Positions 1 to 36,613 of a stretch of DNA of 36,613 bases are shown here, piece by piece. The position numbers and the translations under genes are program-made. The notes beneath the pieces were generated by a model. It had not been told where the DNA came from. It saw nothing but the letters and a program-made list of their open reading frames with translations, and ran no database searches. Within the stretch, counting starts at the first letter, position 1. Every line of letters starts with the position of its first letter. Source of the DNA: Candidatus Bathyarchaeota archaeon (GTDB taxonomy: Archaea > Thermoproteota > Bathyarchaeia > TCS64); NCBI GenBank assembly GCA_013329615.1, contig DUKA01000095.1, positions 1 to 36,613 on the forward strand. Direction: 5' to 3'.

Positions 1-233
1 CTGTGGTAGAGGCGATAGTTCCTCCCGGTCGGCAGCCCCTCTCCGAACTCGACCGCCGCCTCCCTCCCCTCGGGGGTGGACAGGAGGACGTTGCTGTTCG
101 GTCCAGTGATGCAGGGGCGCTCGGTGTGCCTTATGTGGATTATCGCCGGCTTACCCGGCTCAAGCCCCGCCGCACTCGTGAGGAGGCTGCGCGCCGACGC
201 AGCCCAGTCGACTCTGCCAAGAATACCCACCAT
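1..233 (-). CDS. Histidine phosphatase (phosphoglycerate-mutase-like) family protein, N-terminal part; the gene runs off the left edge
   Basis: Hand translation of the minus strand from ATG 233..231 gives MVGILGRVDWAASARSLLTSAAGLEPGKPAIIHIRHTERPCITGPNSNVLLSTPEGREAAVEFGEGL... It has an IRHxER-type catalytic motif and an (L)SxxGReqA-like segment typical of the histidine phosphatase superfamily. It is not in the ORF track because no stop lies inside the window. The plus-strand ORFs 3..281 and 76..348 look like shadows of it. Confidence 0.55.
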   Translation of the reverse strand, partial: MVGILGRVDWAASARSLLTSAAGLEPGKPAIIHIRHTERPCITGPNSNVLLSTPEGREAAVEFGEGLPTGRNYRLYH

Positions 234-370
234 GCAGAGGAATGGGGCGCCCTCAGTTTATCTAACCTACCCTACTCGTAGAAAATGCGTTTCATTGATC
301 ACGTATTTAAAAAAGAGTGATCAGTGGATTGCTCGGAGTGTTATATAGCAACGATAACTGGAGCAGCAGT

Positions 371-1348
371 CTACTCATAGAAGTCGGGCTTTGAAGCCCA
401 CGCCGGGTAGTCCACCTTCTTCAGCAGGGGTTTGTTCTTCGGCCACATGGGCTTCTGGAGGTAGGTGTAGCACTCGTTGCGGCTCTGCTGGAGGGTGTTG
501 TGGAGCTTCGTCGTCTTGCGGTACTCGCGGAGCTCGTCGATGTCGATGACTGCGCCGATGGTCATCTGGCGTCCCTTCGCGGCTACGGCGATGGGCCTGC
601 CCATAAAGTCGACTATCATGCTGTTGCCGTACTTCGCCTCGTTCGCGTTCACGCCGTAGACCATGTTCTCGATGCTCCTCATCTTGTTCACGACCGTGTA
701 CCAGTCGTATGGGTCGAACATGAGTTCCTGCGGGTAGGGTGGGAAGACTGTGGGCTTCATGATTACCTCGGCGCCGTTGAAGGCGAGCTGCCTCGCCACC
801 TCGGGGAAGAATTGGTCGTAGCAGACCATGCATGCGAGGTTGCCCAGCTCAGTCTTCGCCACGGGAAACAGTGGAGCCTTGTAGTCGTCGAGGACATCGT
901 GTGGGCTAGTCGTCAGCTCGAGGGGTATCCACGGGTTGATCTTTCTGTACTTGAGTATGATCTTGCCCTTGGGGTTCATGAGGAAAGCGGTGTTGAAGTA
1001 GTAGTCGGGGAACTCGGGGTCCCTCTCGTGGAGGCTGGCGGAGACGTATGTGCCCCACTTCTTCGCCATAACCGCGATGGCGTCCGTCTCAGGCCCCGGC
1101 ATCTCGATCGCCGTGGCCACGCGCATCTTCTGGTCCTGCCTCGGGTCCGCCTCGTTGTATTCGTGGCGCAGGATGTTCTCCGGGAAGACCGTCAGCTTCA
1201 CGGGTATCGTCTCCTCCCAAGTTTCGAGGCTCTGGAAGCTGGCGAGCACACGTTCGAGGTTTATCTTCTTGCGCGCATCGATGTCGGGGACCTCCTCCGG
1301 ATTGACACGCATGTACTGAACTATCGCGGCCGAGTAACGGTGGACCAT
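371..1348 (-). CDS. Carbon-nitrogen hydrolase (nitrilase superfamily), aliphatic amidase/formamidase-like
   Basis: 325 aa. NTAFLMNPKGKIILKYRKINPWIPLE resembles the AmiE/AmiF block, and the catalytic Cys context is LACMVCYDQFFPE. ATG start. TATA-like AATAATAG (minus sense) lies about 30 nt upstream. Confidence 0.85.
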   Translation of the reverse strand: MVHRYSAAIVQYMRVNPEEVPDIDARKKINLERVLASFQSLETWEETIPVKLTVFPENILRHEYNEADPRQDQKMRVATAIEMPGPETDAIAVMAKKWGTYVSASLHERDPEFPDYYFNTAFLMNPKGKIILKYRKINPWIPLELTTSPHDVLDDYKAPLFPVAKTELGNLACMVCYDQFFPEVARQLAFNGAEVIMKPTVFPPYPQELMFDPYDWYTVVNKMRSIENMVYGVNANEAKYGNSMIVDFMGRPIAVAAKGRQMTIGAVIDIDELREYRKTTKLHNTLQQSRNECYTYLQKPMWPKNKPLLKKVDYPAWASKPDFYE

Positions 1349-1499
1349 GCTGTTTTCCCATCAGGGGCGAGCAGCTATTATTCCTTACGACATGTTTGTG
1401 TCAAAACGGTGCTCGAGTGCCCCGGTTGGGGCTACGTGACCGCGTGTGTGAAATCTTATACCCACCAACCGGGCATATCCAGCCCATCAGGTGCCGACG

Positions 1500-2699
1500 A
1501 TGACTAGAAGCAAGATGAAGAGGGACGACCAGCAGTGGGTCCTCGACTGGATAGTCAAGACGACGGGCAGGGTGCAGAACCTCGCCAACGACGAGCGCGA
1601 CCTCCCCAAGGAGGTCAAGTCGTACAGGATGATCCCGCGTGTCCTCTACAAGGAGGCGCGCCACATAGAGGGGATCGCGAAGGCCGCCGAGGCCGCGGGG
1701 CACACAGACACGGCGCGCCAACTCTACCGCAGGGCCAGCCAGGTCTACCACGAGGCCCAGCACAGCATCTTCGAGGACGACAACAAGGAGAAGATATTCC
1801 TGCACAGCAAGCACATCGAGTGCGCCGACAAGGTCGCCGCCTACGCCGACTACCCAATCGAAAAGGTGGAGATACCATGGGAGGGCGTCCAGATACAGGG
1901 CCGCTTCCACCTGCTCAGGGACAGGCGCAAGGCACCCGCCGTCCTCTTCCTCCCCGGCATGGACATGACCAAAGAGGCGTTCCCCAACCCCCTCGCCAAC
2001 CCCTTCCTCCGCCGCGGCATGCACGTCCTCAGCATCGACGGCCCGGGGCAGGGCATGAGCAACATACGCAAGATCAGGGTCAGCGACGACAACTACGAGC
2101 GCGCCGCGATGGCGGCGATCGACTGGCTCGTCTCCCGTCCCGAGGTCGACCCGACGCAGATAGTGATCTCGGGCATCAGCTTCGGCTGCCACTGGGGCGT
2201 CAGAACGGCTGCGATCGATAAGCGTGTCCGCGCCCTCGCCACCACCTACGCCGTCGTCGGCCCCAAGAAGGCCATCTTCGGCGAAGCGTCCCCACGCTTC
2301 AAGCAGATGTTCATGTACATGGCCGGCCAAACCGACGAGGCCGAGTTCGACGCCATGGCGGAGAAGATGGACACCGCGGGCTTCGCCGAGAGGATCAACT
2401 GCCCCACACTCCTCACAATGGGCGAATACGACCCCCTCTGCCACCTAGAAGCAGCGGTTGACTTCTTCGACGAACTGAAATGCCCCAAGGAGCTCTGGGT
2501 CCTCGAGAACGAGTTCCACCGCATAAGCCTGCGCGAGGGCATCGGCGGCATCGAGATCTACCCATACATCGCCGACTGGCTCCGCGACGAGCTCGACGGC
2601 AAGCACCCCAAGACCCTCAACAAGACCATACTCGTGAAGCAGAAGAGCGGCCTCGGCCCATACGAGGCGCCCACCGACTCGCTGAACATACCCCGTTAA
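1500..2699 (+). CDS. Alpha/beta hydrolase (dienelactone hydrolase / 2,6-dihydroxypseudooxynicotine hydrolase-like)
   Basis: Nucleophile elbow GISFG, size about 400 aa, and overall alpha/beta-hydrolase pattern (FLPGMDMTKE...). The track starts at GTG 1491. In-frame ATG 1500 has AGGTG 8 nt upstream, so 1500 is preferred, but the start is uncertain. Confidence 0.75.
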   Translation: MTRSKMKRDDQQWVLDWIVKTTGRVQNLANDERDLPKEVKSYRMIPRVLYKEARHIEGIAKAAEAAGHTDTARQLYRRASQVYHEAQHSIFEDDNKEKIFLHSKHIECADKVAAYADYPIEKVEIPWEGVQIQGRFHLLRDRRKAPAVLFLPGMDMTKEAFPNPLANPFLRRGMHVLSIDGPGQGMSNIRKIRVSDDNYERAAMAAIDWLVSRPEVDPTQIVISGISFGCHWGVRTAAIDKRVRALATTYAVVGPKKAIFGEASPRFKQMFMYMAGQTDEAEFDAMAEKMDTAGFAERINCPTLLTMGEYDPLCHLEAAVDFFDELKCPKELWVLENEFHRISLREGIGGIEIYPYIADWLRDELDGKHPKTLNKTILVKQKSGLGPYEAPTDSLNIPR

Positions 2700-3343
2700 G
2701 CCTTCACGCGGTAGAGCTTGGCGCGTGCCACGCTCCCCACCTCTTCTATCAACCCCATCTTGGCGAGACAATAGACCATCCGACGGGCGAGAGTAATCCT
2801 AAGCTTCGAGGACTTGCTCAGTTGCCGTGCCGTGAATGCGCCGTTCATCTCGGGGAGCAGGCGCAGGTAGTCGGCGGGCTTCTCGAAGACCTCCCTGCCC
2901 ACGACCTCGACGAGGTGCCTCTCGGTCACCGTGTACCGCGTCCTCCTCTTCCCCCTCCACCTGACCGCCTGCGCCTCCTCGGCGTGGACCATCAACACCT
3001 CGAGGGAGAAGTTGGGGTCGAGGGGAAGCGTCGGGCAGTAGACGAGCTCGTTGAAGACCTCCTCGACGCGCCCCACGCGGGGGGAGACCCGGCGCCGCCG
3101 TTTACCGTCAACATCCCTGATTATCCAGCGCCTCTCCGGCACCGGGTGGACGAGCCTGACCCTATACCCTTTCAACAGCTTCGCCAGCTTCGCCCTAATC
3201 TGGGGGAAGTTCCCAGTCTGAATCTCTATGAGCAAGTCGCCGCGGATGATGTCGGCGCGGTACCCCCAGACGGTGCCCTCGACGAGGTCCCCCGGCTCAC
3301 GCAGCCACTCCTTCAACTCGGCGTGGAGACCCCTCTCAGGCAT
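2696..3343 (-). CDS. Hypothetical protein: N-terminal PD-(D/E)xK nuclease-like core plus C-terminal winged-helix-like region (DUF2161-like layout)
   Basis: 215 aa. The N-terminus is LHAELKEWL...VEGTVWGYRADIIRGDLLIEIQTG (a D...ExQ/K-type motif after a beta-hairpin). The basic middle part is followed by a C-terminal helix-turn-helix-like LARRMVYCLAKMGLIEEV. TATA-like TTATATTT (minus sense, about 3366-3374) lies about 25 nt upstream of the ATG, so the mRNA is probably leaderless. The functional call is weak. Confidence 0.6.
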   Translation of the reverse strand: MPERGLHAELKEWLREPGDLVEGTVWGYRADIIRGDLLIEIQTGNFPQIRAKLAKLLKGYRVRLVHPVPERRWIIRDVDGKRRRRVSPRVGRVEEVFNELVYCPTLPLDPNFSLEVLMVHAEEAQAVRWRGKRRTRYTVTERHLVEVVGREVFEKPADYLRLLPEMNGAFTARQLSKSSKLRITLARRMVYCLAKMGLIEEVGSVARAKLYRVKA

Positions 3344-3590
3344 GGATACAAAAACCAGCCTTGAGAAATATAACTGAGATCAAGCGAGAAAAACCAACGA
3401 CATAGACCCTTTTTTCTCGATAAGCCTAGCCACGGCTACAAGCCAAACAAATTTTTTTTGGTTATGCTATGCTACGCACGCAAACAATTTTTTTTCGAGC
3501 CATCATATGAGAAGCAAACAAGCCCGTCAATCCAGCTACGGACGTGGAAATGATGGAAAAAAGGTTATGACCGGTAAGAGGTTATCTTAT

Positions 3591-3811
3591 AACCAGCCAC
3601 AGATGTAGGAAAGCGAAAATTTTCCCAAAAACTCAACGATCCAAGAAGACTCGAATCCAGACCCCCACGCCGAATCGAAAAAACGCGTTTTTCCCTTATC
3701 ACCGGTAGCAGGAGATAATCACCCAGCCACAGCGAAAACTCCCGTAGAGCCCACACCAAGCCACAGAAGCGGAAACGACGAATTTCCGAGGAAACTAAAC
3801 GATCCAAGAAG
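3591..3811. repeat. Degenerate ~58-nt direct repeat (3591-3648 and 3754-3811) with a partial third copy (3720-3751) in the AT-rich spacer downstream of ilvC
   Basis: Shared perfect cores are AACGATCCAAGAAG (3635-3648 and 3798-3811) and AGCCACAG (3595-3602, 3725-3732, 3759-3766). The rest aligns with mismatches and indels. Confidence 0.6.
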
Positions 3812-3817
3812 GAGGGG

Positions 3818-4816
3818 CTACTTCTCGAGCCCGCTCATCTTCCTGATCTGCCTGCCGACCTTCTCGATCTCGAGCCCGTCGACCTCCTCCATGAGCGCCT
3901 TGAAGTTCTTGGAGCCGCCCTTGTACTCGGCCATCCAGTCCTTTGCGAACTTGCCGCTCTGGACATCCTTCAGCACCTTCCTCATGTTCTCCTCGACACG
4001 GTCGTCGACGATCACAGGCCCAACGGTGAGGCCGCCCCACTTCGCCGTGTCGCTCACGGCGCGGTACATGCCCCCGATGCCCGACGTATAGATCAAGTCA
4101 ACGATCAGCTTGAGCTCATTACAGACCTCAAAGTACGCCAACTCGGGCGGGTAACCCGCGTCGACCAACACCTTGAAGCCGCGGCGGATGAGCTGATCCG
4201 CGCCTCCGCAGAGGACAGCCTGCTCACCGAATAGGTCCTCCTCAGTCTCGTCCTTAAACGATGTCTCGAGGACACCCGCCTTGCCGCTACCAAGCGCCTT
4301 GGCGATCGCGAGGGCCGTCTGCAGCGCCTTGCCCGACGCGTCCTGCTGGACGCTGACGAGCGCCGGCACACCGAAACCCGCCTCATACTGACGGCGAAGC
4401 TCCGCGCCGGGGCTCTTCGGGGCGACCATGATGACGTCCACATCCTTCGGCGGCTTGATGGCACCGTAGAGGATGTTGAAGCCGTGTGCGAACTGGAGCG
4501 TCTTGCCCTTCTTCATAGCGAGGGCGACCTCCTCCTTCCACACCGTGGGCTGTGCCATGTCGGGGACAAGCATCAGCACGATGTCCCCCTTCTGCGCCGC
4601 CTCGAGGACCGTCGTCACCTTGACGCCGTCAGCCTCGGCCTTCTTCCAGCTCTTGCCACCCGGGCGGAGACCGACGACCACGTCGACCCCGCTGTCCTTC
4701 ATGTTAAGGGCCTGTGCCCTGCCCTGGCTTCCGTAGCCGATCACGGCGACGGTCTTACCCTTCAACGCCTTGTCGTCTATGTCCTTCTCGTGGTATACCT
4801 TCACCAATGCATTCAC
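3818..4816 (-). CDS. ilvC: Ketol-acid reductoisomerase (class I)
   Basis: 332 aa. N-terminal Rossmann motif VAVIGYGSQGRAQALN, and conserved C-terminal knotted-domain blocks (FGEQAVLCGG, ELAYFE). Follows ilvN with a 4-nt overlap. Confidence 0.97.
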   Translation of the reverse strand: MNALVKVYHEKDIDDKALKGKTVAVIGYGSQGRAQALNMKDSGVDVVVGLRPGGKSWKKAEADGVKVTTVLEAAQKGDIVLMLVPDMAQPTVWKEEVALAMKKGKTLQFAHGFNILYGAIKPPKDVDVIMVAPKSPGAELRRQYEAGFGVPALVSVQQDASGKALQTALAIAKALGSGKAGVLETSFKDETEEDLFGEQAVLCGGADQLIRRGFKVLVDAGYPPELAYFEVCNELKLIVDLIYTSGIGGMYRAVSDTAKWGGLTVGPVIVDDRVEENMRKVLKDVQSGKFAKDWMAEYKGGSKNFKALMEEVDGLEIEKVGRQIRKMSGLEK

Positions 4817-5313
4817 TTCTCCAGCTTGAGCCGCCCCTTCTCTATGGCGGTCACACCCGTCCTCGACACCTCCTCCACCCCTATCGGGGTCACGGCGGCG
4901 AGGAACGCGTCTATATCCGCAGACTCACCCGTGACCTCGGCTATAAGGTTGTCCGGCTCGATGTTCAGAATCAGCCCGTGGTAGTCGTTTACCAACTTCA
5001 ATGCCTCCTCCCTCGCCATCGGGTCGGTGGTCGTGAGCTTCACGAGTGCGAGCTCCCTGTTGACTGCACGGAGCGGGTCAAGGCGCTTCACCTCGATCAC
5101 GTCCACCATCTTGTCGAGCTGCTCGACCACCTGATTGACGCCCCGGGCGTCCGCCTGAACGACGATGGTTATCCTTACCGTGTCGTCGTCAAGCACCGTC
5201 CCCGCCGTGATGCTATGGATGTTGAAGTTCTTCCGCCTAAACATGTTGCTGATGTTGAACAGCACACCCGGCCTGTTCTCGACGAGGAACGCGACTACAT
5301 GCATCTCACTCAT
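4813..5313 (-). CDS. ilvN: Acetolactate synthase small (regulatory) subunit, copy 1
   Basis: 166 aa. N-terminal ACT domain (VVAFLVENRPGVLFNISNMFRRKNFNIHSIT) and an ilvN C-terminal domain. Sits directly downstream of ilvB. Confidence 0.93.
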   Translation of the reverse strand: MSEMHVVAFLVENRPGVLFNISNMFRRKNFNIHSITAGTVLDDDTVRITIVVQADARGVNQVVEQLDKMVDVIEVKRLDPLRAVNRELALVKLTTTDPMAREEALKLVNDYHGLILNIEPDNLIAEVTGESADIDAFLAAVTPIGVEEVSRTGVTAIEKGRLKLEK

Positions 5314-5315
5314 TT

Positions 5316-7007
5316 TTATGCCTCCAGCAGCGCGTCCTTGAGCCCCGCACCCGGCGGAACTATGGGGTACACGTTCTCCTCTGGGTCTATTGGTACATCG
5401 ATGACTGTCGAGACGTCGCTCTTTATGGCGCGCCTGACGGCGGCCTGGAAGCCTTCGAGGGTGTCGACCCTGACTCCCTCAGCCCCGTACGCCTCTGCGA
5501 GCTTCACCATGTCAGGGTTGCCCTTGAGCTTAACCGCGGAGTAGCGGTGGTCGAAGAAAAGGCGCTGCCACTGCGCGACCATGCCGAGCATGTGATTGTT
5601 GAGCACGACGACGACCACGGGGAGGTCCTCCTCGATGCTCGTCGCCATGCTGTTCTCGGTCATGCCGAAGCTTCCGTCGCCCGCGATGTCGACGACGGGG
5701 ACGTCGGGCCTCGCCGCCTTGACGCCTATCGCGGCTGGGAAGCCCCAGCCCATCGTGCCTAGGCCGCCGCTCGTGAAGAATGTGCGTGGGTCGTATGCGT
5801 CGTAGTGTAGCGCCGCCCACATCTGGCACTGGCCGACCTCCGTAGTGACTATCGCCTCGCGTGGGAGAGCGTTACGCAGCGTCTTGACGACGTCGGGTGC
5901 CCTGAGGTAGCCCTCCTTGTGCCCGTTGCCGGTGCCATTCATCTGGAGGCGGAACTCGGAGACCCTCTTGCTCCACTGGGAGCCGGCGTCGCCGCTGGCG
6001 CGTAGCTTGCTCACGTTGTAGAGCAGACCGCGCAGGCCGAGGCTGGCGTCTCCGACGACGCGTGTCACGGTCTCCACGTTCTTGTCTATCTCGCTCCTGT
6101 CGATGTCGAGGTGGATGACCTTCGCGTTTGGCGCGAAGCTCTTCACGGAGCCTGTCGTCCTGTCGCTGAGGCGCGCCCCGGCGATTAGGAGCACATCCGC
6201 CTCTGGGACGAGGTTGTTCGCCGCCTGCGTGCCATGCATGCCGCACAGGCCGAGGCTGAGCGGGTGGTCAGCGGGGAACGCGCCCTTGCCCATTAGTGTT
6301 GTTGCGGTTGGTGCCATAAGGTACTCGCATAGGGCGACCAGCTCGCGGCTCGCGCCGGAGTTGATGATGCCGCCGCCGGCGACCACGACGGGTCTCTGCG
6401 CCTTCGCTAGCAGGTTCGCCGCCCACTCCACCTCGCGCGGGTCGGGCTGGTAGTTGGGGTGGTAGCCCCTGAGCTTGACGGTCTCGGGGAAGCTGACGTC
6501 CTCCACATCCGTGGTGACGTCCTTGGGCAGGTCGACGAGGACCGCGCCCCGCCGCCCCGTCGAGGCGATCTGGAAGGCGGTCTTGACCGCTTTCGGTATC
6601 TCACTTGCCTTCCTGACCTGCATGTTGTACTTGGTGACGGAGGCGCTGCACCCGATGATGTCGACCTCCTGGAAGGCGTCTGTGCCGATGGTGGCGCGTG
6701 TGACCTGCCCCGTGAAGGCGACGACGGCACTCGAGTCGCTGTGTGCGGTAGCGATGCCGGTGACGACGTTTGTCGCGCCAGGTCCCGAGGTGGCGAGACA
6801 GACCCCGACTCCGCCCGTCGCGCGGGCGTAGCCGTCAGCCATGTGAGCGGCCCCCTGCTCGTGCCGCGCCAGGATGAACCTGAAGTCTCCGTTTAGTATC
6901 TCGTCGCAGAGCGGGATGACGACCCCGCCGGGGAGCCCGAAAACGTATTTGACACCCTCCAATTCGAGGGACTTCACGAATGCCTTTGTGCCAGCCATCT
7001 CAACCAT
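5316..7007 (-). CDS. ilvB: Acetolactate synthase large (catalytic) subunit, ThDP-dependent, copy 1
   Basis: ThDP-enzyme blocks are SGPGATN, GTDAFQE and GDGSFxM...NN. The track starts at TTG 7043. ATG 7007 (MVEMAGTKAFVKSL) has GGAGG 9 nt upstream and aligns residue-for-residue with the start of copy 2 (MTEMTGAEAYVKAL), so 7007 is preferred. Confidence 0.95.
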   Translation of the reverse strand: MVEMAGTKAFVKSLELEGVKYVFGLPGGVVIPLCDEILNGDFRFILARHEQGAAHMADGYARATGGVGVCLATSGPGATNVVTGIATAHSDSSAVVAFTGQVTRATIGTDAFQEVDIIGCSASVTKYNMQVRKASEIPKAVKTAFQIASTGRRGAVLVDLPKDVTTDVEDVSFPETVKLRGYHPNYQPDPREVEWAANLLAKAQRPVVVAGGGIINSGASRELVALCEYLMAPTATTLMGKGAFPADHPLSLGLCGMHGTQAANNLVPEADVLLIAGARLSDRTTGSVKSFAPNAKVIHLDIDRSEIDKNVETVTRVVGDASLGLRGLLYNVSKLRASGDAGSQWSKRVSEFRLQMNGTGNGHKEGYLRAPDVVKTLRNALPREAIVTTEVGQCQMWAALHYDAYDPRTFFTSGGLGTMGWGFPAAIGVKAARPDVPVVDIAGDGSFGMTENSMATSIEEDLPVVVVVLNNHMLGMVAQWQRLFFDHRYSAVKLKGNPDMVKLAEAYGAEGVRVDTLEGFQAAVRRAIKSDVSTVIDVPIDPEENVYPIVPPGAGLKDALLEA

Positions 7008-7233
7008 AGACATGCGCCTCCAAAGAGTAGAATCGGGTACCAAGCCATGCAGCTTGATCCTTTGCGGAACTCACTACAAACTGTTTAGACTCACTCGGGG
7101 TAGAGCTACCGAATAAAGCGATACCCCATCTACGCCACCCTCCACTCGGCGGCCATGATAAAGCGATACCCCATGACACCAATCTCCAAACGGTATGTAG
7201 GGGGAAGAGCGGCGGCACCGAATAAAAGGTTTG
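7008..7233 (-). promoter_or_regulatory. ilvB-1 promoter box plus long leader with two abutting mini-ORFs and hairpins
   Basis: Minus-sense CAAACCTTTTATTCG lies at 7233..7219. Mini-ORF 7174..7130 encodes MGYRFIMAAEWRVA. Mini-ORF 7129..7106 encodes MGYRFIR. A hairpin pairs GGGGTA with TACCCC (plus coordinates 7122-7127 / 7097-7102). A second hairpin is CAAGC-n6-GCTTG (7041-7056). GGAGG lies at 7021..7017. The architecture is mirrored upstream of ilvB-2. Confidence 0.5.
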
Positions 7234-7317
7234 TGAAAATATTCGGGACACACACATTTGGCTCAGTTACCCTTAACACCACCCACCGACCGATCCTACA
7301 CCGTAGAGTTGAGCCCA

Positions 7318-8538
7318 ATGAGTAAGATGACGCACCTAGAATGCTCGAAGTGTGGCACGCGCCACGACGCGGATCAGCTACAGACGGTCTGCAAGAAGTG
7401 CGGCAAGCCACTCTTCCCACGATACGACCTCGAGGCGGCGAAGGAGACGCTCACGAAGCGGGAACTCGTGGGCAGGGTCGCCTCGATGTGGAGGTACAGG
7501 GAGATACTCCCAGTCAGGAAGGCGGAGAACGTCGTCACCCTAGGCGAGGGCTGGACGCCACTCACCCCGACCCCGAAGCTCGGGGAGACGCTCGGCCTCA
7601 AGAACCTCAGGGTGAAGGACGAGGGTATCATCCCGACTGGCAGCTTCAAGGCGAGGGGCCTCAGCGCAGCCATAAGCAAGGCGAAGGAGCTAGGCGTCAA
7701 GCGCGTCGCCCTGCCCTCCGCCGGAAACGCGGCGGGCGCCATGGCCACCTACGGTGCACGCGCCGGCATGGAAGTCTACGTCTTCATGCCCGAGGACGCC
7801 CCCAACGTCAACGCAGTCGAATCCGACATCGTCGGCGCCAAGGTCGTCCTAGTCAAGGGACTCATAAGCGACGCCGGAAAACTCGTCAAAGACGGCACAC
7901 AAGAGATGGGCTGGTTCAGCGTCGCCACCCTAGGGGAGCCATACAGGGTCGAGGGAAAGAAGACCATGGGGCTCGAGGTCGCGGAGCAGCTCGACTGGAA
8001 GCTGCCCGACGTCATCATCTACCCCACCGGCGGAGGAACCGGCATCATCGGCATGTGGAAGGTCTTCGACGAACTCGAGGAGATGGGGTGGATAGGCAGC
8101 GAGCGCCCACGTATGGTGAGCGTTCAAGCGGAGGGCTGCAGTCCCGTCATCAAGGCGTATAGGGAGGGCAAGGAGGAGAGTGAGTTCTTCACCGGGGCGA
8201 ACACGGTCGCCGCCGGGCTGCGCGTCCCCAAGGCGCTCGGAGACTTCCTCATACTCAAGGCGGTCCGCGAGAGCGGGGGAGAAGCCATCTCCGTCACCGA
8301 CGACGAACTGATGGCGGATGTGCGCCTGATAAGCCGCCTAGAGGGCATATTCGCGTGCCCCGAGGGTGCAGCCACCATCTCCGCCCTACGTAAGATGGTA
8401 GAACAGGGCAAAGTCGACAGGGACGAACGCGTCGTACTCTTCAACACCGGCTCCGGGCTGAAGTACACCGACCTCTTCAAGGTCAAGGCGATCGTAGCCG
8501 ACCCGAAGAAGCCCTTCGACTACAACACCCTCAAGTAG
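7318..8538 (+). CDS. thrC: Threonine synthase (with N-terminal zinc-ribbon)
   Basis: PLP-lysine motif GSFKARG, N-terminal CSKCG...CKKCG zinc ribbon, and PALP-fold blocks. The track starts at TTG 7258. The first ATG (7318, MSKMTHLECSKCG) is preferred. Confidence 0.93.
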   Translation: MSKMTHLECSKCGTRHDADQLQTVCKKCGKPLFPRYDLEAAKETLTKRELVGRVASMWRYREILPVRKAENVVTLGEGWTPLTPTPKLGETLGLKNLRVKDEGIIPTGSFKARGLSAAISKAKELGVKRVALPSAGNAAGAMATYGARAGMEVYVFMPEDAPNVNAVESDIVGAKVVLVKGLISDAGKLVKDGTQEMGWFSVATLGEPYRVEGKKTMGLEVAEQLDWKLPDVIIYPTGGGTGIIGMWKVFDELEEMGWIGSERPRMVSVQAEGCSPVIKAYREGKEESEFFTGANTVAAGLRVPKALGDFLILKAVRESGGEAISVTDDELMADVRLISRLEGIFACPEGAATISALRKMVEQGKVDRDERVVLFNTGSGLKYTDLFKVKAIVADPKKPFDYNTLK

Positions 8539-8581
8539 CAAGGCTTATCCCAGCCGAGCCACACCCCTGACGCGATTCGCC

Positions 8582-9496
8582 ATGGGCTCAGCCACGGCAT
8601 TCGCGCCCGGACACCTAACAGGACTTTTCCAGATATGCGACCAGGCTGCGGACCCCCTGCGGAAGGGGGCGCGCGGCTCCGGCATCAGCCTCGACCTCGG
8701 GGTCTACACCACCGTCATGGCGACGCCCGCCGCGGCGACGAGTTGGTTGATAAAGATCAATGGCAAGCAGACGGACGGCGCCTTCGTCTCCGAGAACGTC
8801 CTCACGAAGTTCTCAAAGCGAATCACCCCCCACGCCATCTCCATTGAGCACCACGTCGAGACGCCATCCATCGCGGGCTTCGGAAGCAGTGGAGCTGGAG
8901 CGCTGAGCCTCGCCCTTGCGTTGAACGAGGCGACGGGTGAGGGACTCACAAATAACGAGGCGGCGCAGATAGCCCACCTCGCCGAGATCGAGTGCAAGAC
9001 GGGCCTCGGCAGCGTCTTCGCCGCCGTGAGGGGTGGCTTCGGCGTGCTCACAAAGCCCGGCGCACCCGGCGTAGGCGACGCCGTATCCTACCCTGACGTA
9101 GACAGCCTGCGCGTCGTCTACCTCTACTTCGGCCCAATCCCCACGAAGGAGGCGCTAAGCAACCCCGCCCTCAGGGCGAAGATAAACGAACTCGGCGGCA
9201 GATACGTCGACGAACTAGCCAAGGAACGCGACGCGGAGAAGTTCATGAGGCTGAGCCGCCAGTTCACCGAGCACGTCGGCCTCGTCACCCCCAAGCTCAG
9301 GAAGGTCTTCCAAACGATGGACGCCGCCGGCTACACCTTCACAATGGCGATGTTCGGCGAGGTCGCCTTCGGGGTCATGAAAAGGGAGAGAGCGGTCGAG
9401 GCCGCGATGCTCTTGGAGGCATCATTCCCCGGGTGTGAAGCCGTCGTCGTCGGCATAGACGGGGTCGGTTCGAGAGTGACCTCTAGAAGCCGCTGA
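8582..9496 (+). CDS. Pantoate kinase (archaeal CoA pathway, GHMP kinase superfamily)
   Basis: 304 aa. N-terminal AFAPGHLTGLF, GHMP motif GFGSSGAGALSLALAL, and AAQIAHLAEIECKTGLGSV. Together these match my recollection of archaeal pantoate kinases such as the Thermococcus enzyme. Confidence 0.8.
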   Translation: MGSATAFAPGHLTGLFQICDQAADPLRKGARGSGISLDLGVYTTVMATPAAATSWLIKINGKQTDGAFVSENVLTKFSKRITPHAISIEHHVETPSIAGFGSSGAGALSLALALNEATGEGLTNNEAAQIAHLAEIECKTGLGSVFAAVRGGFGVLTKPGAPGVGDAVSYPDVDSLRVVYLYFGPIPTKEALSNPALRAKINELGGRYVDELAKERDAEKFMRLSRQFTEHVGLVTPKLRKVFQTMDAAGYTFTMAMFGEVAFGVMKRERAVEAAMLLEASFPGCEAVVVGIDGVGSRVTSRSR

Positions 9497-9509
9497 GAAG
9501 ACGTGGTTC

Positions 9510-9788
9510 TTACAGGCTAGGCTCGTCGTTGGGGAGCTTTACCGGGATGAGTAACTCGGTAGCGTAGTGGGTCATCTGGGGCGGCCTGGGGACCTTGGCT
9601 GTCATCTCCATGAAGTGGTCGTAGCTGCGTGCGGAGAAGATCCAGCAGAAGTTCCACTTCTGGTTCATGGAGCCGTGTATGCCCATGTACTCGACGCCTA
9701 CCTCCTTGGAGGCGTTCTGTAGCCGCTTGTCGTGCTCCCTAAGCTCCTTCCTGCTGCCCACCCAGTCGAAGTATAGGAGTATCTTCAT
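9510..9788 (-). CDS. Small hypothetical protein (92 aa), no family recognised
   Basis: ATG start and a clean ORF with host-like codon bias. No recognisable motifs. Confidence 0.55.
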   Translation of the reverse strand: MKILLYFDWVGSRKELREHDKRLQNASKEVGVEYMGIHGSMNQKWNFCWIFSARSYDHFMEMTAKVPRPPQMTHYATELLIPVKLPNDEPSL

Positions 9789-9920
9789 TACTATTCTCCC
9801 GTAAGCGTTTGCTATTACTCTTATATCGTTATCGTTTTCCTTCGCTCAAGCCTCTCCGGGGCCCCAGCAAAACGATTATTACCGGCGGTTGAGCCCTTGA
9901 TTTGCTAAGAGTGACATATT

Positions 9921-11075
9921 ATGTACAACGCGGATGTTCTCAACTCATCAACTATTGAGGGCATGCTCGCGGCGCCCGGCATCAAGTGGCACCGCGACCC
10001 CCCAGACGTAATCGGCATGTGGCTCGCCGACCCCGACTTCCCCACGGCGCCCTTCATCAAGAAGGCGCTCCTCAACGCCGTACAGGACGAAGATCTTCTC
10101 TACAACACCGACGACAAGGCCCGCGCCGCGATGGCGGAGAGGGTCAACAAGAAAAACGGCTTCAAGCTCACGAAGGACGACATCTACGTCACGCAGGGAG
10201 TCATCCCCGCGATGTGGCTCGCCATTCAGAACAGTGGTGCGAAGCCCGGCGACGAGATCGTCGTCACCGACCCCATGTACTACCCCTTCTTCACCGCCGT
10301 AGAGACGTGCCAAATGAAGCCCGCCTACTGGACACTACACGAGGAGGACGGCTACAAGTTCGACATCGAGGGACTCAAGAAGGTCGTCAACAAGAAGACA
10401 AAGCTCATCTTCGTTTGCAACCCCCACAACCCCTCCGGCCGCGTCATGACAAAGGAGGAGCTAAAGGGCATCGTCGATGTAGCAGTCGACAACAAGATCA
10501 ACATAATGGTCGACGAACTCTGGGACGACGTAGTCTTCGACGGCAGGAAGCACGTCAGCCTCGCCACTCTGAGCCCTGAAGTAGCGGACCTCACGGTGAC
10601 GAGCTGGGGCATCAGCAAGACATGGGGCCTCCCCGGTCTCCAGTGCGGCTACCTGACCGCCACGCCGAAGGTGATGGAGGGTCTGAAGAAGCGCGCGAAG
10701 GGCGTCCTCCGCGGCACCTCTACCCTGAGCATCGCCGCCGCCCAGGCCGCCCTCGACAGGCACGGCGAGTATTGGGTCAAGGACATCATCGCCCACCTCA
10801 CCAAGATCAGGGGCATCGCCGACAAGAGGTTCAAGGAGATGGGATGCACCGTACCCGAGCTACAGGGCACCTACCTCATGTTCCCCAAGTTCAACGTGAA
10901 GATGACCCACAAGGAGCTCGAGAAGCTCATGCAGGAGACCGCGAAGGTCGGCCTCGGCACGGGCACCGAGTTCGGCCCAGAGGGCGAGATGCACATGAGG
11001 ATGACCATCGCCACGAGTGAGTCCATCCTCGGCGAAGCCCTCGACAGGATCGAGAAGGCAGTCAAGAACAAGTAG
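9921..11075 (+). CDS. PLP-dependent aminotransferase class I/II, MalY/PatB-like (putative C-S lyase)
   Basis: 384 aa. PLP-lysine context SWGISKTWGLPG, CNPHNPSG block, and N-terminal KWHRDPPDVIGMWLADPDF typical of the MalY/PatB subgroup. A T6 tract (11092-11097) follows the stop. Confidence 0.85.
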   Translation: MYNADVLNSSTIEGMLAAPGIKWHRDPPDVIGMWLADPDFPTAPFIKKALLNAVQDEDLLYNTDDKARAAMAERVNKKNGFKLTKDDIYVTQGVIPAMWLAIQNSGAKPGDEIVVTDPMYYPFFTAVETCQMKPAYWTLHEEDGYKFDIEGLKKVVNKKTKLIFVCNPHNPSGRVMTKEELKGIVDVAVDNKINIMVDELWDDVVFDGRKHVSLATLSPEVADLTVTSWGISKTWGLPGLQCGYLTATPKVMEGLKKRAKGVLRGTSTLSIAAAQAALDRHGEYWVKDIIAHLTKIRGIADKRFKEMGCTVPELQGTYLMFPKFNVKMTHKELEKLMQETAKVGLGTGTEFGPEGEMHMRMTIATSESILGEALDRIEKAVKNK

Positions 11076-11158
11076 AGCCACGACTAGGCTCTTTTTTAAT
11101 TTAACACCCACTAGACCGTAGAGGGTGTAGATGCTTCGAGAAAAGTGGTTTAGGGGGT

Positions 11159-11470
11159 TTAGATGCCCCTGCTCTTGTGACCGGCCTTAGTGACGCTGCG
11201 CTGCGCCCTGCCGCGCTGACCCTTCGAGGTCTGCTTCGGCTTCGGAATCTTGATCTCGTTCTCCTTGGCCGCCGTTATGTATTCCTTGAGTATCTCGACG
11301 TTCTCCTCGTGCGTCGACTTCCTGCGGAGGTCGACGGGGATGCCGATTATCTTGGCCTCACCGGCGTTCAGGCCGGCTGCCTGTATCTCGGCGAGGCTGA
11401 AGCCGCGTCCCTCCCTGACCGTCTCAGTGCGGAACACCATAGGTGAGATGAAGTAGGACATCTGGGTCAC
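11159..11470 (-). CDS. rpl13e: Ribosomal protein eL13 (L13e)
   Basis: GRGFSLAEIQAAGLNAGEAKIIGIPVDLRRKSTHEENVEILKEY parallels the eukaryotic L13 core (GRGFSLEEL...GI.VD.RR.N.S.E....NVQRLKEY). The GTG start overlaps the uS9 stop as GTGA. An alternative ATG lies at 11461. Confidence 0.85.
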   Translation of the reverse strand: MTQMSYFISPMVFRTETVREGRGFSLAEIQAAGLNAGEAKIIGIPVDLRRKSTHEENVEILKEYITAAKENEIKIPKPKQTSKGQRGRAQRSVTKAGHKSRGI

Positions 11471-11889
11471 CTGTAGCTCTTCTGCTTGCGACGGCGTGCG
11501 CCTGGTCCACCGAACTTCTTCGGCTCCTTCCTGCGCGCATCACCGCTGAGCATGGTGCGGTCGTGCTCGAGGAATGTGCTCTTGAGCCTCTTGCTCTTCG
11601 TGTACTTGACGAGTCCCTGTGCGAGGCCCATGCGTGCCGCCTCTGCCTGACTGAGGGGGCCGCCGCCCTCGACGCGGATGTCGACGTCCAGTTTCGTGGC
11701 GACGTCTCCGGCGATGAGTACCGGCTCGAGGATCATCTCGCGTGCCATTATTGGTTGGTGGAGGTGGACGGGGATGTTGTTGATCCTGACCCTGCCCTTG
11801 CCCTCTGTGACGGCGACGCGTGCCTTCGCGGTCTTTCGCTTGCCGGTGGTGAGTGCTGACTTTTTCTTTGCGACTACGGGGGCTGACAT
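11467..11889 (-). CDS. rps9: Ribosomal protein uS9
   Basis: 140 aa. The C-terminus ...RRRKQKSYR and GGGPLSQAEAARMGLAQ are characteristic of S9. Confidence 0.95.
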   Translation of the reverse strand: MSAPVVAKKKSALTTGKRKTAKARVAVTEGKGRVRINNIPVHLHQPIMAREMILEPVLIAGDVATKLDVDIRVEGGGPLSQAEAARMGLAQGLVKYTKSKRLKSTFLEHDRTMLSGDARRKEPKKFGGPGARRRKQKSYR

Positions 11890-11890
11890 T

Positions 11891-12328
11891 TTACTTTACT
11901 CCCATCTTGTTCCAGCCGATGCTCTCGGCGAGTTCACCGACGGTGACTCCCCTGTGGTTGAGCTTGCTGCTGTGGCACTCGGGTAGGCTTTGCTTCTCCG
12001 CCTTCGCGAACTCGTCGGGGACGCCGAGGTGGACGTGGAGCCTCTTGTAGGCTGCCTCGCCCTTGGCTATCCTGTAGGGGAGCATCCCGCGTACGGTCCT
12101 GCGGACGATCTCGTGGGGTCTCCTGTGGTGGACTGGGCCCTTGCCGAATCCTCCGACGTGGACGAACTCCTTCCACTCCTCGACCAGCTTGACCTTGTTA
12201 CCGGAGATGACTACGTTCTGTGCGTTCACTAGCTCTATTGTTTCGCCGGCTAGAAGCCTCTTGGCGATGACGCTGGCCATCCTACCCAATACGAGGCCGT
12301 CGGCGTCTATGATTGTCCGTGTGCTCAT
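11891..12328 (-). CDS. rpl13: Ribosomal protein uL13
   Basis: 145 aa. IIDADGLVLGRMASVIAKRLL is the typical uL13 N-terminus. Lies immediately upstream of uS9. TATA-like TTTATAATTATA (minus sense, about 12388-12402) lies upstream. Confidence 0.95.
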   Translation of the reverse strand: MSTRTIIDADGLVLGRMASVIAKRLLAGETIELVNAQNVVISGNKVKLVEEWKEFVHVGGFGKGPVHHRRPHEIVRRTVRGMLPYRIAKGEAAYKRLHVHLGVPDEFAKAEKQSLPECHSSKLNHRGVTVGELAESIGWNKMGVK

Positions 12329-12469
12329 CGCGTATTCAACCTATTTCATCGGCTCAGGCTGCCTGATGCACCCTGCCTACATCACGTCTATAATTATAAA
12401 GGTTTTCCAAAGGCTGATGCTCGCATAGGGGCGGTGATGGTCGCGGAATGATGGGACAGAAAGGGGATG

Positions 12470-12730
12470 CTAGGCTTCCCAGCCGTAGTTGCTGAACTCG
12501 ACAGTGTTTATGATCTTTACCTTGAAGTCCTCGTCGCTGCACTTCTGGCTGTACATTACGAAGCCGTCGAAGGCGAAGAGGTGATTCTTTCCACGCCTGT
12601 AGATGATGCGGGGCTTCGCTATCTCGACGAGTTGGAGGAACTCTTCCCGGTTGAACTTTAGGCGGTAGCCGCTCGCGTTGCTATCCGCCGAAGCTGCAGC
12701 CGCCACAGTCGCTGCTTCCATTTCAGTCAC
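12470..12730 (-). CDS. Small hypothetical protein (83-86 aa)
   Basis: GTG 12730 or ATG 12721 could be the start. TATA-like CTATATAG lies at about 12787-12797 (minus sense). No family recognised. Confidence 0.5.
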   Translation of the reverse strand: MTEMEAATVAAAASADSNASGYRLKFNREEFLQLVEIAKPRIIYRRGKNHLFAFDGFVMYSQKCSDEDFKVKIINTVEFSNYGWEA

Positions 12731-12797
12731 CTGAATAGTGTTCGGTGTCCTTGGGCTATAGCTTTTGGTGATGTAGAAAAAATAGGCTATATAGAGG

Positions 12798-13418
12798 CTA
12801 AGTTAGGAGGCTCGTCAGGAACTGGACGAGCAGCTGCGCCCTTCCCGTGATGTATGTTATCCTCGTCATTGCCACCTGTCCGAACATGGCTCCGAAGAAG
12901 AGCATCATGAAGTACCGCCCCGTGGTCTTCACCCGTGCCCCGCCGGCACCTCCTTCGACGGTGAAGAGGAAGTAGGTGAGGGTCGAGACTACGCCTGCGA
13001 GCACAAGGACGGCGTTGAGGGTCGCCATCGGGTCTCCCCAGATGATCACCGGCTGCATCGACGCCTTGATCTGGTCGTAGATGTAAGTGTGGGCGGCACC
13101 GCGTATGGCTAGCCCGACGCCGACCCCACTCATCACCGCCACGGGCCACTGGCTCAGCTTGCCCAGCCTCTTCGAGTAAACCGTGAAGAGGAGGAGCCCG
13201 AGGGCTACGGGTATCGCGAGGGTCAGGTTACCGCCGAGCAGGGGGTTCATCCCGCTCGACTGGAGGCTCCGCACCGCCATAACGACGACGTTTCCGAGGG
13301 AGATGCCGACAAAGAGCGCCTCAGCCATCCTGTAGGCGGGGTTCTCCCGGTAGAGGACGTAGCTCAGCACGGCGACGGTGAGGCCGATCGCGACCCATGA
13401 TTCGAGGGCGGGTATCAC
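12798..13418 (-). CDS. Polytopic membrane protein (206 aa), 4th gene of the four-gene membrane operon
   Basis: Several hydrophobic segments of about 20 aa. The GTG start overlaps the upstream stop as GTGA. Confidence 0.75.
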   Translation of the reverse strand: MIPALESWVAIGLTVAVLSYVLYRENPAYRMAEALFVGISLGNVVVMAVRSLQSSGMNPLLGGNLTLAIPVALGLLLFTVYSKRLGKLSQWPVAVMSGVGVGLAIRGAAHTYIYDQIKASMQPVIIWGDPMATLNAVLVLAGVVSTLTYFLFTVEGGAGGARVKTTGRYFMMLFFGAMFGQVAMTRITYITGRAQLLVQFLTSLLT

Positions 13419-14242
13419 TGCTTCCGCCTCCTGAGCCTCTCGCCGACGAAGGCGACGTTGCCGAGGACGATGAAGGCTATCACCACGAGCTGCCCCATAC
13501 TCAGGGCATCTATACCCTGGTTAGCGAGCCCAGGGGCGCCGATTAGCTGCTCATACTCTGCGCAGCCACGGGGCCCGTTGAGTATCGCCTCGACTGAGCC
13601 GGCTTGGTAGAGTGGGTAGAAGTAGCTGAAGTTGACGGCGGTGGGGACACTGAGGACGGGTGTGCCGTACTTTGCCTGCCACTGGCGTGCATAGAAGCCA
13701 GTGGCGGTCCCCGCATCGAATGTCACGACGAGCCTATAGGCGGAGTAGTCGTCTGCCGCTTGGAGCAGTGGGAGCGACGCGGCGTCGTTTCCGGCGTAGT
13801 CCCTGCTGTAGACCTCCCGCATGTTCTCGGCTATGCTGGCGATCATCGTCTCGTCCCCCGCGGCGTAGCCCAGGTTGACGTAGTCGACGCCGTAGCCGTA
13901 CCCCGCCGATGTGAGCACCGGTCTGAAGTACTGGTCGAAGACGAGCGACCCCTCGGCGACCGTGGAGACGGCGACCACCTTGACGCCCTGCGCACTGAGT
14001 TGCTTGGCGAGTGCTATGATTCCACCGCCAAGCTCGGAGACGCTGCCCAGCCCTATGTCCATGGAAACTAGGACAACGTCCCCGGGCGCGAGTGCGTCGA
14101 TTGTGGTCTTGAATTCGGTGCTGTATGTGCTGATCTGCATGGGTAGGCCTAGCGGGACGGCGTATGGGAGGGCGATGAGTAGTAACATTGCCCAGTACAT
14201 CACCCTGCGGTCCATCTTGGCGAGCCTTTCGAGGGCGCTCAT
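13415..14242 (-). CDS. Bitopic membrane protein: N-terminal TM, ~200-aa non-membrane domain, C-terminal TM (275 aa), 3rd gene
   Basis: The N-terminal TM is VMYWAMLLLIALPYAV and the C-terminal TM is LVVIAFIVLGNVAFV, followed by RLRRRKQ. ATGA overlap with the upstream gene. By eye it shares blocks with the 1st gene (PGDVVLVSMDIGLGSVSE vs GRGVIFSTGSGSGGLNSD). Confidence 0.75.
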   Translation of the reverse strand: MSALERLAKMDRRVMYWAMLLLIALPYAVPLGLPMQISTYSTEFKTTIDALAPGDVVLVSMDIGLGSVSELGGGIIALAKQLSAQGVKVVAVSTVAEGSLVFDQYFRPVLTSAGYGYGVDYVNLGYAAGDETMIASIAENMREVYSRDYAGNDAASLPLLQAADDYSAYRLVVTFDAGTATGFYARQWQAKYGTPVLSVPTAVNFSYFYPLYQAGSVEAILNGPRGCAEYEQLIGAPGLANQGIDALSMGQLVVIAFIVLGNVAFVGERLRRRKQ

Positions 14243-14859
14243 TTGGCTACCCTCCCGCGTTCGAAGCCGAGTATCTGCCTTACGCCCGCTATGATGGCGC
14301 CGACGGCGAAGGCTATGGTGAAGCCGCGGTTGCCACCGAGGCTGACTATGTCGTTCAGCCAGTTGCCGAGGGGCAGGACGCCGGGGAGGAGGTACTCGCC
14401 GACGGGCATGTTCTTCAGCATGATCATCGCGGCCGCCGCGAGGACTATCCCCGCCTCAAGGCTGCGCGCCCGGAAGGTGCGGAACGCCGCGGAGACTATG
14501 AAGAAGCCTATGAAGCTCCCCACCGACATGCTAAGGGGCGTTAGTATGTTGCTGGTCAGCCAACTATACTGGGACGAGGAGGGACTCAACGCGAGACCGA
14601 TGGCTATCGTGCCAAGCGCCGAGGCAACGGCGACGCCGCTGTAGACTGAGCGCTTCTTCACGATCTGCCTGCCATTGTATGCGACGTAGCTGAATAGGCC
14701 TAGTAGCGTAGCGAAGCCCGCAATGATTATCCCCCATAGCTGGAGGCTGCCGCTCGCCGAGGCGAGTGAGGCGTTGTCCGTGAAGTAGCTCGCGATTACG
14801 AGCGTGCAGGCTGCGACGCCGATGGCTATCGGTATCTCCCTGCGGTTGATGAGTGACAT
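14239..14859 (-). CDS. Polytopic membrane protein (206 aa), 2nd gene
   Basis: Multiple hydrophobic segments. The ATG lies 1 nt after the upstream TAG. Confidence 0.75.
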   Translation of the reverse strand: MSLINRREIPIAIGVAACTLVIASYFTDNASLASASGSLQLWGIIIAGFATLLGLFSYVAYNGRQIVKKRSVYSGVAVASALGTIAIGLALSPSSSQYSWLTSNILTPLSMSVGSFIGFFIVSAAFRTFRARSLEAGIVLAAAAMIMLKNMPVGEYLLPGVLPLGNWLNDIVSLGGNRGFTIAFAVGAIIAGVRQILGFERGRVAK

Positions 14860-14860
14860 G

Positions 14861-15643
14861 CTACACGCCTCCTGCGATGAGCAGCTGGCTCAGCCATGCA
14901 ACGCTGATCGTGGACAGTATAGCGCCACCCACGACGAGGGTTATTACGAGTACCTTCGTTGCCTCGGCGGCGAAGACGCTGCCGAGCAGTGCCTTGTCCC
15001 CCGAGAGGTAGGCGCCTGTGACGAACATCTCCTCCCCGATGAGGACGTAGTCGCAGCTGGCGATCTGGAAGGGGAGGTTGACGCTGTCGGGCTGACCAGC
15101 TATCTGGAAGGCGCCGACGGCGTTACCCGTCTCGCTTAGTAGCAGTGCCTCGCTCCAGAATATGCCGAGCCAGAGGGCGGCGGCGGGGCGCTCCTCCTCC
15201 ATCCTGCCCATGCAGGCGCTAGCGTAGCCCCACCCCTTGCCGTAGTACTGGACGGCGGCGTCGCTGTACGCCTCGGGCTCACCCGCGACCGTGTAGGCGT
15301 CGCGCATGGTGTCCTGTGCCAGAGGCATCAACTCGGGGTACGCCGAGACGAAGGTAAGAGGCGTCTGCGCCGTCGCGGCTAGGTTCGCAACGTAACCGAG
15401 CGTGTTCAGCCCCGCCAAGTGGTAGGGCGCAGAGTCGCTGTTCAGGCCGCCCGAGCCGGAGCCCGTGCTGAATATGACGCCGCGCCCCATCTCGGCGCTG
15501 CGTCCCACGGCCTCCTTGATGACCTCGAGGCCGGGGATGCGGCGCAGCTCGCGGTACCGCCCCTTGCTCCCCGCGTACAGGGAGACGAGTGTGGCGGCGA
15601 GTATGAAGATTAGCAGGGCGAGGACGCCGATCCTCTGGATCAT
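14861..15643 (-). CDS. Bitopic membrane protein: N-terminal TM, ~200-aa non-membrane domain, C-terminal TM, 1st gene
   Basis: The track starts at GTG 15688 (275 aa). ATG 15643 (MIQRIGVLALLIFILAATLV..., 260 aa) begins directly at the TM helix and is preferred. The C-terminal TM is VLVITLVVGGAILSTISVAWL. Confidence 0.7.
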   Translation of the reverse strand: MIQRIGVLALLIFILAATLVSLYAGSKGRYRELRRIPGLEVIKEAVGRSAEMGRGVIFSTGSGSGGLNSDSAPYHLAGLNTLGYVANLAATAQTPLTFVSAYPELMPLAQDTMRDAYTVAGEPEAYSDAAVQYYGKGWGYASACMGRMEEERPAAALWLGIFWSEALLLSETGNAVGAFQIAGQPDSVNLPFQIASCDYVLIGEEMFVTGAYLSGDKALLGSVFAAEATKVLVITLVVGGAILSTISVAWLSQLLIAGGV

Positions 15644-15730
15644 GGCGCCGCGCCTCCGGTGCACCCGGCAACCAAGCGGCGAACCCACTGTGACTGGGGC
15701 TCGTTAGAATAACCGCTGGGTGAACGAGAG

Positions 15731-15771
15731 AAAAACTGATCTAGGAAACTGAGGCGTTCACAGATGAACGC
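15731..15771 (-). terminator. Possible terminator of the ADH gene: hairpin followed by an oligo-T tract (minus sense)
   Basis: GCGTTCA-caga-TGAACGC (15754-15771) forms a 7-bp stem. T5 on the minus strand lies at 15735..15731, downstream of the ADH stop (15854). Confidence 0.35.
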
Positions 15772-15853
15772 AATCCAACCCGGTGAAGGCAATCCCTCAC
15801 AATCATTCACTTCCGCAGCCAGAGGCAGGCTGATCCCATTTAAGGATTCTTAC

Positions 15854-16879
15854 TCAGGGGACGAAGACGACCTTGCAGCCGACGCGGCTCTTCGCCGCCT
15901 CGAACGCCTCACCCGCCTTCTCCAGGGATAGCCTGTGGGTAATCAGTTCCCCGACCTTGATGGCGCCGCTCTTCGCCAGTTTTATGGATTGGTCGAAGTT
16001 CTCCGGCTTGGCGTCGTATGCGCCCGCGAGCGTTATCTCGCGGCGTACGACCTGCGTCATGGGCACCTCGACTGGGCGTCCGAAGATGCCTATGACCGTG
16101 ATCCTGCCTCGTTTCTTCACTATTCCGGCCGCCTGTGCCACGGCGGGCGGCGCGCCCGTCGCCACGAAGGCGGTGTCGGCGCCCCTTCCGCCAGTCCTCT
16201 CCATCACTATGGCGGACAGGTCCTCCGTCTCGACGTTCACCGTCTCGAGCCCGAGCCCACCGGCTATCTTGAAGCGCTCGGTGTCGACGTTGACGCCGGT
16301 GACTATGACCTCGGCTCCGGCGAGGCGGAAGAGCTGGGCGCTGAAGAGGCCAATGGGGCCGCAGCCCTGAACGACGACGAAGTCGCCGAGCTGGATGGGG
16401 GTGCAGTCCTTCACGAAGTGAAGTGCGTTACTCAGCGGCTCGATGAGTGCGCCGGCGTCGTAGCCGAGTTCCTCGGGGAGCCGATGTAGGAGCTTGTAGG
16501 GCACTGCTATGTGCTCGGCCATTCCGCCGTCGACGTGTATGCCGAAGAGCGTGGAGGCGTCGCAGAGGTTCTCGTGCCCTGTGCGGCAGTAGGCGCAGAC
16601 GCCACACGCCTTGACTGACTCGGCGAGAATCCTGTCGCCCACCTTGTAGCCCTTTACTTCCTTCCCCACCTTGGCGACGCGCCCCGAGAACTCGTGCCCC
16701 ATGACGACGGGGAGCCTCATCTTCGAGTACGCCGGCGTGTAGTCGTATATGCCGAGGTCGCTGCCGCAGATTGCGGCCGTCTTCACCTCTATCAGGACTT
16801 CGTCGGGCTTTATCTTGGGCTTTGGGACCTCGGCGAACTCTACGCCGGGTGCGGGCTTGCTCTTGATGACGGCTCGCAT
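15854..16879 (-). CDS. Zinc-dependent alcohol dehydrogenase, MDR family (threonine/sorbitol dehydrogenase-like)
   Basis: GHEFSG catalytic-zinc motif, structural-zinc cluster CGVCAYCRTGHENLC, and NAD-binding VVQGCGPIGL. Confidence 0.9.
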   Translation of the reverse strand: MRAVIKSKPAPGVEFAEVPKPKIKPDEVLIEVKTAAICGSDLGIYDYTPAYSKMRLPVVMGHEFSGRVAKVGKEVKGYKVGDRILAESVKACGVCAYCRTGHENLCDASTLFGIHVDGGMAEHIAVPYKLLHRLPEELGYDAGALIEPLSNALHFVKDCTPIQLGDFVVVQGCGPIGLFSAQLFRLAGAEVIVTGVNVDTERFKIAGGLGLETVNVETEDLSAIVMERTGGRGADTAFVATGAPPAVAQAAGIVKKRGRITVIGIFGRPVEVPMTQVVRREITLAGAYDAKPENFDQSIKLAKSGAIKVGELITHRLSLEKAGEAFEAAKSRVGCKVVFVP

Positions 16880-16980
16880 CTGCTGGCACCTATGACCTGC
16901 ATGGGTCGCTGCGTCGGTTTTAACGCTTCGCCGCCGGGTAAGGCTCTAATGCTGACGGGGGGCCCATACTCCTGAAGCCT

Positions 16981-18228
16981 ATGAGGGAAGCGGAGAGGCG
17001 GGTTCTGGGCTCCATTGATGTCGACGGCCTCGTCGAGTATCTCTGCGAGTTGATTTCGGTGCCAAGCGTGGGCGGGCAGGAGACGGCGGCTCAGAGGAAC
17101 ATAGCCGCCAAGATGGGGGCGCTCGGCCTCGCCGTGGAGACGTGGGACGTCGACTTCGAGAAGATACGCGACCACCCAGCGTTCAGTATGCCCATCCCCC
17201 GGGAGGAGGGCATAGGCGTCCTTGGGAGCTACGGTGAGGGGAAGGGGAGGAGCCTGATGATCAACGGCCATATCGACGTCGTCTCTCCCGGGGACGAGTC
17301 GAAGTGGAGGTACCCCCCTTGGAAGGGGACCGTCGCGGACGGGCGCGTCTACGGGCGGGGCTCCGCGGATATGAAGGGGGGCATAGTCGCCGCACTCTAC
17401 GCCATGAAGGCGATCATGGACTCGGGAACCCCCCTCAAGGGCAAGATGATTCTGGAGACAGTCATCGGCGAGGAGGACGGCGGCGTCGGGGCACTCGACG
17501 CAGTCCTCAGGGGCTACAGGGCGGACGCCGCGATCGTCCCCGAGCCGAGCGAACTCAGCGCCGTCCCAGCCCACGCCGGCGTCATGGCGTTTCGCGTCAC
17601 AGTACAGGGCAAGGCGGCACACGCCAGCCTGCGCACCGACGGCGTCAGCGCCATAGACAAGTTCCTCCCCCTCTACGAGGCGCTCAAGAGGCTTGAGGTC
17701 GAGAGGAACGCACGCATCAAGGACTCCCTCTACGCTGGCTTCGACGTGCCCTCCCCTCTTAGCATCGGCAAGATAGGCGGCGGCGAGTGGCCCGGCACCG
17801 TCCCCGAGAACCTCTACTTCGAGGGACGCGTCGGCGTACACACCGACGAGACATGCGATCTGGTCAAGAGGCAGGTAGAGTCCGCTGTGAAGAGGGCGGC
17901 TGACGCCGACCCGTGGCTCAGGGCACACCAGCCGGTGGTCGACTGGAACGGCTACCGCTTCGACCCCGCCAAGATAGCCGCCGACCACCCGATTATGGAG
18001 ACTGTCAAGGCGGCGTATAGGGACGTCTCCGGCTCCACGCCGAAGGTCGAGGGGAAGACGTACAGCAGCGACATGCGCCTACTCGTCAACCTAGGAAATA
18101 CGCCCACGATGATCTTCGGCCCCGGGGAGCTGCGGCAGGCGCACACCGCCAACGAGTCCGTGAGCGTGGAGAGCCTTGAGGCGGCGGCGAAGACCTACGC
18201 CCTCGCCATCATGCGCTGGTGCGACTAG
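16981..18228 (+). CDS. M20 family metallopeptidase (ArgE/DapE/acetylornithine deacetylase-like)
   Basis: GHIDVVSPG, YGRGSADMKGG and GEEDGG metal-binding blocks. 415 aa. Confidence 0.9.
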   Translation: MREAERRVLGSIDVDGLVEYLCELISVPSVGGQETAAQRNIAAKMGALGLAVETWDVDFEKIRDHPAFSMPIPREEGIGVLGSYGEGKGRSLMINGHIDVVSPGDESKWRYPPWKGTVADGRVYGRGSADMKGGIVAALYAMKAIMDSGTPLKGKMILETVIGEEDGGVGALDAVLRGYRADAAIVPEPSELSAVPAHAGVMAFRVTVQGKAAHASLRTDGVSAIDKFLPLYEALKRLEVERNARIKDSLYAGFDVPSPLSIGKIGGGEWPGTVPENLYFEGRVGVHTDETCDLVKRQVESAVKRAADADPWLRAHQPVVDWNGYRFDPAKIAADHPIMETVKAAYRDVSGSTPKVEGKTYSSDMRLLVNLGNTPTMIFGPGELRQAHTANESVSVESLEAAAKTYALAIMRWCD

Positions 18229-18285
18229 TGGTAGACGGCAGCCATTTTTAGGGCGGGCTACGAAGGGGGTTTAAGGCGAATCGAT

Positions 18286-18777
18286 TTGGACGAGTACTAT
18301 AGGATACCGGATTACCCCGACCATCTCTCGGGCGCGACCATGCTGGCGCGCATGCTCGACGGCCTCGGTTTCCGTTTCTACTGGGCGACTGAGGGACTGC
18401 GCCCCGAGGACTACAAATTCCGCCCCGCCGCGGACGTCATGAGCATCGGCGAGTTGACGCTGCACGTCTGGGACCTCGTGGCGTGGGTGAGCGCCTCGTC
18501 TCTGGAGAAGCAGTACGAGAAGCCGAAGGAAGGGCAGGCTGCTCGCGATGAGGCGCTGAAGGTCATCGAAGACCTCAGGGATACCTTCCTCGCCATGAGC
18601 GACGCCGATCTTACCAAGCTCCGGATACGCGACAAGCCGTTCTGGCACATTATAAACGGCCCCTTCTCCGACGCCCTGACGCACACGGGGCAGATAAACA
18701 GCTTCAGGAGGCTCGCCGGCAACCCGATCGCAGGCGCCAACGTCTTCCTAGGCGAGCCGCCAAAGAAGAAAGCCTAG
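18286..18777 (+). CDS. DinB-superfamily (four-helix bundle) protein
   Basis: 163 aa. The FYWATEGL...ELTLHV...ALTHTGQI pattern resembles DinB-like metal-binding helices. TTG start in the track, so the start is uncertain. Confidence 0.7.
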   Translation: MDEYYRIPDYPDHLSGATMLARMLDGLGFRFYWATEGLRPEDYKFRPAADVMSIGELTLHVWDLVAWVSASSLEKQYEKPKEGQAARDEALKVIEDLRDTFLAMSDADLTKLRIRDKPFWHIINGPFSDALTHTGQINSFRRLAGNPIAGANVFLGEPPKKKA

Positions 18778-18783
18778 AGCCTC

Positions 18784-19518
18784 CTACGGGTCCTTCACGC
18801 ACCTGATTGGACGGCCGTAACTCTTGTAGCCGTAGAAGACCTTGAGGCCCGCACTGTCGCAGGTCATCTGCCGGACCCACGCATTCGAGGCGTCGGACTC
18901 GGTTGAGGCCCAGAAGTAGCAGCTGTCACCGAGGCCGTAGAAGTGGAGCCCATCGTAGTTGCGTGTGCCGCAGGGGATGGCGGTGAAGTTTGCCTCGTCG
19001 GTCGCGCCTATGTTGGGCCTGAACCAGTGTGTGTTGCCTTTCTCCTTTAGCTTCCCACCGGCATTGTAGTCTCCACCCAGGTACTTCGAGAGGGTCTCCC
19101 AGTCCTCCTTCGTGGGCACGTGCCATCCCTCGGGTGCGAGTTTGCCCGTGTCGACGGCGTACCAGTTATAGAGTGTCCCGTATGCGTCCCCGTTGGCGGG
19201 GTCATTGTTGTACCAGCAGTAGGCGGGGGTGGTCAGATCGCCCCAAGCGTAGTTGTCAGTCACTATAGGGATGTCCGTCCCGTCGTTGTACTTCGTCGTC
19301 TTAAGGTTCTCAGCCATCCAGAGCTGGTCACCGATCTTGATGACCTTGTAGACGTTTCCCTCGACGTCCGTCACCGTATCCGAGTCCGTGGTAGGGACAG
19401 GGGTGGGTGTTGGGGTTGTGTTTTGAGTCGGTTCCGTGCCCCGAAGGTAGACAAGGTACACGACGATGCACAGAGCGACGATGGCCGCGGCCCAGAGTAT
19501 TTTCGAGTTCACACTCAC
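18784..19518 (-). CDS. Membrane-anchored protein with a Fibrobacter succinogenes major paralogous (FISUMP, TIGR02145-type) domain
   Basis: N-terminal TM, then a Thr/Pro-rich linker (TEPTQNTTPTPTPVPTT). Then VTDVEGNVYKVIKIGDQLWMAENLK, YGTLYNWYAV, GWHVPTKEDWETL, YFWASTE and IRCVKD match the FISUMP consensus as I recall it. Confidence 0.85.
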   Translation of the reverse strand: MSVNSKILWAAAIVALCIVVYLVYLRGTEPTQNTTPTPTPVPTTDSDTVTDVEGNVYKVIKIGDQLWMAENLKTTKYNDGTDIPIVTDNYAWGDLTTPAYCWYNNDPANGDAYGTLYNWYAVDTGKLAPEGWHVPTKEDWETLSKYLGGDYNAGGKLKEKGNTHWFRPNIGATDEANFTAIPCGTRNYDGLHFYGLGDSCYFWASTESDASNAWVRQMTCDSAGLKVFYGYKSYGRPIRCVKDP

Positions 19519-19632
19519 GCCAGATCGGTGGCTTCTCGTCCGATTGGCGAATTAATGCTTGTGCAAGTCTGATGTTTGCGTATAAGCATCGGTTTTGACG
19601 GCGCCCCCTCCGCCGTCGGTGATTAAAGGGGG

Positions 19633-21480
19633 CTACTGGGTTGTAGTCTTGCTCTTCTTGAGCATCGTGGCGAGGAGCGCGTTGACTAGGTTGCCCGAGT
19701 CCTGGCCGCCCCCGGTCACCTGTACCTCGGGAGTTATCACTATCTTGCCGTTTGCTATCTCCTCGAAGAGCTTGAGGGCGGCGACGTTCTGCTGCCCGAG
19801 GACCTCGGTCTGAGCCCTATAGGCGGCTGCCAGGCCTTCACCGACCTGCTGGTTCTCGTAGGAGGTACCGTCTGCCTTCGTCTTTGTGGCGTCGCGTATG
19901 CCCTCGGCCTCGCGGCGGGCCGCCTCGGCGCGGTCCGCGGCTATCTCGATGCTGAGCTTCGCGGAGATAACGTTCTCCTGCTGGTTCGCCCTAGCCGTCT
20001 TCTCGGCGACGGCGATGCGCTGCTCCTGCGCGAGCGCCTCCTGCTCGTACTGCTTTTGCTGCTGTACGGCGATCTCCTTCTTCGTCTGGGTCTCTAGCAG
20101 CTGCACATCGACGTTGATGTAGGCGATGAGCAGGCCCTGTACCTCCACGTGGTACTTGCTGAACTCCTCCCTCGCCTTCTCCAGCGCCTGTAGCTGCAGC
20201 TCGGTGCGGCTGTGCACGAACTCCATCGCGGCCTTCTTGCCGGCCTCGTTTCGGAAGCTGCTGTCGATGAGGGGGTGGGCGACCTGCTCGATGAGGTTGC
20301 TTACCGTTCCGAAGCGGGCGATGACGAAGGGGGCGTTTGGCGGCGGGATGCGTATGATGAGCCTTACGTCCACGTCGAGCTGGAAGCCGTCCTTCGAGGT
20401 GACCCGGAGCTGGCTGAACTTGAAGAACTCCGTTATCTTCGCGCTCTGGCCCACCTCCGACCTCTCCTTGCCGATGATTTTGGTCTCGGATGGCCCGGAG
20501 GTTGACGCCCAGTCGATTGTGATCGCGCTCGTGGGTACGAGCTCGGCCTTGTATGCGATGTTGTTGAGGTTGTATGTGCCCGGCGCGATGGGGTCCCTGA
20601 ATATGCCGCGCTGGTTCCTCTCGTTGATCAGCAGGGACTCGACGGCCTCGTGTATCGGCTGGTTGAGGTTGGGCATCGTCGAGACCGCCGGCGCCATGGG
20701 GGAGCTTGCGAGTTCCTTGCCGACGCTCGAGATGACGACTGCGACGTAACCCGGCGGCACGACGGTGACGGAGTAGAGGGTGACCTCGAATAGCCTGTTG
20801 TTTATGTAGTACTCACCGGGCTGCAGGGTTTCCAGCTGCGGTCCCCTGTAGCCTTCCGAGGTGATGAACGCCTGCCCGTCCTGGAAGTGTTTGTGCTCAC
20901 CCTTTGGCTCTGGGGCCACGATGAAGCCCGAGGGGAGGGGTATGCCGTCCATCGCGACGACTACGCCGACCATCTCCTTCGGCACCTCTAGGGCTGGCGC
21001 GAGCTCTATCCTGAATATTGCGGTGTTGATGCGGTAGGTTCCCGGGAGCAGTATGGAGACCTGTGGTCCCTTCCTGCCGCCGTTCTTGAGGAATGCCTTA
21101 GCGTCCTGGAACGAGTTGCATTCGACGTCGTCGCCGAGCAGCCTGCCCCTCTGGAGGGGCTGGCCGTCGATGGACTCGATTATGCCGATCTTGCCCTGGG
21201 GTATCTGTGTGACGCGTGTCTTGCTTATCTTCCAGACTATGGGCACACGCCAGTAGAGGCCGGGCATCAGGGTGTCTGCCTGTACGCCTACCTCGCCCTC
21301 GGTGGCGATGATCTTGCCCTGTGGGAGCTTCTTGCCGAACATCTTCTTCGTGAGTATTCCGACCTCATCGGCCCTCACCAGTGCGAAGCCGGAGAGCAAT
21401 ATAATTAACACTATGAGCCCGACTAGGGCTAGTATCAGCGTCGTTATCGCTGATCCGCCTATTAGATCGAATAGCGCCAT
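19633..21480 (-). CDS. Flotillin-like SPFH/band-7 domain membrane protein
   Basis: 615 aa. N-terminal TM (ITTLILALVGLIVLIILL), an SPFH-type core, and an Ala/Glu/Gln-rich coiled-coil tail (EQEALAQEQRIAVAEKTARANQQE...AEAARREAEG) typical of flotillin/YqiK-like proteins. Confidence 0.85.
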   Translation of the reverse strand: MALFDLIGGSAITTLILALVGLIVLIILLSGFALVRADEVGILTKKMFGKKLPQGKIIATEGEVGVQADTLMPGLYWRVPIVWKISKTRVTQIPQGKIGIIESIDGQPLQRGRLLGDDVECNSFQDAKAFLKNGGRKGPQVSILLPGTYRINTAIFRIELAPALEVPKEMVGVVVAMDGIPLPSGFIVAPEPKGEHKHFQDGQAFITSEGYRGPQLETLQPGEYYINNRLFEVTLYSVTVVPPGYVAVVISSVGKELASSPMAPAVSTMPNLNQPIHEAVESLLINERNQRGIFRDPIAPGTYNLNNIAYKAELVPTSAITIDWASTSGPSETKIIGKERSEVGQSAKITEFFKFSQLRVTSKDGFQLDVDVRLIIRIPPPNAPFVIARFGTVSNLIEQVAHPLIDSSFRNEAGKKAAMEFVHSRTELQLQALEKAREEFSKYHVEVQGLLIAYINVDVQLLETQTKKEIAVQQQKQYEQEALAQEQRIAVAEKTARANQQENVISAKLSIEIAADRAEAARREAEGIRDATKTKADGTSYENQQVGEGLAAAYRAQTEVLGQQNVAALKLFEEIANGKIVITPEVQVTGGGQDSGNLVNALLATMLKKSKTTTQ

Positions 21481-21590
21481 ACTTCAGTTCCTCCTATCTG
21501 CAGGTAATGGTTAACATTCTGGTGGTTTAAGGTAGCCCCAAATAGTCTCTATATAGTCAATATTTTTCCCGGATTGAGTTTATATCCGCG

Positions 21591-22733
21591 TTGACCTTGT
21601 CTGTTGAGTGGTCCTTGAAGCGCCTCGGCTTTGTTGTTAACCCGGTTGCAGGGATGGGTGGCCGCGTCGGGTTGAAGGGCAGCGACGGCGCGGAGACGCT
21701 GAGGAGGGCGAGGGAGTTGGGCGCAACTGAGATGTCGCCGACGAGGGCGACAGAGGCCCTGAGGCACCTCGCTGCGATAAAGGACCAGTTTGAGCTTGTC
21801 ACCTACCCGGGGGAAATGGGGGAGGACGAGGCGCGGGCAGCTGGCTTCGAGCCGAGGGTATTAGGCAAGATCAAGGCGGGGAGTACGACCTCGGCGGACA
21901 CGAAGGCGGCGGCCGCCGAGATGGCGTCCTTAGGTATCGACCTGCTCCTCTTCGCGGGCGGCGACGGTACGGCGCGGGACATCTGTGAGGCCATCGACGG
22001 CAAGGTCCCCGCCCTGGGCATCCCCACGGGGGTCAAGATACACTCGGGCGTCTACGCGGTCTCACCTGCCGCTGCAGGGGTGCTCGCCGTCAAGTACCTC
22101 ACGGGGGAGGTCACGTCGGTGCAGCAGGCGGAGGTCATGGACGTAGACGAGGACGCCTTCCGTGACAACAGGCTCAGCGCGCGCCTCTACGGCTACCTGC
22201 GTGTGCCCCGGGAGGAGGCGTACATGCAGGGGAGCAAGGAGGCGACCCCGGTCGACGAGGGAGAGAACATCAAGGCGATAGCCGCCGACCTCGCCGACGA
22301 GATGGACCCAGACACCCTCTATGTCCTCTGCCCCGGCTCCACCATAAGCAGTGTGGCCGAACACCTCGGGCTCGAGAAGACGCTCCTCGGCGTCGACGTG
22401 GTCAAGGGGGGTAAGATAATTGCTAAGGATGTTAACGAGGAGCAGCTCCTCAAGCTGGTCACGGGTAAGAGGGCGAAGATAGTGGTCACTGTTATCGGGG
22501 GGCAGGGCTTCGTCTTCGGTAGGGGCAACCAGCAGATAAGCGCGCGCGTAATACGCGCCGTGGGGAGGGAGAACATCGTAATAGCCGCCACGCCGGCGAA
22601 GCTCGCCACCCTACACGGCAAGCCGCTCCTCGTGGACACCGGCGACACGGTCCTCGACGCCGAACTCGCGGGCTACACGCGCGTCGTCACCGACTACGGT
22701 AGACGCGTAGTCTACCGAATAAAATCCGGCTAG
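21591..22733 (+). CDS. ATP-NAD kinase-like protein (COG3199 type, AcoX-like)
   Basis: VVNPVAGMGGRVGLKGSDG and LLLFAGGDGTARD (GGDGT motif). TTG start in the track, so the start is uncertain. Its stop overlaps the stop of the convergent permease gene (CTAG at 22730-22733). Confidence 0.8.
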   Translation: MTLSVEWSLKRLGFVVNPVAGMGGRVGLKGSDGAETLRRARELGATEMSPTRATEALRHLAAIKDQFELVTYPGEMGEDEARAAGFEPRVLGKIKAGSTTSADTKAAAAEMASLGIDLLLFAGGDGTARDICEAIDGKVPALGIPTGVKIHSGVYAVSPAAAGVLAVKYLTGEVTSVQQAEVMDVDEDAFRDNRLSARLYGYLRVPREEAYMQGSKEATPVDEGENIKAIAADLADEMDPDTLYVLCPGSTISSVAEHLGLEKTLLGVDVVKGGKIIAKDVNEEQLLKLVTGKRAKIVVTVIGGQGFVFGRGNQQISARVIRAVGRENIVIAATPAKLATLHGKPLLVDTGDTVLDAELAGYTRVVTDYGRRVVYRIKSG

Positions 22734-24094
22734 CGGCCGAAGTTGTCACTTTCCGGTTCGTAGACGTAGCCGAGGGATGGGTCCTTGATCATGTAGAGGA
22801 CGCTACCGTGTTTGTATACGATCGTGACCCCCTCTCTCTTGATTATATTTGTGAAAGCCTCCAAGTTCTGGACGGTTATCATCGTCGTGGGCGGGTAGAC
22901 GTTTTCGAAGTAGAGGCTCTCCGGCAGCTCAATGTTCGGGGCGTCGGAGTAGAGCAACGCCCCCGCTTTACCGATCTTACTCGAGACGTTTATCCAGTCC
23001 GCCTTCTCGTCCTCGACGACCCCCAAGTGGGCGTTCCATAGAAACACGGATAGGAAACCGATGACGGCAACGGCAGACAAGATCTTCAAGGTTCTGCGTT
23101 TATCCTCTCTGAGGTAGTTCACGGCGTCGAAGAAGGGTTTCCTCAAATCCGTGAGCCCATGTGGGATGAGGAGCATGGCAAAATACACTATGACGGCGGG
23201 TATGACCGGCCTAAATTCGCCCATCCAGCTGCCGACGTTAATTTGAGCCCAGAGGATAGACCCTATTTCTATTACTCCGACGATGAAGGCGGCAACGACA
23301 GCCAATGTGAGGGACTCGAAACCGCTGAGGACACCGATTGCTAGGAGGGGGATCATAATGAAGGTGTTTCCCCCCGGGTCTATGTGTAAAAAGGGGGGAA
23401 AGAGCGACCCCGCAACACATGCGAGCCCGCCGCTGAGTGTCCACACGACGAGTCTAACCTTCCACGGGTCTACGCCCTGTATCATGGCCAGTTCCGGGTT
23501 CTCCCCAGAGGCCACCAACGTCATTCTGAAAACAGTCTTGTTCCGAAGCACGAGTAACGAAAAGTAGACGCCCAGACACACGAGGGGTATGATGTAGAAG
23601 ATGCCACGGATACCAAGCAGCTCAAAATCGAACAATATCATGGAGTGGAAGATATGCGTCGATAGCTTGGATTGGTAGTAGTCTAGCCAGTATGCGCTTA
23701 TCCAGAGTATCGCGCCTCCGATTATCTGGACGGCTATTGTCGAGAGGGTGCGGAGCACGGTGTCGTCCCCCCTTCGCTCCATGATACCTTCGATGCCCCG
23801 ATACTGCGCCCAGCCAAGAAGACAACCCGCGGCGAAGGCCAACAAGGGACCCGTGTAGATGTTCAACCCTAGGTTGAAGGCGACCCCCGACGAAAAGACG
23901 CCCAGCCACATATACACGATGATAGAAAAATCGGGTATCCCCGACACTCTGTGCCTCAAGACCAGCGCTAAGCCGAGTAACGAGAGTAAGCCCGCGTAAC
24001 AAAGGCATAGCAGATAAATCTGGTAATCCAACCCAAGTTTAAATTTCTCATGAAGATATAAAACATGACCTAGCGGCCAAAAAAGGAGCCACAC
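22730..24094 (-). CDS. LivH/LivM-type (branched-chain amino acid ABC) permease-like membrane protein with an extra ~100-aa C-terminal non-membrane domain
   Basis: The block LVASGENPELAMIQGVDPWKVRLVVWTLSGGLACVAGSLF resembles the conserved cytoplasmic loop of LivH/LivM permeases (R..EN...A...G......K...F..S...AG.AG.L). Many TM segments. No ATPase or binding-protein gene is adjacent. GTG start, uncertain. Confidence 0.65.
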   Translation of the reverse strand: MWLLFWPLGHVLYLHEKFKLGLDYQIYLLCLCYAGLLSLLGLALVLRHRVSGIPDFSIIVYMWLGVFSSGVAFNLGLNIYTGPLLAFAAGCLLGWAQYRGIEGIMERRGDDTVLRTLSTIAVQIIGGAILWISAYWLDYYQSKLSTHIFHSMILFDFELLGIRGIFYIIPLVCLGVYFSLLVLRNKTVFRMTLVASGENPELAMIQGVDPWKVRLVVWTLSGGLACVAGSLFPPFLHIDPGGNTFIMIPLLAIGVLSGFESLTLAVVAAFIVGVIEIGSILWAQINVGSWMGEFRPVIPAVIVYFAMLLIPHGLTDLRKPFFDAVNYLREDKRRTLKILSAVAVIGFLSVFLWNAHLGVVEDEKADWINVSSKIGKAGALLYSDAPNIELPESLYFENVYPPTTMITVQNLEAFTNIIKREGVTIVYKHGSVLYMIKDPSLGYVYEPESDNFGR

Positions 24095-24237
24095 CGATCT
24101 CCATTGTTACGACCCTGTCACGCGAAAAGAGCCAGGAAACGACGCCAACAGTACGCCGATCTAGGCAAAAGGAGCGCTTATTCAGGAAAGCGTTTGAAAA
24201 AATATTTTCCCGTTATGAGGGGTAGCATGCCACAAGC

Positions 24238-25044
24238 CTATTTGGGGCTGTAGGGTCCGAGGAACTCCTCCTGCAGGATGTTCCCCCCATCTATCACTAT
24301 CTCGGAGCCCGTGAGGTAGCTCGCCTCGTCACTCGCGAGGAAGCGGACTAGGTTGCCGACATCCTCGGGACTCCCCTGCCTGCACATGGGTATCTTTCGC
24401 CCGAACTCCCTCATCGCCGCCTCGACGTCGGCGCCGCTAGTGCTTCCCCTTATCCCGAATGCACTAGGGCTGTAGACGTAGCCGGGGAGGATGCAGTTGA
24501 CATTGATCATATACTGCGCCGTCTCAAGCGCCAGAGCCTTCGTGAAACCGATCACCGCCGCCTTCGAGGAGCCGTACGCGGTCTGTCCCCCAGCCGGCGT
24601 ACCAACCATGGGACCCGTCACGCTGCTCATGTTCACAATCTTTCCATAGCGCCTCTCCATCATCCCGGGGAGCACCGCCTTCGCGCAGCGAAACATCCCG
24701 AAGACGTTTATCTCAAAGAGGCGGTGCAGGAACTCCTCATCCATCTCCACGAGCTTACGCCGCGGGTAGATGCCCGCGTTATTAACGAGTATGTCCACGC
24801 GCCCGTGATCCTTCAACATCTTGGCGAATGTCGCCTCGACGTCCGCGGACTTCGTGACGTCTATCCTGTAGGCGAAAGCCTTCCCGCCGTCCTTCCTGAT
24901 CGCCTCGGCGGTCTGCTCAACGCTCTCCTGGATGTCGGCGAGACACAAGGTCGCGCCGTGGGACGCCAGAACCCGCGCTATGCCCGCGCCTATACCCTGC
25001 GCGGAGCCCGTGACAACCGCTACCTTGCCCTCGAGTCTCTTCAC
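24238..25044 (-). CDS. Short-chain dehydrogenase/reductase (FabG-like)
   Basis: TGSAQGIG cofactor motif and YGSSK catalytic YxxxK. The track start GTG 25083 would overlap gcvPB by 43 nt. In-frame GTG 25044 forms a GTGA overlap with the gcvPB stop and is preferred. Confidence 0.9.
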   Translation of the reverse strand: MKRLEGKVAVVTGSAQGIGAGIARVLASHGATLCLADIQESVEQTAEAIRKDGGKAFAYRIDVTKSADVEATFAKMLKDHGRVDILVNNAGIYPRRKLVEMDEEFLHRLFEINVFGMFRCAKAVLPGMMERRYGKIVNMSSVTGPMVGTPAGGQTAYGSSKAAVIGFTKALALETAQYMINVNCILPGYVYSPSAFGIRGSTSGADVEAAMREFGRKIPMCRQGSPEDVGNLVRFLASDEASYLTGSEIVIDGGNILQEEFLGPYSPK

Positions 25045-26582
25045 TTCATCTTCCTCCTGTAAGCCCTCCAACTCATCGCCCACCTCTCCGGGTCATCGAA
25101 CGGCGCCGAGTCCAAGGCGTGTATCGACGAGTTGTGCGGCGCCTCCTTCAATATCTTGGGGTCCTCGTAAGCCTCCTCGCATACCCGCTTAAGCACGGCG
25201 ATCCAGTAGTCGATGTCCGCCTTACTGTACGTCTCGCATGGCTCGGGCGTGAACGGCTCAGGTACCACCCACGGGTGGTGGCTCGTGAAGAAGCTTTGGA
25301 CGCCGTAGTCGATGACGCGGTGGTTCACGTCGTCGATGCCGCAGCCCGTCTCCTTCTTTAGCTTCTCGAGGCTCCATCGGACCTGATCGAGGCGCTTCCC
25401 GCCGTATGGCTTCGTGACACCCGGTACCTCCTTCATCTTCTCGCTCAGGTACTGGTTGTTTATCATGCTGACCTCCGCTGCCTCGCGTAGCCCGTCTGCG
25501 CCCATCGCGGCGGCCCACGCGTAGGCGCGTACGACGACCTGCAGGTTGCCTAGGAAGTCGCGCACCCGCCCTATGCTCTTCGGGCGATCGTAGTCGAGGT
25601 GGTACTCCTCACCCTCCTTGATTATGACGGGGACTGGGAGGTACTCCTCAAGCTCCTCGGTCACCCCCACGGCGCCGGAGCCGGGCCCCGAGGAGCCGTG
25701 TGGGCTGCTGAACGTCTTGTGCAGGTTGAAGAAGCATAGGTCGAAGCCGGCGTCCGCTGCACGGGTGACGCCCATGACAGCGTTGAGGTTCGCCTGATCG
25801 TAGGCGCAGAGCCCACCCACCTCATGCACTATACTCGTCCATTCATCGATGTGCCCGTTGAATATGCCCGTGTCCTCCGGATTCGTCACGAATATCCCCG
25901 CCGTCCTCCTCGACACAGCAGCTTTCAACGCCTCCACGCTCGGGTAACCAGTCTCCTCGTCCGGGTACAGAGTCACGACTTTGAATCCCGCCGTGGCTGG
26001 GCAAGCCGCGTCACAAGGGTGGCTGAATATCGTCGTGATTATCTCGTCGCGCTGGTCGAGCTCACCGTTCAGCTCGTGGTACCTCCTCATGATGGCGGCG
26101 TTGTTGAACGCCCCCGCAGAGCCACCCGGCGGCTGGAACGTGAAGGCGTCCAGCCCGCTGACCTCCCTGAGGTAGACGTTGGCGAAGCGCCACGCGACCT
26201 CCAGCAGCCCCTGCATGGACTCCTCGGGCTGATCCGGGTGCATGTTCGCCACCATAGCGGCGAGCTCCTCGTTCACCTTTGGGCTGTACTTCATCGTGCA
26301 TGTGCCGACGCCGAGGTCTATCTCGGCCTCCATCCCCAGCGTCATCTGGCTCAGGCGCAGCCAGTGGCGCAGGACCTGAGGCTGGCTCAGCTCGGGTAGA
26401 CCCGGCTTCGCCTTCCTCCTCATGCTTTTTAGGATCAACAACTCGGGCTTCCCCACCGCCTTCCTCACATCCGCCTCGACCTCGGGAAGTATGACGCCGC
26501 GCTCACCAGACCTACCGAGCTCGTGAATCAACGGTTCGCTCCACGCCGCTGCGTGGTACGGGCGTACCTTCGGCTCGGTCAT
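25041..26582 (-). CDS. gcvPB: Glycine dehydrogenase (decarboxylating) subunit 2, P-protein C-terminal half
   Basis: 513 aa. PLP-lysine context FNLHKTFSSPHGSSGPG. ATGA overlap with gcvPA. Confidence 0.95.
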   Translation of the reverse strand: MTEPKVRPYHAAAWSEPLIHELGRSGERGVILPEVEADVRKAVGKPELLILKSMRRKAKPGLPELSQPQVLRHWLRLSQMTLGMEAEIDLGVGTCTMKYSPKVNEELAAMVANMHPDQPEESMQGLLEVAWRFANVYLREVSGLDAFTFQPPGGSAGAFNNAAIMRRYHELNGELDQRDEIITTIFSHPCDAACPATAGFKVVTLYPDEETGYPSVEALKAAVSRRTAGIFVTNPEDTGIFNGHIDEWTSIVHEVGGLCAYDQANLNAVMGVTRAADAGFDLCFFNLHKTFSSPHGSSGPGSGAVGVTEELEEYLPVPVIIKEGEEYHLDYDRPKSIGRVRDFLGNLQVVVRAYAWAAAMGADGLREAAEVSMINNQYLSEKMKEVPGVTKPYGGKRLDQVRWSLEKLKKETGCGIDDVNHRVIDYGVQSFFTSHHPWVVPEPFTPEPCETYSKADIDYWIAVLKRVCEEAYEDPKILKEAPHNSSIHALDSAPFDDPERWAMSWRAYRRKMK

Positions 26583-27979
26583 CTGAGGACCGCCTCCAGC
26601 TCGGCGGCGAACCTATCGATGCCCGCCTTGCTGTGCACCTCGGTGACGCATGTGAGCGCCGACTGCCCCAACTCGGGGAACTCGCGGGAGATGTCCTTCC
26701 CGCCGAAGATACCCCTCTTCAGCAGCGCCTTGTTGACCCTCTTCACCTTCTTACCCGTGGCGTCTATGTTGAGAAGGATCTCCTTGAAGAAGCTCGGGAA
26801 CTTCGCCTCGACCCCCTCGATCTCGGAGAGCCTCTCGGCGGCGTAGTGACTCTTCAGCAGGATAGCCTCGCCGACCTCCTTCATCCCCTCGGGTCCGAGG
26901 AGACTCATGTAGACTGCTGCTATGATGCCGTGTAGCGCCGTGGTTGTGCCGACCCAGTCCTTCGCCTTCTCACGAGCCATGTAGCTCGTGCGCTCATACT
27001 TCGCCTGCCCGAAGCCGTACTCGCCCTCGACCTTCGTGCCCGTCACGCTGATGAGGCGCAGAGGGTACTCGGAGACGTACCTCTCCTCGTCCCTGCTTGC
27101 TATGAAGCCCGCGAGGCCGCCGCCGGCGCTCATGTGGACGCCCAGAGGCTGCACCTCGCCGCAGACGATGTCGGCGCCGTAGTCGCTCGGTGGAGCGAGG
27201 ACACCGAGGCTGATGGGGTCAACCCCAACGACGACCTCCGCTCCCGCCCCATGTGTGATCTCCGCGATCTCCTCTCCCTGATCCTCGATGACGCCGAGGT
27301 AGCCGGGATTCTCGAAGTAGACACACGCCGACTTGGCGCTGATCCTCTTCTTCAAGTCGTTCAGGTCGAGTTTCCCCGTCTCCGGGTCGTAGGCTACTTT
27401 CCTGATCTTGAGTGCGTCGGGCATCTTTGTGGTATTGCAGAAGTTCGCCACGACGCCCAGCCGCGCGGGGCTCATACTCGCGGGGACGAGTATCTCCCTC
27501 CTCCCAGTGAGGCGCGAAGCCATGCGCACCGCGTTGCCAGCGGCGCTCCCCCAGTCATACGTCGGGATACCGCTCACCTCCATCCCGACCAGCTCACAGA
27601 TCAGGCTCTGGAACTCCCAATTCGCCTGAAAGCGCCCGAGGTCACTGTAGTAGCCACCCGCATAGGCGGTGAGGAACTCGCTCCGCCCCGCGATCTCGTC
27701 GCAGACCCGTGGCACGAAGTGATTCCAGCAGCCGCCGCCTAGGAAGCTTAGAGTCTCCGCGCAGGTGCTGTCACGGGAGAGAATGCCTGCCACGTGCCTC
27801 TTCAGGTCGTGCTCCGCCGGGAGAGCCTTAGGTAGCTCCATCCGCCTCTTGAACAGCAGCCTGTCGGGTATCATCTCGGCGTAGAGCTCTTCGGCACTCG
27901 ATGCCCCGACGGCTCGGAGCATCTCTGCCTTGACCTCTGGGACCGAGTTAGGTATGTAGGGATGCGGCTTCTTGGCCAT
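26579..27979 (-). CDS. gcvPA: Glycine dehydrogenase (decarboxylating) subunit 1, P-protein N-terminal half
   Basis: 466 aa. N-terminal HPYIPNS...EMLRAVG and FLGGGCW...YQPE-like blocks typical of GcvPA. Directly precedes gcvPB. Confidence 0.95.
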   Translation of the reverse strand: MAKKPHPYIPNSVPEVKAEMLRAVGASSAEELYAEMIPDRLLFKRRMELPKALPAEHDLKRHVAGILSRDSTCAETLSFLGGGCWNHFVPRVCDEIAGRSEFLTAYAGGYYSDLGRFQANWEFQSLICELVGMEVSGIPTYDWGSAAGNAVRMASRLTGRREILVPASMSPARLGVVANFCNTTKMPDALKIRKVAYDPETGKLDLNDLKKRISAKSACVYFENPGYLGVIEDQGEEIAEITHGAGAEVVVGVDPISLGVLAPPSDYGADIVCGEVQPLGVHMSAGGGLAGFIASRDEERYVSEYPLRLISVTGTKVEGEYGFGQAKYERTSYMAREKAKDWVGTTTALHGIIAAVYMSLLGPEGMKEVGEAILLKSHYAAERLSEIEGVEAKFPSFFKEILLNIDATGKKVKRVNKALLKRGIFGGKDISREFPELGQSALTCVTEVHSKAGIDRFAAELEAVLR

Positions 27980-28034
27980 TGTACATCTGGTTCAAAGGAG
28001 CGCCTAGGGGCTATATCCCTGACGCCCGATCCGC

Positions 28035-28160
28035 TCACTTACGGAGGGACTCGGCTGCCTCTTCGAGGTGTGCGATGGCGCAGATAGCCTCGACCTCGGC
28101 GTCCTCGTGGACGAGGCCACTCAGCCTCAAACGCTTCGAGGGCGCCGTCTCGGGCATCAT
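28035..28160 (-). CDS. Possible small ORF (41 aa) upstream of gcvPA; very tentative
   Basis: MMPETAPSKRLRLSGLVHEDAEVEAICAIAHLEEAAESLRK. Third-codon positions look G/C-rich like real genes here. Same strand as gcvPA, 55 nt upstream of it. No family recognised. Confidence 0.25.
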   Translation of the reverse strand: MMPETAPSKRLRLSGLVHEDAEVEAICAIAHLEEAAESLRK

Positions 28161-28307
28161 CCTAAGCCGATAAACATCGGAAGCACACATGGAGGGGTTC
28201 GATACCCGCCTCGGCGCCACGATTTAAGGAGATTAAGGAGCCGCGAACGGTATCACCAATCCACAACCGGGTTACCCCTAAATAGTGCGACGGGGCTTCA
28301 TGCCCCC

Positions 28308-29240
28308 ATGGACTTCGGACTCTACATAAGACCAGCCGGCACCTACCCGGCGATGCTCGAGGTATCACGATACGCCGAAGAGCTGGGACTCTACGGCGTC
28401 TTCATAAACGACCACTTCGAGGGGCTCAGCGGCGACCGCAAGGAGCCATACCTCGAGGCTTGGACCACCATGACGGGGATAGGGATGCAGACGAAGAAGA
28501 TCAGGGTCGGGCACATCACGCTCTTCAACAGCATGCGCAACCCCACCGTCCTCGCCAAGATGATCACGACCCTCGACGTCATGACCGGTGGAAGATACGA
28601 GACCATCTTGGGAGCCGGATGGAACGAGCCCGAGTACAAGGGATATGATCTCATGGGCGGAGGCGTCGGGATGCCCGAAGCTGGCGAGCGCGTAACCCGC
28701 CTCAAGGAAGCCGTCCAGATACTAAAGGGGATGTTCGACAACGAGGTCTTCAACTACGAGGGCAAATTCTGGACGCTCAAGGACGCCGTCAACGTCCCCG
28801 GCACCGTCCAGAAGCCCATGAGGCTCAGCGTAGGAGCACGCCAGCAGAGGATGATCAGTATCGCCGCCAAGTACGCCGACGGTATGAACGGGAGCGGAAA
28901 CATGAACGCCATAAAGGGCTACCTCAAGCTACTCGGGCCCGAGCTCGAGAAGAATGGGAGGAAGATGAGGGACTTCTACCTGCACGGCTTCACGACCATC
29001 ACCCCCACGAAGAACGACGAGGAGACGGACGCCATCGTCAAGAAGATAGCCAAGGACAAGCCCGTCAAGGAGGTAGCCGACGACGTATTCGTCGGGACCC
29101 CCGAGGTCCTCATCGAGAAGCTGCGCTCAGTCGAGGACAGGGGATACAAGATGATGATAGCCATACCGAGGAGCGGTAAGGTGCCCGATATTAAGGAGAC
29201 CTGCGCCACCCTACGTGACGAGGTCTTCCGCAGAATCTAG
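28308..29240 (+). CDS. Luciferase-like monooxygenase (LLM) class, probably F420-dependent, oxidoreductase
   Basis: MDFGLYIRPAGTYPAMLEVSRYAEELGLYGVFINDHF... is a typical LLM N-terminus. The track extension back to 28068 is non-coding-looking. TATA-like CTAAATAG at 28277-28284 lies 24-31 nt before ATG 28308, suggesting a leaderless mRNA. Confidence 0.85.
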   Translation: MDFGLYIRPAGTYPAMLEVSRYAEELGLYGVFINDHFEGLSGDRKEPYLEAWTTMTGIGMQTKKIRVGHITLFNSMRNPTVLAKMITTLDVMTGGRYETILGAGWNEPEYKGYDLMGGGVGMPEAGERVTRLKEAVQILKGMFDNEVFNYEGKFWTLKDAVNVPGTVQKPMRLSVGARQQRMISIAAKYADGMNGSGNMNAIKGYLKLLGPELEKNGRKMRDFYLHGFTTITPTKNDEETDAIVKKIAKDKPVKEVADDVFVGTPEVLIEKLRSVEDRGYKMMIAIPRSGKVPDIKETCATLRDEVFRRI

Positions 29241-29249
29241 TCGAGTAGG

Positions 29250-30212
29250 CTACTTTGCACCCGAGACCATCGGGGGTTCAACGAGCGCTGGGGGTATGTT
29301 CTCAATCGGCACGACGCAGAGGAGCCCCTCGAGCCCCTTTACCCTGTTCCTTAACGTGACCTCGGTCGTGCCCGCGGCAGCCGCCACCTCTTTCTGCGTC
29401 CTCTTCTCCCTGTTCAGGATACACGAGAGATACAGCGCGGCGGCTGCCAAGCCTCGCGGGTCCTTGCCCGAGAGCCTCTGCCGGGTCTTCCCCTCCCGGA
29501 GTATCTCGACGGCGTGCTGCTCGGTCGTCCTCGTGAGACGCAGCTTTGCGGCTATGCTTGGTATGAATTTCTCGGACTCGTTTAGCGGCATCTTGAGGCC
29601 CAGATCGGTCAACAACAGTCGGTAGGTTCTCGCCACGTCCCCTACGGGGCGGTGACTCTCCGCGGCGATCACCTTGAGCGGGCGTGGTATCCCCTGCAGG
29701 CGGCACGCCGCGTAGACGCACGCTGCTACGAACGAGTCGATGCTGCGCCCCCTAATCATATCCTTGTTCAGCGCCCTGCGGTAGATTACTGCGGCGTTGT
29801 TCCTCGCTGTCTCAGGGATATGAATCGCGGACGTTAGCCTGCTCAGCTCAGACATGGCTATGCTCAGGTTGCGTGCCTGCGTGTCGTTGATCTTCGACCT
29901 GTTGTCGTACTTCTTGAGGCGGTACATCTTGTCGATCTCGCCCAGCTTGAGGGGCTTGCCGTTGCCATCCCGGAGGCAGTTGAAGCTGGTCGACATGCCG
30001 CCGTCCCAAAGCGACGGCGTGAGCGCCTGACCCGCCCTGGACCTGCCCAACTCGCTGAATTCGAAAGCCCTCCACTCGGCCCCTGAGTCAATGAGTTCGG
30101 ATATGACGAGGCCACAGCGACCGCATACCTCCTCGCCGGCGTCGACGTCTCGTATTATGTGGGCACCACCACACTTTGGGCAGACGTGACCTGATGTCGT
30201 CTCCATTTTCAT
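29250..30212 (-). CDS. tfb: Transcription initiation factor IIB (TFB)
   Basis: N-terminal zinc ribbon CPKCGG...CGRCG, followed by two cyclin-like repeats. The track start is GTG 30227. ATG 30212 has AGGAGG 5 nt upstream and is preferred. Confidence 0.95.
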   Translation of the reverse strand: MKMETTSGHVCPKCGGAHIIRDVDAGEEVCGRCGLVISELIDSGAEWRAFEFSELGRSRAGQALTPSLWDGGMSTSFNCLRDGNGKPLKLGEIDKMYRLKKYDNRSKINDTQARNLSIAMSELSRLTSAIHIPETARNNAAVIYRRALNKDMIRGRSIDSFVAACVYAACRLQGIPRPLKVIAAESHRPVGDVARTYRLLLTDLGLKMPLNESEKFIPSIAAKLRLTRTTEQHAVEILREGKTRQRLSGKDPRGLAAAALYLSCILNREKRTQKEVAAAAGTTEVTLRNRVKGLEGLLCVVPIENIPPALVEPPMVSGAK

Positions 30213-30223
30213 CACATCCTCCT

Positions 30224-30484
30224 TCACGCGTAGTCCTTGAGAAGCTCACTCTGAACCACATCATCCGCCTCGGAGCCGTCGACTCCGCTTGATGGCTTCG
30301 ATGTGATGAACACGGAGCCCCCGCGGTCTATGTGGGCGAAGAACTCCTCGAAGTCGATCCCACGGGTCTCACGAACCTCAATGTCGTCATCGTCCTCGCC
30401 GAGGTAGTAGACGACAAGCTTCGTGCCCTGCCAGATAACGGTGGGCCACATGCGGTCATTGCTCTTTATGATGAACCTCTTCAT
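30224..30484 (-). CDS. Small acidic hypothetical protein (86 aa) coupled to tfb
   Basis: MKRFIIKSNDRMWPTVIWQGTKLVVYYLGEDDDDIEVRETRGIDFEEFFAHIDRGGSVFITSKPSS... The stop TGA 30226..30224 lies inside or adjacent to the tfb ribosome-binding region. The track's N-terminal extension to 30574 is unlikely. No family recognised. Confidence 0.55.
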   Translation of the reverse strand: MKRFIIKSNDRMWPTVIWQGTKLVVYYLGEDDDDIEVRETRGIDFEEFFAHIDRGGSVFITSKPSSGVDGSEADDVVQSELLKDYA

Positions 30485-30531
30485 GCCCTTCGCCGGTGAG
30501 AGGCTGCGCCTGTGGGCGGATAACAATAGAG

Positions 30532-30566
30532 TTGTAACAAATGCACGTGCAAATGTATTGTAACAA
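30532..30566. promoter_or_regulatory. Operator-like element in the divergent tfb-operon / trmB-like promoter region
   Basis: TTGTAACAA (30532-30540) and TTGTAACAA (30558-30566) flank the perfect palindrome TGCACGTGCA (30542-30551). TATA-like TTTAATAAA at 30580-30588 and GGAGG at 30594-30598 precede ATG 30609. Confidence 0.4.
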
Positions 30567-30608
30567 TGAAACAAACAAGTTTAATAAAGCATAGGAGGAG
30601 CACCAACC

Positions 30609-32228
30609 ATGGCCGCCGAGAGGCTGACAAAGAGTCTTAAAGACCTCGGACTCAGAGAAGAGGAGGCAGAAATGTACGTTTTCATCTCGGCAATGGGCCC
30701 AACGCCGGTCCGCGCCGTAGCGAGAAAATTCAATCTGAACAGAATGAGGATCTATAGAAGTCTGAAGGCCCTCGAGGAGAAGAAGCTCGTGCAGAGGGTC
30801 ATGGGCCGACCCGTGAAATTCGTTGCGACCCCAATGAGGAGCGTTATAGATCAGAGGATCGGGGTGCTTAGGCAGAATCTTTCGGGGCTTGAGGAGAACG
30901 CCGAGTCGATTGTGTCGGAGTGGAAACGCCTCTCGAGCGACACACTGGAGTCGTCTGAGGAGCCCCGCTTCAGGATATACCAAGGGAGACAGAACGTCTT
31001 CGACCTGCTCTTCGAGATGGTGGAGAGGAGCGGCAGGGTGATCCGCCTCGTCACAACCACAAATGATCTCTCCCGATTCGCCCTCGCCGGGCTCGACGAC
31101 AAGTTGAAGGCGATGAAACGTAGCGGCGTCGAGGTGAGGATCCTGACACAGATAGATGCCGGGAGCCTCGATGTGGTTGGTCAATACGCCAAGTCATTCG
31201 ATCTACGGCACATCAACCTCAAGACGCCGATAAGATTCGCGATCACCGACGAGAAGGAAGCGCTCAACACAATAACCATGGATGACTCCATGAACATGAC
31301 CACTCAGACAGACATGGGGCTGTGGACCGACGCCTCGAACTACGTCGCAGCTCAGAGAACCTTCTTCGACGCCCTATGGAGTCTCGCCGACGACGCCAAC
31401 TCGGTCATACGGTTCATACAAACGGGGACCCCAAAACCGGAGATGAAGACATTCACGACGCAGGAAGATTACAATTCTACCTTCCACGATATGATCGGTA
31501 GGGCGTTTGGAAGGATAGACCTTCTCGCCAAGAACATAACCACTCTCCCTACAACCTTATCCGAACTCGAAGAAAAAACGAGGAAGGGGGTAGACATTAG
31601 GCTCCTCATACACACCGAACTGGAGAACATCCACGAGATCGATAAAATCGTAAAAAAAAATATCATCAACATCTCCGAGAACGCCGTTATAACGGACCTC
31701 GTTCTCTTGATCGTCGACCAGAAAGAGGCACTCATGAATATACCACACGCCGAGACACAGAAGTGGGCCCTATGGTCGAACATCAACACCTACGTCGAAA
31801 CATCCACCATCGTCTTCAACGACTACTGGAACCTCAGCAAACCAATCAAGGAGAAGCTTGAACAGATCGACCGGCTGAAAAGGATCGATTTCGTAGCGGC
31901 TAAGATCAGGGAGAGATTCGAGGAGAAGGGATGGACCGTAGAGGTTCCCGGGACGCTGACGGGGGTGTCGTGGAAGACGTACATGTTTGACGTGTTGGCG
32001 AAGAACCCGGACAAGACGGGTGTAAATCTCTGCATCGACGTGATCACCGAGGGCCCTGTGTTTAACAAGATAATCGAGAGGAGCACACTATACTCGGATC
32101 TGGTGGGCTCAATGGTCGTCCTCGCCTCACTCGTAAAATGCAGACCCGAGGAGCTTCAGCTCGCCGAGCTATATCAGATAAAAATTGTATACGCCGAAAC
32201 GCCGGAAGAGATAGTCTCGTCTTTTTAA
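30609..32228 (+). CDS. TrmB-family transcriptional regulator, unusually long (539 aa): wHTH, two TrmB_C/PLD-like sensor-type domains, and an unassigned C-terminal domain
   Basis: The N-terminus LKDLGLREEEAEMYVFISAMGPTPVRAVARKFNLNRMRIYRSLKALEEKKLV is a textbook TrmB wHTH. Two similar ~150-aa segments follow (RFRIYQGRQNVFDLL...; STFHDMIGRAFGRIDLL...). No HxK(x)4D catalytic motif was seen. Confidence 0.85.
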   Translation: MAAERLTKSLKDLGLREEEAEMYVFISAMGPTPVRAVARKFNLNRMRIYRSLKALEEKKLVQRVMGRPVKFVATPMRSVIDQRIGVLRQNLSGLEENAESIVSEWKRLSSDTLESSEEPRFRIYQGRQNVFDLLFEMVERSGRVIRLVTTTNDLSRFALAGLDDKLKAMKRSGVEVRILTQIDAGSLDVVGQYAKSFDLRHINLKTPIRFAITDEKEALNTITMDDSMNMTTQTDMGLWTDASNYVAAQRTFFDALWSLADDANSVIRFIQTGTPKPEMKTFTTQEDYNSTFHDMIGRAFGRIDLLAKNITTLPTTLSELEEKTRKGVDIRLLIHTELENIHEIDKIVKKNIINISENAVITDLVLLIVDQKEALMNIPHAETQKWALWSNINTYVETSTIVFNDYWNLSKPIKEKLEQIDRLKRIDFVAAKIRERFEEKGWTVEVPGTLTGVSWKTYMFDVLAKNPDKTGVNLCIDVITEGPVFNKIIERSTLYSDLVGSMVVLASLVKCRPEELQLAELYQIKIVYAETPEEIVSSF

Positions 32229-32303
32229 AAAAAACGCAAAAAAAGAGAAAAAAACGGGGTAACCATTACTTAATATAGGATTTACAACATAACAAATTCC
32301 GCT

Positions 32304-32936
32304 ATGACGCCTAATGGAGACATGAGGGCTTTCATTCAGTCCGTCAAACCGAAAGATCATAGCGTACTTTTTTACGACGACGTCGAAAAAAAGAGAGAAA
32401 TCGTGTTTAACTACCTCTCTGAGGGGCTCTTCAAGAGCCGCGGCATAGTCTACGTTTGTGCGGAGGAGACGCCTGAGGGCGTCAGGAGGGGACTCGCAGC
32501 CGCAGGTGTGGATGTCGAGCCCAACGAGAGGTCGGGCAACATACTGATCAAGACATATGAAGGATGGTATCGCGAGGGCGGCATGGTCGATCCCCTCAAG
32601 ATAATAAACAGATGGAACGATGCGGCGGACAGGTTCAAAGAAAAGGGCCTGGGCACACGCGTGACTGGGGAGACCTCGAAGTTCTTCCAAGACGATAAGG
32701 TGAGGGAGCTGTTGAGGTACGAATACGCCCTGCACAAGGTGATGACCATGCCCATAGAAACCCTCTGCGTCTACAACCTGAACACTATCATCCAGACTGG
32801 TTACACGGAGATGATCATGCCCCTCGTGAGGGCACACGGCAAAGCCATATTCTCCTCGAAGAACGGCTGCGCCATAATCGAGCCCGAGGAGATCGAAGAC
32901 ACTGACGTCGAAAAGCTTCTGGAGATCAAGATTTAG
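32304..32936 (+). CDS. MEDS-domain protein (MEthanogen/methylotroph DcmR Sensory domain)
   Basis: The N-terminal KDHSVLFYDDVEKKREIVFNYLSEGLFKSRGIVYVCAEE matches the MEDS signature as I recall it (H-x-v-lfY..eeel...v.fl.eGl..ge..vyv). 210 aa, typical size. Confidence 0.7.
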   Translation: MTPNGDMRAFIQSVKPKDHSVLFYDDVEKKREIVFNYLSEGLFKSRGIVYVCAEETPEGVRRGLAAAGVDVEPNERSGNILIKTYEGWYREGGMVDPLKIINRWNDAADRFKEKGLGTRVTGETSKFFQDDKVRELLRYEYALHKVMTMPIETLCVYNLNTIIQTGYTEMIMPLVRAHGKAIFSSKNGCAIIEPEEIEDTDVEKLLEIKI

Positions 32937-32961
32937 CGGAATAATAGCCGCCGGCGACCTC

Positions 32962-33159
32962 CAAACCTTTTTATTCGATACGCGGGTTGGAATAGCTCAC
33001 ATCCCGCAAGGGAGGATGGAACATGGGGTATTGCTTTGTCGAGCCCCCGAATGCGGGGGAAAGTTGAATGGGGAATCGTATTCTTAGTTAACAGATTCCC
33101 ATCCGAACCCAAGAACGTTGGATCATTGATCCAAGGAAAGATTCTGGAGGATACCATGC
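32962..33159 (+). promoter_or_regulatory. ilvB-2 promoter box plus long leader with two abutting mini-ORFs and hairpins
   Basis: CAAACCTTTTTATTCG lies at 32962-32977. Mini-ORF 33023-33067 encodes MGYCFVEPPNAGES. Mini-ORF 33068-33091 encodes MGNRILS. Hairpins are CCCCCG/CGGGGG (33044-33059) and GGGAATC/GATTCCC (33071-33100). The palindrome TTGGATCA-T-TGATCCAA lies at 33118-33134. GGAGG lies at 33146-33150, 9 nt before ATG 33160. Confidence 0.5.
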
Positions 33160-34842
33160 ATGACTGAGATGACCGGCGCCGAGGCGTACGTCAAGGCGCT
33201 AGAGAAGGAGGGCGTCAAATACCTCTTCGGGGTAACCGGCGCCGCAATCATACCCATCTGCGACGACCTGCTGAAGTCGAAGATTCGCTACATAGGTGGC
33301 GCCCACGAGCAGGGCTCAACCCACATGGCGGACGGCTACGCGCGCGTCTCCGGGCACCCCGGTGTCGTGCAGGTCACTAGCGGCCCAGGCGCGACGAACA
33401 TAGTCACAGGGCTCGCCACGGCGCAGCTCGATTCCTCGCCAGTTGTCGCCCTCACCGGGCAGGTCCCACTCAGCATGGTCGGCACAGACGCCTTCCAAGA
33501 GGTCGACATCATAGGCATCACCGCCTCCGTCACCAAGCACAACATACAGGTCATGGAGGCGGTGGAGATACCGCACGCCATCAAGTCGGCCTTCTACATC
33601 TCCTCGACCGGAAGGAAGGGCGCCGTCCTCGTGGATATCCCGAAGGACACCCAGACGGACAAGGCGGATATGGTCTTCCCGGATAAGGTCGAGTTCCGCG
33701 GCTACCACCCGAATATCGAGCCCAACTCGCAGGAGATGCACTGGGCAGCGACGCTCCTCGCAAAGGCGCGGAGACCAGTCATCATCGCGGGAGGCGGAGC
33801 AATCGCATCGGGAGCAACGATGGAACTCATCGAACTCGCCGAGATGCTGCAAGCCCCCGTAGCCACCAGCCTCATGGGGAAGGGGGCCATACCCAGCAAC
33901 CACCCACTCAGCCTCGGTCTCTGTGGGATGCATGGCCGCTGCGAGGCGAACTACATCGTCCCCGAGGCGGATGTCCTCCTAGTCGTTGGAGCACGCTTCA
34001 GCGATCGCACGACGGGCTCCCTCCGAGGCTTCGCCCCAAACGCACGCATAATTCACATCGACGTCGACCGCAGCGAGATAGACAAAAACGTCGACAGTAT
34101 CACACGCATAGTCGGAGACGCCAAACTCGCGATACGGGGCATCCGCGAGAAGGTCGCCCAGCAGAGGAACACGGGGCACACAGATGAGGACCTCGTGAAG
34201 AGGATCAAGGAATTCAAGGCACAGTCGGACACCCTCAACACGTCGCCACTCTCCGGCCCAGAAGTCATACGAGCGATAAGACGCGCCATGCCCCCAGACA
34301 GCATAGTCGTAACTGATGTTGGACAACACCAGATGTGGGCTGCGCAGCACTACGATGTCCGCGGACCCGGCGAGTTCTTCACGAGCGGCGGATTGGGCAC
34401 CATGGGCTGGGGGACGCCCGCAGCCATAGGCGCCAAGGCGGCGAGGCCCGACCTCCCCCTGTTGAACATCTCCGGCGACGGCAGCTTCGCCATGACCGAG
34501 AACAACCTAGCCATCGCCGTCGACGAGGGTTTCCCAGTCACCGTCGTGATCCTGAACAACGGCGTCCTCGGAATGGTCGCACAGTGGCAACGCCTCTTCT
34601 ACAACCGCAGATACAGCACGATACAACGCCCGAAGCACCCCGACTTCGTGAAACTAGCAGAGAGCTACGGGGCCACGGGGGTGAAGGCGGAGTCGACGAA
34701 GCAGATAGAGACCGCCATCAAGCGCAGCATCAAGGAGAAGCAGACCACCGTCATCGATGTCCCGATGGACCCTGAGGAAAACGTTTACCCCATGATCCCG
34801 CCGGGCATGGGGCTCAAGGACATCCTCCTAGGAGGCGCCTAA
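33160..34842 (+). CDS. ilvB: Acetolactate synthase large subunit, copy 2 (paralog of 5316..7007)
   Basis: 560 aa with the same ThDP-enzyme blocks. About two-thirds of residues are identical to copy 1 over an N-terminal ~146-aa stretch counted by hand. Confidence 0.95.
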   Translation: MTEMTGAEAYVKALEKEGVKYLFGVTGAAIIPICDDLLKSKIRYIGGAHEQGSTHMADGYARVSGHPGVVQVTSGPGATNIVTGLATAQLDSSPVVALTGQVPLSMVGTDAFQEVDIIGITASVTKHNIQVMEAVEIPHAIKSAFYISSTGRKGAVLVDIPKDTQTDKADMVFPDKVEFRGYHPNIEPNSQEMHWAATLLAKARRPVIIAGGGAIASGATMELIELAEMLQAPVATSLMGKGAIPSNHPLSLGLCGMHGRCEANYIVPEADVLLVVGARFSDRTTGSLRGFAPNARIIHIDVDRSEIDKNVDSITRIVGDAKLAIRGIREKVAQQRNTGHTDEDLVKRIKEFKAQSDTLNTSPLSGPEVIRAIRRAMPPDSIVVTDVGQHQMWAAQHYDVRGPGEFFTSGGLGTMGWGTPAAIGAKAARPDLPLLNISGDGSFAMTENNLAIAVDEGFPVTVVILNNGVLGMVAQWQRLFYNRRYSTIQRPKHPDFVKLAESYGATGVKAESTKQIETAIKRSIKEKQTTVIDVPMDPEENVYPMIPPGMGLKDILLGGA

Positions 34843-34843
34843 G

Positions 34844-35338
34844 ATGCCACTACACACGGTAAGCTTCCTCGTCGAGAACAAACCCGGCGTCCTCTTCAAG
34901 GTCGCCAACCTCTTCAGACGGCGCGGCTACAACATCCAGAGCCTCACAGTCGGCCCTGTCGAGGGAAGCCCCCTAAGCAGGATGACAGTAGTCGTCGACG
35001 CGGAGAGCCGCATCCTCAACCAGATAGTCGAGCAACTCGACAAGATGGTCGACGTGGTCAAGGTGAAGCGCCTAGACCCGCTAAGGACGCTGAGCAGGGA
35101 GCTGCTACTCATCAAGATGAAGACGTCGGACCCGATAGCGCGCATCGAGGCAGTGAACACCGTGAATGCCTACCATGGGCTCATCCTCGACGTAGATCCC
35201 GACATCCTAATCGCGGAGGTCACGGGGCCGACGGATGAGATAGACGAGTTTCTCAAGAGGATCGGCCCAATCGGTATCGAGGAGATGAGCAGGACGGGTG
35301 CCGCCGCCATAGAAAGGGGCAACGTCAAGCTCGCCTAA
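34844..35338 (+). CDS. ilvN: Acetolactate synthase small subunit, copy 2
   Basis: 164 aa. The ACT domain VSFLVENKPGVLFKVANLFRRRGYNIQSLT is colinear with copy 1. Starts 1 nt after the ilvB-2 stop. Confidence 0.93.
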   Translation: MPLHTVSFLVENKPGVLFKVANLFRRRGYNIQSLTVGPVEGSPLSRMTVVVDAESRILNQIVEQLDKMVDVVKVKRLDPLRTLSRELLLIKMKTSDPIARIEAVNTVNAYHGLILDVDPDILIAEVTGPTDEIDEFLKRIGPIGIEEMSRTGAAAIERGNVKLA

Positions 35339-35394
35339 CCCCTTCCACCCTTTATCACCAATTCTTAATACAAGTGGTGTGTTAGTCTCCCCCC

Positions 35395-36438
35395 ATGTGT
35401 CAACTTGTCGGGTACATCGGCGACAGACCCATAGCGCCGCTCGTCCTAAAGGCGCTGGAGCTGCAGGAGCCATACTTCGCGGCCCACGCCACGGGGATGG
35501 GTGTAATCAACGCGAAGGAAAAAGTACAGGTCGAGAAGGCGACCGGCCCCGTCGCCGCCGTGAAGAAGACGACGAAGATAACGAAGCTCAGGGGAAACAT
35601 CGGCATCGGCCATAGCAGGTACAGCGCCTACGCGCGCGAAGACCCCCGCTACGACGCCGACAACATGTGCCACCCCTTCACGAACGACGCAGGCGACGTC
35701 GCCATGATGCACAACGGCGACATAGCCAACTTCAAGGAGCACTGGGCGCGCCTCAAGCCGAGCCACAAGTTCAAGGGATACAACCCAGCCATCGACTGGA
35801 TAACCGACAGCGAGGTCGCCGTCCACATGATAGACGACGAGGTCAAGAAGGGCGACGGCTTCGACAAGGCACTACGCACTGTCATGCCCAAGCTCACAGG
35901 GCAGGTTCTCCTCTGCCTCATTAGCGAGGCGGAGCCCGAGACCATCTGGCTCGCCAACAGGTGGCAGCCCTGCTGCATAGGGATAGGTAAAGACGAGGTC
36001 ATCTGGACGAGCAGCCTCGCCGGCATGGACCCGATAAAGGACGAGTTGAAGAAGGTATACCAGCCGCCGAAGAACAGTCTCATCAAGCTGACCCGCGGCA
36101 AGGCTGAGGTCAGCGTCCTCGACCCCAACTACAAGGTCCACGACCTCAAGCTGAGCAAGAAGATTCTCAGGGAGGGGATCCTGAGCATCCTCGGCGTCGC
36201 GAATCTCGACTTCTTGCGCCTATGGTACGCACTCGACAAGACCCACTGGGCGAAAGCCTACGGCGTCGATCAGGAGCAGTGGAAGGCGCTCCGCCGCGAT
36301 TACGGCGTCAGCATAGTCAACCCCTTCATCGAGGTCCTCGACGAGCTCATCGAGGCAGGAAAGATCAAGAAGTGGATCGACTACCGCGCCGAGGGCTGCG
36401 ACGCGAAGACGCCCCGCTTCATGTATGGGCTCCCCTAG
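35395..36438 (+). CDS. Class-II (Ntn) glutamine amidotransferase domain protein with an unassigned ~115-aa C-terminal region
   Basis: Nucleophile Cys2 (MCQLVGYIG), GIGHSRYS, HPF and HNGDIANF blocks of the GATase-2 fold. The C-terminal part (from about residue 230) matches nothing I recognise. Confidence 0.8.
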   Translation: MCQLVGYIGDRPIAPLVLKALELQEPYFAAHATGMGVINAKEKVQVEKATGPVAAVKKTTKITKLRGNIGIGHSRYSAYAREDPRYDADNMCHPFTNDAGDVAMMHNGDIANFKEHWARLKPSHKFKGYNPAIDWITDSEVAVHMIDDEVKKGDGFDKALRTVMPKLTGQVLLCLISEAEPETIWLANRWQPCCIGIGKDEVIWTSSLAGMDPIKDELKKVYQPPKNSLIKLTRGKAEVSVLDPNYKVHDLKLSKKILREGILSILGVANLDFLRLWYALDKTHWAKAYGVDQEQWKALRRDYGVSIVNPFIEVLDELIEAGKIKKWIDYRAEGCDAKTPRFMYGLP

Positions 36439-36444
36439 TTTTTT
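36439..36444 (+). terminator. Oligo-T tract immediately after the amidotransferase stop (archaeal-type terminator candidate)
   Basis: T6 at 36439-36444 directly follows TAG 36436-36438. Confidence 0.4.
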
Positions 36445-36481
36445 AGGCAAGCTTAAACTTTATATTTTAGGCGCGCTTAAA
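36441..36481. promoter_or_regulatory. Two tandem DtxR-box-like imperfect palindromes overlapping the promoter of the DtxR-family gene
   Basis: TTTTAGGCAAGCTTAAA (36441-36457) and TTTTAGGCGCGCTTAAA (36465-36481) are 15/17 identical and 24 nt apart. Each is an imperfect inverted repeat TTTAGGC-nn-GCTTAAA. TATA-like CTTTATATTTT lies at 36458-36468. The ATG is at 36496. Confidence 0.45.
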
Positions 36482-36495
36482 ATCCCTGACCCGGG

Positions 36496-36613
36496 ATGAG
36501 TGAGAGCGTCGAAGAGTACCTAGAAGCCATATACGCGTTCAACGAGAGCGGAGAACTGGCAAAGAACCAAAACCTGGCTGAGAAGCTGCGCGTATCCCCC
36601 GCGAGCGTCACCC
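36496..36613 (+). CDS. DtxR/MntR/IdeR-family metal-dependent transcriptional regulator, N-terminal fragment (runs off the right edge)
   Basis: MSESVEEYLEAIYAFNESGELAKNQNLAEKLRVSPASVT is the canonical DtxR-family wHTH start (EDYLk.Iy.l......v....lA..L.VspPSVT). Confidence 0.8.
   Translation, partial: MSESVEEYLEAIYAFNESGELAKNQNLAEKLRVSPASVT

What the first reader, a model, noticed from the sequence alone, without database searches (positions are those of the whole stretch)
7106..7174. Perfect 17-nt direct repeat in the ilvB-1 / thrC divergent region encodes tandem MGYRFI mini-ORFs
Plus-strand ATAAAGCGATACCCCAT occurs at 7113-7129 and again at 7158-7174 (perfect copies, 45 nt period). Read in ilvB sense, each copy begins an ORF. 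The distal one runs 7174..7130 (14 codons), and its TAG (7132..7130) touches the ATG of the proximal one, 7129..7106 (7 codons).
SD-like GGAG lies 9 nt before the distal ATG, and GGAGGG lies 8 nt before the proximal ATG.
The proximal copy also re-creates CTTTATTCGGT. This resembles the putative TATA region CTTTTATTCGGT further upstream, so an internal alternative promoter is also conceivable.
An internal duplication that preserves the ATG, the frame and the SD is hard to explain as chance in a 69-nt stretch.
Basis: seen in the sequence. Interest (0 to 1): 0.8.

Follow-up and report, generated by a model that had tools for sequence, protein, structure and literature searches.

The report
Dual-frame leader before archaeal ilvB
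The repeated 17-mer is two copies of a sequence conserved across Bathyarchaeia at the start of branched-chain amino-acid genes, where a short reading frame overlaps a longer frame shifted by one base, which most likely means ribosomes change frame there to control these genes.

Summary
ATAAAGCGATACCCCAT lies at 7113-7129 and 7158-7174, and in ilvB sense gives two abutting mini-ORFs, each with an SD-like sequence.

It is not a local duplication. The same tandem architecture precedes the window's second ilvB (33023-33091) and ilvB in 43 Bathyarchaeia genomes. It also precedes a threonine-dehydratase-like gene, and a single copy opens about 69 LeuA/CimA-family genes.

The nucleotides are conserved, not the peptide: TAT, TTT and ATT are 7-10% codons in this 60% GC genome, and codon 4 flips Arg/Cys/Ser.

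It is open in 45/45 leaders and ends on a stop that overlaps the ilvB start. In the LeuA/CimA genes the enzyme itself is in frame +1, with DTTLRDGEQ at +49, and at least 29 loci have no start codon in that frame.

Best reading: a translated leader with a programmed +1 frameshift, prfB-like in layout, in which a slippery NUU sits before an Ile, Val or Leu sensor codon. Shifted ribosomes reach the ilvB start.

This rests on comparison alone. Initiation at a non-canonical start codon in frame +1 is the main rival. No cellular +1 frameshift is known in Archaea.

The parts
7221..7229 (-). TATA-like box CCTTTTATT of the ilvB-1 leader promoter, preceded by A-rich CACAAA
   Evidence: Read. It aligns without gaps to CCTTTTTATT before ilvB-2. 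A TATA-like element starts 50-56 nt before ATG1 in the ilvB-type leaders.
7184..7187 (-). SD-like GGAG, 9 nt before the distal ATG
   Evidence: An SD-like sequence precedes ATG1 in 33/33 leaders that have an intact distal motif.
7130..7174 (-). uORF1 (frame 0), MGYRFIMAAEWRVA + TAG. Its first 17 nt are the distal repeat copy (7158-7174).
   Evidence: There are 13-14 codons in relatives, and the stop abuts ATG2.
7134..7153 (-). Hairpin H1 inside uORF1 (GCCGCC / GGUGGC). Its 3' side carries the SD-like GGAGGG for uORF2.
   Evidence: A hairpin sits at this place in all leaders, built from different arm sequences: CCCCC/GGGGG, UCCCUC/GAGGGG, UCUCC/GGAGG, AUCCG/CGGAU.
7106..7129 (-). uORF2 (frame 0), MGYRFIR + TAG. 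Its first 17 nt are the proximal repeat copy (7113-7129).
   Evidence: In relatives it reads MGY[RC]FI plus 0-3 residues. It is the better conserved of the two copies.
7097..7126 (-). Hairpin H2: GGGGUA of uORF2 pairs with UACCCC downstream, enclosing uORF2
   Evidence: It is the consensus pairing in three clades. In ilvB-2 it is GGGAAUC/GAUUCCC, where the U-to-A change is compensated.
7000..7173 (-). Frame +1 ORF, open through both motifs (reads ..WGIALS..WGIALF..). It ends at TGA 7002..7000 inside ATGGTTGA, the ilvB start.
   Evidence: It is open in 45/45 leaders, register is kept over 14 lengths, and the stop lies on or next to the ilvB start. There is no 3-periodicity of substitutions.
7036..7060 (-). 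Hairpin H3 in the spacer (GGAUCAAGC / GCUUGGUACC)
   Evidence: Compensatory changes occur within the window's clade: GGACUUAGC/GCUUGGUCC, GGGACCCCACC/GGGUCGGGUCUC, GGAACCAUCC/GGAUGGGUUCC.
5316..7013 (-). ilvB-1 (acetolactate synthase large subunit). The start conserved in relatives is the ATG at 7007.
   Evidence: TIGR00118, 714 bits; relatives are 563 aa.
33023..33067 (+). ilvB-2 leader uORF1, MGYCFVEPPNAGES + TGA, with internal hairpin 33044-33059
33068..33091 (+). ilvB-2 leader uORF2, MGNRILS + TAA. Hairpin H2 spans 33071-33100.
33024..33167 (+). Frame +1 ORF of the ilvB-2 leader, ending at TGA 33165-33167 inside ATGACTGA, the ilvB-2 start at 33160

Best explanation
The 17-mer is two copies of a class-wide Bathyarchaeia cis-element, AUGGGGUAUYGYUUU[A/G]UY. 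It works at the level of translation, as a leader read in two frames.

Shown:
- The ilvB-1 mRNA starts about 20-25 nt upstream of uORF1, as inferred from the TATA position.
- Two short frame-0 ORFs lie head to tail, each with an SD-like sequence.
- A hairpin in uORF1 covers the SD-like sequence of uORF2.
- A third reading frame, +1 relative to both ATGs, is open from the motifs to a TGA that overlaps the ilvB start codon. It has no conserved start codon of its own.

Inferred mechanism:
- Ribosomes start at the frame-0 ATG.
- The SD-like GGGGUAUY holds them with the slippery codon 5 (UUU; AUU or GUU in some leaders) in the P site.
- Codon 6, the sensor, then sits in the A site. It is Ile AUY in both copies here; elsewhere it is Val GUY or Leu CUY.
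- If the matching charged tRNA is plentiful, the ribosome stays in frame 0 and terminates within a few codons. uORF1 terminators re-initiate at the abutting ATG of uORF2 and get a second chance.
- If that tRNA is scarce, the P-site tRNA slips +1. The ribosome then runs in frame +1 through the structured spacer and terminates on the ilvB start, which switches on or boosts ilvBNC translation by termination-reinitiation and unfolding.

In the related LeuA/CimA-family genes the same shift puts the ribosome directly into the enzyme's frame.
For: - Conservation: the motif is present before ilvB in 43 of 44 Bathyarchaeia genome loci with usable upstream sequence, and before both ilvB genes of the window. 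It is absent from the Nitrososphaeria loci.
- Frame 0 is used: ATG/GTG starts, SD-like sequences, a stop abutting ATG2 drawn from all three stop codons, and in-frame fusions.
- Frame +1 is used: it is open in 45/45 leaders. The per-locus shuffle probability is 0.03-0.45 (median 0.18) for the 44 tested. Fourteen different lengths all keep register, and the stop falls on or next to the ilvB start (ATGGTTGA, ATGACTGA, TTGGTTGA, ATGA overlap).
- In four loci frame +1 is closed by TAA immediately before the motif. Three of these, plus L019, have no ATG/GTG/TTG anywhere in the +1 ORF.
- LeuA/CimA-type loci (65 analysed, plus 5 chosen by protein): the catalytic DTTLRDGEQ lies at +49 in frame +1, and at least 29 loci have no canonical start in that frame. 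The only conserved start is the frame-0 ATG, which has an SD-like sequence in 58/65.
- Gene callers give N-termini from 446 to 565 aa for proteins more than 81% identical.
- The constraint is on nucleotides, not on the peptide.
- Sensor-codon pattern: LeuA/CimA-type Ile; threonine-dehydratase-like Ile+Ile; ilvB-1 type Val+Ile (Ile+Ile here); ilvB-2 type Val+Leu. Only UUU-R or [AG]UU-C combinations occur.
- The +1 peptide is not conserved, only its openness, as expected if ribosome transit is what matters.
- Precedents: RF2 has a short 0 frame, the SD-like GG_GGG, and the shift site CUU_U or UUU_U. Hungry codons favour +1 shifts. An ermC leader frameshift activates the downstream gene by transit (PMC5009743).
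Against: - There is no experimental or expression data. Everything is comparative.
- The shift site is not pinned down. Variable motif positions (6, 9, 12 and 15, counted from the A of ATG as 0) are third positions of the +1 codons GGN AUH GYN UUN. That would suit a shift as early as codon 2, or initiation at AUH in frame +1. NCBI's pipeline annotates exactly that start (MALSNRFPEKIR).
- In most Val-type leaders frame +1 holds a UUG (inside UUUGUC) 7 nt after GGGG, so direct initiation there cannot be excluded.
- Only one or two sensor codons are present.
- The LeuA-versus-CimA identity of the synthase is unresolved, so the Ile logic for it is not secure.
- The ilvB SD is not clearly sequestered.
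- The sensor-codon and slippery-codon patterns rest on few independent lineages.
- The SD-like spacing (6 nt from GGGG) differs from RF2.
Confidence: 0.5

Rival explanations
1. There is no frameshift. Frame +1 is entered by direct initiation at a non-canonical or weak start: the AUH Ile codon 7 nt after the ATG, or UUG inside UUUGUC with GGGG acting as its SD. The overlapping frame-0 mini-ORF is then a competing or regulatory uORF that masks or feeds that start, for example by backward re-initiation after termination.
For: - Positions 7-9 are AUU, AUC or AUA and never AUG.
- PGAP annotates this start in several MAGs.
- UUG lies 7 nt downstream of GGGG in most Val-type distal copies.
- Some LeuA/CimA loci have ATG/GTG/TTG in frame +1 a few codons upstream.
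Against: - GGGG is 1 nt from AUH, and the true SD is 13-19 nt away, so the geometry is poor. The well-placed frame-0 ATG would out-compete it.
- The proximal copy and all LeuA/CimA copies have UUA, which is not a start.
- Upstream in-frame starts sit at no conserved position and are absent in at least 29 loci.
- The regulatory logic runs the wrong way: starvation stalling on the uORF would cover the AUH.
Confidence: 0.2
2. Classical leader-peptide control without any frame change. The two mini-ORFs sense branched-chain aminoacyl-tRNAs by stalling, and stalling remodels hairpins H1/H2/H3 to change transcription termination or ilvB initiation.
For: - The uORFs are conserved, have SD-like sequences, and carry Ile, Val or Leu codons at position 6.
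- Hairpins are conserved with compensatory changes.
Against: - It does not explain the open +1 frame with conserved register ending on the ilvB start.
- It does not explain the LeuA/CimA enzyme frame.
- There is no terminator-like element.
- Only one or two regulatory codons are present.
- The peptide is not conserved.
Confidence: 0.12
3. The repeated motif is a binding site for a trans-acting factor, and the reading frames are incidental. The factor could be a transcription regulator acting on DNA. It could also act on the RNA, as a protein, a tRNA (T-box-like, with AUY/GUY/CUY as the specifier) or a small ligand that recognises the H2 loop UAUYGYUUUAUY.
For: - Conservation is at nucleotide level, against codon bias.
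- There are two copies at a fixed spacing.
- The loop is closed by a conserved GGGG/CCCC stem.
- The specifier-like codon varies with the pathway.
Against: - Spacing is 42, 45 or 39 nt, that is multiples of three (one locus has 44), rather than helical phasing.
- Stop-codon choice, ATG/GTG use, in-frame fusions and frame +1 register are coding signatures.
- There are no inverted repeats and no Rfam or T-box match.
- The proximal site would lie about +70 from the start of transcription, which is too far for promoter occlusion.
Confidence: 0.08

Closest known systems
Bacterial release factor 2 (prfB) autoregulatory +1 frameshift
   Same: A short frame-0 ORF is followed by the functional frame at +1. 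An SD-like G-run (GG_GGG) lies just upstream of a slippery NUU codon (CUU_U, or UUU_U in some species). The shift is triggered by slow decoding of the next codon, and sensor and effector are the same event (PMC5009743). From my memory, the E. coli site is AGG GGG UAU CUU UGA C, which shares GGGGUAUC with this motif.
   Different: The slow codon here would be a sense codon for Ile, Val or Leu, not a UGA stop. The G-run is 6 nt, not 3 nt, from the slippery codon and overlaps the start codon. The domain is Archaea. In the window the +1 frame is a non-conserved transit ORF, not the enzyme. Copies are in tandem.
ermC leader: ketolide-induced frameshift that activates the downstream gene
   Same: [quoted passage not shown] This unfolds the mRNA and allows initiation of the main gene (PMC5009743 section 28). 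It matches the ilvB-type layout, where the +1 ORF ends on the ilvB start.
   Different: In ermC the shift is induced by a drug and goes to a different frame. It occurs in bacteria, with no tandem copies, no SD-like stimulator and no metabolic sensing.
Bacterial leader-peptide attenuators of ilv operons (ilvBN, ilvGMEDA leaders)
   Same: They serve the same pathway. A short upstream ORF carries codons for the end-product amino acids, and different isozymes sense different amino-acid combinations (established knowledge).
   Different: Those leaders use runs of regulatory codons and a terminator/antiterminator switch. Here there are only one or two sensor codons, no terminator, and a second reading frame.
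Hungry-codon +1 frameshifting (Ty1 CUU_AGG_C; starvation-induced shifts in E. coli)
   Same: A slow A-site codon plus a P-site tRNA that can re-pair at +1 with one imperfect pair (PMC5009743).
   Different: Ty1 relies on a constitutively rare tRNA and makes a fusion protein. No natural case is known to me in which such a shift regulates amino-acid biosynthesis.
Saccharolobus solfataricus fucA1 -1 frameshift
   Same: It is the only experimentally supported cellular programmed frameshift in Archaea (PMC8211752).
   Different: It is a -1 shift on the A_AAA_AAT heptamer, in a single gene and a single lineage, with no known regulatory role.

Membership tests
prfB-like autoregulatory +1 programmed frameshift | Short frame-0 ORF, with the downstream functional or continuing ORF in frame +1 and no start codon of its own | tested here: met
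   The +1 ORF is open in 45/45 ilvB leaders. In LeuA/CimA-type loci the enzyme is in frame +1, and at least 29 have no canonical start.
prfB-like autoregulatory +1 programmed frameshift | Slippery P-site codon able to re-pair at +1 (CUU_U / UUU_U) | tested here: inconclusive
   UUU-A/G or [AG]UU-C is always present, and re-pairing leaves one mismatch. The shift site itself has not been identified.
prfB-like autoregulatory +1 programmed frameshift | In-frame UGA stop as the slow A-site codon, sensing RF2 | tested here: not met
   The next codon is a sense codon (AUY, GUY or CUY). Frame-0 stops follow 0-10 codons later at variable distance.
prfB-like autoregulatory +1 programmed frameshift | SD-like sequence a few nt upstream of the shift codon | tested here: met
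   GGGG is invariant, 6 nt upstream of codon 5. The spacing differs from the 3 nt of RF2.
prfB-like autoregulatory +1 programmed frameshift | Trans-frame protein product demonstrated | not testable with these tools
   This needs proteomics or a reporter assay.
Bacterial leader-peptide transcription attenuator | Run of several codons for the regulating amino acid in the leader ORF | tested here: not met
   There are one or two Ile, Val or Leu codons per mini-ORF.
Bacterial leader-peptide transcription attenuator | Intrinsic terminator with a mutually exclusive antiterminator before the structural gene | tested here: not met
   There is no hairpin-plus-T-run. The hairpins present are not followed by T tracts.
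ermC-type translational attenuation leader | The RBS of the main gene is sequestered in a structure that leader translation opens | tested here: inconclusive
   The spacer is structured (H3 covaries), but the ilvB SD is not consistently paired. The stop of the +1 ORF overlaps the ilvB start.
T-box or any Rfam family | Match to a curated covariance model | tested here: not met
   no hit at gathering score in the whole window; only a chance DicF hit, E = 9.6.
Operator of an Lrp-type or other archaeal transcription factor | Dyad-symmetric site overlapping the BRE/TATA or the transcription start | tested here: not met
   no inverted repeats. The copies lie about 25 and 70 nt downstream of the inferred transcription start.

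The most novel reading that the evidence does not exclude
Bathyarchaeia control branched-chain amino-acid biosynthesis with an amino-acid-sensing programmed +1 ribosomal frameshift. The genes involved are LeuA/CimA-family synthase, threonine dehydratase and two AHAS isozymes. The cassette consists of a start codon, an SD-like GGGGUAUY, a slippery NUU, and one Ile, Val or Leu 'hungry' sensor codon. It diverts ribosomes into the productive +1 frame only when the cognate charged tRNA is scarce. Tandem cassettes give two-input control. If true, this would be the first cellular +1 frameshift in Archaea and, as far as I know, the first natural frameshift switch that senses an amino acid in any domain.
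Probability: 0.35. Interest if true: 0.95.

Novelty: new variant of a known kind. Interest (0 to 1): 0.85.

Why it matters
- No cis-acting amino-acid sensor of the leader-peptide type, and no cellular +1 programmed frameshift, has been shown in Archaea. The 2021 review PMC8211752 lists one -1 case only.
- Here a sharply defined 18-nt element is conserved across a whole class of abundant sediment and soil archaea, at the head of four branched-chain amino-acid gene families. It offers a directly testable candidate for both.
- There is also a practical consequence. Hundreds of Bathyarchaeia LeuA/CimA-family genes in public databases have wrong or inconsistent N-termini, truncated past the catalytic DTTLRDGEQ or extended through the promoter, because gene callers cannot find a start in the enzyme's frame.
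- The tandem form in the window suggests two-input control of AHAS isozymes: Ile+Ile for ilvB-1 and Val+Leu for ilvB-2. This parallels the isozyme-specific attenuation known in enterobacteria, reached by a different mechanism.

Tried and rejected
- Known RNA families: no Rfam hit in the window or in the leader. No tRNA or tmRNA.
- Bacterial-type promoter or terminator scan of 6900-7400: nothing.
- Peptide-level conservation: rejected. Codons 3 and 4 change radically while rare codons stay fixed.
- Internal promoter from the CTTTATTCGGT resemblance: rejected as unsupported. TTTATT is part of the conserved motif, CGGT is specific to this clade, and there is no A-rich BRE.
- A conserved canonical start codon for frame +1: searched for and not found, either in ilvB leaders or in LeuA/CimA loci.
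- A conserved +1 peptide: rejected, because substitutions show no codon periodicity.
- A locus that would separate the two candidate shift sites: P0177 looked like a possible frame-0 stop at codon 4, but it proved to be CGA, so it is uninformative.
- Literature searches for archaeal leader peptides, frameshifting in isopropylmalate or citramalate synthase, and Bathyarchaeota recoding found no description of this element.
- About 35 of the 120 metagenome pattern hits lie inside unrelated ORFs or AT-rich DNA and were set aside as chance.
Full report
**1. The observation**

The 17-mer ATAAAGCGATACCCCAT lies at 7113-7129 and 7158-7174, and the two copies are perfect. Shuffles of the window give 0.03 matches at up to 3 mismatches. 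Three are observed, the third at 33023-33039 on the other strand.

In ilvB sense the sequence reads GGAG-N9-ATG GGG TAT CGC TTT ATC ATG GCC GCC GAG TGG AGG GTG GCG TAG | ATG GGG TAT CGC TTT ATT CGG TAG.

The flanking genes are:
- ilvB-ilvN-ilvC on the minus strand and thrC on the plus strand;
- a second ilvB-ilvN at 33160 onward;
- a pantoate kinase, which marks an archaeon.

Close relatives of IlvB are annotated as Bathyarchaeota/Bathyarchaeia MAGs.

**2. It is an old, conserved architecture, not a local duplication**

The upstream regions of the window's two ilvB genes encode proteins that are 60% identical. They align without gaps from a TATA-like box through both mini-ORFs: 14 codons, a stop abutting the next ATG, then 7 codons.

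I fetched 80 ilvB loci from species-representative genomes.
- The 36 Nitrososphaeria loci lack the motif.
- Of the 44 Bathyarchaeia loci, 43 carry it. L007 has no usable upstream sequence. L046, 55% identical, also lacks the motif.

With the window's two leaders this gives 45 leaders, with these features:
- The distal ORF has 13-14 codons.
- Spacing is 45 nt (24 loci), 42 nt (9), 39 nt (1) or 44 nt (1). The other 10 have a diverged distal ORF.
- The stop abuts ATG2 in 35 loci (TAA 20, TAG 9, TGA 6), overlaps it as TAATG in 4, and is missing with the frame kept (one fused ORF) in 6.
- The proximal start is GTG in one clade.
- SD-like sequences precede ATG1 in 33/33 and ATG2 in 44/45.
- A TATA-like element starts 50-56 nt before ATG1.

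The use of all three stop codons, the ATG/GTG alternation and the frame-preserving fusions are signatures of translation, not of a DNA or RNA binding site. Perfect identity of the two copies is peculiar to the window's clade. Elsewhere the distal copy reads ..TTTGTC and the proximal copy ..TTTATT.

**3. The peptide is not what is conserved**

Across these leaders codon 3 is Tyr, Asn, His or Cys, and codon 4 is Arg, Cys, Ser, Asn or His. Meanwhile GGG, nAU, nGy and nUU stay fixed.

The window's genome is 60% GC. In it TAT is 10% of Tyr codons, TTT is 9% of Phe, ATT is 7% of Ile, TTA is 2% of Leu and GCT is 6% of Ala. Whichever frame is read, the motif is written in disfavoured codons, so the constraint is on the nucleotides.

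**4. A third reading frame**

The distance from the proximal ATG to ilvB is almost always 2 mod 3, although the length varies. In all 45 leaders frame +1, relative to both ATGs, is open from the proximal motif for 97-160 nt. Where the distal motif is intact it is usually open from there as well.

This frame stops on the ilvB start:
- ATGGTTGA, ATGACTGA, TTGGTTGA, ATGGCTGA or GTGGTTGA in most loci;
- in the apparent exceptions, an ATGA overlap, TGAcATG, ATGGTAG or ATGCTTAG.

Frame 0 always stops within 18-27 nt, and frame +2 within 17-74 nt.

Shuffling each spacer gives P(open) of 0.03-0.45, median 0.18, including 0.03-0.05 for AT-rich leaders. The observed result is 44/44 of the spacers tested, and 14 distinct lengths keep register.

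In L009, L015, L017 and L037 a TAA closes frame +1 immediately before the motif (TAATGGGG). L009, L015, L017 and L019 have no ATG, GTG or TTG anywhere in the +1 ORF.

Substitutions in the +1 ORF show no codon periodicity: 61, 57 and 64 at positions 1, 2 and 3. Its openness is selected, not its peptide. The spacer also holds hairpins with compensatory changes (H3).

In the window the +1 ORF runs from 7173 to TGA 7002..7000 for ilvB-1, and from 33024 to TGA 33165-33167 for ilvB-2.

**5. The same motif heads other pathway genes**

They sort as follows:
- About 69 are single copies lying 41-48 nt downstream of a strong TATA box, with an SD-like GTGAT or GAGG before the ATG (58/65). They stand at the 5' end of a LeuA/CimA-family gene. 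NCBIfam places it in the 2-isopropylmalate synthase subfamily; JGI calls it D-citramalate synthase.
- 14 are ilvB leaders.
- 2 are tandem leaders before a threonine-dehydratase-like gene, again with the +1 ORF ending on its start, TTGGCTGA.
- About 35 are chance matches.

In the synthase loci frame 0 gives MGY[RC]FI plus 0-10 residues and then a stop. The enzyme is in frame +1, reading (K)WGI[AV]L..FPxKIRxFDTTLRDGEQ, with the catalytic motif at exactly +49. At least 29 of 65 loci have no ATG, GTG or TTG in that frame between the upstream in-frame stop and the catalytic motif. That stop is often at -2, -5 or -8. Where starts do exist, their positions are not conserved.

Five loci chosen by protein similarity rather than by motif show the same arrangement.

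Gene callers betray the problem. Proteins more than 81% identical are annotated with 446 to 565 residues. Some are truncated beyond DTTLRDGEQ, some are extended through the TATA box, and PGAP starts some at the ATY Ile codon as MALSNRFPEKIR.

L153 is an intermediate. It has one motif, then a 73-codon remnant of the synthase in frame +1, then ilvB. The ilvB-2 leader of the window still reads ..NRFP.. in frame +1. The ilvB leaders therefore probably derive from the 5' end of the synthase gene.

**6. Mechanism**

What is shown:
- two abutting frame-0 mini-ORFs that look translated;
- a +1 ORF with no conserved start of its own, whose only conserved upstream start codon is the frame-0 ATG;
- termination of that ORF on the start of the structural gene;
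- a motif constrained at nucleotide level.

What I infer is a programmed +1 frameshift inside the motif. The motif can be read as a cassette: start codon, then SD-like GGGG(UAUY), then 2-6 nt, then slippery codon 5 (UUU, or AUU/GUU), then codon 6.

Codon 6 is always an NUY codon for Ile, Val or Leu, and it tracks the gene:

| Gene | Sensor codon(s) |
|---|---|
| LeuA/CimA-type | Ile |
| Threonine-dehydratase-like | Ile + Ile |
| ilvB-1 type | Val + Ile (Ile + Ile in the window's clade) |
| ilvB-2 type | Val + Leu |

Only UUU-A/G and [A/G]UU-C occur, so +1 re-pairing always leaves exactly one mismatch. This is the layout of the RF2 site: a short 0 frame, the SD-like GG_GGG, the shift site CUU_U or UUU_U, and a slow next codon (PMC5009743). 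The difference is that a 'hungry' sense codon takes the place of UGA. Slow A-site codons are known to favour +1 shifts.

The consequence in the ilvB leaders resembles the ermC leader. There a drug-induced frameshift lets ribosomes translate into the spacer and activate the downstream gene.

Hairpin H1 in uORF1 covers the SD of uORF2, and H2 pairs the GGGG of uORF2 with a downstream CCCC. ATG2 is therefore probably reached mainly by ribosomes that terminate uORF1, which gives unshifted ribosomes a second chance to shift.

**7. Uncertainties and rivals**

The shift site is not established. The variable motif positions 6, 9, 12 and 15 are third positions of the +1 codons GGN AUH GYN UUN. That pattern would also fit a shift right after codon 2, or initiation at the AUH codon, which is what PGAP chooses.

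One variant argues the other way. In L201 codon 4 is CGA, which is synonymous in frame 0 but changes Ala to Asp in frame +1.

Most Val-type distal copies place a UUG in frame +1 7 nt after GGGG, so direct initiation there is possible. But the proximal copies, the window's distal copy and all synthase copies have UUA instead.

A purely stalling-based leader, or a factor-binding site, fails to explain the +1 frame.

My estimates:
- About 0.5-0.55 that a +1 frameshift occurs, and about 0.35 that it is the amino-acid sensor proposed.
- About 0.2 for non-canonical initiation.
- About 0.12 for plain leader-peptide control.
- About 0.08 for a factor-binding site.

**8. Novelty**

No Rfam family matches. 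Searches of the literature found no description of this element. The 2021 review of archaeal recoding lists a single cellular case, the -1 frameshift in fucA1, and no cellular +1 frameshift (PMC8211752).

I file this as a new variant of known kinds, namely regulatory leader ORFs and autoregulatory +1 frameshifting. It lies in a domain and a pathway where neither has been shown.

Noticed in passing
window 33010-33167 (+): The second ilvB (ilvB-2, 33160-34842) has the same leader: TATA-like 32968-32975, GGGAGG, uORF1 MGYCFVEPPNAGES, an abutting uORF2 MGNRILS, and a +1 ORF ending in ATGACTGA. Its sensor codons are Val and (Ile-)Leu, not Ile and Ile. The same ilvB-2 type leader lies a few kb from ilvB-1 in L014, L015, L017 and L024.
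   Followed up: yes
L081-L200 (e.g. L086 7852-7869; L127; L179) and P0121-P0240: LeuA/CimA-family genes of Bathyarchaeia have their only conserved ATG one base out of frame with the enzyme. Public annotations of proteins more than 81% identical range from 446 to 565 aa. Many lack the catalytic DTTLRDGEQ, and others are extended through the promoter.
   Followed up: yes
L153, motif at oriented position 1976, ilvB about 250 nt downstream: Evolutionary intermediate. A single motif is followed in frame +1 by a 73-codon remnant of the synthase (..FDTPLRDGEQTPGVSLTPENK..), and then by ilvB. This suggests the ilvB leaders arose from the 5' end of the synthase gene.
   Followed up: partly
L094 (tandem motifs at oriented positions 4502 and 4544) and L164: The same tandem leader, with Ile+Ile sensor codons, precedes a 321-aa threonine-dehydratase-like gene. 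The +1 ORF ends in TTGGCTGA on its start.
   Followed up: partly
L047, L053-L056, L059, L062, L063, L065, L071, L076 (about 60 nt upstream of ilvB): Nitrososphaeraceae ilvB genes lack the motif. They share their own conserved leader, ..TTTTAGTAGTACTTTAGATTAAGTTTTATCCAACTT.., a few tens of nt before the start. It may be an unrelated cis-regulatory element.
   Followed up: no
window 7018-7029 and 7184-7195: The SD contexts of ilvB-1 and of uORF1 are 83% identical 12-mers. In ilvB sense they read TACTCTTTGGAG and TACCGTTTGGAG (repeat D2). This may be chance or shared ribosome-binding context.
   Followed up: no
window 7231-7250 (+): The thrC promoter region lies back to back with the ilvB-1 TATA box. 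It includes an AAAATATT stretch about 75 nt before the thrC ATG at 7318. thrC has no copy of the motif.
   Followed up: no
window 12798-15688 and 22730-24094: ORFs here include a permease component of a branched-chain amino-acid ABC transporter (22730-24094, PF02653). No copy of the motif, at up to 3 mismatches, is associated with them.
   Followed up: partly

Follow-up and report, generated by a model that had tools for sequence, protein, structure and literature searches.

The four minus-strand genes at 12798–15688, here called g1 to g4, probably encode one of the paralogous copies of an integral-membrane complex with four subunits, named the "DUF6754 cassette". They were studied within a window of 36,613 nucleotides (the whole stretch of DNA that was analysed) from a Candidatus Bathyarchaeota genome. 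The cassette is found in anaerobic archaea and bacteria, is widespread and is without a characterised or structurally solved relative. Operationally, it is defined as co-directional, tightly spaced genes in the order g1-g2-g3-g4, each matching its own family profile. This arrangement was found in the window, and the same order was found in the three other copies in this genome.

Organisation of the operon and features of the subunits

ORF calling and reading of the sequence placed four packed genes on the minus strand (Table 1). The junctions read exactly as an earlier note on this DNA had described them: g1 and g2 are separated by a 1-nt gap (TAG-c-ATG), g2 and g3 overlap by ATGA, and g3 and g4 by GTGA. 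The alternating sizes of 275-206-275-206 aa that the same note had pointed out are those of the ORF track; with g1 starting at ATG 15643 they become 260-206-275-206 aa, and the 275/275 equality is an artefact of the ORF track. ATG 15643, rather than GTG 15688 (275 aa), is the most likely start of g1 because a GGAGG motif lies 9 nt upstream, because members of the family begin just ahead of the first TM helix, and because the ortholog in the orthologous contig was independently called at 259 aa. The 206/206 aa equality of g2 and g4 looks like a coincidence, since the members of both families vary in length inside the windows from which the aligned sequences were chosen (200–235 aa for g2 and 195–240 aa for g4).

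Table 1. Location of the four genes and of the expression signals read from the sequence; positions are counted from the first nucleotide of the window.
Feature	Positions	Strand	ORF-track call	Description
g1	14861-15643	minus	14861-15688 (275 aa)	Bitopic, 260 aa; TM helix, Rossmann-like alpha/beta domain, TM helix; Pfam DUF6754
g2	14239-14859	minus	14239-14859 (206 aa)	Polytopic, 206 aa; ~6 TM helices by hydropathy; predicted N-in/C-in
g3	13415-14242	minus	13415-14242 (275 aa)	Bitopic, 275 aa; TM helix, Rossmann-like alpha/beta domain, TM helix
g4	12798-13418	minus	12798-13418 (206 aa)	Polytopic, 206 aa; ~6 TM helices by hydropathy; predicted N-out/C-out
GGAGG, g1	15653-15657	minus		Shine-Dalgarno-like; 9 nt before ATG 15643
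GGAGG, g2	14868-14872	minus		8 nt before g2 start
GGAGG, g3	14251-14255	minus		8 nt before g3 start
GGAGG, g4	13427-13431	minus		8 nt before g4 start
T6 run	12777-12782	minus		16-21 nt past g4 stop codon
TTATTCTAA	15704-15712	minus		Candidate TATA-like promoter element; in 165-nt gap upstream of g1

A GGAGG motif precedes each of the four starts. The pattern GGAGG-N8-RTG has eight matches on the two strands of the 36.6-kb window, three of which are the starts of g2, g3 and g4. Oligo-T tracts terminate archaeal transcription, and the T6 run downstream of g4 is therefore likely to be such a transcription stop, marking the end of the operon. Upstream of g1, TTATTCTAA may be a TATA-like promoter element. 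A genuine element at this place would put the transcript start downstream of GTG 15688 and so again favour ATG 15643. Comparison with an orthologous locus of ~80% identity gave dN/dS values of 0.12–0.20, and all four genes are thus under purifying selection. On balance, we read the four genes as a single, translationally coupled operon, as the earlier note had proposed, with a common promoter region, coupled starts each led by a GGAGG, and an oligo-T tract at its end.

The earlier note had found no recognisable family for any of the four genes. This holds for g2, g3 and g4, which gave no Pfam, NCBIfam, PADLOC or PDB match, but not for g1, which is a full-length and true member of Pfam DUF6754 (PF20539; 219 bits versus a cut-off of 27, E 7.9e-65), its residues 17–269 aligning with profile positions 8–256 of 257. 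A whole-genome DUF6754 search also recovers g1, at C61:14882-15640. DUF6754 is a sequence model of unknown function and covers one of the four subunits. No Pfam family was detected in any of 47 g2 members or in 53 g3 members, nor any consistent one in 39 g4 members, and none of the four proteins matched NCBIfam. Profile searches of the four families against PDB sequences returned nothing meaningful, and no characterised transporter or assembly family matched any of them. Foldseek searches of the PDB with the g1 and g3 models produced only generic Rossmann-like matches (TM-score <= 0.38), so that no function can be transferred. In the literature on DUF6754 and GlmL nothing relevant was found, nor was any paper on the cassette. 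Anti-phage defence was rejected: at E <= 0.1, none of the four proteins matched a PADLOC family. Three of the four subunits are thus without a family model, and none has a solved relative, despite the 5506 representatives of the g3 family at 50% identity (E <= 1e-3). The homologues of g2 form at least 277 clusters, nearly all unnamed or "hypothetical", and those of g4 at least 1313.

The AlphaFold models of g1 (pLDDT 92.7, pTM 0.87) and g3 (pLDDT 96.2, pTM 0.90) bear out the architecture proposed for them, namely a ~200-aa domain, here of alpha/beta type, between two TM helices, and g2 and g4 are indeed polytopic with ~6 hydrophobic segments each. Mean column identity is highest in the g1 family (46%), reaches 36% in g3 and is lowest in g4 (35%). 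Across the g1 family, 15 positions are invariant. Many of these are acidic or polar (R34, R48, E51, E165, E171, Q180, D198 and Y199 among them), and by our reading of the strand and helix boundaries in the model they appear to sit where strands end and helices begin. An enzyme would also be compatible with the conserved acidic and polar residues of this domain.

Distribution of the cassette and of a GlmL-family ATPase

The host Bathyarchaeia genome carries four copies of the cassette, on contigs C61, C54, C78 and C103, with 28–39% identity. The order g1-g2-g3-g4 is kept in nearly all of 78 fetched loci (about 70), many of them from close relatives with shared synteny. These loci belong to archaea and to several bacterial phyla and were found in Bathyarchaeia, Nitrososphaerota, Methanomethylicota, Armatimonadota, Bacillota, Planctomycetota, Cloacimonadota and Victivallales. 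Over 68 complete cassettes, the pairwise distance matrices of the four genes correlate with r = 0.92–0.95, that is, the four genes co-diverge as a unit across archaea and bacteria. Together, the fixed order and the co-divergence support the hetero-oligomeric membrane complex that had been suggested for these genes, as does their co-occurrence in other genomes. Open frames of 468–498 aa that looked like g1+g2 fusions proved on fetching to be separate genes, and most of the over-long ORFs found there are explained by extension at the upstream end rather than by fusion. Within the class, genomes with the cassette contain 1–15 copies, and some Bathyarchaeia have 10–15 in genomes under 2 Mb. The copy in the window is neighboured by genes for an M20 peptidase, a Zn-ADH and an aminotransferase, and also by a small ORF and ribosomal proteins; other copies lie near genes for an M14 carboxypeptidase, amidohydrolases and aldehyde:ferredoxin oxidoreductases.

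Among 121 genomes of the class, a long-form GlmL was detected in 39 of the 40 DUF6754-positive genomes and in none of the 81 negative ones, with 1–15 cassettes versus 1–5 GlmL matches per genome. In this class, the cassette is thus accompanied by a long-form ATPase of the GlmL family, which has the actin (ASKHA) fold, and the cassettes outnumber the ATPases; the link is one of co-occurrence and frequent adjacency. A GlmL-like ATPase (PF13941) is repeatedly encoded beside cassettes of both archaea and bacteria, as are a 385-aa barrel-sandwich protein and a small protein. In the host genome, the ATPase and barrel-sandwich pair is encoded at C54:8535-11589, adjoining another cassette copy, and at C81:4544-7160, and the copy described here has no ATPase gene nearby and none in the window.

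The cassette-linked ATPase matches PF13941 (E 4e-120) as well as the NCBIfam models of GlmL and the related Or-4, the latter two far under their equivalog cut-offs (223 versus 475 bits and 215 versus 600). It is ~150 aa longer than canonical GlmL/MutL, the accessory protein of glutamate (methylaspartate) mutase, and in the examined loci it lies beside the barrel-sandwich protein and a cassette, whereas the canonical short GlmL (466–476 aa) was found in three genomes without a cassette. A biotin-dependent decarboxylase was considered and rejected, the barrel-sandwich domain of the partner being without an AMKM-type biotinylation motif in the sequence inspected.

Membrane topology and relationship between the two halves

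Family-averaged K+R counts in the N-tail, after TM1 and in the C-tail are 0.7, 4.3 and 0.9 for g1, and 3.2, 1.4 and 3.3 for g3. From these counts alone, the positive-inside rule predicts that the g1 domain is cytoplasmic and the g3 domain extracytoplasmic. In g2, K+R per loop amounts to 2.0/3.9/2.9/2.0 for the in-loops and 1.0/0.45/1.85 for the out-loops; in g4, K+R per residue is ~0.21–0.25 in loops A, C and E versus 0.04–0.10 in the N-tail, loops B and D and the C-tail. The same rule predicts the N-in/C-in orientation of g2 and, with less certainty, the N-out/C-out orientation of g4, whose C-tail is fairly basic for a segment predicted outside. The K+R bias is therefore opposite between g1 and g3, and likewise between g2 and g4 (odd loops basic in g2, even loops basic in g4). 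With such opposite orientations the g1+g2 half would mirror the g3+g4 half, and the two halves of the complex appear to be mirror images in the membrane. The sidedness of the g1 and g3 domains received no independent support from their cysteine content, their N-X-S/T sequons or their net charge. In one g3 relative, a lipobox-like signal segment directly follows the C-terminal TM helix, which fits a cytoplasmic C-terminus.

An ancient duplication of a two-gene module had been proposed from the sequence. This idea survives in part: a distant homology of g1 and g3 is moderately supported by profile comparison and by the AlphaFold models, but no similarity between g2 and g4 could be detected, and with their opposite predicted orientations the putative modules would not be parallel copies. 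The g1 and g3 profiles were matched by hhalign over ~85 columns, with probabilities of 30–60% across alignment depths and at first with E 5.6e-4, and this match covers exactly the shared blocks that had been seen by eye. Deeper alignments raised the signal to E 8.4e-5 (Prob 60%). The score of 36.0 lies above all 300 shuffles (150 column shuffles, mean 14.7 and maximum 28.2; 150 block shuffles, mean 19.4 and maximum 31.6) and above the reversed profile (22.0), and the remaining cross-family pairs score 200 to 1000 times worse. Moreover, strands and helices that were predicted independently fall in register with this alignment, and the separate models of g1 and g3 have an identical secondary-structure order.

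These values have to be weighed against an origin without duplication, in which the four genes would be unrelated, the likeness of g1 and g3 would be the generic beta-alpha-beta of Rossmann-like folds, and the 2+6 / 2+6 TM pattern would be a coincidence or a convergence. Such an origin, which concerns the descent of the genes and not their function, is consistent with the limited length and probability of the hhalign match and with the fact that the g1 and g3 models both match the same generic Rossmann proteins in the PDB. It is also consistent with the comparison of g2 and g4, which gave E 0.067–0.2 for the profiles and a hydropathy-profile correlation (r = 0.52) inside the circular-shift null (mean 0.40, maximum 0.66). 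Pairwise BLASTP of g1/g3 and of g2/g4 detected nothing. We nevertheless consider it somewhat unlikely, because the g1/g3 signal exceeds every shuffle and the reversed profile, rises with alignment depth, keeps the register of the secondary structure and stands well apart from that of the other pairs. In addition, an inverted duplication predicts a mirror-image topology of both pairs, as seen in the K+R distribution.

Candidate functions and comparison with known systems

We tentatively favour the view that the complex is a substrate-specific translocation unit with an ATPase acting in trans, most likely for the uptake of peptide- or amino-acid-derived nutrients. The outward g3 domain, together with g4, would receive the substrate, g2 and g4 would form the path through the membrane, and the cytoplasmic domain of g1, which is better conserved, would couple the unit to a GlmL-like ATPase module that several units share and whose genes lie elsewhere (contigs C54 and C81 of this genome). 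The energising logic would then resemble that of group II ECF transporters, with one module for many substrate-specific components. The conservation pattern, with g1 the most and g3 and g4 the least conserved subunits, is compatible with a cytoplasmic interface that stays constant and an outer face that varies. The nutrient role is weakly hinted at by the catabolic neighbours, many of the loci coming from close relatives that share synteny; the four proteins themselves contain no substrate-binding or transporter signature.

It is more doubtful that the cassette represents a new transporter class that arose when a two-gene module (one bitopic Rossmann-domain subunit and one 6-TM subunit) underwent an inverted duplication, and that is powered in trans by the actin-fold GlmL-family ATPase. 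The pseudo-symmetry axis of such a complex would lie in the membrane plane, the alpha/beta domains on its two faces would act as outer receptor and inner gate, and one ATPase would serve up to ~15 substrate-specific cassettes per cell. To our knowledge, no described transporter has an ASKHA ATPase or mirrored whole subunits including soluble domains.

An export or assembly machine could also be envisaged, which would move an envelope component outward (lipid-linked glycan, lipoprotein, surface-layer or pilus-like cargo), with the g1 domain taking cargo or energy inside and the g3 domain handing the cargo over outside. A domain on each membrane face would suit this role, g3 comes with an attached lipoprotein-like gene or segment in some relatives, and similar bitopic alpha/beta subunits are present in GldG-type ABC-2 exporters. 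However, up to 15 paralogous cassettes in a 1.8-Mb genome would be unusual for an envelope machine, catabolic enzymes recur as neighbours instead of glycosyltransferases, secretins, pilins or surface-layer proteins, and the cassette is present in archaea and in single- and double-membrane bacteria, whose envelopes are unrelated; these observations make an export function improbable. Less probable still is a membrane-bound enzyme or ion-translocating complex conserving or spending energy, in which the g1 domain would be catalytic or cofactor-binding and g2/g4 would conduct ions: the invariant g1 positions appear to be placed like active sites of Rossmann-like enzymes, and ion-pumping decarboxylases and Rnf-type complexes are common among anaerobic fermenters such as the hosts, but Rnf/Nqr, decarboxylase, Fe-S or haem motifs and such Pfam matches are absent, conserved Cys or His clusters are missing from the membrane subunits, the Foldseek search points to no specific enzyme family, and the large number of paralogues speaks against an ion pump with a housekeeping role.

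Among the major degraders of buried organic matter are Bathyarchaeia, Armatimonadota, Cloacimonadota and their neighbours. If the cassettes import peptides or other substrates, as in the translocation unit that we favour, a large part of the nutrient uptake of these groups is missing from current metabolic reconstructions. Mirror-image halves with soluble domains, coupled to an actin-fold ATPase, would in addition be a new design if confirmed. The high-confidence models and the many bacterial homologues make these proposals directly testable.

Several known systems share features with the cassette. An ABC or ABC-2 transporter was rejected, since no ABC-related Pfam or NCBIfam match was obtained for g1–g4 or for 139 family members; no ABC ATPase was present among the scanned genes or the recurrent cassette neighbours. 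Likewise, neither g2, g4 nor 86 aligned relatives gave an Rnf/Nqr Pfam match (PF02508 etc.) or PDB relatives. GldG-type auxiliary subunits of ABC-2 exporters are bitopic alpha/beta proteins with a TM helix at both ends. The bitopic subunits of the cassette resemble these GldG / ABC_transp_aux proteins in having N- and C-terminal TM helices flanking an alpha/beta domain and a ~6-TM permease-like partner, but neither PF09822 nor an ABC-2 permease was matched, and one bitopic subunit is here predicted to face the cytoplasm.

Group II ECF transporters share one EcfAA'T energising module among many S components. The cassette is comparable in that many putative substrate-facing units (1–15 cassettes) are found with few ATPase modules (1–5), mostly encoded elsewhere. 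It differs in having no sequence relation to ECF transporters, and membership was rejected, the only trace being a sub-threshold match to PF12822 (E 0.78, 10 bits versus a cut-off of 30.7). Furthermore, ECF transporters use an ABC ATPase and a single S protein, whereas the candidate ATPase is here an actin/ASKHA-fold GlmL relative, its coupling is putative and each unit has four subunits.

Finally, the two halves recall the inverted-topology pairs (EmrE-type YdgE/YdgF, Fluc/CrcB, RnfA/RnfE and NqrD/NqrE), which are also encoded by adjacent genes and consist of partners of the same size and TM count with opposite K+R bias. According to Rapp, von Heijne and colleagues, such an opposite bias is reportedly expected after duplication of a dual-topology ancestor. 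In the cassette, homology is moderately supported for g1/g3 and undetectable for g2/g4, and it is a two-gene module with a ~200-aa soluble domain that would be inverted, so that one of the two domains would have to be exported.

Gene order, families and distribution of the cassette

The cassette consists of four minus-strand genes, g1 to g4 in operon order (Table), in which bitopic (g1, g3) and polytopic (g2, g4) products alternate. It lies in an archaeal genome of 1.8 Mb that is 84% complete. The junctions proposed in the earlier note (TAG-c-ATG, then an ATGA and a GTGA overlap) were confirmed exactly in the sequence. GGAGG precedes all four starts, 8 nt away for g2, g3 and g4, and these three account for three of the eight GGAGG-N8-RTG matches in the whole window. 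Since GGAGG also stands 9 nt ahead of ATG 15643, this codon is the likely start of g1, giving a 260-aa product; an independent gene call on an orthologous contig gives 259 aa. The alternating sizes 275-206-275-206 thus hold for the open reading frames, but g1 and g3 match at 275 aa only because the g1 ORF extends upstream of this start. Downstream of the g4 stop there is a T6 run, and the 165-nt gap ahead of g1 contains a TATA-like TTATTCTAA.

Features and their coordinates
Feature	Location	Strand	Remark
g1	window 14861-15688	-	ORF 275 aa
g2	window 14239-14859	-	ORF 206 aa
g3	window 13415-14242	-	ORF 275 aa
g4	window 12798-13418	-	ORF 206 aa
Small ORF	window 12470-12730	-	86 aa, between cassette and uL13 gene; no Pfam match
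Called gene at the equivalent position	L096:11535-11765		76 aa; orthologous contig
ATPase set, own genome	C54:8070-11589		140-aa small protein, 623-aa GlmL/MutL-family ASKHA ATPase, 393-aa barrel-sandwich protein
M14 carboxypeptidase-like gene, own genome	C54:12243-14729		828 aa, divergent; cluster c13
Cassette copy, own genome	C54:15129-18129
Second ATPase/partner pair, own genome	C81:4544-7160		divergent; away from any cassette
M14 carboxypeptidase-like gene, other genome	L097:3528-6083		co-directional, 60 nt upstream of g1

All four genes show a dN/dS of 0.12–0.20 when compared with an ortholog that is about 80% identical and shares the window's synteny (M20 peptidase, then ADH, the cassette, a small ORF and uL13). 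The window's cassette is a stand-alone paralogue, in conserved synteny beside peptidase and dehydrogenase genes. No recurrent small ORF between the cassette and its downstream gene stood out in the other mapped cassette loci.

The earlier statement that no family is recognisable holds for g2, g3 and g4, which gave no Pfam, NCBIfam or PADLOC match, singly or over 139 aligned relatives, but not for g1, a full-length match to Pfam DUF6754 (219 bits). None of the four family profiles matched a PDB sequence, and all tests of the cassette for membership in ABC, ECF, Rnf/Nqr or defence systems failed. DUF6754 is the sole known family to which it belongs, a name without a function, on which our literature searches found no paper. 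At 50% identity the g3 family comprises 5506 representatives, and at 90% the g4 family falls into at least 1313 clusters; nearly all homologues of both are unnamed or "hypothetical".

Three further contigs of the same genome carry the g1-g2-g3-g4 order, at 28–39% identity. Retrieval from contigs representing one genome per species gave 78 loci, from Bathyarchaeia, Nitrososphaerota, Methanomethylicota, Armatimonadota, Bacillota, Planctomycetota, Cloacimonadota and Victivallales, and nearly all of them keep this order, which bears out the expected co-occurrence of the four genes in other genomes. Matrices of pairwise distances, one per gene, correlate with each other (r = 0.92–0.95, 68 complete cassettes), indicating that the cassette duplicates and diverges as a unit. 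Together, these results show a four-subunit membrane complex that is conserved and co-evolves; it comprises about 16 TM helices and two Rossmann-like domains.

Fold, possible common origin and predicted topology of the subunits

AlphaFold2, run on g1 and g3 with their own alignments, yielded confident models (pLDDT 92.7 and pTM 0.87 for g1; 96.2 and 0.90 for g3). The common architecture suggested earlier (TM, domain of about 200 aa, TM) was recovered, as the two models are constructed alike: a TM helix and a further helix lead into a doubly wound Rossmann-like sheet of six beta-alpha units, a long TM helix closes the chain at the C-terminus, and the secondary-structure elements stand at near-identical positions. 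Foldseek searches of the PDB with both models returned generic Rossmann proteins only (TM-score ≤ 0.38), including shikimate dehydrogenase and MDR-type reductases. In the models, the fold class is clear and a specific PDB relative is absent. The most conserved subunit is g1, with 15 invariant residues, mostly acidic or polar, which would sit at strand ends by our reading of the model; variability is greatest in g3 and g4. One g3 relative (P0307, 630 aa) has two tandem g3 alpha/beta domains between its two TM helices.

The earlier note had also proposed the duplication of a two-gene module. BLASTP detected no similarity between g1 and g3 or between g2 and g4. Profile-profile comparison aligned g1 with g3 over the beta1-alphaA-beta2-alphaB region (E 5.6e-4, Prob 30%), exactly where blocks had been matched by eye; deeper g3 alignments raised the match to Prob 48%, then 60% (E 8.4e-5). 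The alignment keeps strands and helices that were predicted independently in register, and its score of 36.0 exceeds that of the reversed profile (22.0), all 150 column shuffles (mean 14.7, max 28.2) and all 150 twelve-column block shuffles (mean 19.4, max 31.6). The remaining cross-family pairs gave E values of 0.07–0.4. A generic Rossmann resemblance is possible, but we consider that g1 and g3 are probably distant homologues. For g2 and g4, profile comparison yielded no sequence evidence of common origin and the hydropathy correlation was uninformative; size, TM count and mirrored topology are all that speak for it. The duplication is thus supported for the g1/g3 pair only.

Family-averaged K+R counts for the N-tail, the segment after TM1 and the C-tail are 0.7, 4.3 and 0.9 in g1, suggesting outside termini and a cytoplasmic domain, and 3.2, 1.4 and 3.3 in g3, suggesting the reverse. 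The odd loops of g2 are basic (2.0, 3.9, 2.9 and 2.0, against 1.0, 0.45 and 1.85 for the others), which points to N-in/C-in. The pattern of g4 is opposite and would place its N-terminus outside, less clearly because its C-tail is fairly basic. The g1+g2 half is thereby predicted to mirror the g3+g4 half, the sole basis being charge bias (positive-inside rule), and the g1 and g3 domains would face opposite sides of the membrane. Neither cysteine nor sequon content provided an independent signal on sidedness. In one g3 relative (P0384, 472 aa) a lipobox-like hydrophobic segment (…VAVAGCGGG…) directly follows the C-terminal TM helix and precedes an extension of about 180 aa; it fits a cytoplasmic g3 C-terminus, and the protein could be a natural lipoprotein fusion or a gene-calling artefact.

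Some bacterial g2/g4 homologues carry insertions of 50–140 aa. Those of a Planctomycetales locus (L087) fall in predicted-outside loops (g2 loop C, g4 loop B), and those in g2 of three Armatimonadota loci (L038, L039, L070) at about profile position 35–40, in the predicted TM1/TM2 loop.

Co-occurrence with a long-form GlmL-family ATPase

The flanking ORFs were clustered across the 78 loci, and three neighbours recurred in archaea and bacteria alike: a MutL/GlmL-family ASKHA protein of about 611 aa (PF13941, E 4e-120; its scores fall far short of the equivalog cut-offs for GlmL and Or-4 in NCBIfam), a protein of about 385 aa with a barrel-sandwich hybrid domain and a small protein of 114–140 aa. 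All three are absent from the window. In the same genome, one set lies upstream of a cassette copy (C54), from which a flavin reductase gene and the M14 peptidase gene separate it.

Among 121 genomes of the class with completeness ≥ 80%, DUF6754 was found in 40 and PF13941 in 42. Of the 40 DUF6754-positive genomes, 39 carried the long form of GlmL (open frames of about 570–675 aa), and the exception has just a contig-end fragment of g1; none of the 81 negative genomes carried the long form. Three DUF6754-negative genomes (G098, G126, G137) encode a canonical short GlmL (466–476 aa open frame; PF13941 E 1e-153 to 1e-158), so that the classical mutase-accessory form is cleanly separate from the cassette-associated one. 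Genomes related to one another do not count as independent samples; nevertheless, cassette and long form occur together in eight family-level lineages, and most other searched family-level lineages have neither. These data show that the complex, which has no characterised relative, is tied in its occurrence to a GlmL-like ATPase module. Many of these genomes have more cassettes than ATPases, for example 15 against 3, 10 against 2 and, in the window's own genome, 4 against 2.

Catabolic neighbours and proposed function

Genes for M20 and M14 peptidases, amidohydrolases, aminotransferases and aldehyde:ferredoxin oxidoreductases are found near cassettes. A large M14 carboxypeptidase-like protein (828–851 aa, no obvious signal peptide) occurs at the eight loci of cluster c13 and at L097, its gene directly adjoining cassettes of at least two paralogue subfamilies. 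In four Bathyarchaeia loci of one subfamily (L016, L042, L066, L054), the genes immediately upstream of the cassette encode two to three aldehyde:ferredoxin oxidoreductases, and an amidohydrolase gene lies downstream.

The many paralogous cassettes per genome, the few, seemingly shared ATPases and the catabolic neighbours lead us to propose, tentatively, that each cassette may serve the uptake of a specific substrate, with the ATPase supplying the energy in trans. That it is instead an exporter or an assembly machine seems unlikely, and an enzyme or ion-translocating complex is a still more doubtful reading. As an uptake unit, the cassette would resemble, by analogy of genomic context, the ECF systems, in which an energising module is shared much as the cassettes appear to share few ATPases.

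Follow-up and report, generated by a model that had tools for sequence, protein, structure and literature searches.

Paired mini-ORFs before branched-chain amino acid genes of Bathyarchaeia: a candidate ribosome-sensing leader in Archaea

Two acetolactate synthase operons and their leaders

The window analysed here, a 36,613-nucleotide contig (DUKA01000095.1) from a Candidatus Bathyarchaeota archaeon, carries two copies of ilvB. The forward-strand copy, ilvB-2, is followed by ilvN and a GATase_6 gene, and the reverse-strand copy, ilvB-1, heads an operon with ilvN and ilvC (Table 1). Coding starts at 7013 or 7043 were considered for ilvB-1 and rejected in favor of ATG 7007, the start supported by relatives. 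Directly upstream of ilvB-2 lie a TrmB-family gene and a MEDS-domain gene, an arrangement also seen in loci L083 and L086.

Upstream of each ilvB copy, the original prediction had placed a 14-codon mini-ORF (ORF1) immediately abutted by one of seven codons (ORF2), and the window coordinates bear this out. The same is true of the SD-like motifs that it had described 7 to 9 nucleotides before all four start codons: GGAGG (7 nucleotides) and GGGGGA (7 nucleotides) precede ORF1 and ORF2 of ilvB-2, and GGAG (9 nucleotides) and GGAGG (9 nucleotides) precede those of ilvB-1. The motif ATGGGGTATYGCTTTRT, allowed up to two mismatches, has three matches in the window, at 7174-7158(-), 7129-7113(-) and 33023-33039(+), and none of 100 dinucleotide shuffles gave a match. 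From the BRE/TATA box (AAACCTTTT(T)ATTCG) to the second ATG, the two leaders can be aligned in register. Searched with a covariance model derived from relatives, the window yields two sites only, the two ilvB leaders, at 106.8 and 95 bits, with the next best hit at 5.9 bits.

Table 1. Coordinates of genes, mini-ORFs, promoter elements and candidate RNA helices in the window
Feature	Positions	Strand	Details
BRE/TATA-like box, ilvB-2 leader	32961-32975	+	CCAAACC TTTTTATT; predicted transcription start near 32999-33001
P1 hairpin (tentative), ilvB-2 leader	33000-33018	+	CAUCC 33000-33004 : GGAUG 33014-33018; overlaps SD1 GGAGG 33011-33015
Mini-ORF1, ilvB-2 leader	33023-33067	+	MGYCFVEPPNAGES; 14 codons + TGA (33065-33067)
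Box 1, ilvB-2 leader	33023-33039	+	ATGGGGTATTGCTTTGT; opens ORF1
Candidate sensor codons, ilvB-2 ORF1	33035-33040	+	Phe5-Val6
P2 hairpin, inside ilvB-2 ORF1	33044-33059	+	CCCCCG / loop AAUG / CGGGGG
Mini-ORF2, ilvB-2 leader	33068-33091	+	MGNRILS; 7 codons + TAA (33089-33091); adjoins ORF1 stop
Box 2, ilvB-2 leader	33068-33078	+	
Candidate sensor codons, ilvB-2 ORF2	33080-33085	+	Ile5-Leu6
P3, ilvB-2 leader	33071-33100	+	Box 2 GGGAAUC 33071-33077 : GAUUCCC 33094-33100; encloses ORF2
P4 hairpin, ilvB-2 leader	33118-33134	+	UUGGAUC / GAUCCAA; between mini-ORFs and ilvB-2 RBS
ilvB-2 SD	33146-33150	+	GGAGG
ilvB-2, acetolactate synthase large subunit	33160-34842	+	CDS
ilvN, after ilvB-2	34844-35338	+	
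GATase_6 gene, after that ilvN	35395-36438	+	
BRE/TATA-like box, ilvB-1 leader	7232-7221	-	AAACC TTTTATT; predicted transcription start near 7198-7196
ilvB-1 leader, first half	7187-7130	-	SD1 GGAG 7187-7184; mini-ORF1 7174-7130 (MGYRFIMAAEWRVA, TAG)
P2, ilvB-1 leader	7153-7134	-	GCCGCC 7153-7148 : GGUGGC 7139-7134
ilvB-1 leader, second half	7129-7097	-	Mini-ORF2 7129-7106 (MGYRFIR, TAG); P3
P3, ilvB-1 leader	7127-7097	-	GGGGUA 7127-7122 : UACCCC 7102-7097
ilvB-1 operon	7021-3818	-	SD GGAGG 7021-7017
ilvB-1	7007-5316	-	ATG 7007; MVEMAG start; GGAGG 9 nucleotides upstream
ilvN, ilvB-1 operon	5313-4813	-	
ilvC, ilvB-1 operon	4816-3818	-	

The transcription starts given in Table 1 are predicted from archaeal promoter geometry. 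Of 100 unique upstream regions taken from relatives, 97 have a TATA-like box that begins 53±3 nucleotides ahead of ATG1, a distance that would put both mini-ORFs inside the transcript. The original prediction had also listed ATG 33016 as a competing in-frame start. It lies 7 nucleotides upstream of 33023 and is thus in another frame; it has zero spacing from GGAGG, and as it is clade-specific, occurring in no more than 10 of 69 non-redundant leaders, it was rejected as the true start.

Conservation of the two-ORF unit

All 13 leaders fetched by IlvB protein similarity alone, at 61-100% identity, carry the two-ORF unit (the two window leaders and loci L082, L085, L086, L090, L092, L093, L095, L096, L217, L219 and L220). 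A full-length IlvB search of genome contigs saturated on universal TPP-enzyme peptides and yielded nothing but bacterial loci, 42-49% identical (L001-L080). Searching metagenomes by motif, we found 139 matches, 117 of them unique, that carry the unit. Start, frame and stops are kept in 78 of 79 non-redundant motif-retrieved leaders, the exception being one frameshifted copy; the search pattern fixed most box positions, and conservation there therefore cannot be judged from that set. The comparative check that the original prediction had proposed thus comes out in its favor among both orthologous and paralogous leaders.

The genes behind the leader are two types of IlvB paralogue and a threonine-dehydratase-like gene, the last of which fits control of branched-chain amino acid synthesis. 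No leader turned up before other genes, either with a loose regular expression for the boxes run over about 0.9 Mb of related DNA or with the covariance model applied to the window and to 37 loci. The anatomy conserved with this gene association consists of the promoter, SDs, starts, stops, spacing, a hairpin and hydrophobic codons; leader modules farther downstream differ among clades around a constant core.

The 14 + 7 codon counts and the direct abutment hold in both window leaders but not as an invariant, since ORF1 has 12-14 codons and ORF2 6-12 codons in relatives. Apart from the frameshifted copy, every non-redundant leader has an in-frame ORF1 stop no more than three codons from ATG2 (TGA in 34, TAA in 34, TAG in 11) and an ORF2 closed after 6-12 codons; the spacer between ORF1 stop and ATG2 is 0 nucleotides in 62 leaders, 3 in 16 and 6 in one. 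In the L210 triplication, the apparent 13-codon ORF2 of the middle unit is a repeat of ORF1. By parsimony on a neighbor-joining tree, the type or position of the stop changed at least 15 times in ORF1 and at least 21 times in ORF2 and was lost in no instance, and the +1 frame at ORF2 is open for at least 18 codons in 78 of 78 sequences. The search pattern permitted gaps of 20-38 nucleotides between the boxes; only gaps of 29 (105 cases), 26 (33 cases) and 25 nucleotides (one case) occur, giving a box-to-box spacing of 45 or 42 nucleotides. Given that ORF2 is always in frame with ORF1, we considered read-through of the ORF1 stop to yield a single 22-residue peptide. We rejected it, as all three stops including TAA are used and variants with a 3-nucleotide spacer exist; the shared frame is explained by a point-mutational origin of the spacer variants.

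Where the search pattern did not fix the base, the sole substitute for ATG1 is TTG and that for ATG2 is GTG; the protein-retrieved leader L090 has GTG for ATG1 and ACG in place of ATG2. GGAG or GAGG precedes ATG1 by 7-9 nucleotides in 87 of 100 leaders, with a spacer of variable sequence, and GGRGG stands at -13 to -9 from ATG2. Leader L095 is without box 1 yet has an SD-preceded 13-codon ORF1, MSCLLFVSLEDEF, which is rich in Leu, Phe and Val and whose TAA adjoins ATG2.

Codon pattern and nucleotide-level constraint

Branched-chain codons at positions 5-6, a further claim of the original prediction, are present in both ORFs of every leader, and with a single exception codon 6 is among them. 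Codon 6 of ORF1 is Val, Ile or Leu in every leader, and codon 6 of ORF2 is Ile or Leu apart from one leader with Phe there and Ile at codon 5; codon 5 is Phe, Ile or Val. Where the search pattern left positions free, ORF2 codon 5 reads NTT and codon 6 MTY, and across ORF2 codons 4-6 the second positions are invariant while the first and third vary. Each mini-ORF has only one or two branched-chain codons and no run. The pairs differ with the gene behind the leader: ilvB-2-type leaders have Phe-Val in ORF1 and Ile-Leu in ORF2, ilvB-1-type leaders have Phe-Val or Phe-Ile in ORF1 and Phe-Ile in ORF2, and threonine-dehydratase-type leaders have Phe-Ile in both ORFs (seven of seven), so that Ile is the only branched-chain codon before this Ile-specific enzyme. 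The sensor codons at positions 5-6 are rare U-ending codons; mini-ORF codons in general are rare in this genome, as non-coding sequence would also show. The best-conserved hydrophobic codon is that for Phe (TTT), which is without an obvious link to ilv.

The conserved N-terminus MGY(R/C)F of the original prediction survives as a recurring pattern, M-G-Y-x-(F/I/V)-(V/I/L), but not as peptide conservation. Codon 4 has the form Y-R-Y, which gives R, C, Y, S or H. Every box but one uses GGG for Gly2, and TAC is never used for Tyr3, which is always TAT; in both cases the choice runs counter to a strong codon bias. The near absence of synonymous change at GGG and TAT, together with a codon 4 that shows no amino acid conservation, points to selection on nucleotides. 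The ORF starts coincide with an RNA or DNA motif, and the constraint on codons 2-4 probably reflects RNA pairing or ribosome pausing.

RNA structure of the leader

Inside ORF1, all 67 of the 67 unique relatives form a P2-type hairpin of at least 4 bp, with a mean energy of -11.6 kcal/mol (z -2.1). Its loop is free to vary. In the stem, C-to-U changes leave G·U pairs, and there are a few compensatory changes (CCUCC/GGAGG; CCCGC/GCGGG). In ilvB-2 the 3' arm supplies GGGGGA (33055-33060), the SD-like element 7 nucleotides before ATG2. Codons 5-6 of ORF1 (Phe-Val/Ile) lie just upstream of P2 and 6-9 nucleotides downstream of a GGGG run. A P3-type duplex, between box 2 and a downstream C-run, beats shuffles at z < -1 in 52 of 78 relatives and is absent in some clades; its 3' arm in the ilvB-2 leader stands just after the ORF2 stop. 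Two further hairpins were predicted in the ilvB-2 leader with RNAfold and with RNAalifold on 15 ilvB-2-type leaders. P4, confined to the ilvB-2 clade, has six pairs, four of which show changes on both sides in at least one sequence. P1 has five pairs with only one-sided changes, and it is tentative because other clades pair the 5' end differently. Box 1 could also pair with box 2, in a helix compatible in 99.5% of cells.

We used RNAalifold on 69, 15 and 16 leaders, together with pair counting, to look for covariation. The P2, P3 and box 1:box 2 pairings are compatible with the leaders, with covariation not above shuffled controls: 290 of 500 shuffles scored at least as high for the helices, and RNAalifold covariation terms were near zero. 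The helices are accordingly given as candidates and not as a proven fold. Whole-leader folding energies of the two window leaders (z -0.9 and -0.7) were no better than those of shuffles, and the covariation support and excess stability expected of the multi-helix fold of a riboswitch were not found. Rfam 15, including the bacterial amino-acid leaders and ilvB-associated motifs, gave no window match at the gathering threshold, and three leader-bearing loci had no match at E <= 1. A T-box-like contact with tRNA is disfavored, given that the UGGG of the box mismatches an NCCA end with the usual discriminator base.

These results bear on a reading in which the leader is a structured RNA whose GGGGUAUYG boxes, P2 and C-run are bound by a ligand, an RNA-binding protein or a tRNA, in a riboswitch-like or TRAP/PyrR-like manner; it would sense without the ribosome, and the AUGs and stops would be by-products. 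The nucleotide-level constraint on codons 2-4 without amino acid conservation at codon 4, the universal P2 and the P3 of most leaders are all what this reading expects, and a box 1:box 2 helix would account for positions occupied by Y alone and for the U(A/G)A ahead of AUG2. Such a helix would by itself favor U(A/G)A there, which weakens the argument from the ORF1 stops. The structured-RNA reading leaves unexplained, however, ORF1 stops that precede the helix position by one or two codons, ORF2 stops that move between 6 and 12 codons and are never lost while the other frame stays open, spacing that shifts only in multiples of three, and an SD held 7-9 nucleotides before ATG1 across a variable spacer. 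L095 keeps the ORF but not box 1, and significant covariation, an Rfam match and excess folding stability are all lacking. Given this balance, we consider a purely structural leader unlikely.

Output of the leader

The stretch from the ORF2 stop to ilvB-2 contains no T-run and hence no apparent oligo-T terminator, and neither window leader has the hairpin-plus-U-tract that a bacterial-type attenuator would place between leader ORF and gene. Some ilvB-1-like relatives do have a hairpin followed by CTTTTC, which is not universal. We also modeled a switch at the ribosome-binding site, masking the RNA covered by a ribosome stalled in ORF1, in ORF2 or in both, or terminating at the ORF2 stop. The predicted accessibility of the ilvB SD/AUG was 0.44-0.46 in all states (p > 0.17; 70 leaders), and RBS sequestration was thus rejected as a general thermodynamic mechanism. 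Directly 3' of the ORF2 stop lies a C/A-rich, G-poor stretch.

The failure to detect either a terminator or an RBS switch is what would be expected if the mini-ORFs were translated but constitutive, as a ribosome loading or standby device or a 5' stabilizer that raises ilvB expression without sensing. This reading shares all of the evidence for translation with a sensing leader, and clade-variable downstream modules around a constant core suit it too. It does not account for the restriction of the leader, in the window and about 0.9 Mb of related DNA, to ilvB paralogues and the threonine-dehydratase-like gene, nor for the Val, Ile or Leu codons at positions 5-6 of both ORFs, with Ile alone before the Ile-specific enzyme; the Leu/Phe/Val-rich replacement ORF1 of L095 likewise favors sensing. 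A constitutive device is in our view improbable.

The boxes could instead be direct-repeat DNA operators, where a factor (an Lrp/AsnC-type protein or the neighboring TrmB-family protein being candidates) blocks RNA polymerase, during initiation or elongation, at a point downstream of TATA. What would suit an operator is the nucleotide-level conservation of two near-identical 17-bp direct repeats, their constant distance from the TATA box and, in the window, L083 and L086, the TrmB-family and MEDS-domain genes close by; most other leader-bearing loci lack these neighbors. In the predicted transcript the boxes come at about +25 and +70; they are non-palindromic and always point one way, and the 3-bp difference between spacings of 45 and 42 bp turns the sites by about 100 degrees on the helix while keeping the frame. 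The changes in P2, both the C-to-T changes that keep G·U pairs and the compensatory ones, act at the RNA level, and an operator leaves SDs, starts and stops unexplained. The alternative raised in the original prediction, a 17-mer that is only a transcription-factor site, is accordingly disfavored by the retention of start, frame and stops in relatives, and we regard the operator reading as highly improbable. That the peptides themselves act, either as nascent chains that sense free amino acid inside the ribosome tunnel and arrest (TnaC-like or AAP-like) or as released micro-peptides, is barely credible: the pattern M-G-Y-x-(F/I/V)-(V/I/L) does recur in both ORFs, but residue 4 may be R, C, Y, S or H, residues 2-3 are fixed at the codon level and not merely as amino acids, C-terminal parts vary freely with ORF2 as short as six codons, and ORF1 of L095 is unrelated in sequence.

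A possible mechanism

We favor a translated 5' leader that reports branched-chain aminoacyl-tRNA supply through ribosome position, an archaeal counterpart of bacterial leader-peptide control, and we judge this interpretation probable. The original proposal of a conserved translated leader for branched-chain genes thus stands as to the conserved ORFs and stops and the association with ilvB and the threonine-dehydratase-like gene; a simple RBS switch was not found and a conserved peptide is not upheld. The transcription start, translation, coupling, stalling and regulatory sign that we infer could fit together as follows. Transcription would start about 25 nucleotides before ATG1, and a ribosome would bind SD1 and translate ORF1, where the GGGG run and P2 are placed to slow it at codons 5-6. 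P2 would hide the SD-like GGRGG of ORF2 and P3, or alternatively the box 1:box 2 helix, would hide ATG2, so that ORF2 would be reached mainly after translation of ORF1, by termination-reinitiation across the gap of 0-6 nucleotides or by unmasking of SD2. Such dependence of ORF2 on ORF1, through SD2 in P2 and AUG2 in P3, is plausible from the modeled helices. Stalling at Val, Ile or Leu codons, as opposed to run-off from both mini-ORFs, would then select among the G-box/C-run pairings and set how long the 5' leader stays covered, and pairings and coverage would together set ilvB or ilvA expression. Candidate outputs are factor-dependent termination, protection from 5' decay and a kinetic effect on ilvB initiation.

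Comparison with known leaders

Leader-peptide attenuation is a textbook bacterial mechanism that needs coupled transcription and translation. We know of no archaeal example, and a full-text literature search found no archaeal precedent, in agreement with the statement in the original prediction that such control of archaeal ilv operons is not established.

Attenuation by upstream ORFs is common before bacterial ilvB (PMC10272879). The leaders described here share with those attenuators a short, SD-preceded ORF with a start, an in-frame stop and branched-chain codons in the ilvB 5' leader (its place in the transcript being judged from the TATA distance), RNA hairpins that overlap the ORF, and genes of branched-chain biosynthesis. 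They differ in their archaeal host and BRE/TATA promoter, in having two tandem, putatively coupled mini-ORFs instead of one, in offering one or two candidate regulatory codons at positions 5-6 and not a run, and, in the window leaders, in the missing hairpin-plus-U-tract terminator; there is no sequence or Rfam kinship.

The E. coli trp attenuator works with alternative 1:2, 2:3 and 3:4 pairings and two Trp codons. Like it, the archaeal leader has few candidate regulatory codons, and its repeated G-box could pair upstream (box 1:box 2) or downstream (P3) in mutually exclusive helices that a ribosome might select. Unlike in trp, no 3:4 terminator was identified, and the alternative pairings are compatible with the sequences but without covariation support. 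Archaeal intrinsic termination uses oligo-T tracts, which the ilvB-2 leader lacks. In tnaC/Rho and ermC-type leaders, which sense Trp or a macrolide via the nascent peptide, a ribosome held on a short ORF blocks the entry site of a termination factor or a 5' exonuclease. Output here would similarly come from ribosome occupancy of the leader and not from a terminator hairpin, and the C/A-rich, G-poor stretch lies right after the ORF2 stop; in contrast to the bacterial systems, the candidate factors are archaeal (FttA/aCPSF1 and 5'-3' exonucleases).

Archaea, like bacteria, are known to couple adjacent ORFs by termination-reinitiation (Huber et al. 2019, PMC6728339); the known cases couple full-length genes, often those for subunits of one complex. 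The mini-ORF pair resembles them in the 0-6 nucleotides between ORF1 stop and ATG2 and in the SD-like motif for ORF2 that lies inside ORF1, but consists of leader ORFs of 6-14 codons whose coupling is putative. Mycobacterial cysteine-responsive attenuators (bioRxiv 10.1101/834739) are reported to be very short upstream ORFs in which amino-acid-specific codons tune a downstream operon. The leaders described here are alike in size and putative codon specificity; the mycobacterial ones are reportedly leaderless, poly-Cys, single and bacterial.

Conclusions

We tentatively suggest, at somewhat less than even confidence, that this is the first ribosome-mediated amino-acid-sensing leader in Archaea, spread across Bathyarchaeia. 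ORF1 would sample Val/Ile and a coupled ORF2 Ile/Leu, with the GGGG run and hairpin as pause enhancers. Output would dispense with a bacterial-type terminator and rely on archaeal machinery, for example through termination by FttA/aCPSF1 on the C/A-rich stretch that follows ORF2, or through shielding of the 5' end against exonucleases.

The leader is an example of overlapping ORF-level and RNA-level constraints that need to be separated, and the covariance model and sequence signature can be used to annotate ilv regulation in Bathyarchaeia genomes. A promoter-proximal, SD-preceded mini-ORF pair before three kinds of branched-chain genes, across an abundant uncultured class of archaea, provides a test case for ribosome-dependent control, and it could show how the archaeal termination or decay machinery reads ribosome position.

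Paired mini-ORFs in the window

Re-reading the sequence recovered the abutting mini-ORFs that the original prediction had placed before both ilvB copies, with the same peptides and stops and, for ilvB-2, the same coordinates. Shuffling the sequence 100 times gave no match to the 17-mer ATGGGGTATYGCTTTRT, which matches the 36.6 kb at three places. From the BRE/TATA-like box (AAACCTTTT(T)ATTCG) through both starts, ATG1 and ATG2, the two leaders stay in register; the IlvB-1 and IlvB-2 proteins are 60% identical. Across the window, a covariance model built from relatives detected these two sites alone (106.8 and 95 bits; next best, 5.9 bits). The prediction had also named ATG 33016 as an in-frame rival start, an error, as this codon lies 7 nt upstream of 33023 and is hence out of frame. 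With zero spacing from GGAGG and presence in 10 of 69 non-redundant leaders among the matches listed, it was rejected as a conserved start.

A third tiny frame, ATG CAT GAC TGA, begins 4 nt 5' of the ilvB-2 ATG and overlaps it. Its context, CATGCATG, is conserved within the close ilvB-2 clade, and RNAalifold pairs its CAUG with that at ATG1 in a long-range helix without covariation support.

Coordinates of leader features and neighbouring genes in the window, and of two variant leaders in related loci
Feature	Position	Strand	Details
ilvB-2 ORF1	33023-33067	+	MGYCFVEPPNAGES, stop TGA
ilvB-2 ORF2	33068-33091	+	MGNRILS, stop TAA
ilvB-2 coding sequence	33160-34842	+	
ilvB-1 ORF1	7174-7130	-	MGYRFIMAAEWRVA, stop TAG
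ilvB-1 ORF2	7129-7106	-	MGYRFIR, stop TAG
ilvB-1 candidate starts	7007-7043	-	
Third tiny frame	33156-33167		
TrmB-family and MEDS-domain genes	30609-32936		
GATase_6	35395-36438		
thrC and GHMP-kinase gene	7258-9496	+	
L210 triplicated leader	528-672	+	three tandem 45-nt units
L190 frameshifted leader	904-1031	+	dehydratase-type

The unit in related genomes

Contigs encoding graded IlvB homologues (61-89% identity) were retrieved without reference to the motif, and this comparison of related upstream regions bore out the two-ORF architecture in 13 of 13 distinct leaders, both window copies counted. Several of these loci carry variants. L090 has a GTG start, a 13-codon ORF1 (MWDCFVQPLFGEN, TAA) and ACG in place of ATG2, yet retains the 7-codon frame and its stop. 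L095 lacks box 1, the conserved motif at the start of ORF1, and has a 13-codon ORF1, MSCLLFVSLEDEF, with a Shine-Dalgarno (SD) element, whose TAA abuts ATG2 of MGYRFIL. L217 encodes MGYRVL… with AGA for Arg4, L219 starts with TTG and has AGC at codon 4, and L220 has CAC at ORF2 codon 4.

A metagenome scan with TGGGGTATYRYTTTRTC-N{20,38}-GGGGWATYG returned at least 120 stretches, giving at least 139 matches with the earlier loci, of which at least 117 are unique. The permitted gap of 20-38 nt was 29 nt in 105 cases, 26 nt in 33 and 25 nt in one, with no others among the matches listed; the boxes are therefore spaced by 45 or 42 nt. At positions left free, the base before TGGGG was A except in two leaders with TTG, and the two bases preceding box 2, the motif opening ORF2, were AT except in one with GTG, among the matches listed. 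Nearly all listed matches with enough sequence precede an ilvB-1-type or ilvB-2-type gene; in one clade the leader instead precedes a 321-residue PALP enzyme, whose best matches are threonine ammonia-lyases/dehydratases, all under curated cut-offs. In one metagenome leader, L210, ORF1 is duplicated, which suggests that the two-ORF arrangement may have arisen via tandem duplication of one unit. In L190 a 1-nt deletion (gap 25) in P2, a hairpin inside ORF1, runs ORF1 out of frame across ORF2; this copy is either an assembly error or decayed.

Genomic context

The window comes from a metagenome contig in ENA, and the IlvB proteins closest to its own are annotated Bathyarchaeia or Bathyarchaeota. 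ilvB-1 is the first gene of an ilvB-ilvN-ilvC operon divergent from thrC (threonine synthase), and its TATA box lies merely ~25 nt from the thrC start; the GHMP-kinase gene beside thrC is possibly a homoserine kinase. Automatic ORF listing has ilvB-1 begin at TTG 7043, and there is an ATG at 7013; relatives and a GGAGG at 7021-7017 support ATG 7007 (MVEMAG) as the start. ilvB-2 is the first gene of ilvB-ilvN-GATase_6. Directly 5' of it lie genes for a 539-residue TrmB-family regulator and a MEDS sensory-domain protein, a pair also found in L083 and L086-L088, that is, in several relatives and not all, which may regulate the operon at the protein level. GATase_6, a 347-residue class-II glutamine amidotransferase-like protein resembling the GlmS N-terminal domain, also directly follows ilvN in L082, L090, L092 and L093 and is conserved in ilvB-2-type operons. 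Two leader-bearing loci occur in the window and on L125 (one of each ilvB type), L158 and L173, a few kb apart on several contigs, which argues that the paralogue pair and its common leader are old within the class.

Reading frames and translation signals

Among the 80 non-redundant leader units listed, ORF1 has 14 codons in 48, 13 in 23 and 12 in 8, with L190 frameshifted, and ends in TGA (34), TAA (34) or TAG (11), followed by ATG2 after 0 nt (62), 3 nt (16) or 6 nt (1). ORF2 has 7 codons in 45 units, 8 in 28, 6 in 3, 9 in one and 12 in 2; a 13-codon entry comes from the L210 triplication, whose middle unit repeats ORF1. By parsimony on a neighbour-joining tree built from flanking columns only, ORF1 underwent at least 15 changes of stop state and ORF2 at least 21, with no losses in either among the leaders listed. 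In 78 of 78 sequences among the matches listed, the +1 frame after ATG2 runs for 18 codons or more without a stop. Of 100 unique upstream regions listed, 87 have GGAG/GAGG 7-9 nt 5' of ATG1, with a variable spacer; GGRGG stands at -13 to -9 from ATG2. A TATA-like box begins 53±3 nt 5' of ATG1 in 97 of the 100, which predicts a transcription start ~25 nt 5' of ORF1.

Nucleotide and codon constraint

Codons 2-4 are selected as nucleotides and not as peptide, since among the leaders listed Gly2 is GGG in every box but one and Tyr3 is TAT, never TAC, while residue 4 may be R, C, Y, S or H. At positions free in the pattern, ORF2 codon 4 is pyrimidine-ending without exception among the matches listed, codon 5 is NTT (TT invariant in 78 of 78 listed) and codon 6 is MTY. 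In these free codons position 2 is invariant and positions 1 and 3 vary, a coding-like pattern for hydrophobic residues. Codons 5-6 also appear to track the regulated gene: in the ilvB-2 type, ORF1 has Phe-Val and ORF2 mostly Ile-Leu; in the ilvB-1 type, Phe-Val or Phe-Ile in the first frame is followed by Phe-Ile in the second; in the dehydratase type both frames have Phe-Ile (7 of 7 leaders listed, a single clade).

The 25 long ORFs of the window (60% G+C) are very strongly biased against U-ending codons (TTT, 9% of Phe; ATT, 5% of Ile; TAT, 9% of Tyr; CGT, 5% of Arg). TTT, ATT, TAT, AAT, CGT and CTT each make up just 5-11% of their synonymous family in this genome, and the mini-ORFs consist largely of such rare codons, hydrophobic ones included. 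In the leu leader of Salmonella, attenuation is known to be made sharper by rare regulatory codons; non-coding DNA, too, would be expected to show this composition.

RNA structure

All 67 unique inter-box segments listed fold into the G/C-rich hairpin P2 (mean -11.6 kcal/mol, mean z -2.1), whose 3' arm doubles as the SD-like element for ORF2. The P2 loop varies freely, G·U pairs are retained after C-to-U changes, and compensatory changes occur in a few cases (CCUCC/GGAGG in L086 and L140; CCCGC/GCGGG in L166 versus CCCUC/GAGGG). P3, box 2 paired with a C-run right after the ORF2 stop, forms in 52 of 78 leaders listed. RNAalifold also predicts a box1:box2 helix, in which the quasi-palindrome GGUAUY pairs and YUUUG pairs with the stop and AUG2, compatible in 99.5% of cells. 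This helix would explain the pyrimidine-only positions, and it would favour U(A/G)A before AUG2, so that the argument from ORF1 stops is partly confounded. Covariation for the helices was not above chance (score reached in 290 of 500 shuffles), and whole-leader folding energies of the window's two leaders were ordinary.

Proposed sensing and output

For a ribosome that holds codon 5 in its P site, P2 would have its base ~11 nt downstream, and the GGGG run would lie 6-9 nt upstream; from this geometry both are plausible pause enhancers. When presumed ribosome positions were masked, the accessibility predicted for the ribosome-binding site (RBS) of ilvB did not change across 70 leaders listed, and no T-run lies between ORF2 and ilvB-2 in the window. 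The module 3' of ORF2 differs by clade: the ilvB-2 type has P4, a hairpin before the RBS, and many ilvB-1-like leaders have a hairpin and then AGAACUUUUCGAGA. A conserved module, GAAACCA-ACGC…(variable hairpin)…GCGUAGAACUUUUCGAGA(G/A)A, lies ~60-70 nt 5' of ilvB in L096, L140, L181, L212, L219 and other ilvB-1-like leaders and is absent from the window's ilvB-2 leader; it may serve as an oligo-U signal for termination or pausing. Most leaders listed have a C/A-rich, G-poor stretch 3' of the ORF2 stop. The output could be termination by a factor that acts on naked leader RNA, a stalled ribosome shielding the leader against 5' decay, or kinetic effects.

Relation to known systems

The leaders match nothing in Rfam 15. 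Bacterial ilvB uORF attenuators (PMC10272879) and archaeal termination-reinitiation coupling (PMC6728339) have been described. Full-text literature searches found no archaeal leader-peptide control; in a review of archaeal translation initiation, uORFs appear solely in a reference on eukaryotic ATF4. The Bathyarchaeia element is proposed to work like the bacterial leader-peptide attenuators but departs from them at the terminator, and is therefore placed outside those families.

On comparative sequence evidence, the branched-chain amino-acid genes of Bathyarchaeia carry a real cis-element that is widely conserved. We lean towards translated mini-ORFs that sense ribosome position and overlap RNA pairing elements, because SDs, starts, stops that move yet never vanish and 3-nt spacing steps are all present, the ORF outlives loss of its box, and the hydrophobic codons match the gene that the leader would control.

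Follow-up and report, generated by a model that had tools for sequence, protein, structure and literature searches.

Tandem mini-ORFs and an open +1 frame in the leaders of two bathyarchaeal ilvB genes: a candidate ribosome-read sensor of branched-chain amino acids

Introduction

Can an archaeon sense its branched-chain amino acids (BCAAs) through a translated leader, and, if so, which part of the leader is read? This question is raised by a 36,613-nt contig (DUKA01000095.1, assembly GCA_013329615.1) of a Candidatus Bathyarchaeota archaeon (Bathyarchaeia; TCS64), the whole of which is called the window below. The same type of leader precedes both acetohydroxy-acid synthase (AHAS) large-subunit genes of the window, ilvB-1 on the minus strand and ilvB-2 on the plus strand, and their homologues in relatives. 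That leader peptides control amino-acid biosynthesis in bacteria is textbook knowledge; a full-text literature search found no description of such control in Archaea. A sequence-only reading of the window had noted a hairpin bracketing a seven-codon mini-ORF in both leaders and had attributed its differing but complementary arms to selection on RNA structure. The observation as such was confirmed by our analysis, and the interpretation was partly supported; a +1 frame that stays open up to the ilvB start codon, which that reading had missed, is a stronger constraint than the hairpin.

Results

Occurrence of the leader

A pattern scan of metagenomes yielded 116 stretches matching the leader, and about 110 related Bathyarchaeia leaders were compared; the denominators vary with the feature. 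The majority of the leaders were recovered by a pattern that fixes much of the cassette described below, and 13 leaders free of that sampling bias were obtained via the ilvB protein alone, not the motif. All 13 share the architecture of the pattern-scan leaders. The gene downstream is an ilvB homologue of the ilvB-1 or ilvB-2 type in every pattern-scan leader where it could be read. The two leaders of the window are homologous to each other. A search of genome contigs with the ilvB-2 protein returned, among the matches listed, bacterial loci only (42–49% identity) and no homologous leaders. The covariance models of Rfam 15 gave no match at the gathering score over the whole window and, when run on both leaders with the ilvB-associated motifs included, only noise matches (E = 8.4).

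Architecture of the leaders

The leaders consist of a TATA-like box, a Shine–Dalgarno (SD) site, SD1, and one or, usually, two tandem 18-nt cassettes. In leader 2 (ilvB-2, plus strand), a promoter-like element of the BRE/TATA type, AAACCTTTTTATTCG, is located at 32963–32977, and the usual archaeal TATA-to-start spacing would place the transcription start at an ACAT near 32999–33001. Leader 1 (ilvB-1, minus strand) has the same element, AAACCTTTTATTCGG, at 7218–7232, and a TTTWWW motif is found 51–57 nt upstream of ATG1 in 98 of 103 leaders. SD1 is GGGAGG in leader 2 (33010–33015, serving ATG1) and GGAG in leader 1 (7187–7184). SD-like sites accompany the mini-ORFs across the relatives: of 106 distinct leaders, 99 have a GGAG/GAGG core 7–9 nt upstream of ATG1, and all 106 have a G-run ahead of ATG2.

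Cassette 1 of leader 2, ATGGGGTATTGCTTTGTC (33023–33040), comprises AUG, a GGGG run, the rare UAU-UGC-UUU, and a Val codon at position 6. It opens the 14-codon uORF1 (33023–33067; MGYCFVEPPNAGES and a stop), whose TGA directly abuts ATG2. Cassette 2 opens the seven-codon uORF2, MGNRILS and a stop (33068–33091; ATG GGG AAT CGT ATT CTT AGT TAA). The ilvB-2 gene (33160–34842) follows, its SD3, GGAGG (33146–33150), and its start codon (33160–33162) together occupying 33146–33162. In leader 1, cassette 1, ATGGGGTATCGCTTTATC (7174–7157), lies within a 14-codon uORF1 (7130–7174; MGYRFIMAAEWRVA and a stop), the stop of which abuts the next ATG, and cassette 2 lies within uORF2, MGYRFIR and a stop (7106–7129). 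An SD-like motif is located ahead of the ilvB ATG in 92 of 92 leaders. In the window and in two relatives, L082 and L085, the ilvB-2 leader is immediately preceded by a TrmB–MEDS gene pair.

Cassettes and mini-ORFs

The 18-nt cassette has the consensus AUG-GGG-WAU-YRY-NUU and ends in a codon for Val, Ile or Leu. The frame-0 ORF opened by cassette 1 has 13–14 codons in all 111 leaders, and that opened by cassette 2 has 6–12. The start codon is ATG, in L089 GTG and in L213 TTG; no other triplet occurs there. The first stop is TGA, TAA or TAG (46, 52 and 11 cases), never TGG. The gap between this stop and ATG2 is 0 nt in 10 of the 13 protein-anchored leaders and 3 nt in L212, and the two codons overlap as TAATG in L093.

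Codon 6 of frame 0 encodes Val, Ile or Leu in 219 of 220 cassettes, at positions that the search pattern had left free. Frame 0 has a single BCAA codon at the fixed position 6 of each cassette, and the overlapping +1 frame reads Ile-(Val/Ala)-(Leu/Phe). In cassette 2, codon 6 is specific to the paralogue: Leu in leaders of the ilvB-2 type and Ile in those of the ilvB-1 type. Codon 5 is NUU in every cassette, and U is invariant at cassette nucleotides 8, 13, 14 and 16, even where the pattern permitted C or any base. The cassette is composed of codons that are rare in this genome; in the genes of the window, TTT, TAT and ATT make up 11%, 11% and 5% of their codon families.

Where nucleotide 12 is not U, nucleotide 15 is C, as observed in four lineages. 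UUU at codon 5 is followed by G or A, and AUU, GUU and CUU are followed by C, so that re-pairing in the +1 frame is possible at two or more of the three positions. Every cassette has its GGGG 6 nt upstream of NUU. Variation in the cassette is found at nucleotides 6, 9, 12 and 15, each the third base of a +1-frame codon, and the reading in that frame is G-I-[A/V]-[L/F]. L089 retains G-I-V-L-S there, with G replaced by W and Y by D in frame 0.

The open +1 frame

In leader 2, the long +1 frame extends over 33024–33167 (W-G-I-A-L-S...W-G-I-V-F-L-V). The list of open reading frames gives it as 33036–33167, with a canonical TTG at 33036, and its TGA (33165–33167) is 5 nt inside ilvB-2. In leader 1, the frame extends over 7000–7182 on the minus strand and is open to TGA 7002–7000, 5 nt inside ilvB-1 (ATG 7007–7005); TTG 7182–7180 and GTG 7179–7177 are both upstream of cassette 1.

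The same layout was found throughout the sample. The frame is open from cassette 1 over a spacer of 60–130 nt, and in all 97 leaders compared its first stop falls from −4 to +10 nt relative to the ilvB AUG, most commonly in the form ATGNNTGA. Of these 97 leaders, 95 have no stop in this frame from ATG1 up to the ilvB ATG; the other frames carry 2–4 stops. The distance from ATG2 to ilvB, taken modulo 3, is 2 in 82 leaders, 0 in 15 and 1 in none, and spacers of the same cluster differ in length by multiples of 3. At +5, a stop (TGA, TAA or TAG) is preserved while codon 3 of ilvB varies between E, K and R.

Substitutions in the spacer show no codon periodicity (203/226/226), so that ribosome passage, not the peptide, appears to be selected; for the same reason, the +1 ORF was rejected as a conserved small protein. 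A canonical +1-frame start, TTG or GTG, is present in all leaders except six of cluster 7. TTG is found at nucleotide 13 whenever codon 6 is GUY, and in cluster 2, where UUA stands there, TTG-8 or GTG-5 occurs in 11 of 11 leaders. The long frame shows no depletion of BCAA codons (0.145 observed versus 0.161 expected), a neutral result; a depletion would have favored a frameshift-activator model.

Hairpins of the leader

The hairpin noted earlier, H2, was found at the proposed place in both leaders. In leader 2, GGGAATC (33071–33077) faces GATTCCC (33094–33100) across a 16-nt loop and brackets uORF2; in leader 1, GGGGTA (7127–7122) faces TACCCC (7102–7097) across a 19-nt loop. The 5′ arm had been said to start at codon 2 in both leaders. 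In leader 1, it begins at the G of ATG, and the other placements are correct. Folded as single sequences, the two hairpins reach −10.1 kcal/mol (z −1.04; 30 of 200 shuffles fold as well) in leader 2 and −13.0 kcal/mol (z −1.31; 19 of 200) in leader 1, so that each, taken singly, is no better than chance. Shuffling of the 3′ window only gave p values of about 0.02 and 0.04 for the two hairpins. The case for H2 therefore rests on comparative data, which are mixed.

H2 of leader 1 is also predicted by alifold on cluster 2. A C-run follows uORF2 in 80 of 101 distinct leaders (79%, versus 24% in a control window) and is able to pair with the GGGG that follows the AUG of the second mini-ORF; in 67 of these 80, the base preceding the C-run pairs with nucleotide 6 of uORF2. 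The helix is mostly 4–6 bp long and exceeds 5–6 bp only in the window's own two lineages, and about 20% of leaders (L085, L105, L130, L158 and others) have a weak H2 or none. As for compensation between the arms, T-A in leader 1 against A-T in leader 2 is a real double change, but a single event: the A-T pair is restricted to cluster 4 of the ilvB-2 type, which makes it a true compensation in one lineage, and other lineages with AAU (cluster 7, L122) retain an A·A mismatch. H2 is best seen as a small, variable accessory element of a conserved, putatively translated cis-regulatory leader. The C-run was also considered as an anti-SD sequence for ilvB that would be captured or set free depending on where ribosomes stand, and this idea was rejected. 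When ribosomes were simulated on the mini-ORFs by constrained partition-function folding, the unpaired probability of the ilvB SD/AUG (SD3/AUG3) was 0.41 in all four ribosome states.

A further hairpin, H1, is much better supported than H2. In leader 2, it is CCCCCG-aatg-CGGGGG (33044–33059), inside the 14-codon ORF as had been described, with −12.6 kcal/mol and z −2.67; the SD-like G-run located 8 nt upstream of ATG2 forms its 3′ arm. Its counterpart in leader 1 had been called weak. GCCGCC (7153–7148) and GGUGGC (7139–7134) in fact form a hairpin (7134–7153, minus strand) of −10.8 kcal/mol with z −2.22. H1 is strong and universal among the leaders: it forms in 81 of 81 distinct uORF1 sequences (mean ΔG −11.6, mean z −2.3), begins some 7 nt downstream of cassette 1 and masks the SD-like G-run ahead of AUG2. 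Compensatory variants include CCUCC/GGAGG and inner G:C, C:G, U:A and A:U pairs. Formal pair counting gave a modest covariation of 0.123, which 31 of 500 shuffles attained; folding each sequence separately is more informative here, since the homopolymeric arms slide in a fixed-column alignment.

Other structures are more local. The spacer of leader 2 contains a hairpin, H3 (TTGGATC-att-GATCCAA, 33118–33134), which is present in the minimum-free-energy fold, and relatives keep a hairpin at this position with other arms, e.g., TGGATC/GATCCA and CCGGAT/ATCCGG. After cassette 2, a frameshift-stimulator hairpin resembling H1 is unsupported overall (mean z +0.13). In cluster 8 and in some cluster-10 leaders, small hairpins with covarying arms span the stop codon there. 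Across the clusters, no conserved terminator/antiterminator pair and no terminator with a U-run was found; T-runs of 4–5 are limited to some cluster-10 spacers. The folding energy of the whole leader is no better than that of shuffled sequences (z about 0).

Discussion

A ribosome-read sensor and its alternatives

On balance, the leader is probably an amino-acid sensor that is read by ribosomes and whose long frame brings them to the start of ilvB, a reading that we hold with moderate confidence. How ribosomes enter that frame is a matter of greater doubt. Possibly, the leader contains two +1 frameshift sites at hungry sense codons (Val, Ile or Leu), placed in series and joined by termination–reinitiation, which would divert starving ribosomes to the ilvB start. 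At codon 6, ribosomes that had started at AUG1 would probe how much charged branched-chain aminoacyl-tRNA is available. With prompt decoding, they would terminate at the mini-ORF stop, restart at AUG2, test the second amino acid, and then leave the mRNA 60–130 nt before ilvB. With a hungry codon 6, the peptidyl-tRNA on the preceding rare NUU codon would slip by +1, possibly aided by the upstream SD-like GGGG and, for cassette 1, by H1 about 7 nt downstream. The shifted ribosome would follow the open frame to the stop at the ilvB AUG and be handed over by termination–reinitiation; ilvB translation would thereby increase, and the leader would stay occupied by ribosomes. H2 may mask cassette 2 (AUG2 and GGGG) in ribosome-free RNA, so that access would be mainly for ribosomes coming from uORF1.

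The frameshift route as such, a slip of the prfB type at a hungry codon, is only a tentative proposal. A frameshift is not required, given the canonical +1-frame start in most leaders, and coupling may not be needed, as ilvB has a strong SD of its own. The variation of the cassette at third positions of the +1 frame also speaks against it, as it fits ordinary decoding of Ile, Val and Leu in the long frame, as does the expectation that ribosomes, once shifted, would encounter further Ile, Val and Leu codons in cassette 2 and the spacer. The 6-nt distance from GGGG to NUU, compared with 3 nt in prfB, and the lack of support for a hairpin after cassette 2 likewise count against it, and the predicted accessibility of the ilvB ribosome-binding site, which simulated ribosomes leave as it is, weighs against the sensor reading in general. 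The long frame might instead encode an ordinary leader peptide, read from its own weak start (TTG at nucleotide 13 with GGGG as SD; TTG or GTG just upstream in cluster 2), with one or two Ile-Val/Ala-Leu/Phe checkpoint clusters, the ORF running over the ilvB ribosome-binding site. With all three amino acids present, the ORF would be completed and ilvB initiation occluded; if any were scarce, stalling far upstream, or a uORF1-paused ribosome sitting on TTG13, would leave the ilvB site free, the frame-0 mini-ORFs acting as competitors and gatekeepers. The distribution of starts agrees with this, TTG13 accompanying every GUY at codon 6 and TTG-8 or GTG-5 being present in all 11 cluster-2 leaders that lack TTG13, and so do the retention of G-I-[A/V]-[L/F], best seen in L089 with its altered frame 0, the frame open to the ilvB start, and an ilvB SD that is strong and mostly predicted to be accessible, so that the default could be ON. 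However, a canonical +1 start is entirely lacking from six leaders of cluster 7, TTG is interchanged with TTA inside clusters, and a weak TTG overlapped by the strong AUG1 site should receive a low ribosome flux and make a poor occluder. Such a peptide also leaves unexplained the conserved third-position T and A of the stop1–ATG2 junction, the conserved ATG2 and GGGG, as well as the constant, paralogue-specific BCAA codon 6 of frame 0, and a stop exactly on the ilvB AUG has the layout expected for positive coupling (PMC10666635). We regard this explanation as rather unlikely.

A model built on the sequence-only reading relies on the frame-0 mini-ORFs and hairpins: ribosomes would melt H1 and H2, and refolding would control downstream expression, as in classical attenuation or translational attenuation of the ermC type, with the open +1 frame as a by-product. 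The sequestered G-run before ATG2 in every leader, the recurrence of the H2 arms in most leaders, and a fixed-position BCAA codon on which a stalling ribosome would lie over the 5′ arm of H1 are in line with it. It is nevertheless improbable, for ribosome footprints on either mini-ORF leave the unpaired probability of the ilvB SD/AUG at 0.41, no conserved terminator-like hairpin with a U-run exists, H2 is missing from about one-fifth of the leaders, and the open +1 frame, the mod-3 spacer lengths and the compensated stop at the ilvB AUG are not accounted for. Very improbable is a role of the 17–18-nt repeat as a DNA or RNA site for a regulatory protein, with direct repeats 45 nt apart downstream of the promoter and incidental ORFs. 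Nucleotide conservation above what either peptide needs would suit such a site, and the TrmB-family or MEDS protein encoded just upstream of ilvB-2 in the window, L082 and L085 would be a candidate binder. Yet the start alternatives are limited to ATG, GTG and TTG, in-frame stops swap among TGA, TAA and TAG, SD sites are correctly spaced, indels come in multiples of 3 with the frame open to the ilvB AUG, and the ilvB-1 leaders and L081 have no TrmB/MEDS neighbors.

Comparison with known systems

Bacterial ilv leader attenuators are specific to ilvB operons and combine a short translated, BCAA-dependent ORF with hairpins (PMC10272879, PMC11857589). The leader resembles E. coli ilvBN and ilvGMEDA, Corynebacterium ilvBNC with the ilvB-II motif, and the ilvB-OMG motif in having a short translated ORF upstream of ilvB, whose decoding presumably depends on branched-chain aminoacyl-tRNAs, and hairpins in and after the ORF. 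It differs from them in its archaeal host, in having no terminator/antiterminator with a U-run and no Rfam match, in one fixed-position BCAA codon per frame-0 mini-ORF instead of a run, and in its tandem cassettes with abutting stop and start codons and a second overlapping frame open to the ilvB AUG.

The recoding site of prfB is GGGGG-UAU-CUU-UGA-C, and the leader sequence GGGG-UAU-CGY-UUU-GUC matches it locally; the spacing of the SD-like element is 6 nt in the leader and 3 nt in prfB. Common to both are a short zero-frame ORF continued in the +1 frame, a shift-prone NUU, a 5′ SD-like G-run and, as proposed here, a slowly decoded next codon that would report the level of the regulated function. 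In prfB, CUU_U is the shift site (UUU_U in a minority) and a 5′ GG_GGG SD sequence is the stimulator, and no natural use of hungry-codon frameshifting is known (PMC5009743). Unlike in prfB, the slow codon of the leader would be a sense (BCAA) codon and not a stop, two cassettes stand in series, and the +1 product would be a throw-away peptide that carries the ribosome to the next gene.

Termination–reinitiation coupling in archaea needs overlaps or very short distances (PMC10666635, PMC6728339). As in coupled gene pairs, stop and start overlap or abut at both junctions (0 nt from stop 1 to AUG2; −4 to +10 for the long-frame stop), whereas the upstream ORFs are non-conserved and regulatory and the commonest overlap is 8 nt instead of the usual 4 or 1. 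With ermC and cat, the leader shares a fixed codon at which a paused ribosome would cover the 5′ arm of H1, the 3′ arm being the SD of the next ORF; however, the unmasked site is that of the second mini-ORF, not of ilvB, for whose site no response is predicted, and what is sensed would be the supply of aminoacyl-tRNA in place of an antibiotic. A series of short uORFs with re-initiation and an ORF overlapping the main start out of frame recall the eukaryotic GCN4 and ATF4, where such a layout ties translation of the main ORF to amino-acid supply. In contrast to these, there is no scanning in the leader, initiation is SD-dependent, and sensing would occur at specific uORF codons and not via the availability of the initiation factor 2 ternary complex.

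Significance for Bathyarchaeia

The leader looks like the first archaeal counterpart of the bacterial BCAA leader-peptide sensors. A 2021 review of recoding in Archaea lists a single proven frameshift, a −1 event (PMC8211752). If the frameshift route is true, the leader would be a natural hungry-codon amino-acid sensor, a new regulatory principle, and a regulatory +1 frameshift in a cellular archaeal gene. On the conservative reading, it is still a new class of cis-regulatory element for annotating uncultured archaea. The two paralogues are predicted to be controlled specifically, ilvB-1 through Ile codons and ilvB-2 through Val and Leu codons. The dual-frame layout, the abutting stop and start codons and the compensated stop on the ilvB AUG are constraints that can be approached experimentally, and the occurrence of the leader in more than 100 Bathyarchaeia sequences and before two paralogous AHAS operons makes it a concrete system for studying archaeal ribosomes as metabolite sensors.

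Organization of the ilvB Leaders

The window carries two genes for the large subunit of acetolactate synthase, each with its own leader. The ilvB-2 gene (33160-34842, plus strand) is preceded by TrmB-family and MEDS-domain genes and followed by ilvN and a gene for a GATase_6 protein; ilvN and ilvC come after the ilvB-1 gene (7007-5316, minus strand). The level of identity of the two proteins is 60%, and the nearest relatives of ilvB-2 encode 89% identical proteins labelled Candidatus Bathyarchaeia. The leaders can be aligned from a common promoter-like box, AAACCTTTT(T)ATTCG, through the second mini-ORF. In leader 2, uORF1 (33023-33067, plus strand) encodes MGYCFVEPPNAGES, and uORF2 (33068-33091) encodes the seven-codon peptide MGNRILS. 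In leader 1, the corresponding ORFs on the minus strand encode MGYRFIMAAEWRVA (7174-7130) and MGYRFIR (7129-7106). In both leaders, the stop codon of uORF1 adjoins the start of uORF2 with no spacer. Each ORF opens with an 18-nt cassette, AUG-GGG-WAU-YRY-NUU-(Val/Ile/Leu codon). No Rfam family was matched in the window or the leaders, and no tRNA genes were found in the window.

Related leaders were collected in two ways. The protein-anchored set comprises 13 distinct leaders from contigs encoding ilvB homologues of 62-89% identity, picked independently of the motif. A DNA pattern of two cassettes, run against metagenomes, yielded 116 stretches with 111 distinct leaders, and the downstream gene was an ilvB homologue wherever it was readable. 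This pattern fixed many cassette positions; claims about them rest on its pattern-free letters and the 13 protein-anchored leaders. A loose single-cassette pattern gave only three chance matches in 80 bacterial ilvB loci (1.1 Mb), and the matches listed for a genome scan with the ilvB-2 protein were bacterial loci, with no related leaders among them.

A TATA-like TTTWWW lies 51-57 nt upstream of ATG1, the start of uORF1, in 98 of 103 leaders, and a GGAG/GAGG core lies 7-9 nt upstream of it in 99 of 106. A G-run precedes ATG2, the start of uORF2, in 106/106, and an SD-like motif precedes the ilvB ATG in 92/92. The length of uORF1 is 13 or 14 codons in every leader; its stop is TGA, TAA or TAG (46, 52 and 11 leaders) and never TGG. 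Stop 1 and ATG2 adjoin directly in 10 of the 13 protein-anchored leaders, the exceptions including a 3-nt gap in L212 and a TAATG overlap in L093. Cassette 1 starts with ATG, GTG (L089) or TTG (L213), and some leaders (L093, L094) have a single working cassette.

The TrmB-family regulator (539 aa) and MEDS-domain protein (210 aa) genes (30609-32936, plus strand) lie directly upstream of leader 2; the pair occupies the same position in L082 and L085-L087 and is missing in L081. In some relatives (L089, 2270-2500; L084; L144), an ilvB-2-type gene with its own leader lies directly downstream of the ilvB-1-ilvN-ilvC operon, which places the two leader types one after the other on a single contig. 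L089 has GTG as its first start, and its second AUG has degenerated to ACG.

Hairpins of the Leader

The hairpin bracketing uORF2 (H2) was confirmed in both leaders with its arms, loops and enclosed seven-codon ORFs: in leader 2, the paired arms GGGAATC (33071-33077) and GATTCCC (33094-33100) enclose a 16-nt loop, and in leader 1, on the minus strand, GGGGTA (7127-7122) and TACCCC (7102-7097) enclose one of 19 nt. Folded alone, it reaches -10.1 kcal/mol (z -1.04) in leader 2 and -13.0 kcal/mol (z -1.31) in leader 1, energies matched or beaten by 30/200 and 19/200 shuffles, respectively. Of 101 distinct leaders, 80 have a run of at least three C within the 24 nt that follow stop 2 (24% in a control window further downstream). 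With pairing counts anchored on this C-run alone, nt 6 of uORF2 finds a partner in the base 5' of the run in 67 of the 80 (U-A 40, U.G 14, A-U 13), and in four-C runs the base 3' of the run pairs with U1 of the AUG in 41/43. At least 5 bp of H2 can form in 9 of the 13 protein-anchored leaders, as inspected by eye. The mean duplex energy is -9.5 kcal/mol; it falls to -7.2 once the 3' windows are shuffled and to -6.7 with downstream windows in their place, and p <= 0.05 is reached in only 30% of leaders. Pairing of the H1 G-run with the H2 C-run would be at least as good (-10.4).

The sequence-only reading had taken the differing arms as compensatory change and as a sign of selection on RNA structure. 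Comparison across related leaders bears this out in part: the A-U version of the nt-6 pair is limited to one cluster of similar leaders, the lineage of the window's ilvB-2, and the two clusters to which the window's leaders belong (2 and 4) are the only ones to form the next inner pair (A7). The covariation comes down to one compensated pair in one lineage, along with tolerated wobbles; two other AAU lineages retain A.A. In L096 and L115, the helix is lengthened in another way (GGGUAUUGU with ACAAUACUC). Judging by these comparisons, H2 is real and recurrent. With 4-7 bp it is also short, and it varies between lineages and can be dispensed with in about one fifth of leaders. It is a genuine but minor, variable feature of the leader.

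The hairpin inside uORF1 (H1; 33044-33059 in leader 2) scores better than the bracketing hairpins (z -2.67 in leader 2, -2.22 in leader 1). It folds in 81/81 distinct uORF1 sequences (mean dG -11.6, mean z -2.3), with z < -1.64 in 79%. Its arms vary with compensation (CCCCC/GGGGG, CCUCC/GGAGG, UCCCUC/GAGGGG, GCCGCC/GGUGGC), the inner pair being G:C, C:G, U:A or A:U, and the residues encoded across it diverge radically (EPPNAGES, MAAEWRVA, LSLGEGA). The SD-like G-run located about 8 nt upstream of ATG2 serves as its 3' arm, and H1 masks this site.

Open +1 Frame and Putative Sensor Codons

The constraint on the frame +1 to the mini-ORFs is stronger than that on H2. This long frame occupies 33036..33167 (plus strand) in the ORF listing of the window and, read as an open frame, extends to 7000 (minus strand) in leader 1. 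It is stop-free from ATG1 to the ilvB ATG in 95 of 97 leaders, while the other sense frames contain 2-4 stops each. The chance of an open spacer is 0.1-0.6 per sequence in dinucleotide shuffles; multiplying these chances over nine clusters gives a rough combined value of ~1e-5. The distance from ATG2 to the ilvB ATG leaves a remainder of 2 on division by three in 82 leaders and of 0 in 15, never of 1, and spacer lengths within a cluster differ by multiples of three, because the frame is +1 relative to the mini-ORFs.

In 97/97 leaders, the +1 frame meets its first stop between -4 and +10 relative to the ilvB ATG. That stop is TGA at +5 in 79, and in the rest lies at -4, +1, +4, +5 (TAG), +7 or +10; leaders in the other phase use TGA at +10, TAG at +4 or TAA at +7. 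Codons 2-3 of ilvB are NNT-GAG, NNT-AAA or NNT-AGG, which create TGA, TAA or TAG, and the +5 stop is conserved while the third residue shifts among E, K and R (also in L212, L214 and L109). This stop is preserved through compensation. The ilvB start ATG-NNT-GAG-ATG-A has stops in both alternative frames within 12 nt (33160-33172; 7007-6995, minus strand). Spacer substitutions by codon position (203/226/226) lack codon periodicity; selection would seem to act on ribosome passage through the spacer and not on the peptide made.

Within the cassette, nt 6, 9, 12, 15 and 18 vary, as do 11 and 17. Little or no change is seen at positions 7, 8, 10, 13, 14 and 16 (two of the 111 cassette-1 copies have A at nt 10), although the search pattern would have accepted Y at nt 8, 13 and 14 and any base at nt 16. 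In the +1 frame, this is third-position variation of G-I-[A/V/T]-[L/F]. In frame 0, first positions vary (Y/N; R/C/S/N/Y; F/I) and synonymous third positions are fixed as U, counter to genome usage (TTT 11%, TAT 11%, AAT 13%, ATT 5% of their codon families). Codon 5 is NUU throughout; its versions other than UUU, seen in clusters 4 and 6, L211 and L214, are followed by C. Frame-0 codon 6 encodes a branched-chain amino acid (BCAA) in 219 of 220 cassettes, and in cassette 1 it is GUC/GUU in 93 leaders and AUC in 18. The cassette therefore carries a signal in both frames.

In cassette 2, codon 6 is paralogue-specific across all loci (33083-33085 versus 7114-7112 in the window): CUU/CUC (Leu) in 32 of 33 leaders of the ilvB-2-ilvN-GATase_6 type, and AUU/AUC (Ile) in all those of the ilvB-1-ilvN-ilvC type. 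The window's putative sensor codons are Ile and Ile in leader 1, and Val and Leu in leader 2. This pattern suggests isozyme-specific control. Two extra cassette-pattern matches in the window, 5362-5376 (plus strand) and 34779-34793 (minus strand), are antisense to the 3' ends of both ilvB genes; they were rejected as additional cassettes, being the reverse complement of codons for a conserved ...VYP(M/I)... peptide.

Other Elements of the Spacer

Between uORF2 and the ilvB-2 SD, a hairpin TTGGATC-att-GATCCAA (33118-33134) is found. Relatives keep one at the equivalent position with other arms (TGGATC/GATCCA, CCGGAT/ATCCGG), which suggests covariation. Cluster 8 spacers (L095, L105, L114, L137) contain a third, degenerate cassette core, GGGTAYCGYNTG, about 45 nt upstream of the ilvB ATG, in which the long frame reads G-Y-R-L, one phase off copies 1 and 2. 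Cluster 10 spacers (L094, L129, L167, L170, L127, L132) have a conserved GCGTAGAACTTTT(T)CGAGA about 55-65 nt downstream of uORF2 and 3' of a covarying GC-rich hairpin; it contains a run of 4-5 T, is missing from both window leaders and might act as a signal for pausing or termination in archaea. A 74-codon antisense ORF (32933-33157, minus strand) covers the entire leader 2, and one antisense frame is often stop-free in clusters 6 and 7 also; the T-poor composition of the spacer may account for this.

Possible Mechanism of Control

As read from its sequence, the leader carries signals for translation and BCAA codons at fixed positions, and both stop/start junctions have the geometry that termination-reinitiation in archaea requires (PMC10666635). 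The flow of ribosomes through the cassettes would depend on the supply of charged Ile-, Val- and Leu-tRNA, with the long frame coupling this flow to the ilvB start. Folding with simulated ribosomes on the mini-ORFs left the predicted accessibility of the ilvB ribosome-binding site unchanged, which gives no support to a purely structural switch acting there. Neither whole leader folds better than shuffled sequence. No conserved terminator was found across the leaders.

The favoured route into the long frame, proposed with fairly low confidence, is a +1 slip: a hungry BCAA codon 6 would make the ribosome slip at the preceding NUU. Starvation would then switch ilvB on through positive coupling of the long frame to the ilvB start, which gives the model the right sign. 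H1 is located at the distance expected of a 3' frameshift stimulator. The prfB frameshift site is GGGGG-UAU-CUU-UGA-C, which the cassette GGGG-UAU-CGY-UUU-GUC resembles. In prfB, the ribosome shifts at CUU_U (sometimes UUU_U), stimulated by a 5' GG_GGG; hungry-codon frameshifting is not known to be used in nature (PMC5009743), and the only frameshift established in Archaea is a -1 event (PMC8211752). The main rival, which we consider slightly less probable, is independent initiation of the long ORF at TTG13, or at TTG-8 or GTG-5 in cluster 2, with Ile-Val-Leu checkpoint codons inside it and completing ribosomes occluding the ilvB start. One of these candidate starts was found in all leaders but six of cluster 7.

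Compared with bacterial ilvB leaders (ilvB-II, ilvB-OMG, and the attenuators of E. coli and Corynebacterium), the logic is common and the parts differ (PMC10272879, PMC11857589). A full-text literature search found neither an archaeal leader-peptide attenuator nor a report from Bathyarchaeia. Taken as a whole, the element has good support and is apparently undescribed. It would be classed under ribosome-mediated leader control of amino-acid operons, is accessible to experiment and, if the frameshift route is true, would be categorically new.

Follow-up and report, generated by a model that had tools for sequence, protein, structure and literature searches.

The window, a 36,613-nt stretch of DNA from a Candidatus Bathyarchaeota archaeon (contig DUKA01000095.1), contains two ilvBN operons. 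On the plus strand (33160..35338), ilvB-2 (33160-34842) is followed by ilvN-2 (34844-35338), without ilvC downstream. On the minus strand (3818..7007), ilvB-1 (7007-5316) is followed by ilvN-1 (5313-4813) and ilvC (4816-3818). The start of ilvB-1 is ATG 7007 ([A/T]TG GTT GAG ATG in 12 orthologues) and not the in-frame ATG at 7013. Both ilvB genes have a GGAGG followed by 9 nt and the ATG, as the earlier note on this DNA had described: GGAGG lies at 33146-33150 with ATG 33160 for ilvB-2 (33146..33162, plus strand), and at 7021-7017 with ATG 7007 for ilvB-1 (7005..7021, minus strand). This spacing is a general one. A tRNA scan of the window found none.

Upstream of each operon is a nearly identical box. 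The ilvB-2 copy, CAAACCTTTTTATTCG at 32962-32977 on the plus strand, reads CAAACC + TTTTTATT + CG; the ilvB-1 copy, CAAACCTTTTATTCG at 7233-7219 on the minus strand, reads CAAACC + TTTTATT + CG. As had been claimed from the sequence, the two differ by a single T and are similarly spaced from the first small reading frame: 47 nt separate the end of the T/A core (32975) from ATG 33023, and 46 nt separate the core end at 7221 from ATG 7174. The full box, CAAACCTTTT(T)ATTCG (searched as CAAACCTTTTT?ATTCG), occurs at just two sites in the whole 1.8-Mb assembly, both upstream of ilvB, and even with two mismatches allowed, 0.01 chance matches would be expected in the window. CAAACCTTTT alone is found at four genomic sites: ilvB-1, ilvB-2, trpB2, and one further gene.

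In both copies, an A-rich BRE directly precedes an A/T-rich TATA element (CAAACC + TTTT(T)ATT). We aligned the DNA upstream of ilvB across relatives, which was one of the checks that the earlier note had asked for, and found that the box is kept in 15 orthologues of ilvB-2 and in 12 orthologues of ilvB-1, while the DNA immediately upstream is variable. The AAAnC-TTTTTAT core is invariant among ilvB orthologues, and the flanks (CAAACC and TCG) are conserved as well, more than in a generic TATA element. More broadly, a TATA-like element lies 34-51 nt (median 45) upstream of the first ATG of the conserved module described below in 93 of 102 leaders, across four gene classes. The box is thus most probably the BRE/TATA core promoter of each ilvBN operon. 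Near-identical boxes are confined to this genus; both paralogues also exist in the sister genus, but with different boxes, which implies that the identity of the boxes also reflects shared constraint and not ancestry alone. On the ilvB-1 side there is a divergent thrC gene, and a second A/T element lies 8 bp from the box.

A conserved block that contains YA lies 23-29 nt downstream of the box. In ilvB-2 this predicted initiator is (T/C)CACATCCC (32997..33005, plus strand), which is conserved in orthologues; in ilvB-1 it is the conserved CTACATACC block (7192..7199, minus strand). Transcription would start near A32999 for ilvB-2 (25 nt past the end of the TATA hexamer) and near A7198 or A7196 for ilvB-1, or about 24-25 nt after TATA in each case. 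The predicted leaders are then about 161 nt (ilvB-2) and about 190 nt (ilvB-1), in agreement with the roughly 160-190 nt that had been proposed. The proposal that such leaders are unusual also holds up. The TATA hexamer is 185 nt (ilvB-2) and 214 nt (ilvB-1) from the start of ilvB, and in the genome as a whole, start codons most often lie 24 or 30 nt from a TATA hexamer (with the peak at 24 nt), so the ilvB genes start unusually far from their TATA elements.

Might the operons instead be transcribed from a start close to ilvB, with the box driving only a short transcript of its own or the divergent gene? The A/T element 8 bp away on the thrC side would fit, but we consider this very unlikely. 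A TATA-like hexamer 18-50 nt before the main start is present in only 3 of 73 leaders and missing from the other 70, including both copies in the window. Nor is there an oligo-T terminator that would separate the module from the gene (a run of at least 5 T occurs in just 3 of 73 leaders). Also, as described below, the module and the gene are physically joined by an open reading frame, and in leuA-type genes the module is itself the 5' end of the gene.

The earlier note treated these regions as plain 5' leaders, and this is where we depart from it: they carry in-phase mini-ORFs with Shine-Dalgarno sequences and look translated. Each ilvB leader has two in-phase modules of 18 nt, of the form AUG GGG UAU YGY UUU NUY. 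In ilvB-2, a Shine-Dalgarno sequence (GGGAGG, 33010..33015, plus strand) precedes module 1, ATG GGG TAT TGC TTT GTC, which opens mini-ORF 1 (MGYCFVEPPNAGES*, 33023..33067) and has valine as its sixth codon. Module 2 begins 45 nt (15 codons) later with ATG GGG AAT CGT ATT CTT and opens mini-ORF 2 (MGNRILS*, 33068..33091), in which codons 5 and 6 encode isoleucine and leucine. In ilvB-1, on the minus strand, a GGAG Shine-Dalgarno sequence (7187-7184) precedes module 1, ATG GGG TAT CGC TTT ATC, and mini-ORF 1 (MGYRFIMAAEWRVA*, 7130..7174); module 2, ATG GGG TAT CGC TTT ATT, again follows after 45 nt and opens mini-ORF 2 (MGYRFIR*, 7106..7129). The sixth codon encodes isoleucine in both ilvB-1 modules. 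Judging from these codons, ilvB-2 would sense valine (module 1) plus isoleucine and leucine (module 2), and ilvB-1 would sense isoleucine twice.

The module is not confined to the two ilvB leaders: ilvA and valS of this genome have it upstream too, as does leuA in relatives. (We found no tblastn match to leuA in this genome at E = 1e-20; the assembly is 84% complete.) The earlier note proposed that the duplication that gave rise to the two operons had included the leader. The leader indeed predates the duplication of ilvB and was therefore most likely copied together with the gene, but the regulatory element is not specific to this pair. Matches to the motif elsewhere appear to be due to chance: one in Heimdallarchaeota lacks the other features, and the bacterial matches in our scan of the collection are at the expected chance background.

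Across the module copies, the reading frame is well preserved. All 7 sites of the module core in this genome have the ATG, 101 of 105 leaders have a Shine-Dalgarno-like sequence at positions -16 to -4 relative to the module's ATG, and the spacing between modules is 42 or 45 nt, invariably a multiple of 3. (The 3' end of the 16S rRNA, which contains the anti-Shine-Dalgarno sequence, is absent from the assembly.) Codon 6 encodes isoleucine, valine, or leucine (A/G/C-U-Y) in all 154 copies that we examined, and its identity tracks the class of the gene downstream: it is valine for valS (19/19), isoleucine for ilvA (13/13), and isoleucine for leuA-type genes (32/32). In the ilvB class, codon 6 is mixed and includes valine, isoleucine, and leucine over its copies. 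These are short reading frames with their own Shine-Dalgarno sequences and with codons for the end products of the pathway, as in a leader peptide.

The frame that connects the module to the gene is not the frame of the mini-ORFs. Relative to the module, the +1 frame is open as far as the main start in 71 of 73 leaders, versus 0 of 73 for each of frames 0 and +2. By chance, about 4.9 of the 73 leaders would have an open +1 frame. After the leaders were grouped into dissimilar clusters, the +1 frame was kept open in 42 of 43 (binomial tail of about 1e-48). The stop codon of the +1 frame is also placed precisely: relative to the first base of the main start, it lies at +1 (ATGA) in 8 leaders and at +5 (ATGNNTGA) in 40, for a total of 48 of 73. 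Both copies in the window have the ATGNNTGA type of overlap. The +1 frame of ilvB-2 (33024..33167, plus strand; overlap ATGACTGA) and that of ilvB-1 (7000..7173, minus strand; overlap ATGGTTGA) both extend from module 1 into the gene, where a TGA closes them after 8 nt. Overlaps of -4 (ATGA) and -8 (ATGNNTGA) are reported to be common and efficient in archaeal reinitiation (Huber et al. 2019, 2023; PMC6728339, PMC10666635).

The peptide encoded by the +1 frame is no better conserved as a protein than the peptides of the other frames. Only the openness of the frame argues for its translation, therefore, and we do not claim a small-protein function. In ilvB, ilvA, and valS, what the +1 frame provides is a connector to the gene and not the enzyme itself. 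In the leuA-type genes of relatives (n = 32), by contrast, the +1 frame is the enzyme's own frame: the distance from the module's ATG to the sequence encoding DTTLRDG is 49 nt in 31 of 32 genes. Furthermore, 17 of the 32 lack any canonical in-frame start, and none of the 32 has a start at a conserved position. The arrangement is that of prfB: a short frame-0 ORF adjoins the +1 coding frame of the product, which lacks a conserved start of its own.

We propose that the box is a promoter and that the leader is a sensor for isoleucine, valine, and leucine that is read by the ribosome and that uses a +1 slip to switch ilvB on. We put the probability of this reading at roughly 60%. A shortage of charged tRNA for codon 6 would leave the ribosome waiting with tRNA-Phe on the rare UUU of codon 5; the waiting ribosome would slip forward by one base, from UUU to UUR; and it would then translate the +1 frame through the leader, across the conserved hairpin, and up to the start of ilvB. 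The +1 frame stops 8 nt inside ilvB (ATGNNTGA), just behind its Shine-Dalgarno sequence, and there ilvB would be switched on by termination-reinitiation together with opening of the region around the Shine-Dalgarno sequence. With an ample supply of branched-chain aminoacyl-tRNAs, the ribosome would read to the end of the mini-ORF (14 or 7 codons) and little ilvB would be made; the predicted direction of regulation is thus induction by starvation. The 161 and about 190 nt that follow the predicted transcription starts look like a translated control region and not an idle leader. The broader proposal, that the two ilvBN operons, ilvA, valS, and leuA form a branched-chain amino acid regulon of Bathyarchaeia under programmed frameshifting at hungry codons, with codon 6 as the sensor and UUU as the slip site, seems to us about an even bet.

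What in the module points to UUU? Codon 5 is UUU in all 137 copies that encode phenylalanine and UUC in none, even though UUU makes up just 9% of the phenylalanine codons in this genome. As at the slippery P-site codon of prfB, a move of one base would place the tRNA on UUR or UUC. The proposed landing triplet UUA is rare too (2% of the leucine codons in this genome). Re-pairing of tRNA-Phe on UUA or UUG would involve just 2 of the 3 positions, which speaks against our reading. The run of GGGG in the module is invariant, but it lies 6 nt 5' of UUU and not 3 nt from the shift codon as in prfB, which is another point against it.

The predicted slip could also lie elsewhere. The module's variable positions are 6 (U/A), 9 (C/U/A), and 15 (A/G), and the changes there are synonymous in the +1 frame (GGU/GGA, AUH, and UUR) and radical in frame 0 (Tyr/Asn and Arg/Cys/Ser). 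This pattern is compatible with a slip at the G run as well. It could even mean that the +1 frame is entered constitutively or by another route, either by a slip on the run of G (Met-Gly from AUG GGG U, followed by AUY) or by initiation of translation at the +1 AUH. The mini-ORFs would then be by-products of a recoded upstream ORF with no sensor; that the +1 reading begins G-I-(A/V)-L would fit this. However, if frame 0 were irrelevant, it would be hard to see why its codon 6 is limited to isoleucine, valine, and leucine codons that end in Y and that match the gene class (19/19, 13/13, and 32/32). Constitutive entry would also require decoding of the rare UUA, and the AUH sits 15-18 nt from the Shine-Dalgarno sequence. 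Position 9 is never G, which fits avoidance of AUG in the +1 frame and hence conditional entry. We therefore view constitutive entry as quite improbable. We also looked for an unusual tRNA, namely one with a four-base CCCC anticodon, and none of the 27 tRNAs detected in this incomplete MAG is unusual.

A more conventional possibility is a stalling leader peptide with no change of frame, similar to the translational attenuation of ermC. A pause at codon 6 of mini-ORF 1 would cover the 5' arm of a C5/G5 hairpin and alter which Shine-Dalgarno sequence or start codon is exposed, and the +1 frame would be open incidentally or for some other purpose. The relevant hairpin in ilvB-2, CCCCCG-AATG-CGGGGG (33044..33059, plus strand), lies between the modules; its stem is invariant and its loop is variable across 15 orthologues, and its 3' arm resembles a Shine-Dalgarno sequence for mini-ORF 2. 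The corresponding hairpin in ilvB-1 pairs GCCGCC (7153-7148) with GGTGGC (7139-7134) on the minus strand. Both the sensor codons and the inter-module hairpins are conserved, as this model would predict. Yet it leaves unexplained why the +1 frame is the only one that is open to the main start (71 of 73 leaders), why it ends in ATGA or ATGNNTGA overlaps, why leuA-type genes are in the +1 frame and lack a conserved start, or why the rare UUU is invariant. Nor is there a convincing mutually exclusive fold that extends to the Shine-Dalgarno sequence of ilvB. We judge stalling with no frame change to be rather unlikely.

The predicted structures give little sign that the start of ilvB is sequestered. 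The folding energy of the whole leader is no better than that of shuffled sequences for either leader (z = -0.7 and -0.3). Predicted pairing masks the Shine-Dalgarno sequence of the main gene to a moderate extent (mean 0.64), and not more than it masks the first Shine-Dalgarno sequence. Because the main genes have strong Shine-Dalgarno sequences of their own and masking is not evident, ilvB might be translated independently of the leader, and the coupling that we propose is a prediction. RNAalifold suggested a long-range pair between GGGUAU and the start of ilvB-2 (AUGCCU), which we rejected: it shows no covariation, it is mismatched in the window (AUGACU), and it is impossible in ilvB-1.

The mechanism that we propose most resembles the autoregulatory +1 frameshift of bacterial prfB, which encodes release factor 2 (AGG GGG UAU CUU UGA C). 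In both cases, a short frame-0 ORF lies right after the start; a P-site codon that ends in U, and that is read by a G-U wobble, could allow re-pairing one base on; a slowly decoded A-site codon would act as the sensor; a G-rich, Shine-Dalgarno-like run and then UAU lie upstream; and a functional product (here, LeuA) is encoded in the +1 frame without its own start. In contrast to prfB, where the sensor is a stop codon, the sensor here would be a sense codon for isoleucine, valine, or leucine; the G run is 6 nt and not 3 nt from the shift codon; and in ilvB, ilvA, and valS, the +1 frame does not encode the enzyme but forms a connector that ends in a stop-start overlap. Also, the host is an archaeon, a regulon would be controlled instead of a single autoregulated gene, and our frameshift is predicted. 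The slip itself would be akin to hungry-codon frameshifting in E. coli, in which the empty A site at a limiting codon lets the P-site tRNA slip. The E. coli case is an error or laboratory phenomenon, whereas in Bathyarchaeia it would be a conserved and programmed regulator. According to the review by Atkins et al. 2016 (PMC5009743), no natural hungry-codon frameshift that gives a starvation-specific product is known.

Other parts of the system have counterparts as well. In the ilv attenuators of bacteria (E. coli ivbL/ilvL and the Corynebacterium ilvBNC leader), a translated leader with end-product codons also precedes acetolactate synthase genes, control by valine, isoleucine, and leucine is multivalent, and isozyme operons have differing sets of codons. 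Unlike those leaders, the modules have one sensor codon each instead of runs of them, there is no terminator/antiterminator pair or oligo-T (T runs in 3/73 leaders and folding like that of shuffles, as described above), the output is probably translational, and the host is archaeal. The stop-start overlaps (48/73 leaders) are shared with termination-reinitiation in archaea (PMC6728339, PMC10666635), but here the upstream "gene" is a frame that would be reached only after a change of frame, and its protein is not conserved.

How the supply of amino acids affects the expression of biosynthetic genes in archaea is poorly known. In the literature that we searched, neither leader-peptide attenuation nor the T-box is described in archaea, and we found nothing specific on archaeal ilv leader peptides, on archaeal +1 frameshifting in these genes, or on attenuation in Bathyarchaeia. 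If our proposal is correct, this would be the first leader-peptide-type sensor of amino acids in archaea. It would also be the first natural regulatory use of starvation-induced frameshifting, which would fill a gap that is named in the frameshifting literature. The locus is a compact candidate (a promoter, a Shine-Dalgarno sequence, an 18-nt module, and a +1 connector) that is conserved across many Bathyarchaeia, an abundant and uncultured lineage of sediments. There are implications for annotation as well: the long "untranslated" leaders of compact archaeal genomes may be translated, and in an unexpected frame, and a real change of frame would mean that the annotated 5' ends of leuA-type genes are systematically wrong in these genomes.

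The T-box regulons of Firmicutes are similar in scope: a cis element with a single specifier codon precedes biosynthesis genes along with the matching synthetase (here, valS with a valine codon). This resemblance raises the possibility that the 17-18-nt repeat is a riboswitch- or T-box-like RNA that binds uncharged tRNA, or else a DNA operator, and that the box includes the site of a regulator such as the TrmB-family protein that is encoded beside ilvB-2. Covariation in the hairpins, the conservation of the box's flanks (CAAACC and TCG) beyond a generic TATA element, and the restriction of CAAACCTTTT to four genomic sites would all be consistent with this, but we consider it highly improbable. 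Searched against Rfam, both with the gathering threshold and with E values of up to 10, the two leaders gave nothing relevant and, in particular, no hit to the covariance model of the T-box (with its Stem I, specifier loop, and T-box bulge); there is also no significant global fold. With the whole leader folding no better than shuffles and the Shine-Dalgarno sequence of ilvB without clear masking, a riboswitch-like reading is unsupported. Moreover, the ATG, the Shine-Dalgarno sequence, the multiple-of-3 spacing, the placement of stops, and the open +1 frame are features of reading frames that neither a DNA operator nor a tRNA-binding RNA would require, and the motif is always in sense orientation, with a constant spacing to the TATA element. 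In contrast to the T-box, the modules have no T-box sequence or Stem I, and the codon lies in an ORF with a Shine-Dalgarno sequence, where it is presumably read by the ribosome and not by free tRNA.

Between the modules and ilvB, the two leaders share further features, some of which had been noted as colinear blocks. A GATTCT does occur in both (33140-33145 and 7034-7029), but it is not a shared block: CGATTC is conserved solely in orthologues of ilvB-1, and as GATTCT is not conserved in those of ilvB-2, its presence there is a coincidence. The downstream hairpins have fared better. In ilvB-2, TTGGATCATTGATCCAA (TTGGATCA-T-TGATCCAA, 33118-33134, plus strand) lies upstream of the Shine-Dalgarno sequence, and in ilvB-1, GGATCAAGC/tgcatg/GCTTGGTACC lies before CGATTC and the Shine-Dalgarno sequence at 7060-7036 on the minus strand, slightly wider than the 7041-7060 that had been noted. 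Both were found again in orthologues. Most ilvB-2 orthologues have such a hairpin, with some compensatory changes (such as GGATT/AATCC), although the compensation is partial. For ilvB-1 the compensatory changes are clear: the stems of the orthologues differ yet remain complementary.

We confirmed both copies of the BRE/TATA-like box that the earlier note described upstream of the two ilvBN operons: CAAACCTTTTTATTCG (32962-32977, plus strand) before the acetolactate synthase gene ilvB-2, and CAAACCTTTTATTCG (7233-7219, minus strand) before its paralogue ilvB-1. They differ only by a single T, and, as claimed, 47 and 46 nt separate the end of the T/A core from the ATG of the first mini-ORF (33023 and 7174, respectively). 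With two mismatches allowed, just 0.01 matches to the box are expected by chance in the window, and the pattern CAAACCTTTTT?ATTCG occurs only at the two ilvB sites within the 1.8-Mb assembly (an uncultured Bathyarchaeia MAG with 240 contigs and 84% completeness). The shared downstream blocks were also present: a palindrome at 33118-33134, a hairpin at 7060-7036, GATTCT, and GGAGG followed by 9 nt and the ATG. Orthologues ([A/T]TG GTT GAG ATG) led us to correct the ilvB-1 start to the ATG at 7007.

Is the box a promoter? It is kept in 15 ilvB-2 and 12 ilvB-1 orthologues, and the DNA directly upstream is not. Across four gene classes, 93 of 102 related leaders have a TATA-like hexamer that ends 34-51 nt (median 45) before the ATG of the repeated module at the mini-ORF start, and 101/105 have a Shine-Dalgarno-like (SD-like) sequence between the two. 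Genome-wide, the distances from hexamer to start of long ORFs peak at 24 and 30 nt, meaning genes that are leaderless or nearly so. These peaks predict transcription starts at A32999 and A7198/7196, both of which lie inside a (C/T)ACAT(C/A)CC block that is common to the two leaders and kept in orthologues. The predicted starts are about 161 and 190 nt from the ilvB ATGs, which agrees with the earlier note's estimate and is far beyond the genome's usual range. A promoter within about 40 nt of the ilvB ATG, which the earlier note named as the sign against long leaders, was not apparent: a TATA-like hexamer lies 18-50 nt before the main start (the start of the gene behind the leader) in 3 of 73 leaders only, and in neither window copy. 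Comparative data thus support the reading of the box as a probable BRE/TATA element with predicted leaders of 160-190 nt. The idea of a plain leader did not survive: judging from the sequence comparisons below, the region between box and ilvB is better read as a translated, frame-dependent control region.

The mini-ORF starts are part of an 18-nt module, ATG GGG TAT YGY TTT NTY. This genome has the module core at seven sites, all with the ATG, and nowhere else: two before each ilvB, two before ilvA (threonine dehydratase), and one before valS. All 24 genomes sampled from this family have the module, as do 30 of 41 searched genomes (this one among them), in which a reversed control pattern was almost absent. 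In a class-wide sample, 88 of 201 Bathyarchaeia genomes contained it (43/43 in this family, and 22/27 and 7/9 in two others). The 112 non-redundant loci include 47 before ilvB, 32 of the leuA/citramalate synthase type, 19 before valS, and 7 before ilvA. Tandem modules are spaced by 42 or 45 nt and so are always in phase, some relatives' ilvB leaders have a third copy, and frame 0 stops after 7-19 codons.

Codon 6, which we term the sensor codon, is A/G/C-U-Y in all 154 copies, and hence encodes Ile, Val, or Leu only. The choice follows the gene class: Val before valS (19/19), Ile before ilvA (13/13), and Ile before leuA-type genes (32/32). In ilvB leaders, the first copy has Val or Ile and the second has Ile or (Ile-)Leu; in the window, ilvB-2 has Val and then Ile-Leu, and ilvB-1 has Ile twice. 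Three single-copy ilvB genes from other genera (L014, L017, and L161) have three in-phase modules with sensors Val, Ile-Leu, and Ile, AGC at codon 4 of the first copy, and a distinct conserved mid-leader hairpin (ACGC..GGCC-loop-GGCC..GCGT).

In 71 of 73 ilvB, ilvA, and valS leaders, the frame displaced by +1 from the module ATG reaches the main start without a stop; at the 6% stop frequency of the other frames, it would be expected to stay open in about 4.9, and frames 0 and +2 are each open in 0/73. Grouping leaders into sequence-dissimilar clusters gave 42 of 43 with an open +1 frame (binomial tail ~1e-48). The one clear exception, an ilvB-1 orthologue (L186, G012:C3), has a +1 stop 31 nt behind the module ATG; leader decay, strain variation, or an assembly error could account for it. 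Counted from the first base of the main start, the +1 stop follows after 1 nt (ATGA, 8 leaders), 5 nt (ATGNNTGA, 40 leaders), or 10-17 nt. Both window copies have the ATGNNTGA overlap (33160-33167 for ilvB-2 and 7007-7000 for ilvB-1). In archaeal termination-reinitiation, overlaps of -4 and -8 nt are common, efficient geometries, and efficiency is near zero by ~20 nt (PMC10666635; PMC6728339). At the protein level, the +1 peptides show no conservation.

In leuA-type genes, the enzyme itself is encoded in the +1 frame, and the catalytic DTTLRDG motif starts 49 nt past the module ATG in 31/32 of them. Between the preceding stop and DTTLRDG, 17 of the 32 lack any in-frame ATG, GTG, or TTG; where there is one, its position is not conserved.

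We propose that a +1 slip at UUU-NUY, when codon 6 is hungry, is followed by coupling into the gene, and we give this a probability of roughly 0.6. With the A site still awaiting the codon-6 tRNA, the tRNA-Phe would slip from UUU to UUR, and the slipped ribosome, now in the +1 frame, would couple into the downstream gene. The main rival is stalling without a frame change. It is also conceivable that the slip occurs on the G run (AUG GGG U), as the variable positions 6, 9, and 15 would then become synonymous in the +1 frame. However, a G-run slip leaves the strict, class-specific Ile/Val/Leu rule at codon 6 unexplained, and it requires decoding of UUA, which makes up 2% of the genome's Leu codons. 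We favor the slip at UUU, which explains that rule. It also explains why codon 5 is UUU in 137/137 Phe-encoding copies and never UUC, even though UUU is just 9% of the genome's Phe codons, and why G never occupies position 9, where it would give an AUG in the +1 reading. The module bears a notable resemblance to the prfB site (AGGGGG UAU CUU UGA), but 6 nt instead of 3 nt lie between its G run and the shift codon. In starved E. coli, frameshifting at hungry codons has been well studied, yet no natural case with a starvation-specific product is known (Atkins et al., PMC5009743).

The earlier note also claimed that the duplication of ilvB included the leader. In a maximum-likelihood tree of 43 ilvB proteins, ilvB-1 and ilvB-2 form separate clades, each with members of this genus and of one further genus in the family; the single-copy ilvB genes found in five other genera, and in another family, fall outside both. 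Because these outside genes already carry the tandem-module leader, the leader is older than the duplication, and most simply it would have been copied together with the gene. The module's presence at both ilvB genes is no proof by itself, as the module is regulon-wide. Only in this genus are the two boxes nearly identical: the paralogues of the sister genus carry different ones, and CAAACCTTTT is also found upstream of trpB2, so a shared near-consensus BRE/TATA or a common factor is the probable reason for the identity. Once ilvB had been duplicated, the first sensor codon of ilvB-1 in this genus went from Val to Ile, which suggests a division of the signals between the two isozyme operons.

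The modules themselves may be copies of the leuA 5' end placed before other genes. In the +1 frame, the second ilvB-2 module (33068-33105) reads WGIVFLVNRFP, similar to the LeuA N-terminus WGIALFNRFP (leuA-type loci such as L090 and L079), and most genomes outside the family have a single, leuA-type copy.

An Rfam search of both leaders matched no family, and the whole leaders fold no better than shuffled sequences (z = -0.7 and -0.3), with no special masking of the ilvB SD predicted. Transcription attenuation lacks its archaeal-type terminator here, as just 3/73 leaders contain a run of five or more T. The local hairpins themselves are real. Between the modules lies a C5/G5 hairpin whose stem is invariant and whose loop varies, and the stems of the hairpin ahead of the ilvB-1 SD are clearly compensatory (GGATCTATCC/GGATGGATCC, GGGCCAAGC/GCTTGGTCCC, and GGGACCCCACC/GGGTCGGGTCTC, among others); the ilvB-2 palindrome has a few compensatory variants. 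These hairpins might act by pausing or gating ribosomes, or by shielding the SD. Where the ilvB-2 transcript is predicted to begin (32999-33020), CAUCCC could pair with the SD region of mini-ORF 1, GGGAGGAUG; in orthologues, this stem has a variable loop and one compensatory change. In ilvB-1, the SD stays in the loop of the equivalent stem, AUACC/GGUGU.

The ilvB-1/ilvN-1/ilvC operon (7007-3818, minus strand) is the only one of the two with ilvC; behind ilvB-2/ilvN-2 (33160-35338, plus strand), its place is taken by a glutamine amidotransferase with a GlmS/PurF-type N-terminal domain (35395-36438). The ilvB-1 TATA (7227-7221, minus strand) stands back to back with AAAATATT (7236-7243, plus strand), which is 74 nt ahead of the divergent threonine synthase gene thrC (ATG 7318), and 7219-7245 would be a compact bidirectional promoter. 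TTTTCAC, which adjoins the box, is kept in ilvB-1 orthologues.

Elsewhere in this genome (L208; contig C70, minus strand, ORF region 15497-16925), a TrpB-like gene (NCBIfam, 701 bits) is preceded by a promoter box, GCAAACCTTTTAAC, an SD, and a mini-ORF with one Trp codon (ATG AGA GTG TAT CAA CCG GAC TGG ... TAG). The enzyme's frame (LILDEEHIPKFWYN...) is displaced by -1 from the mini-ORF and has no canonical in-frame start. This leader may be related to the ilv module and sense Trp, with a different direction of frame change. Three congeners repeat the layout, and distant relatives have an ordinary ATG.
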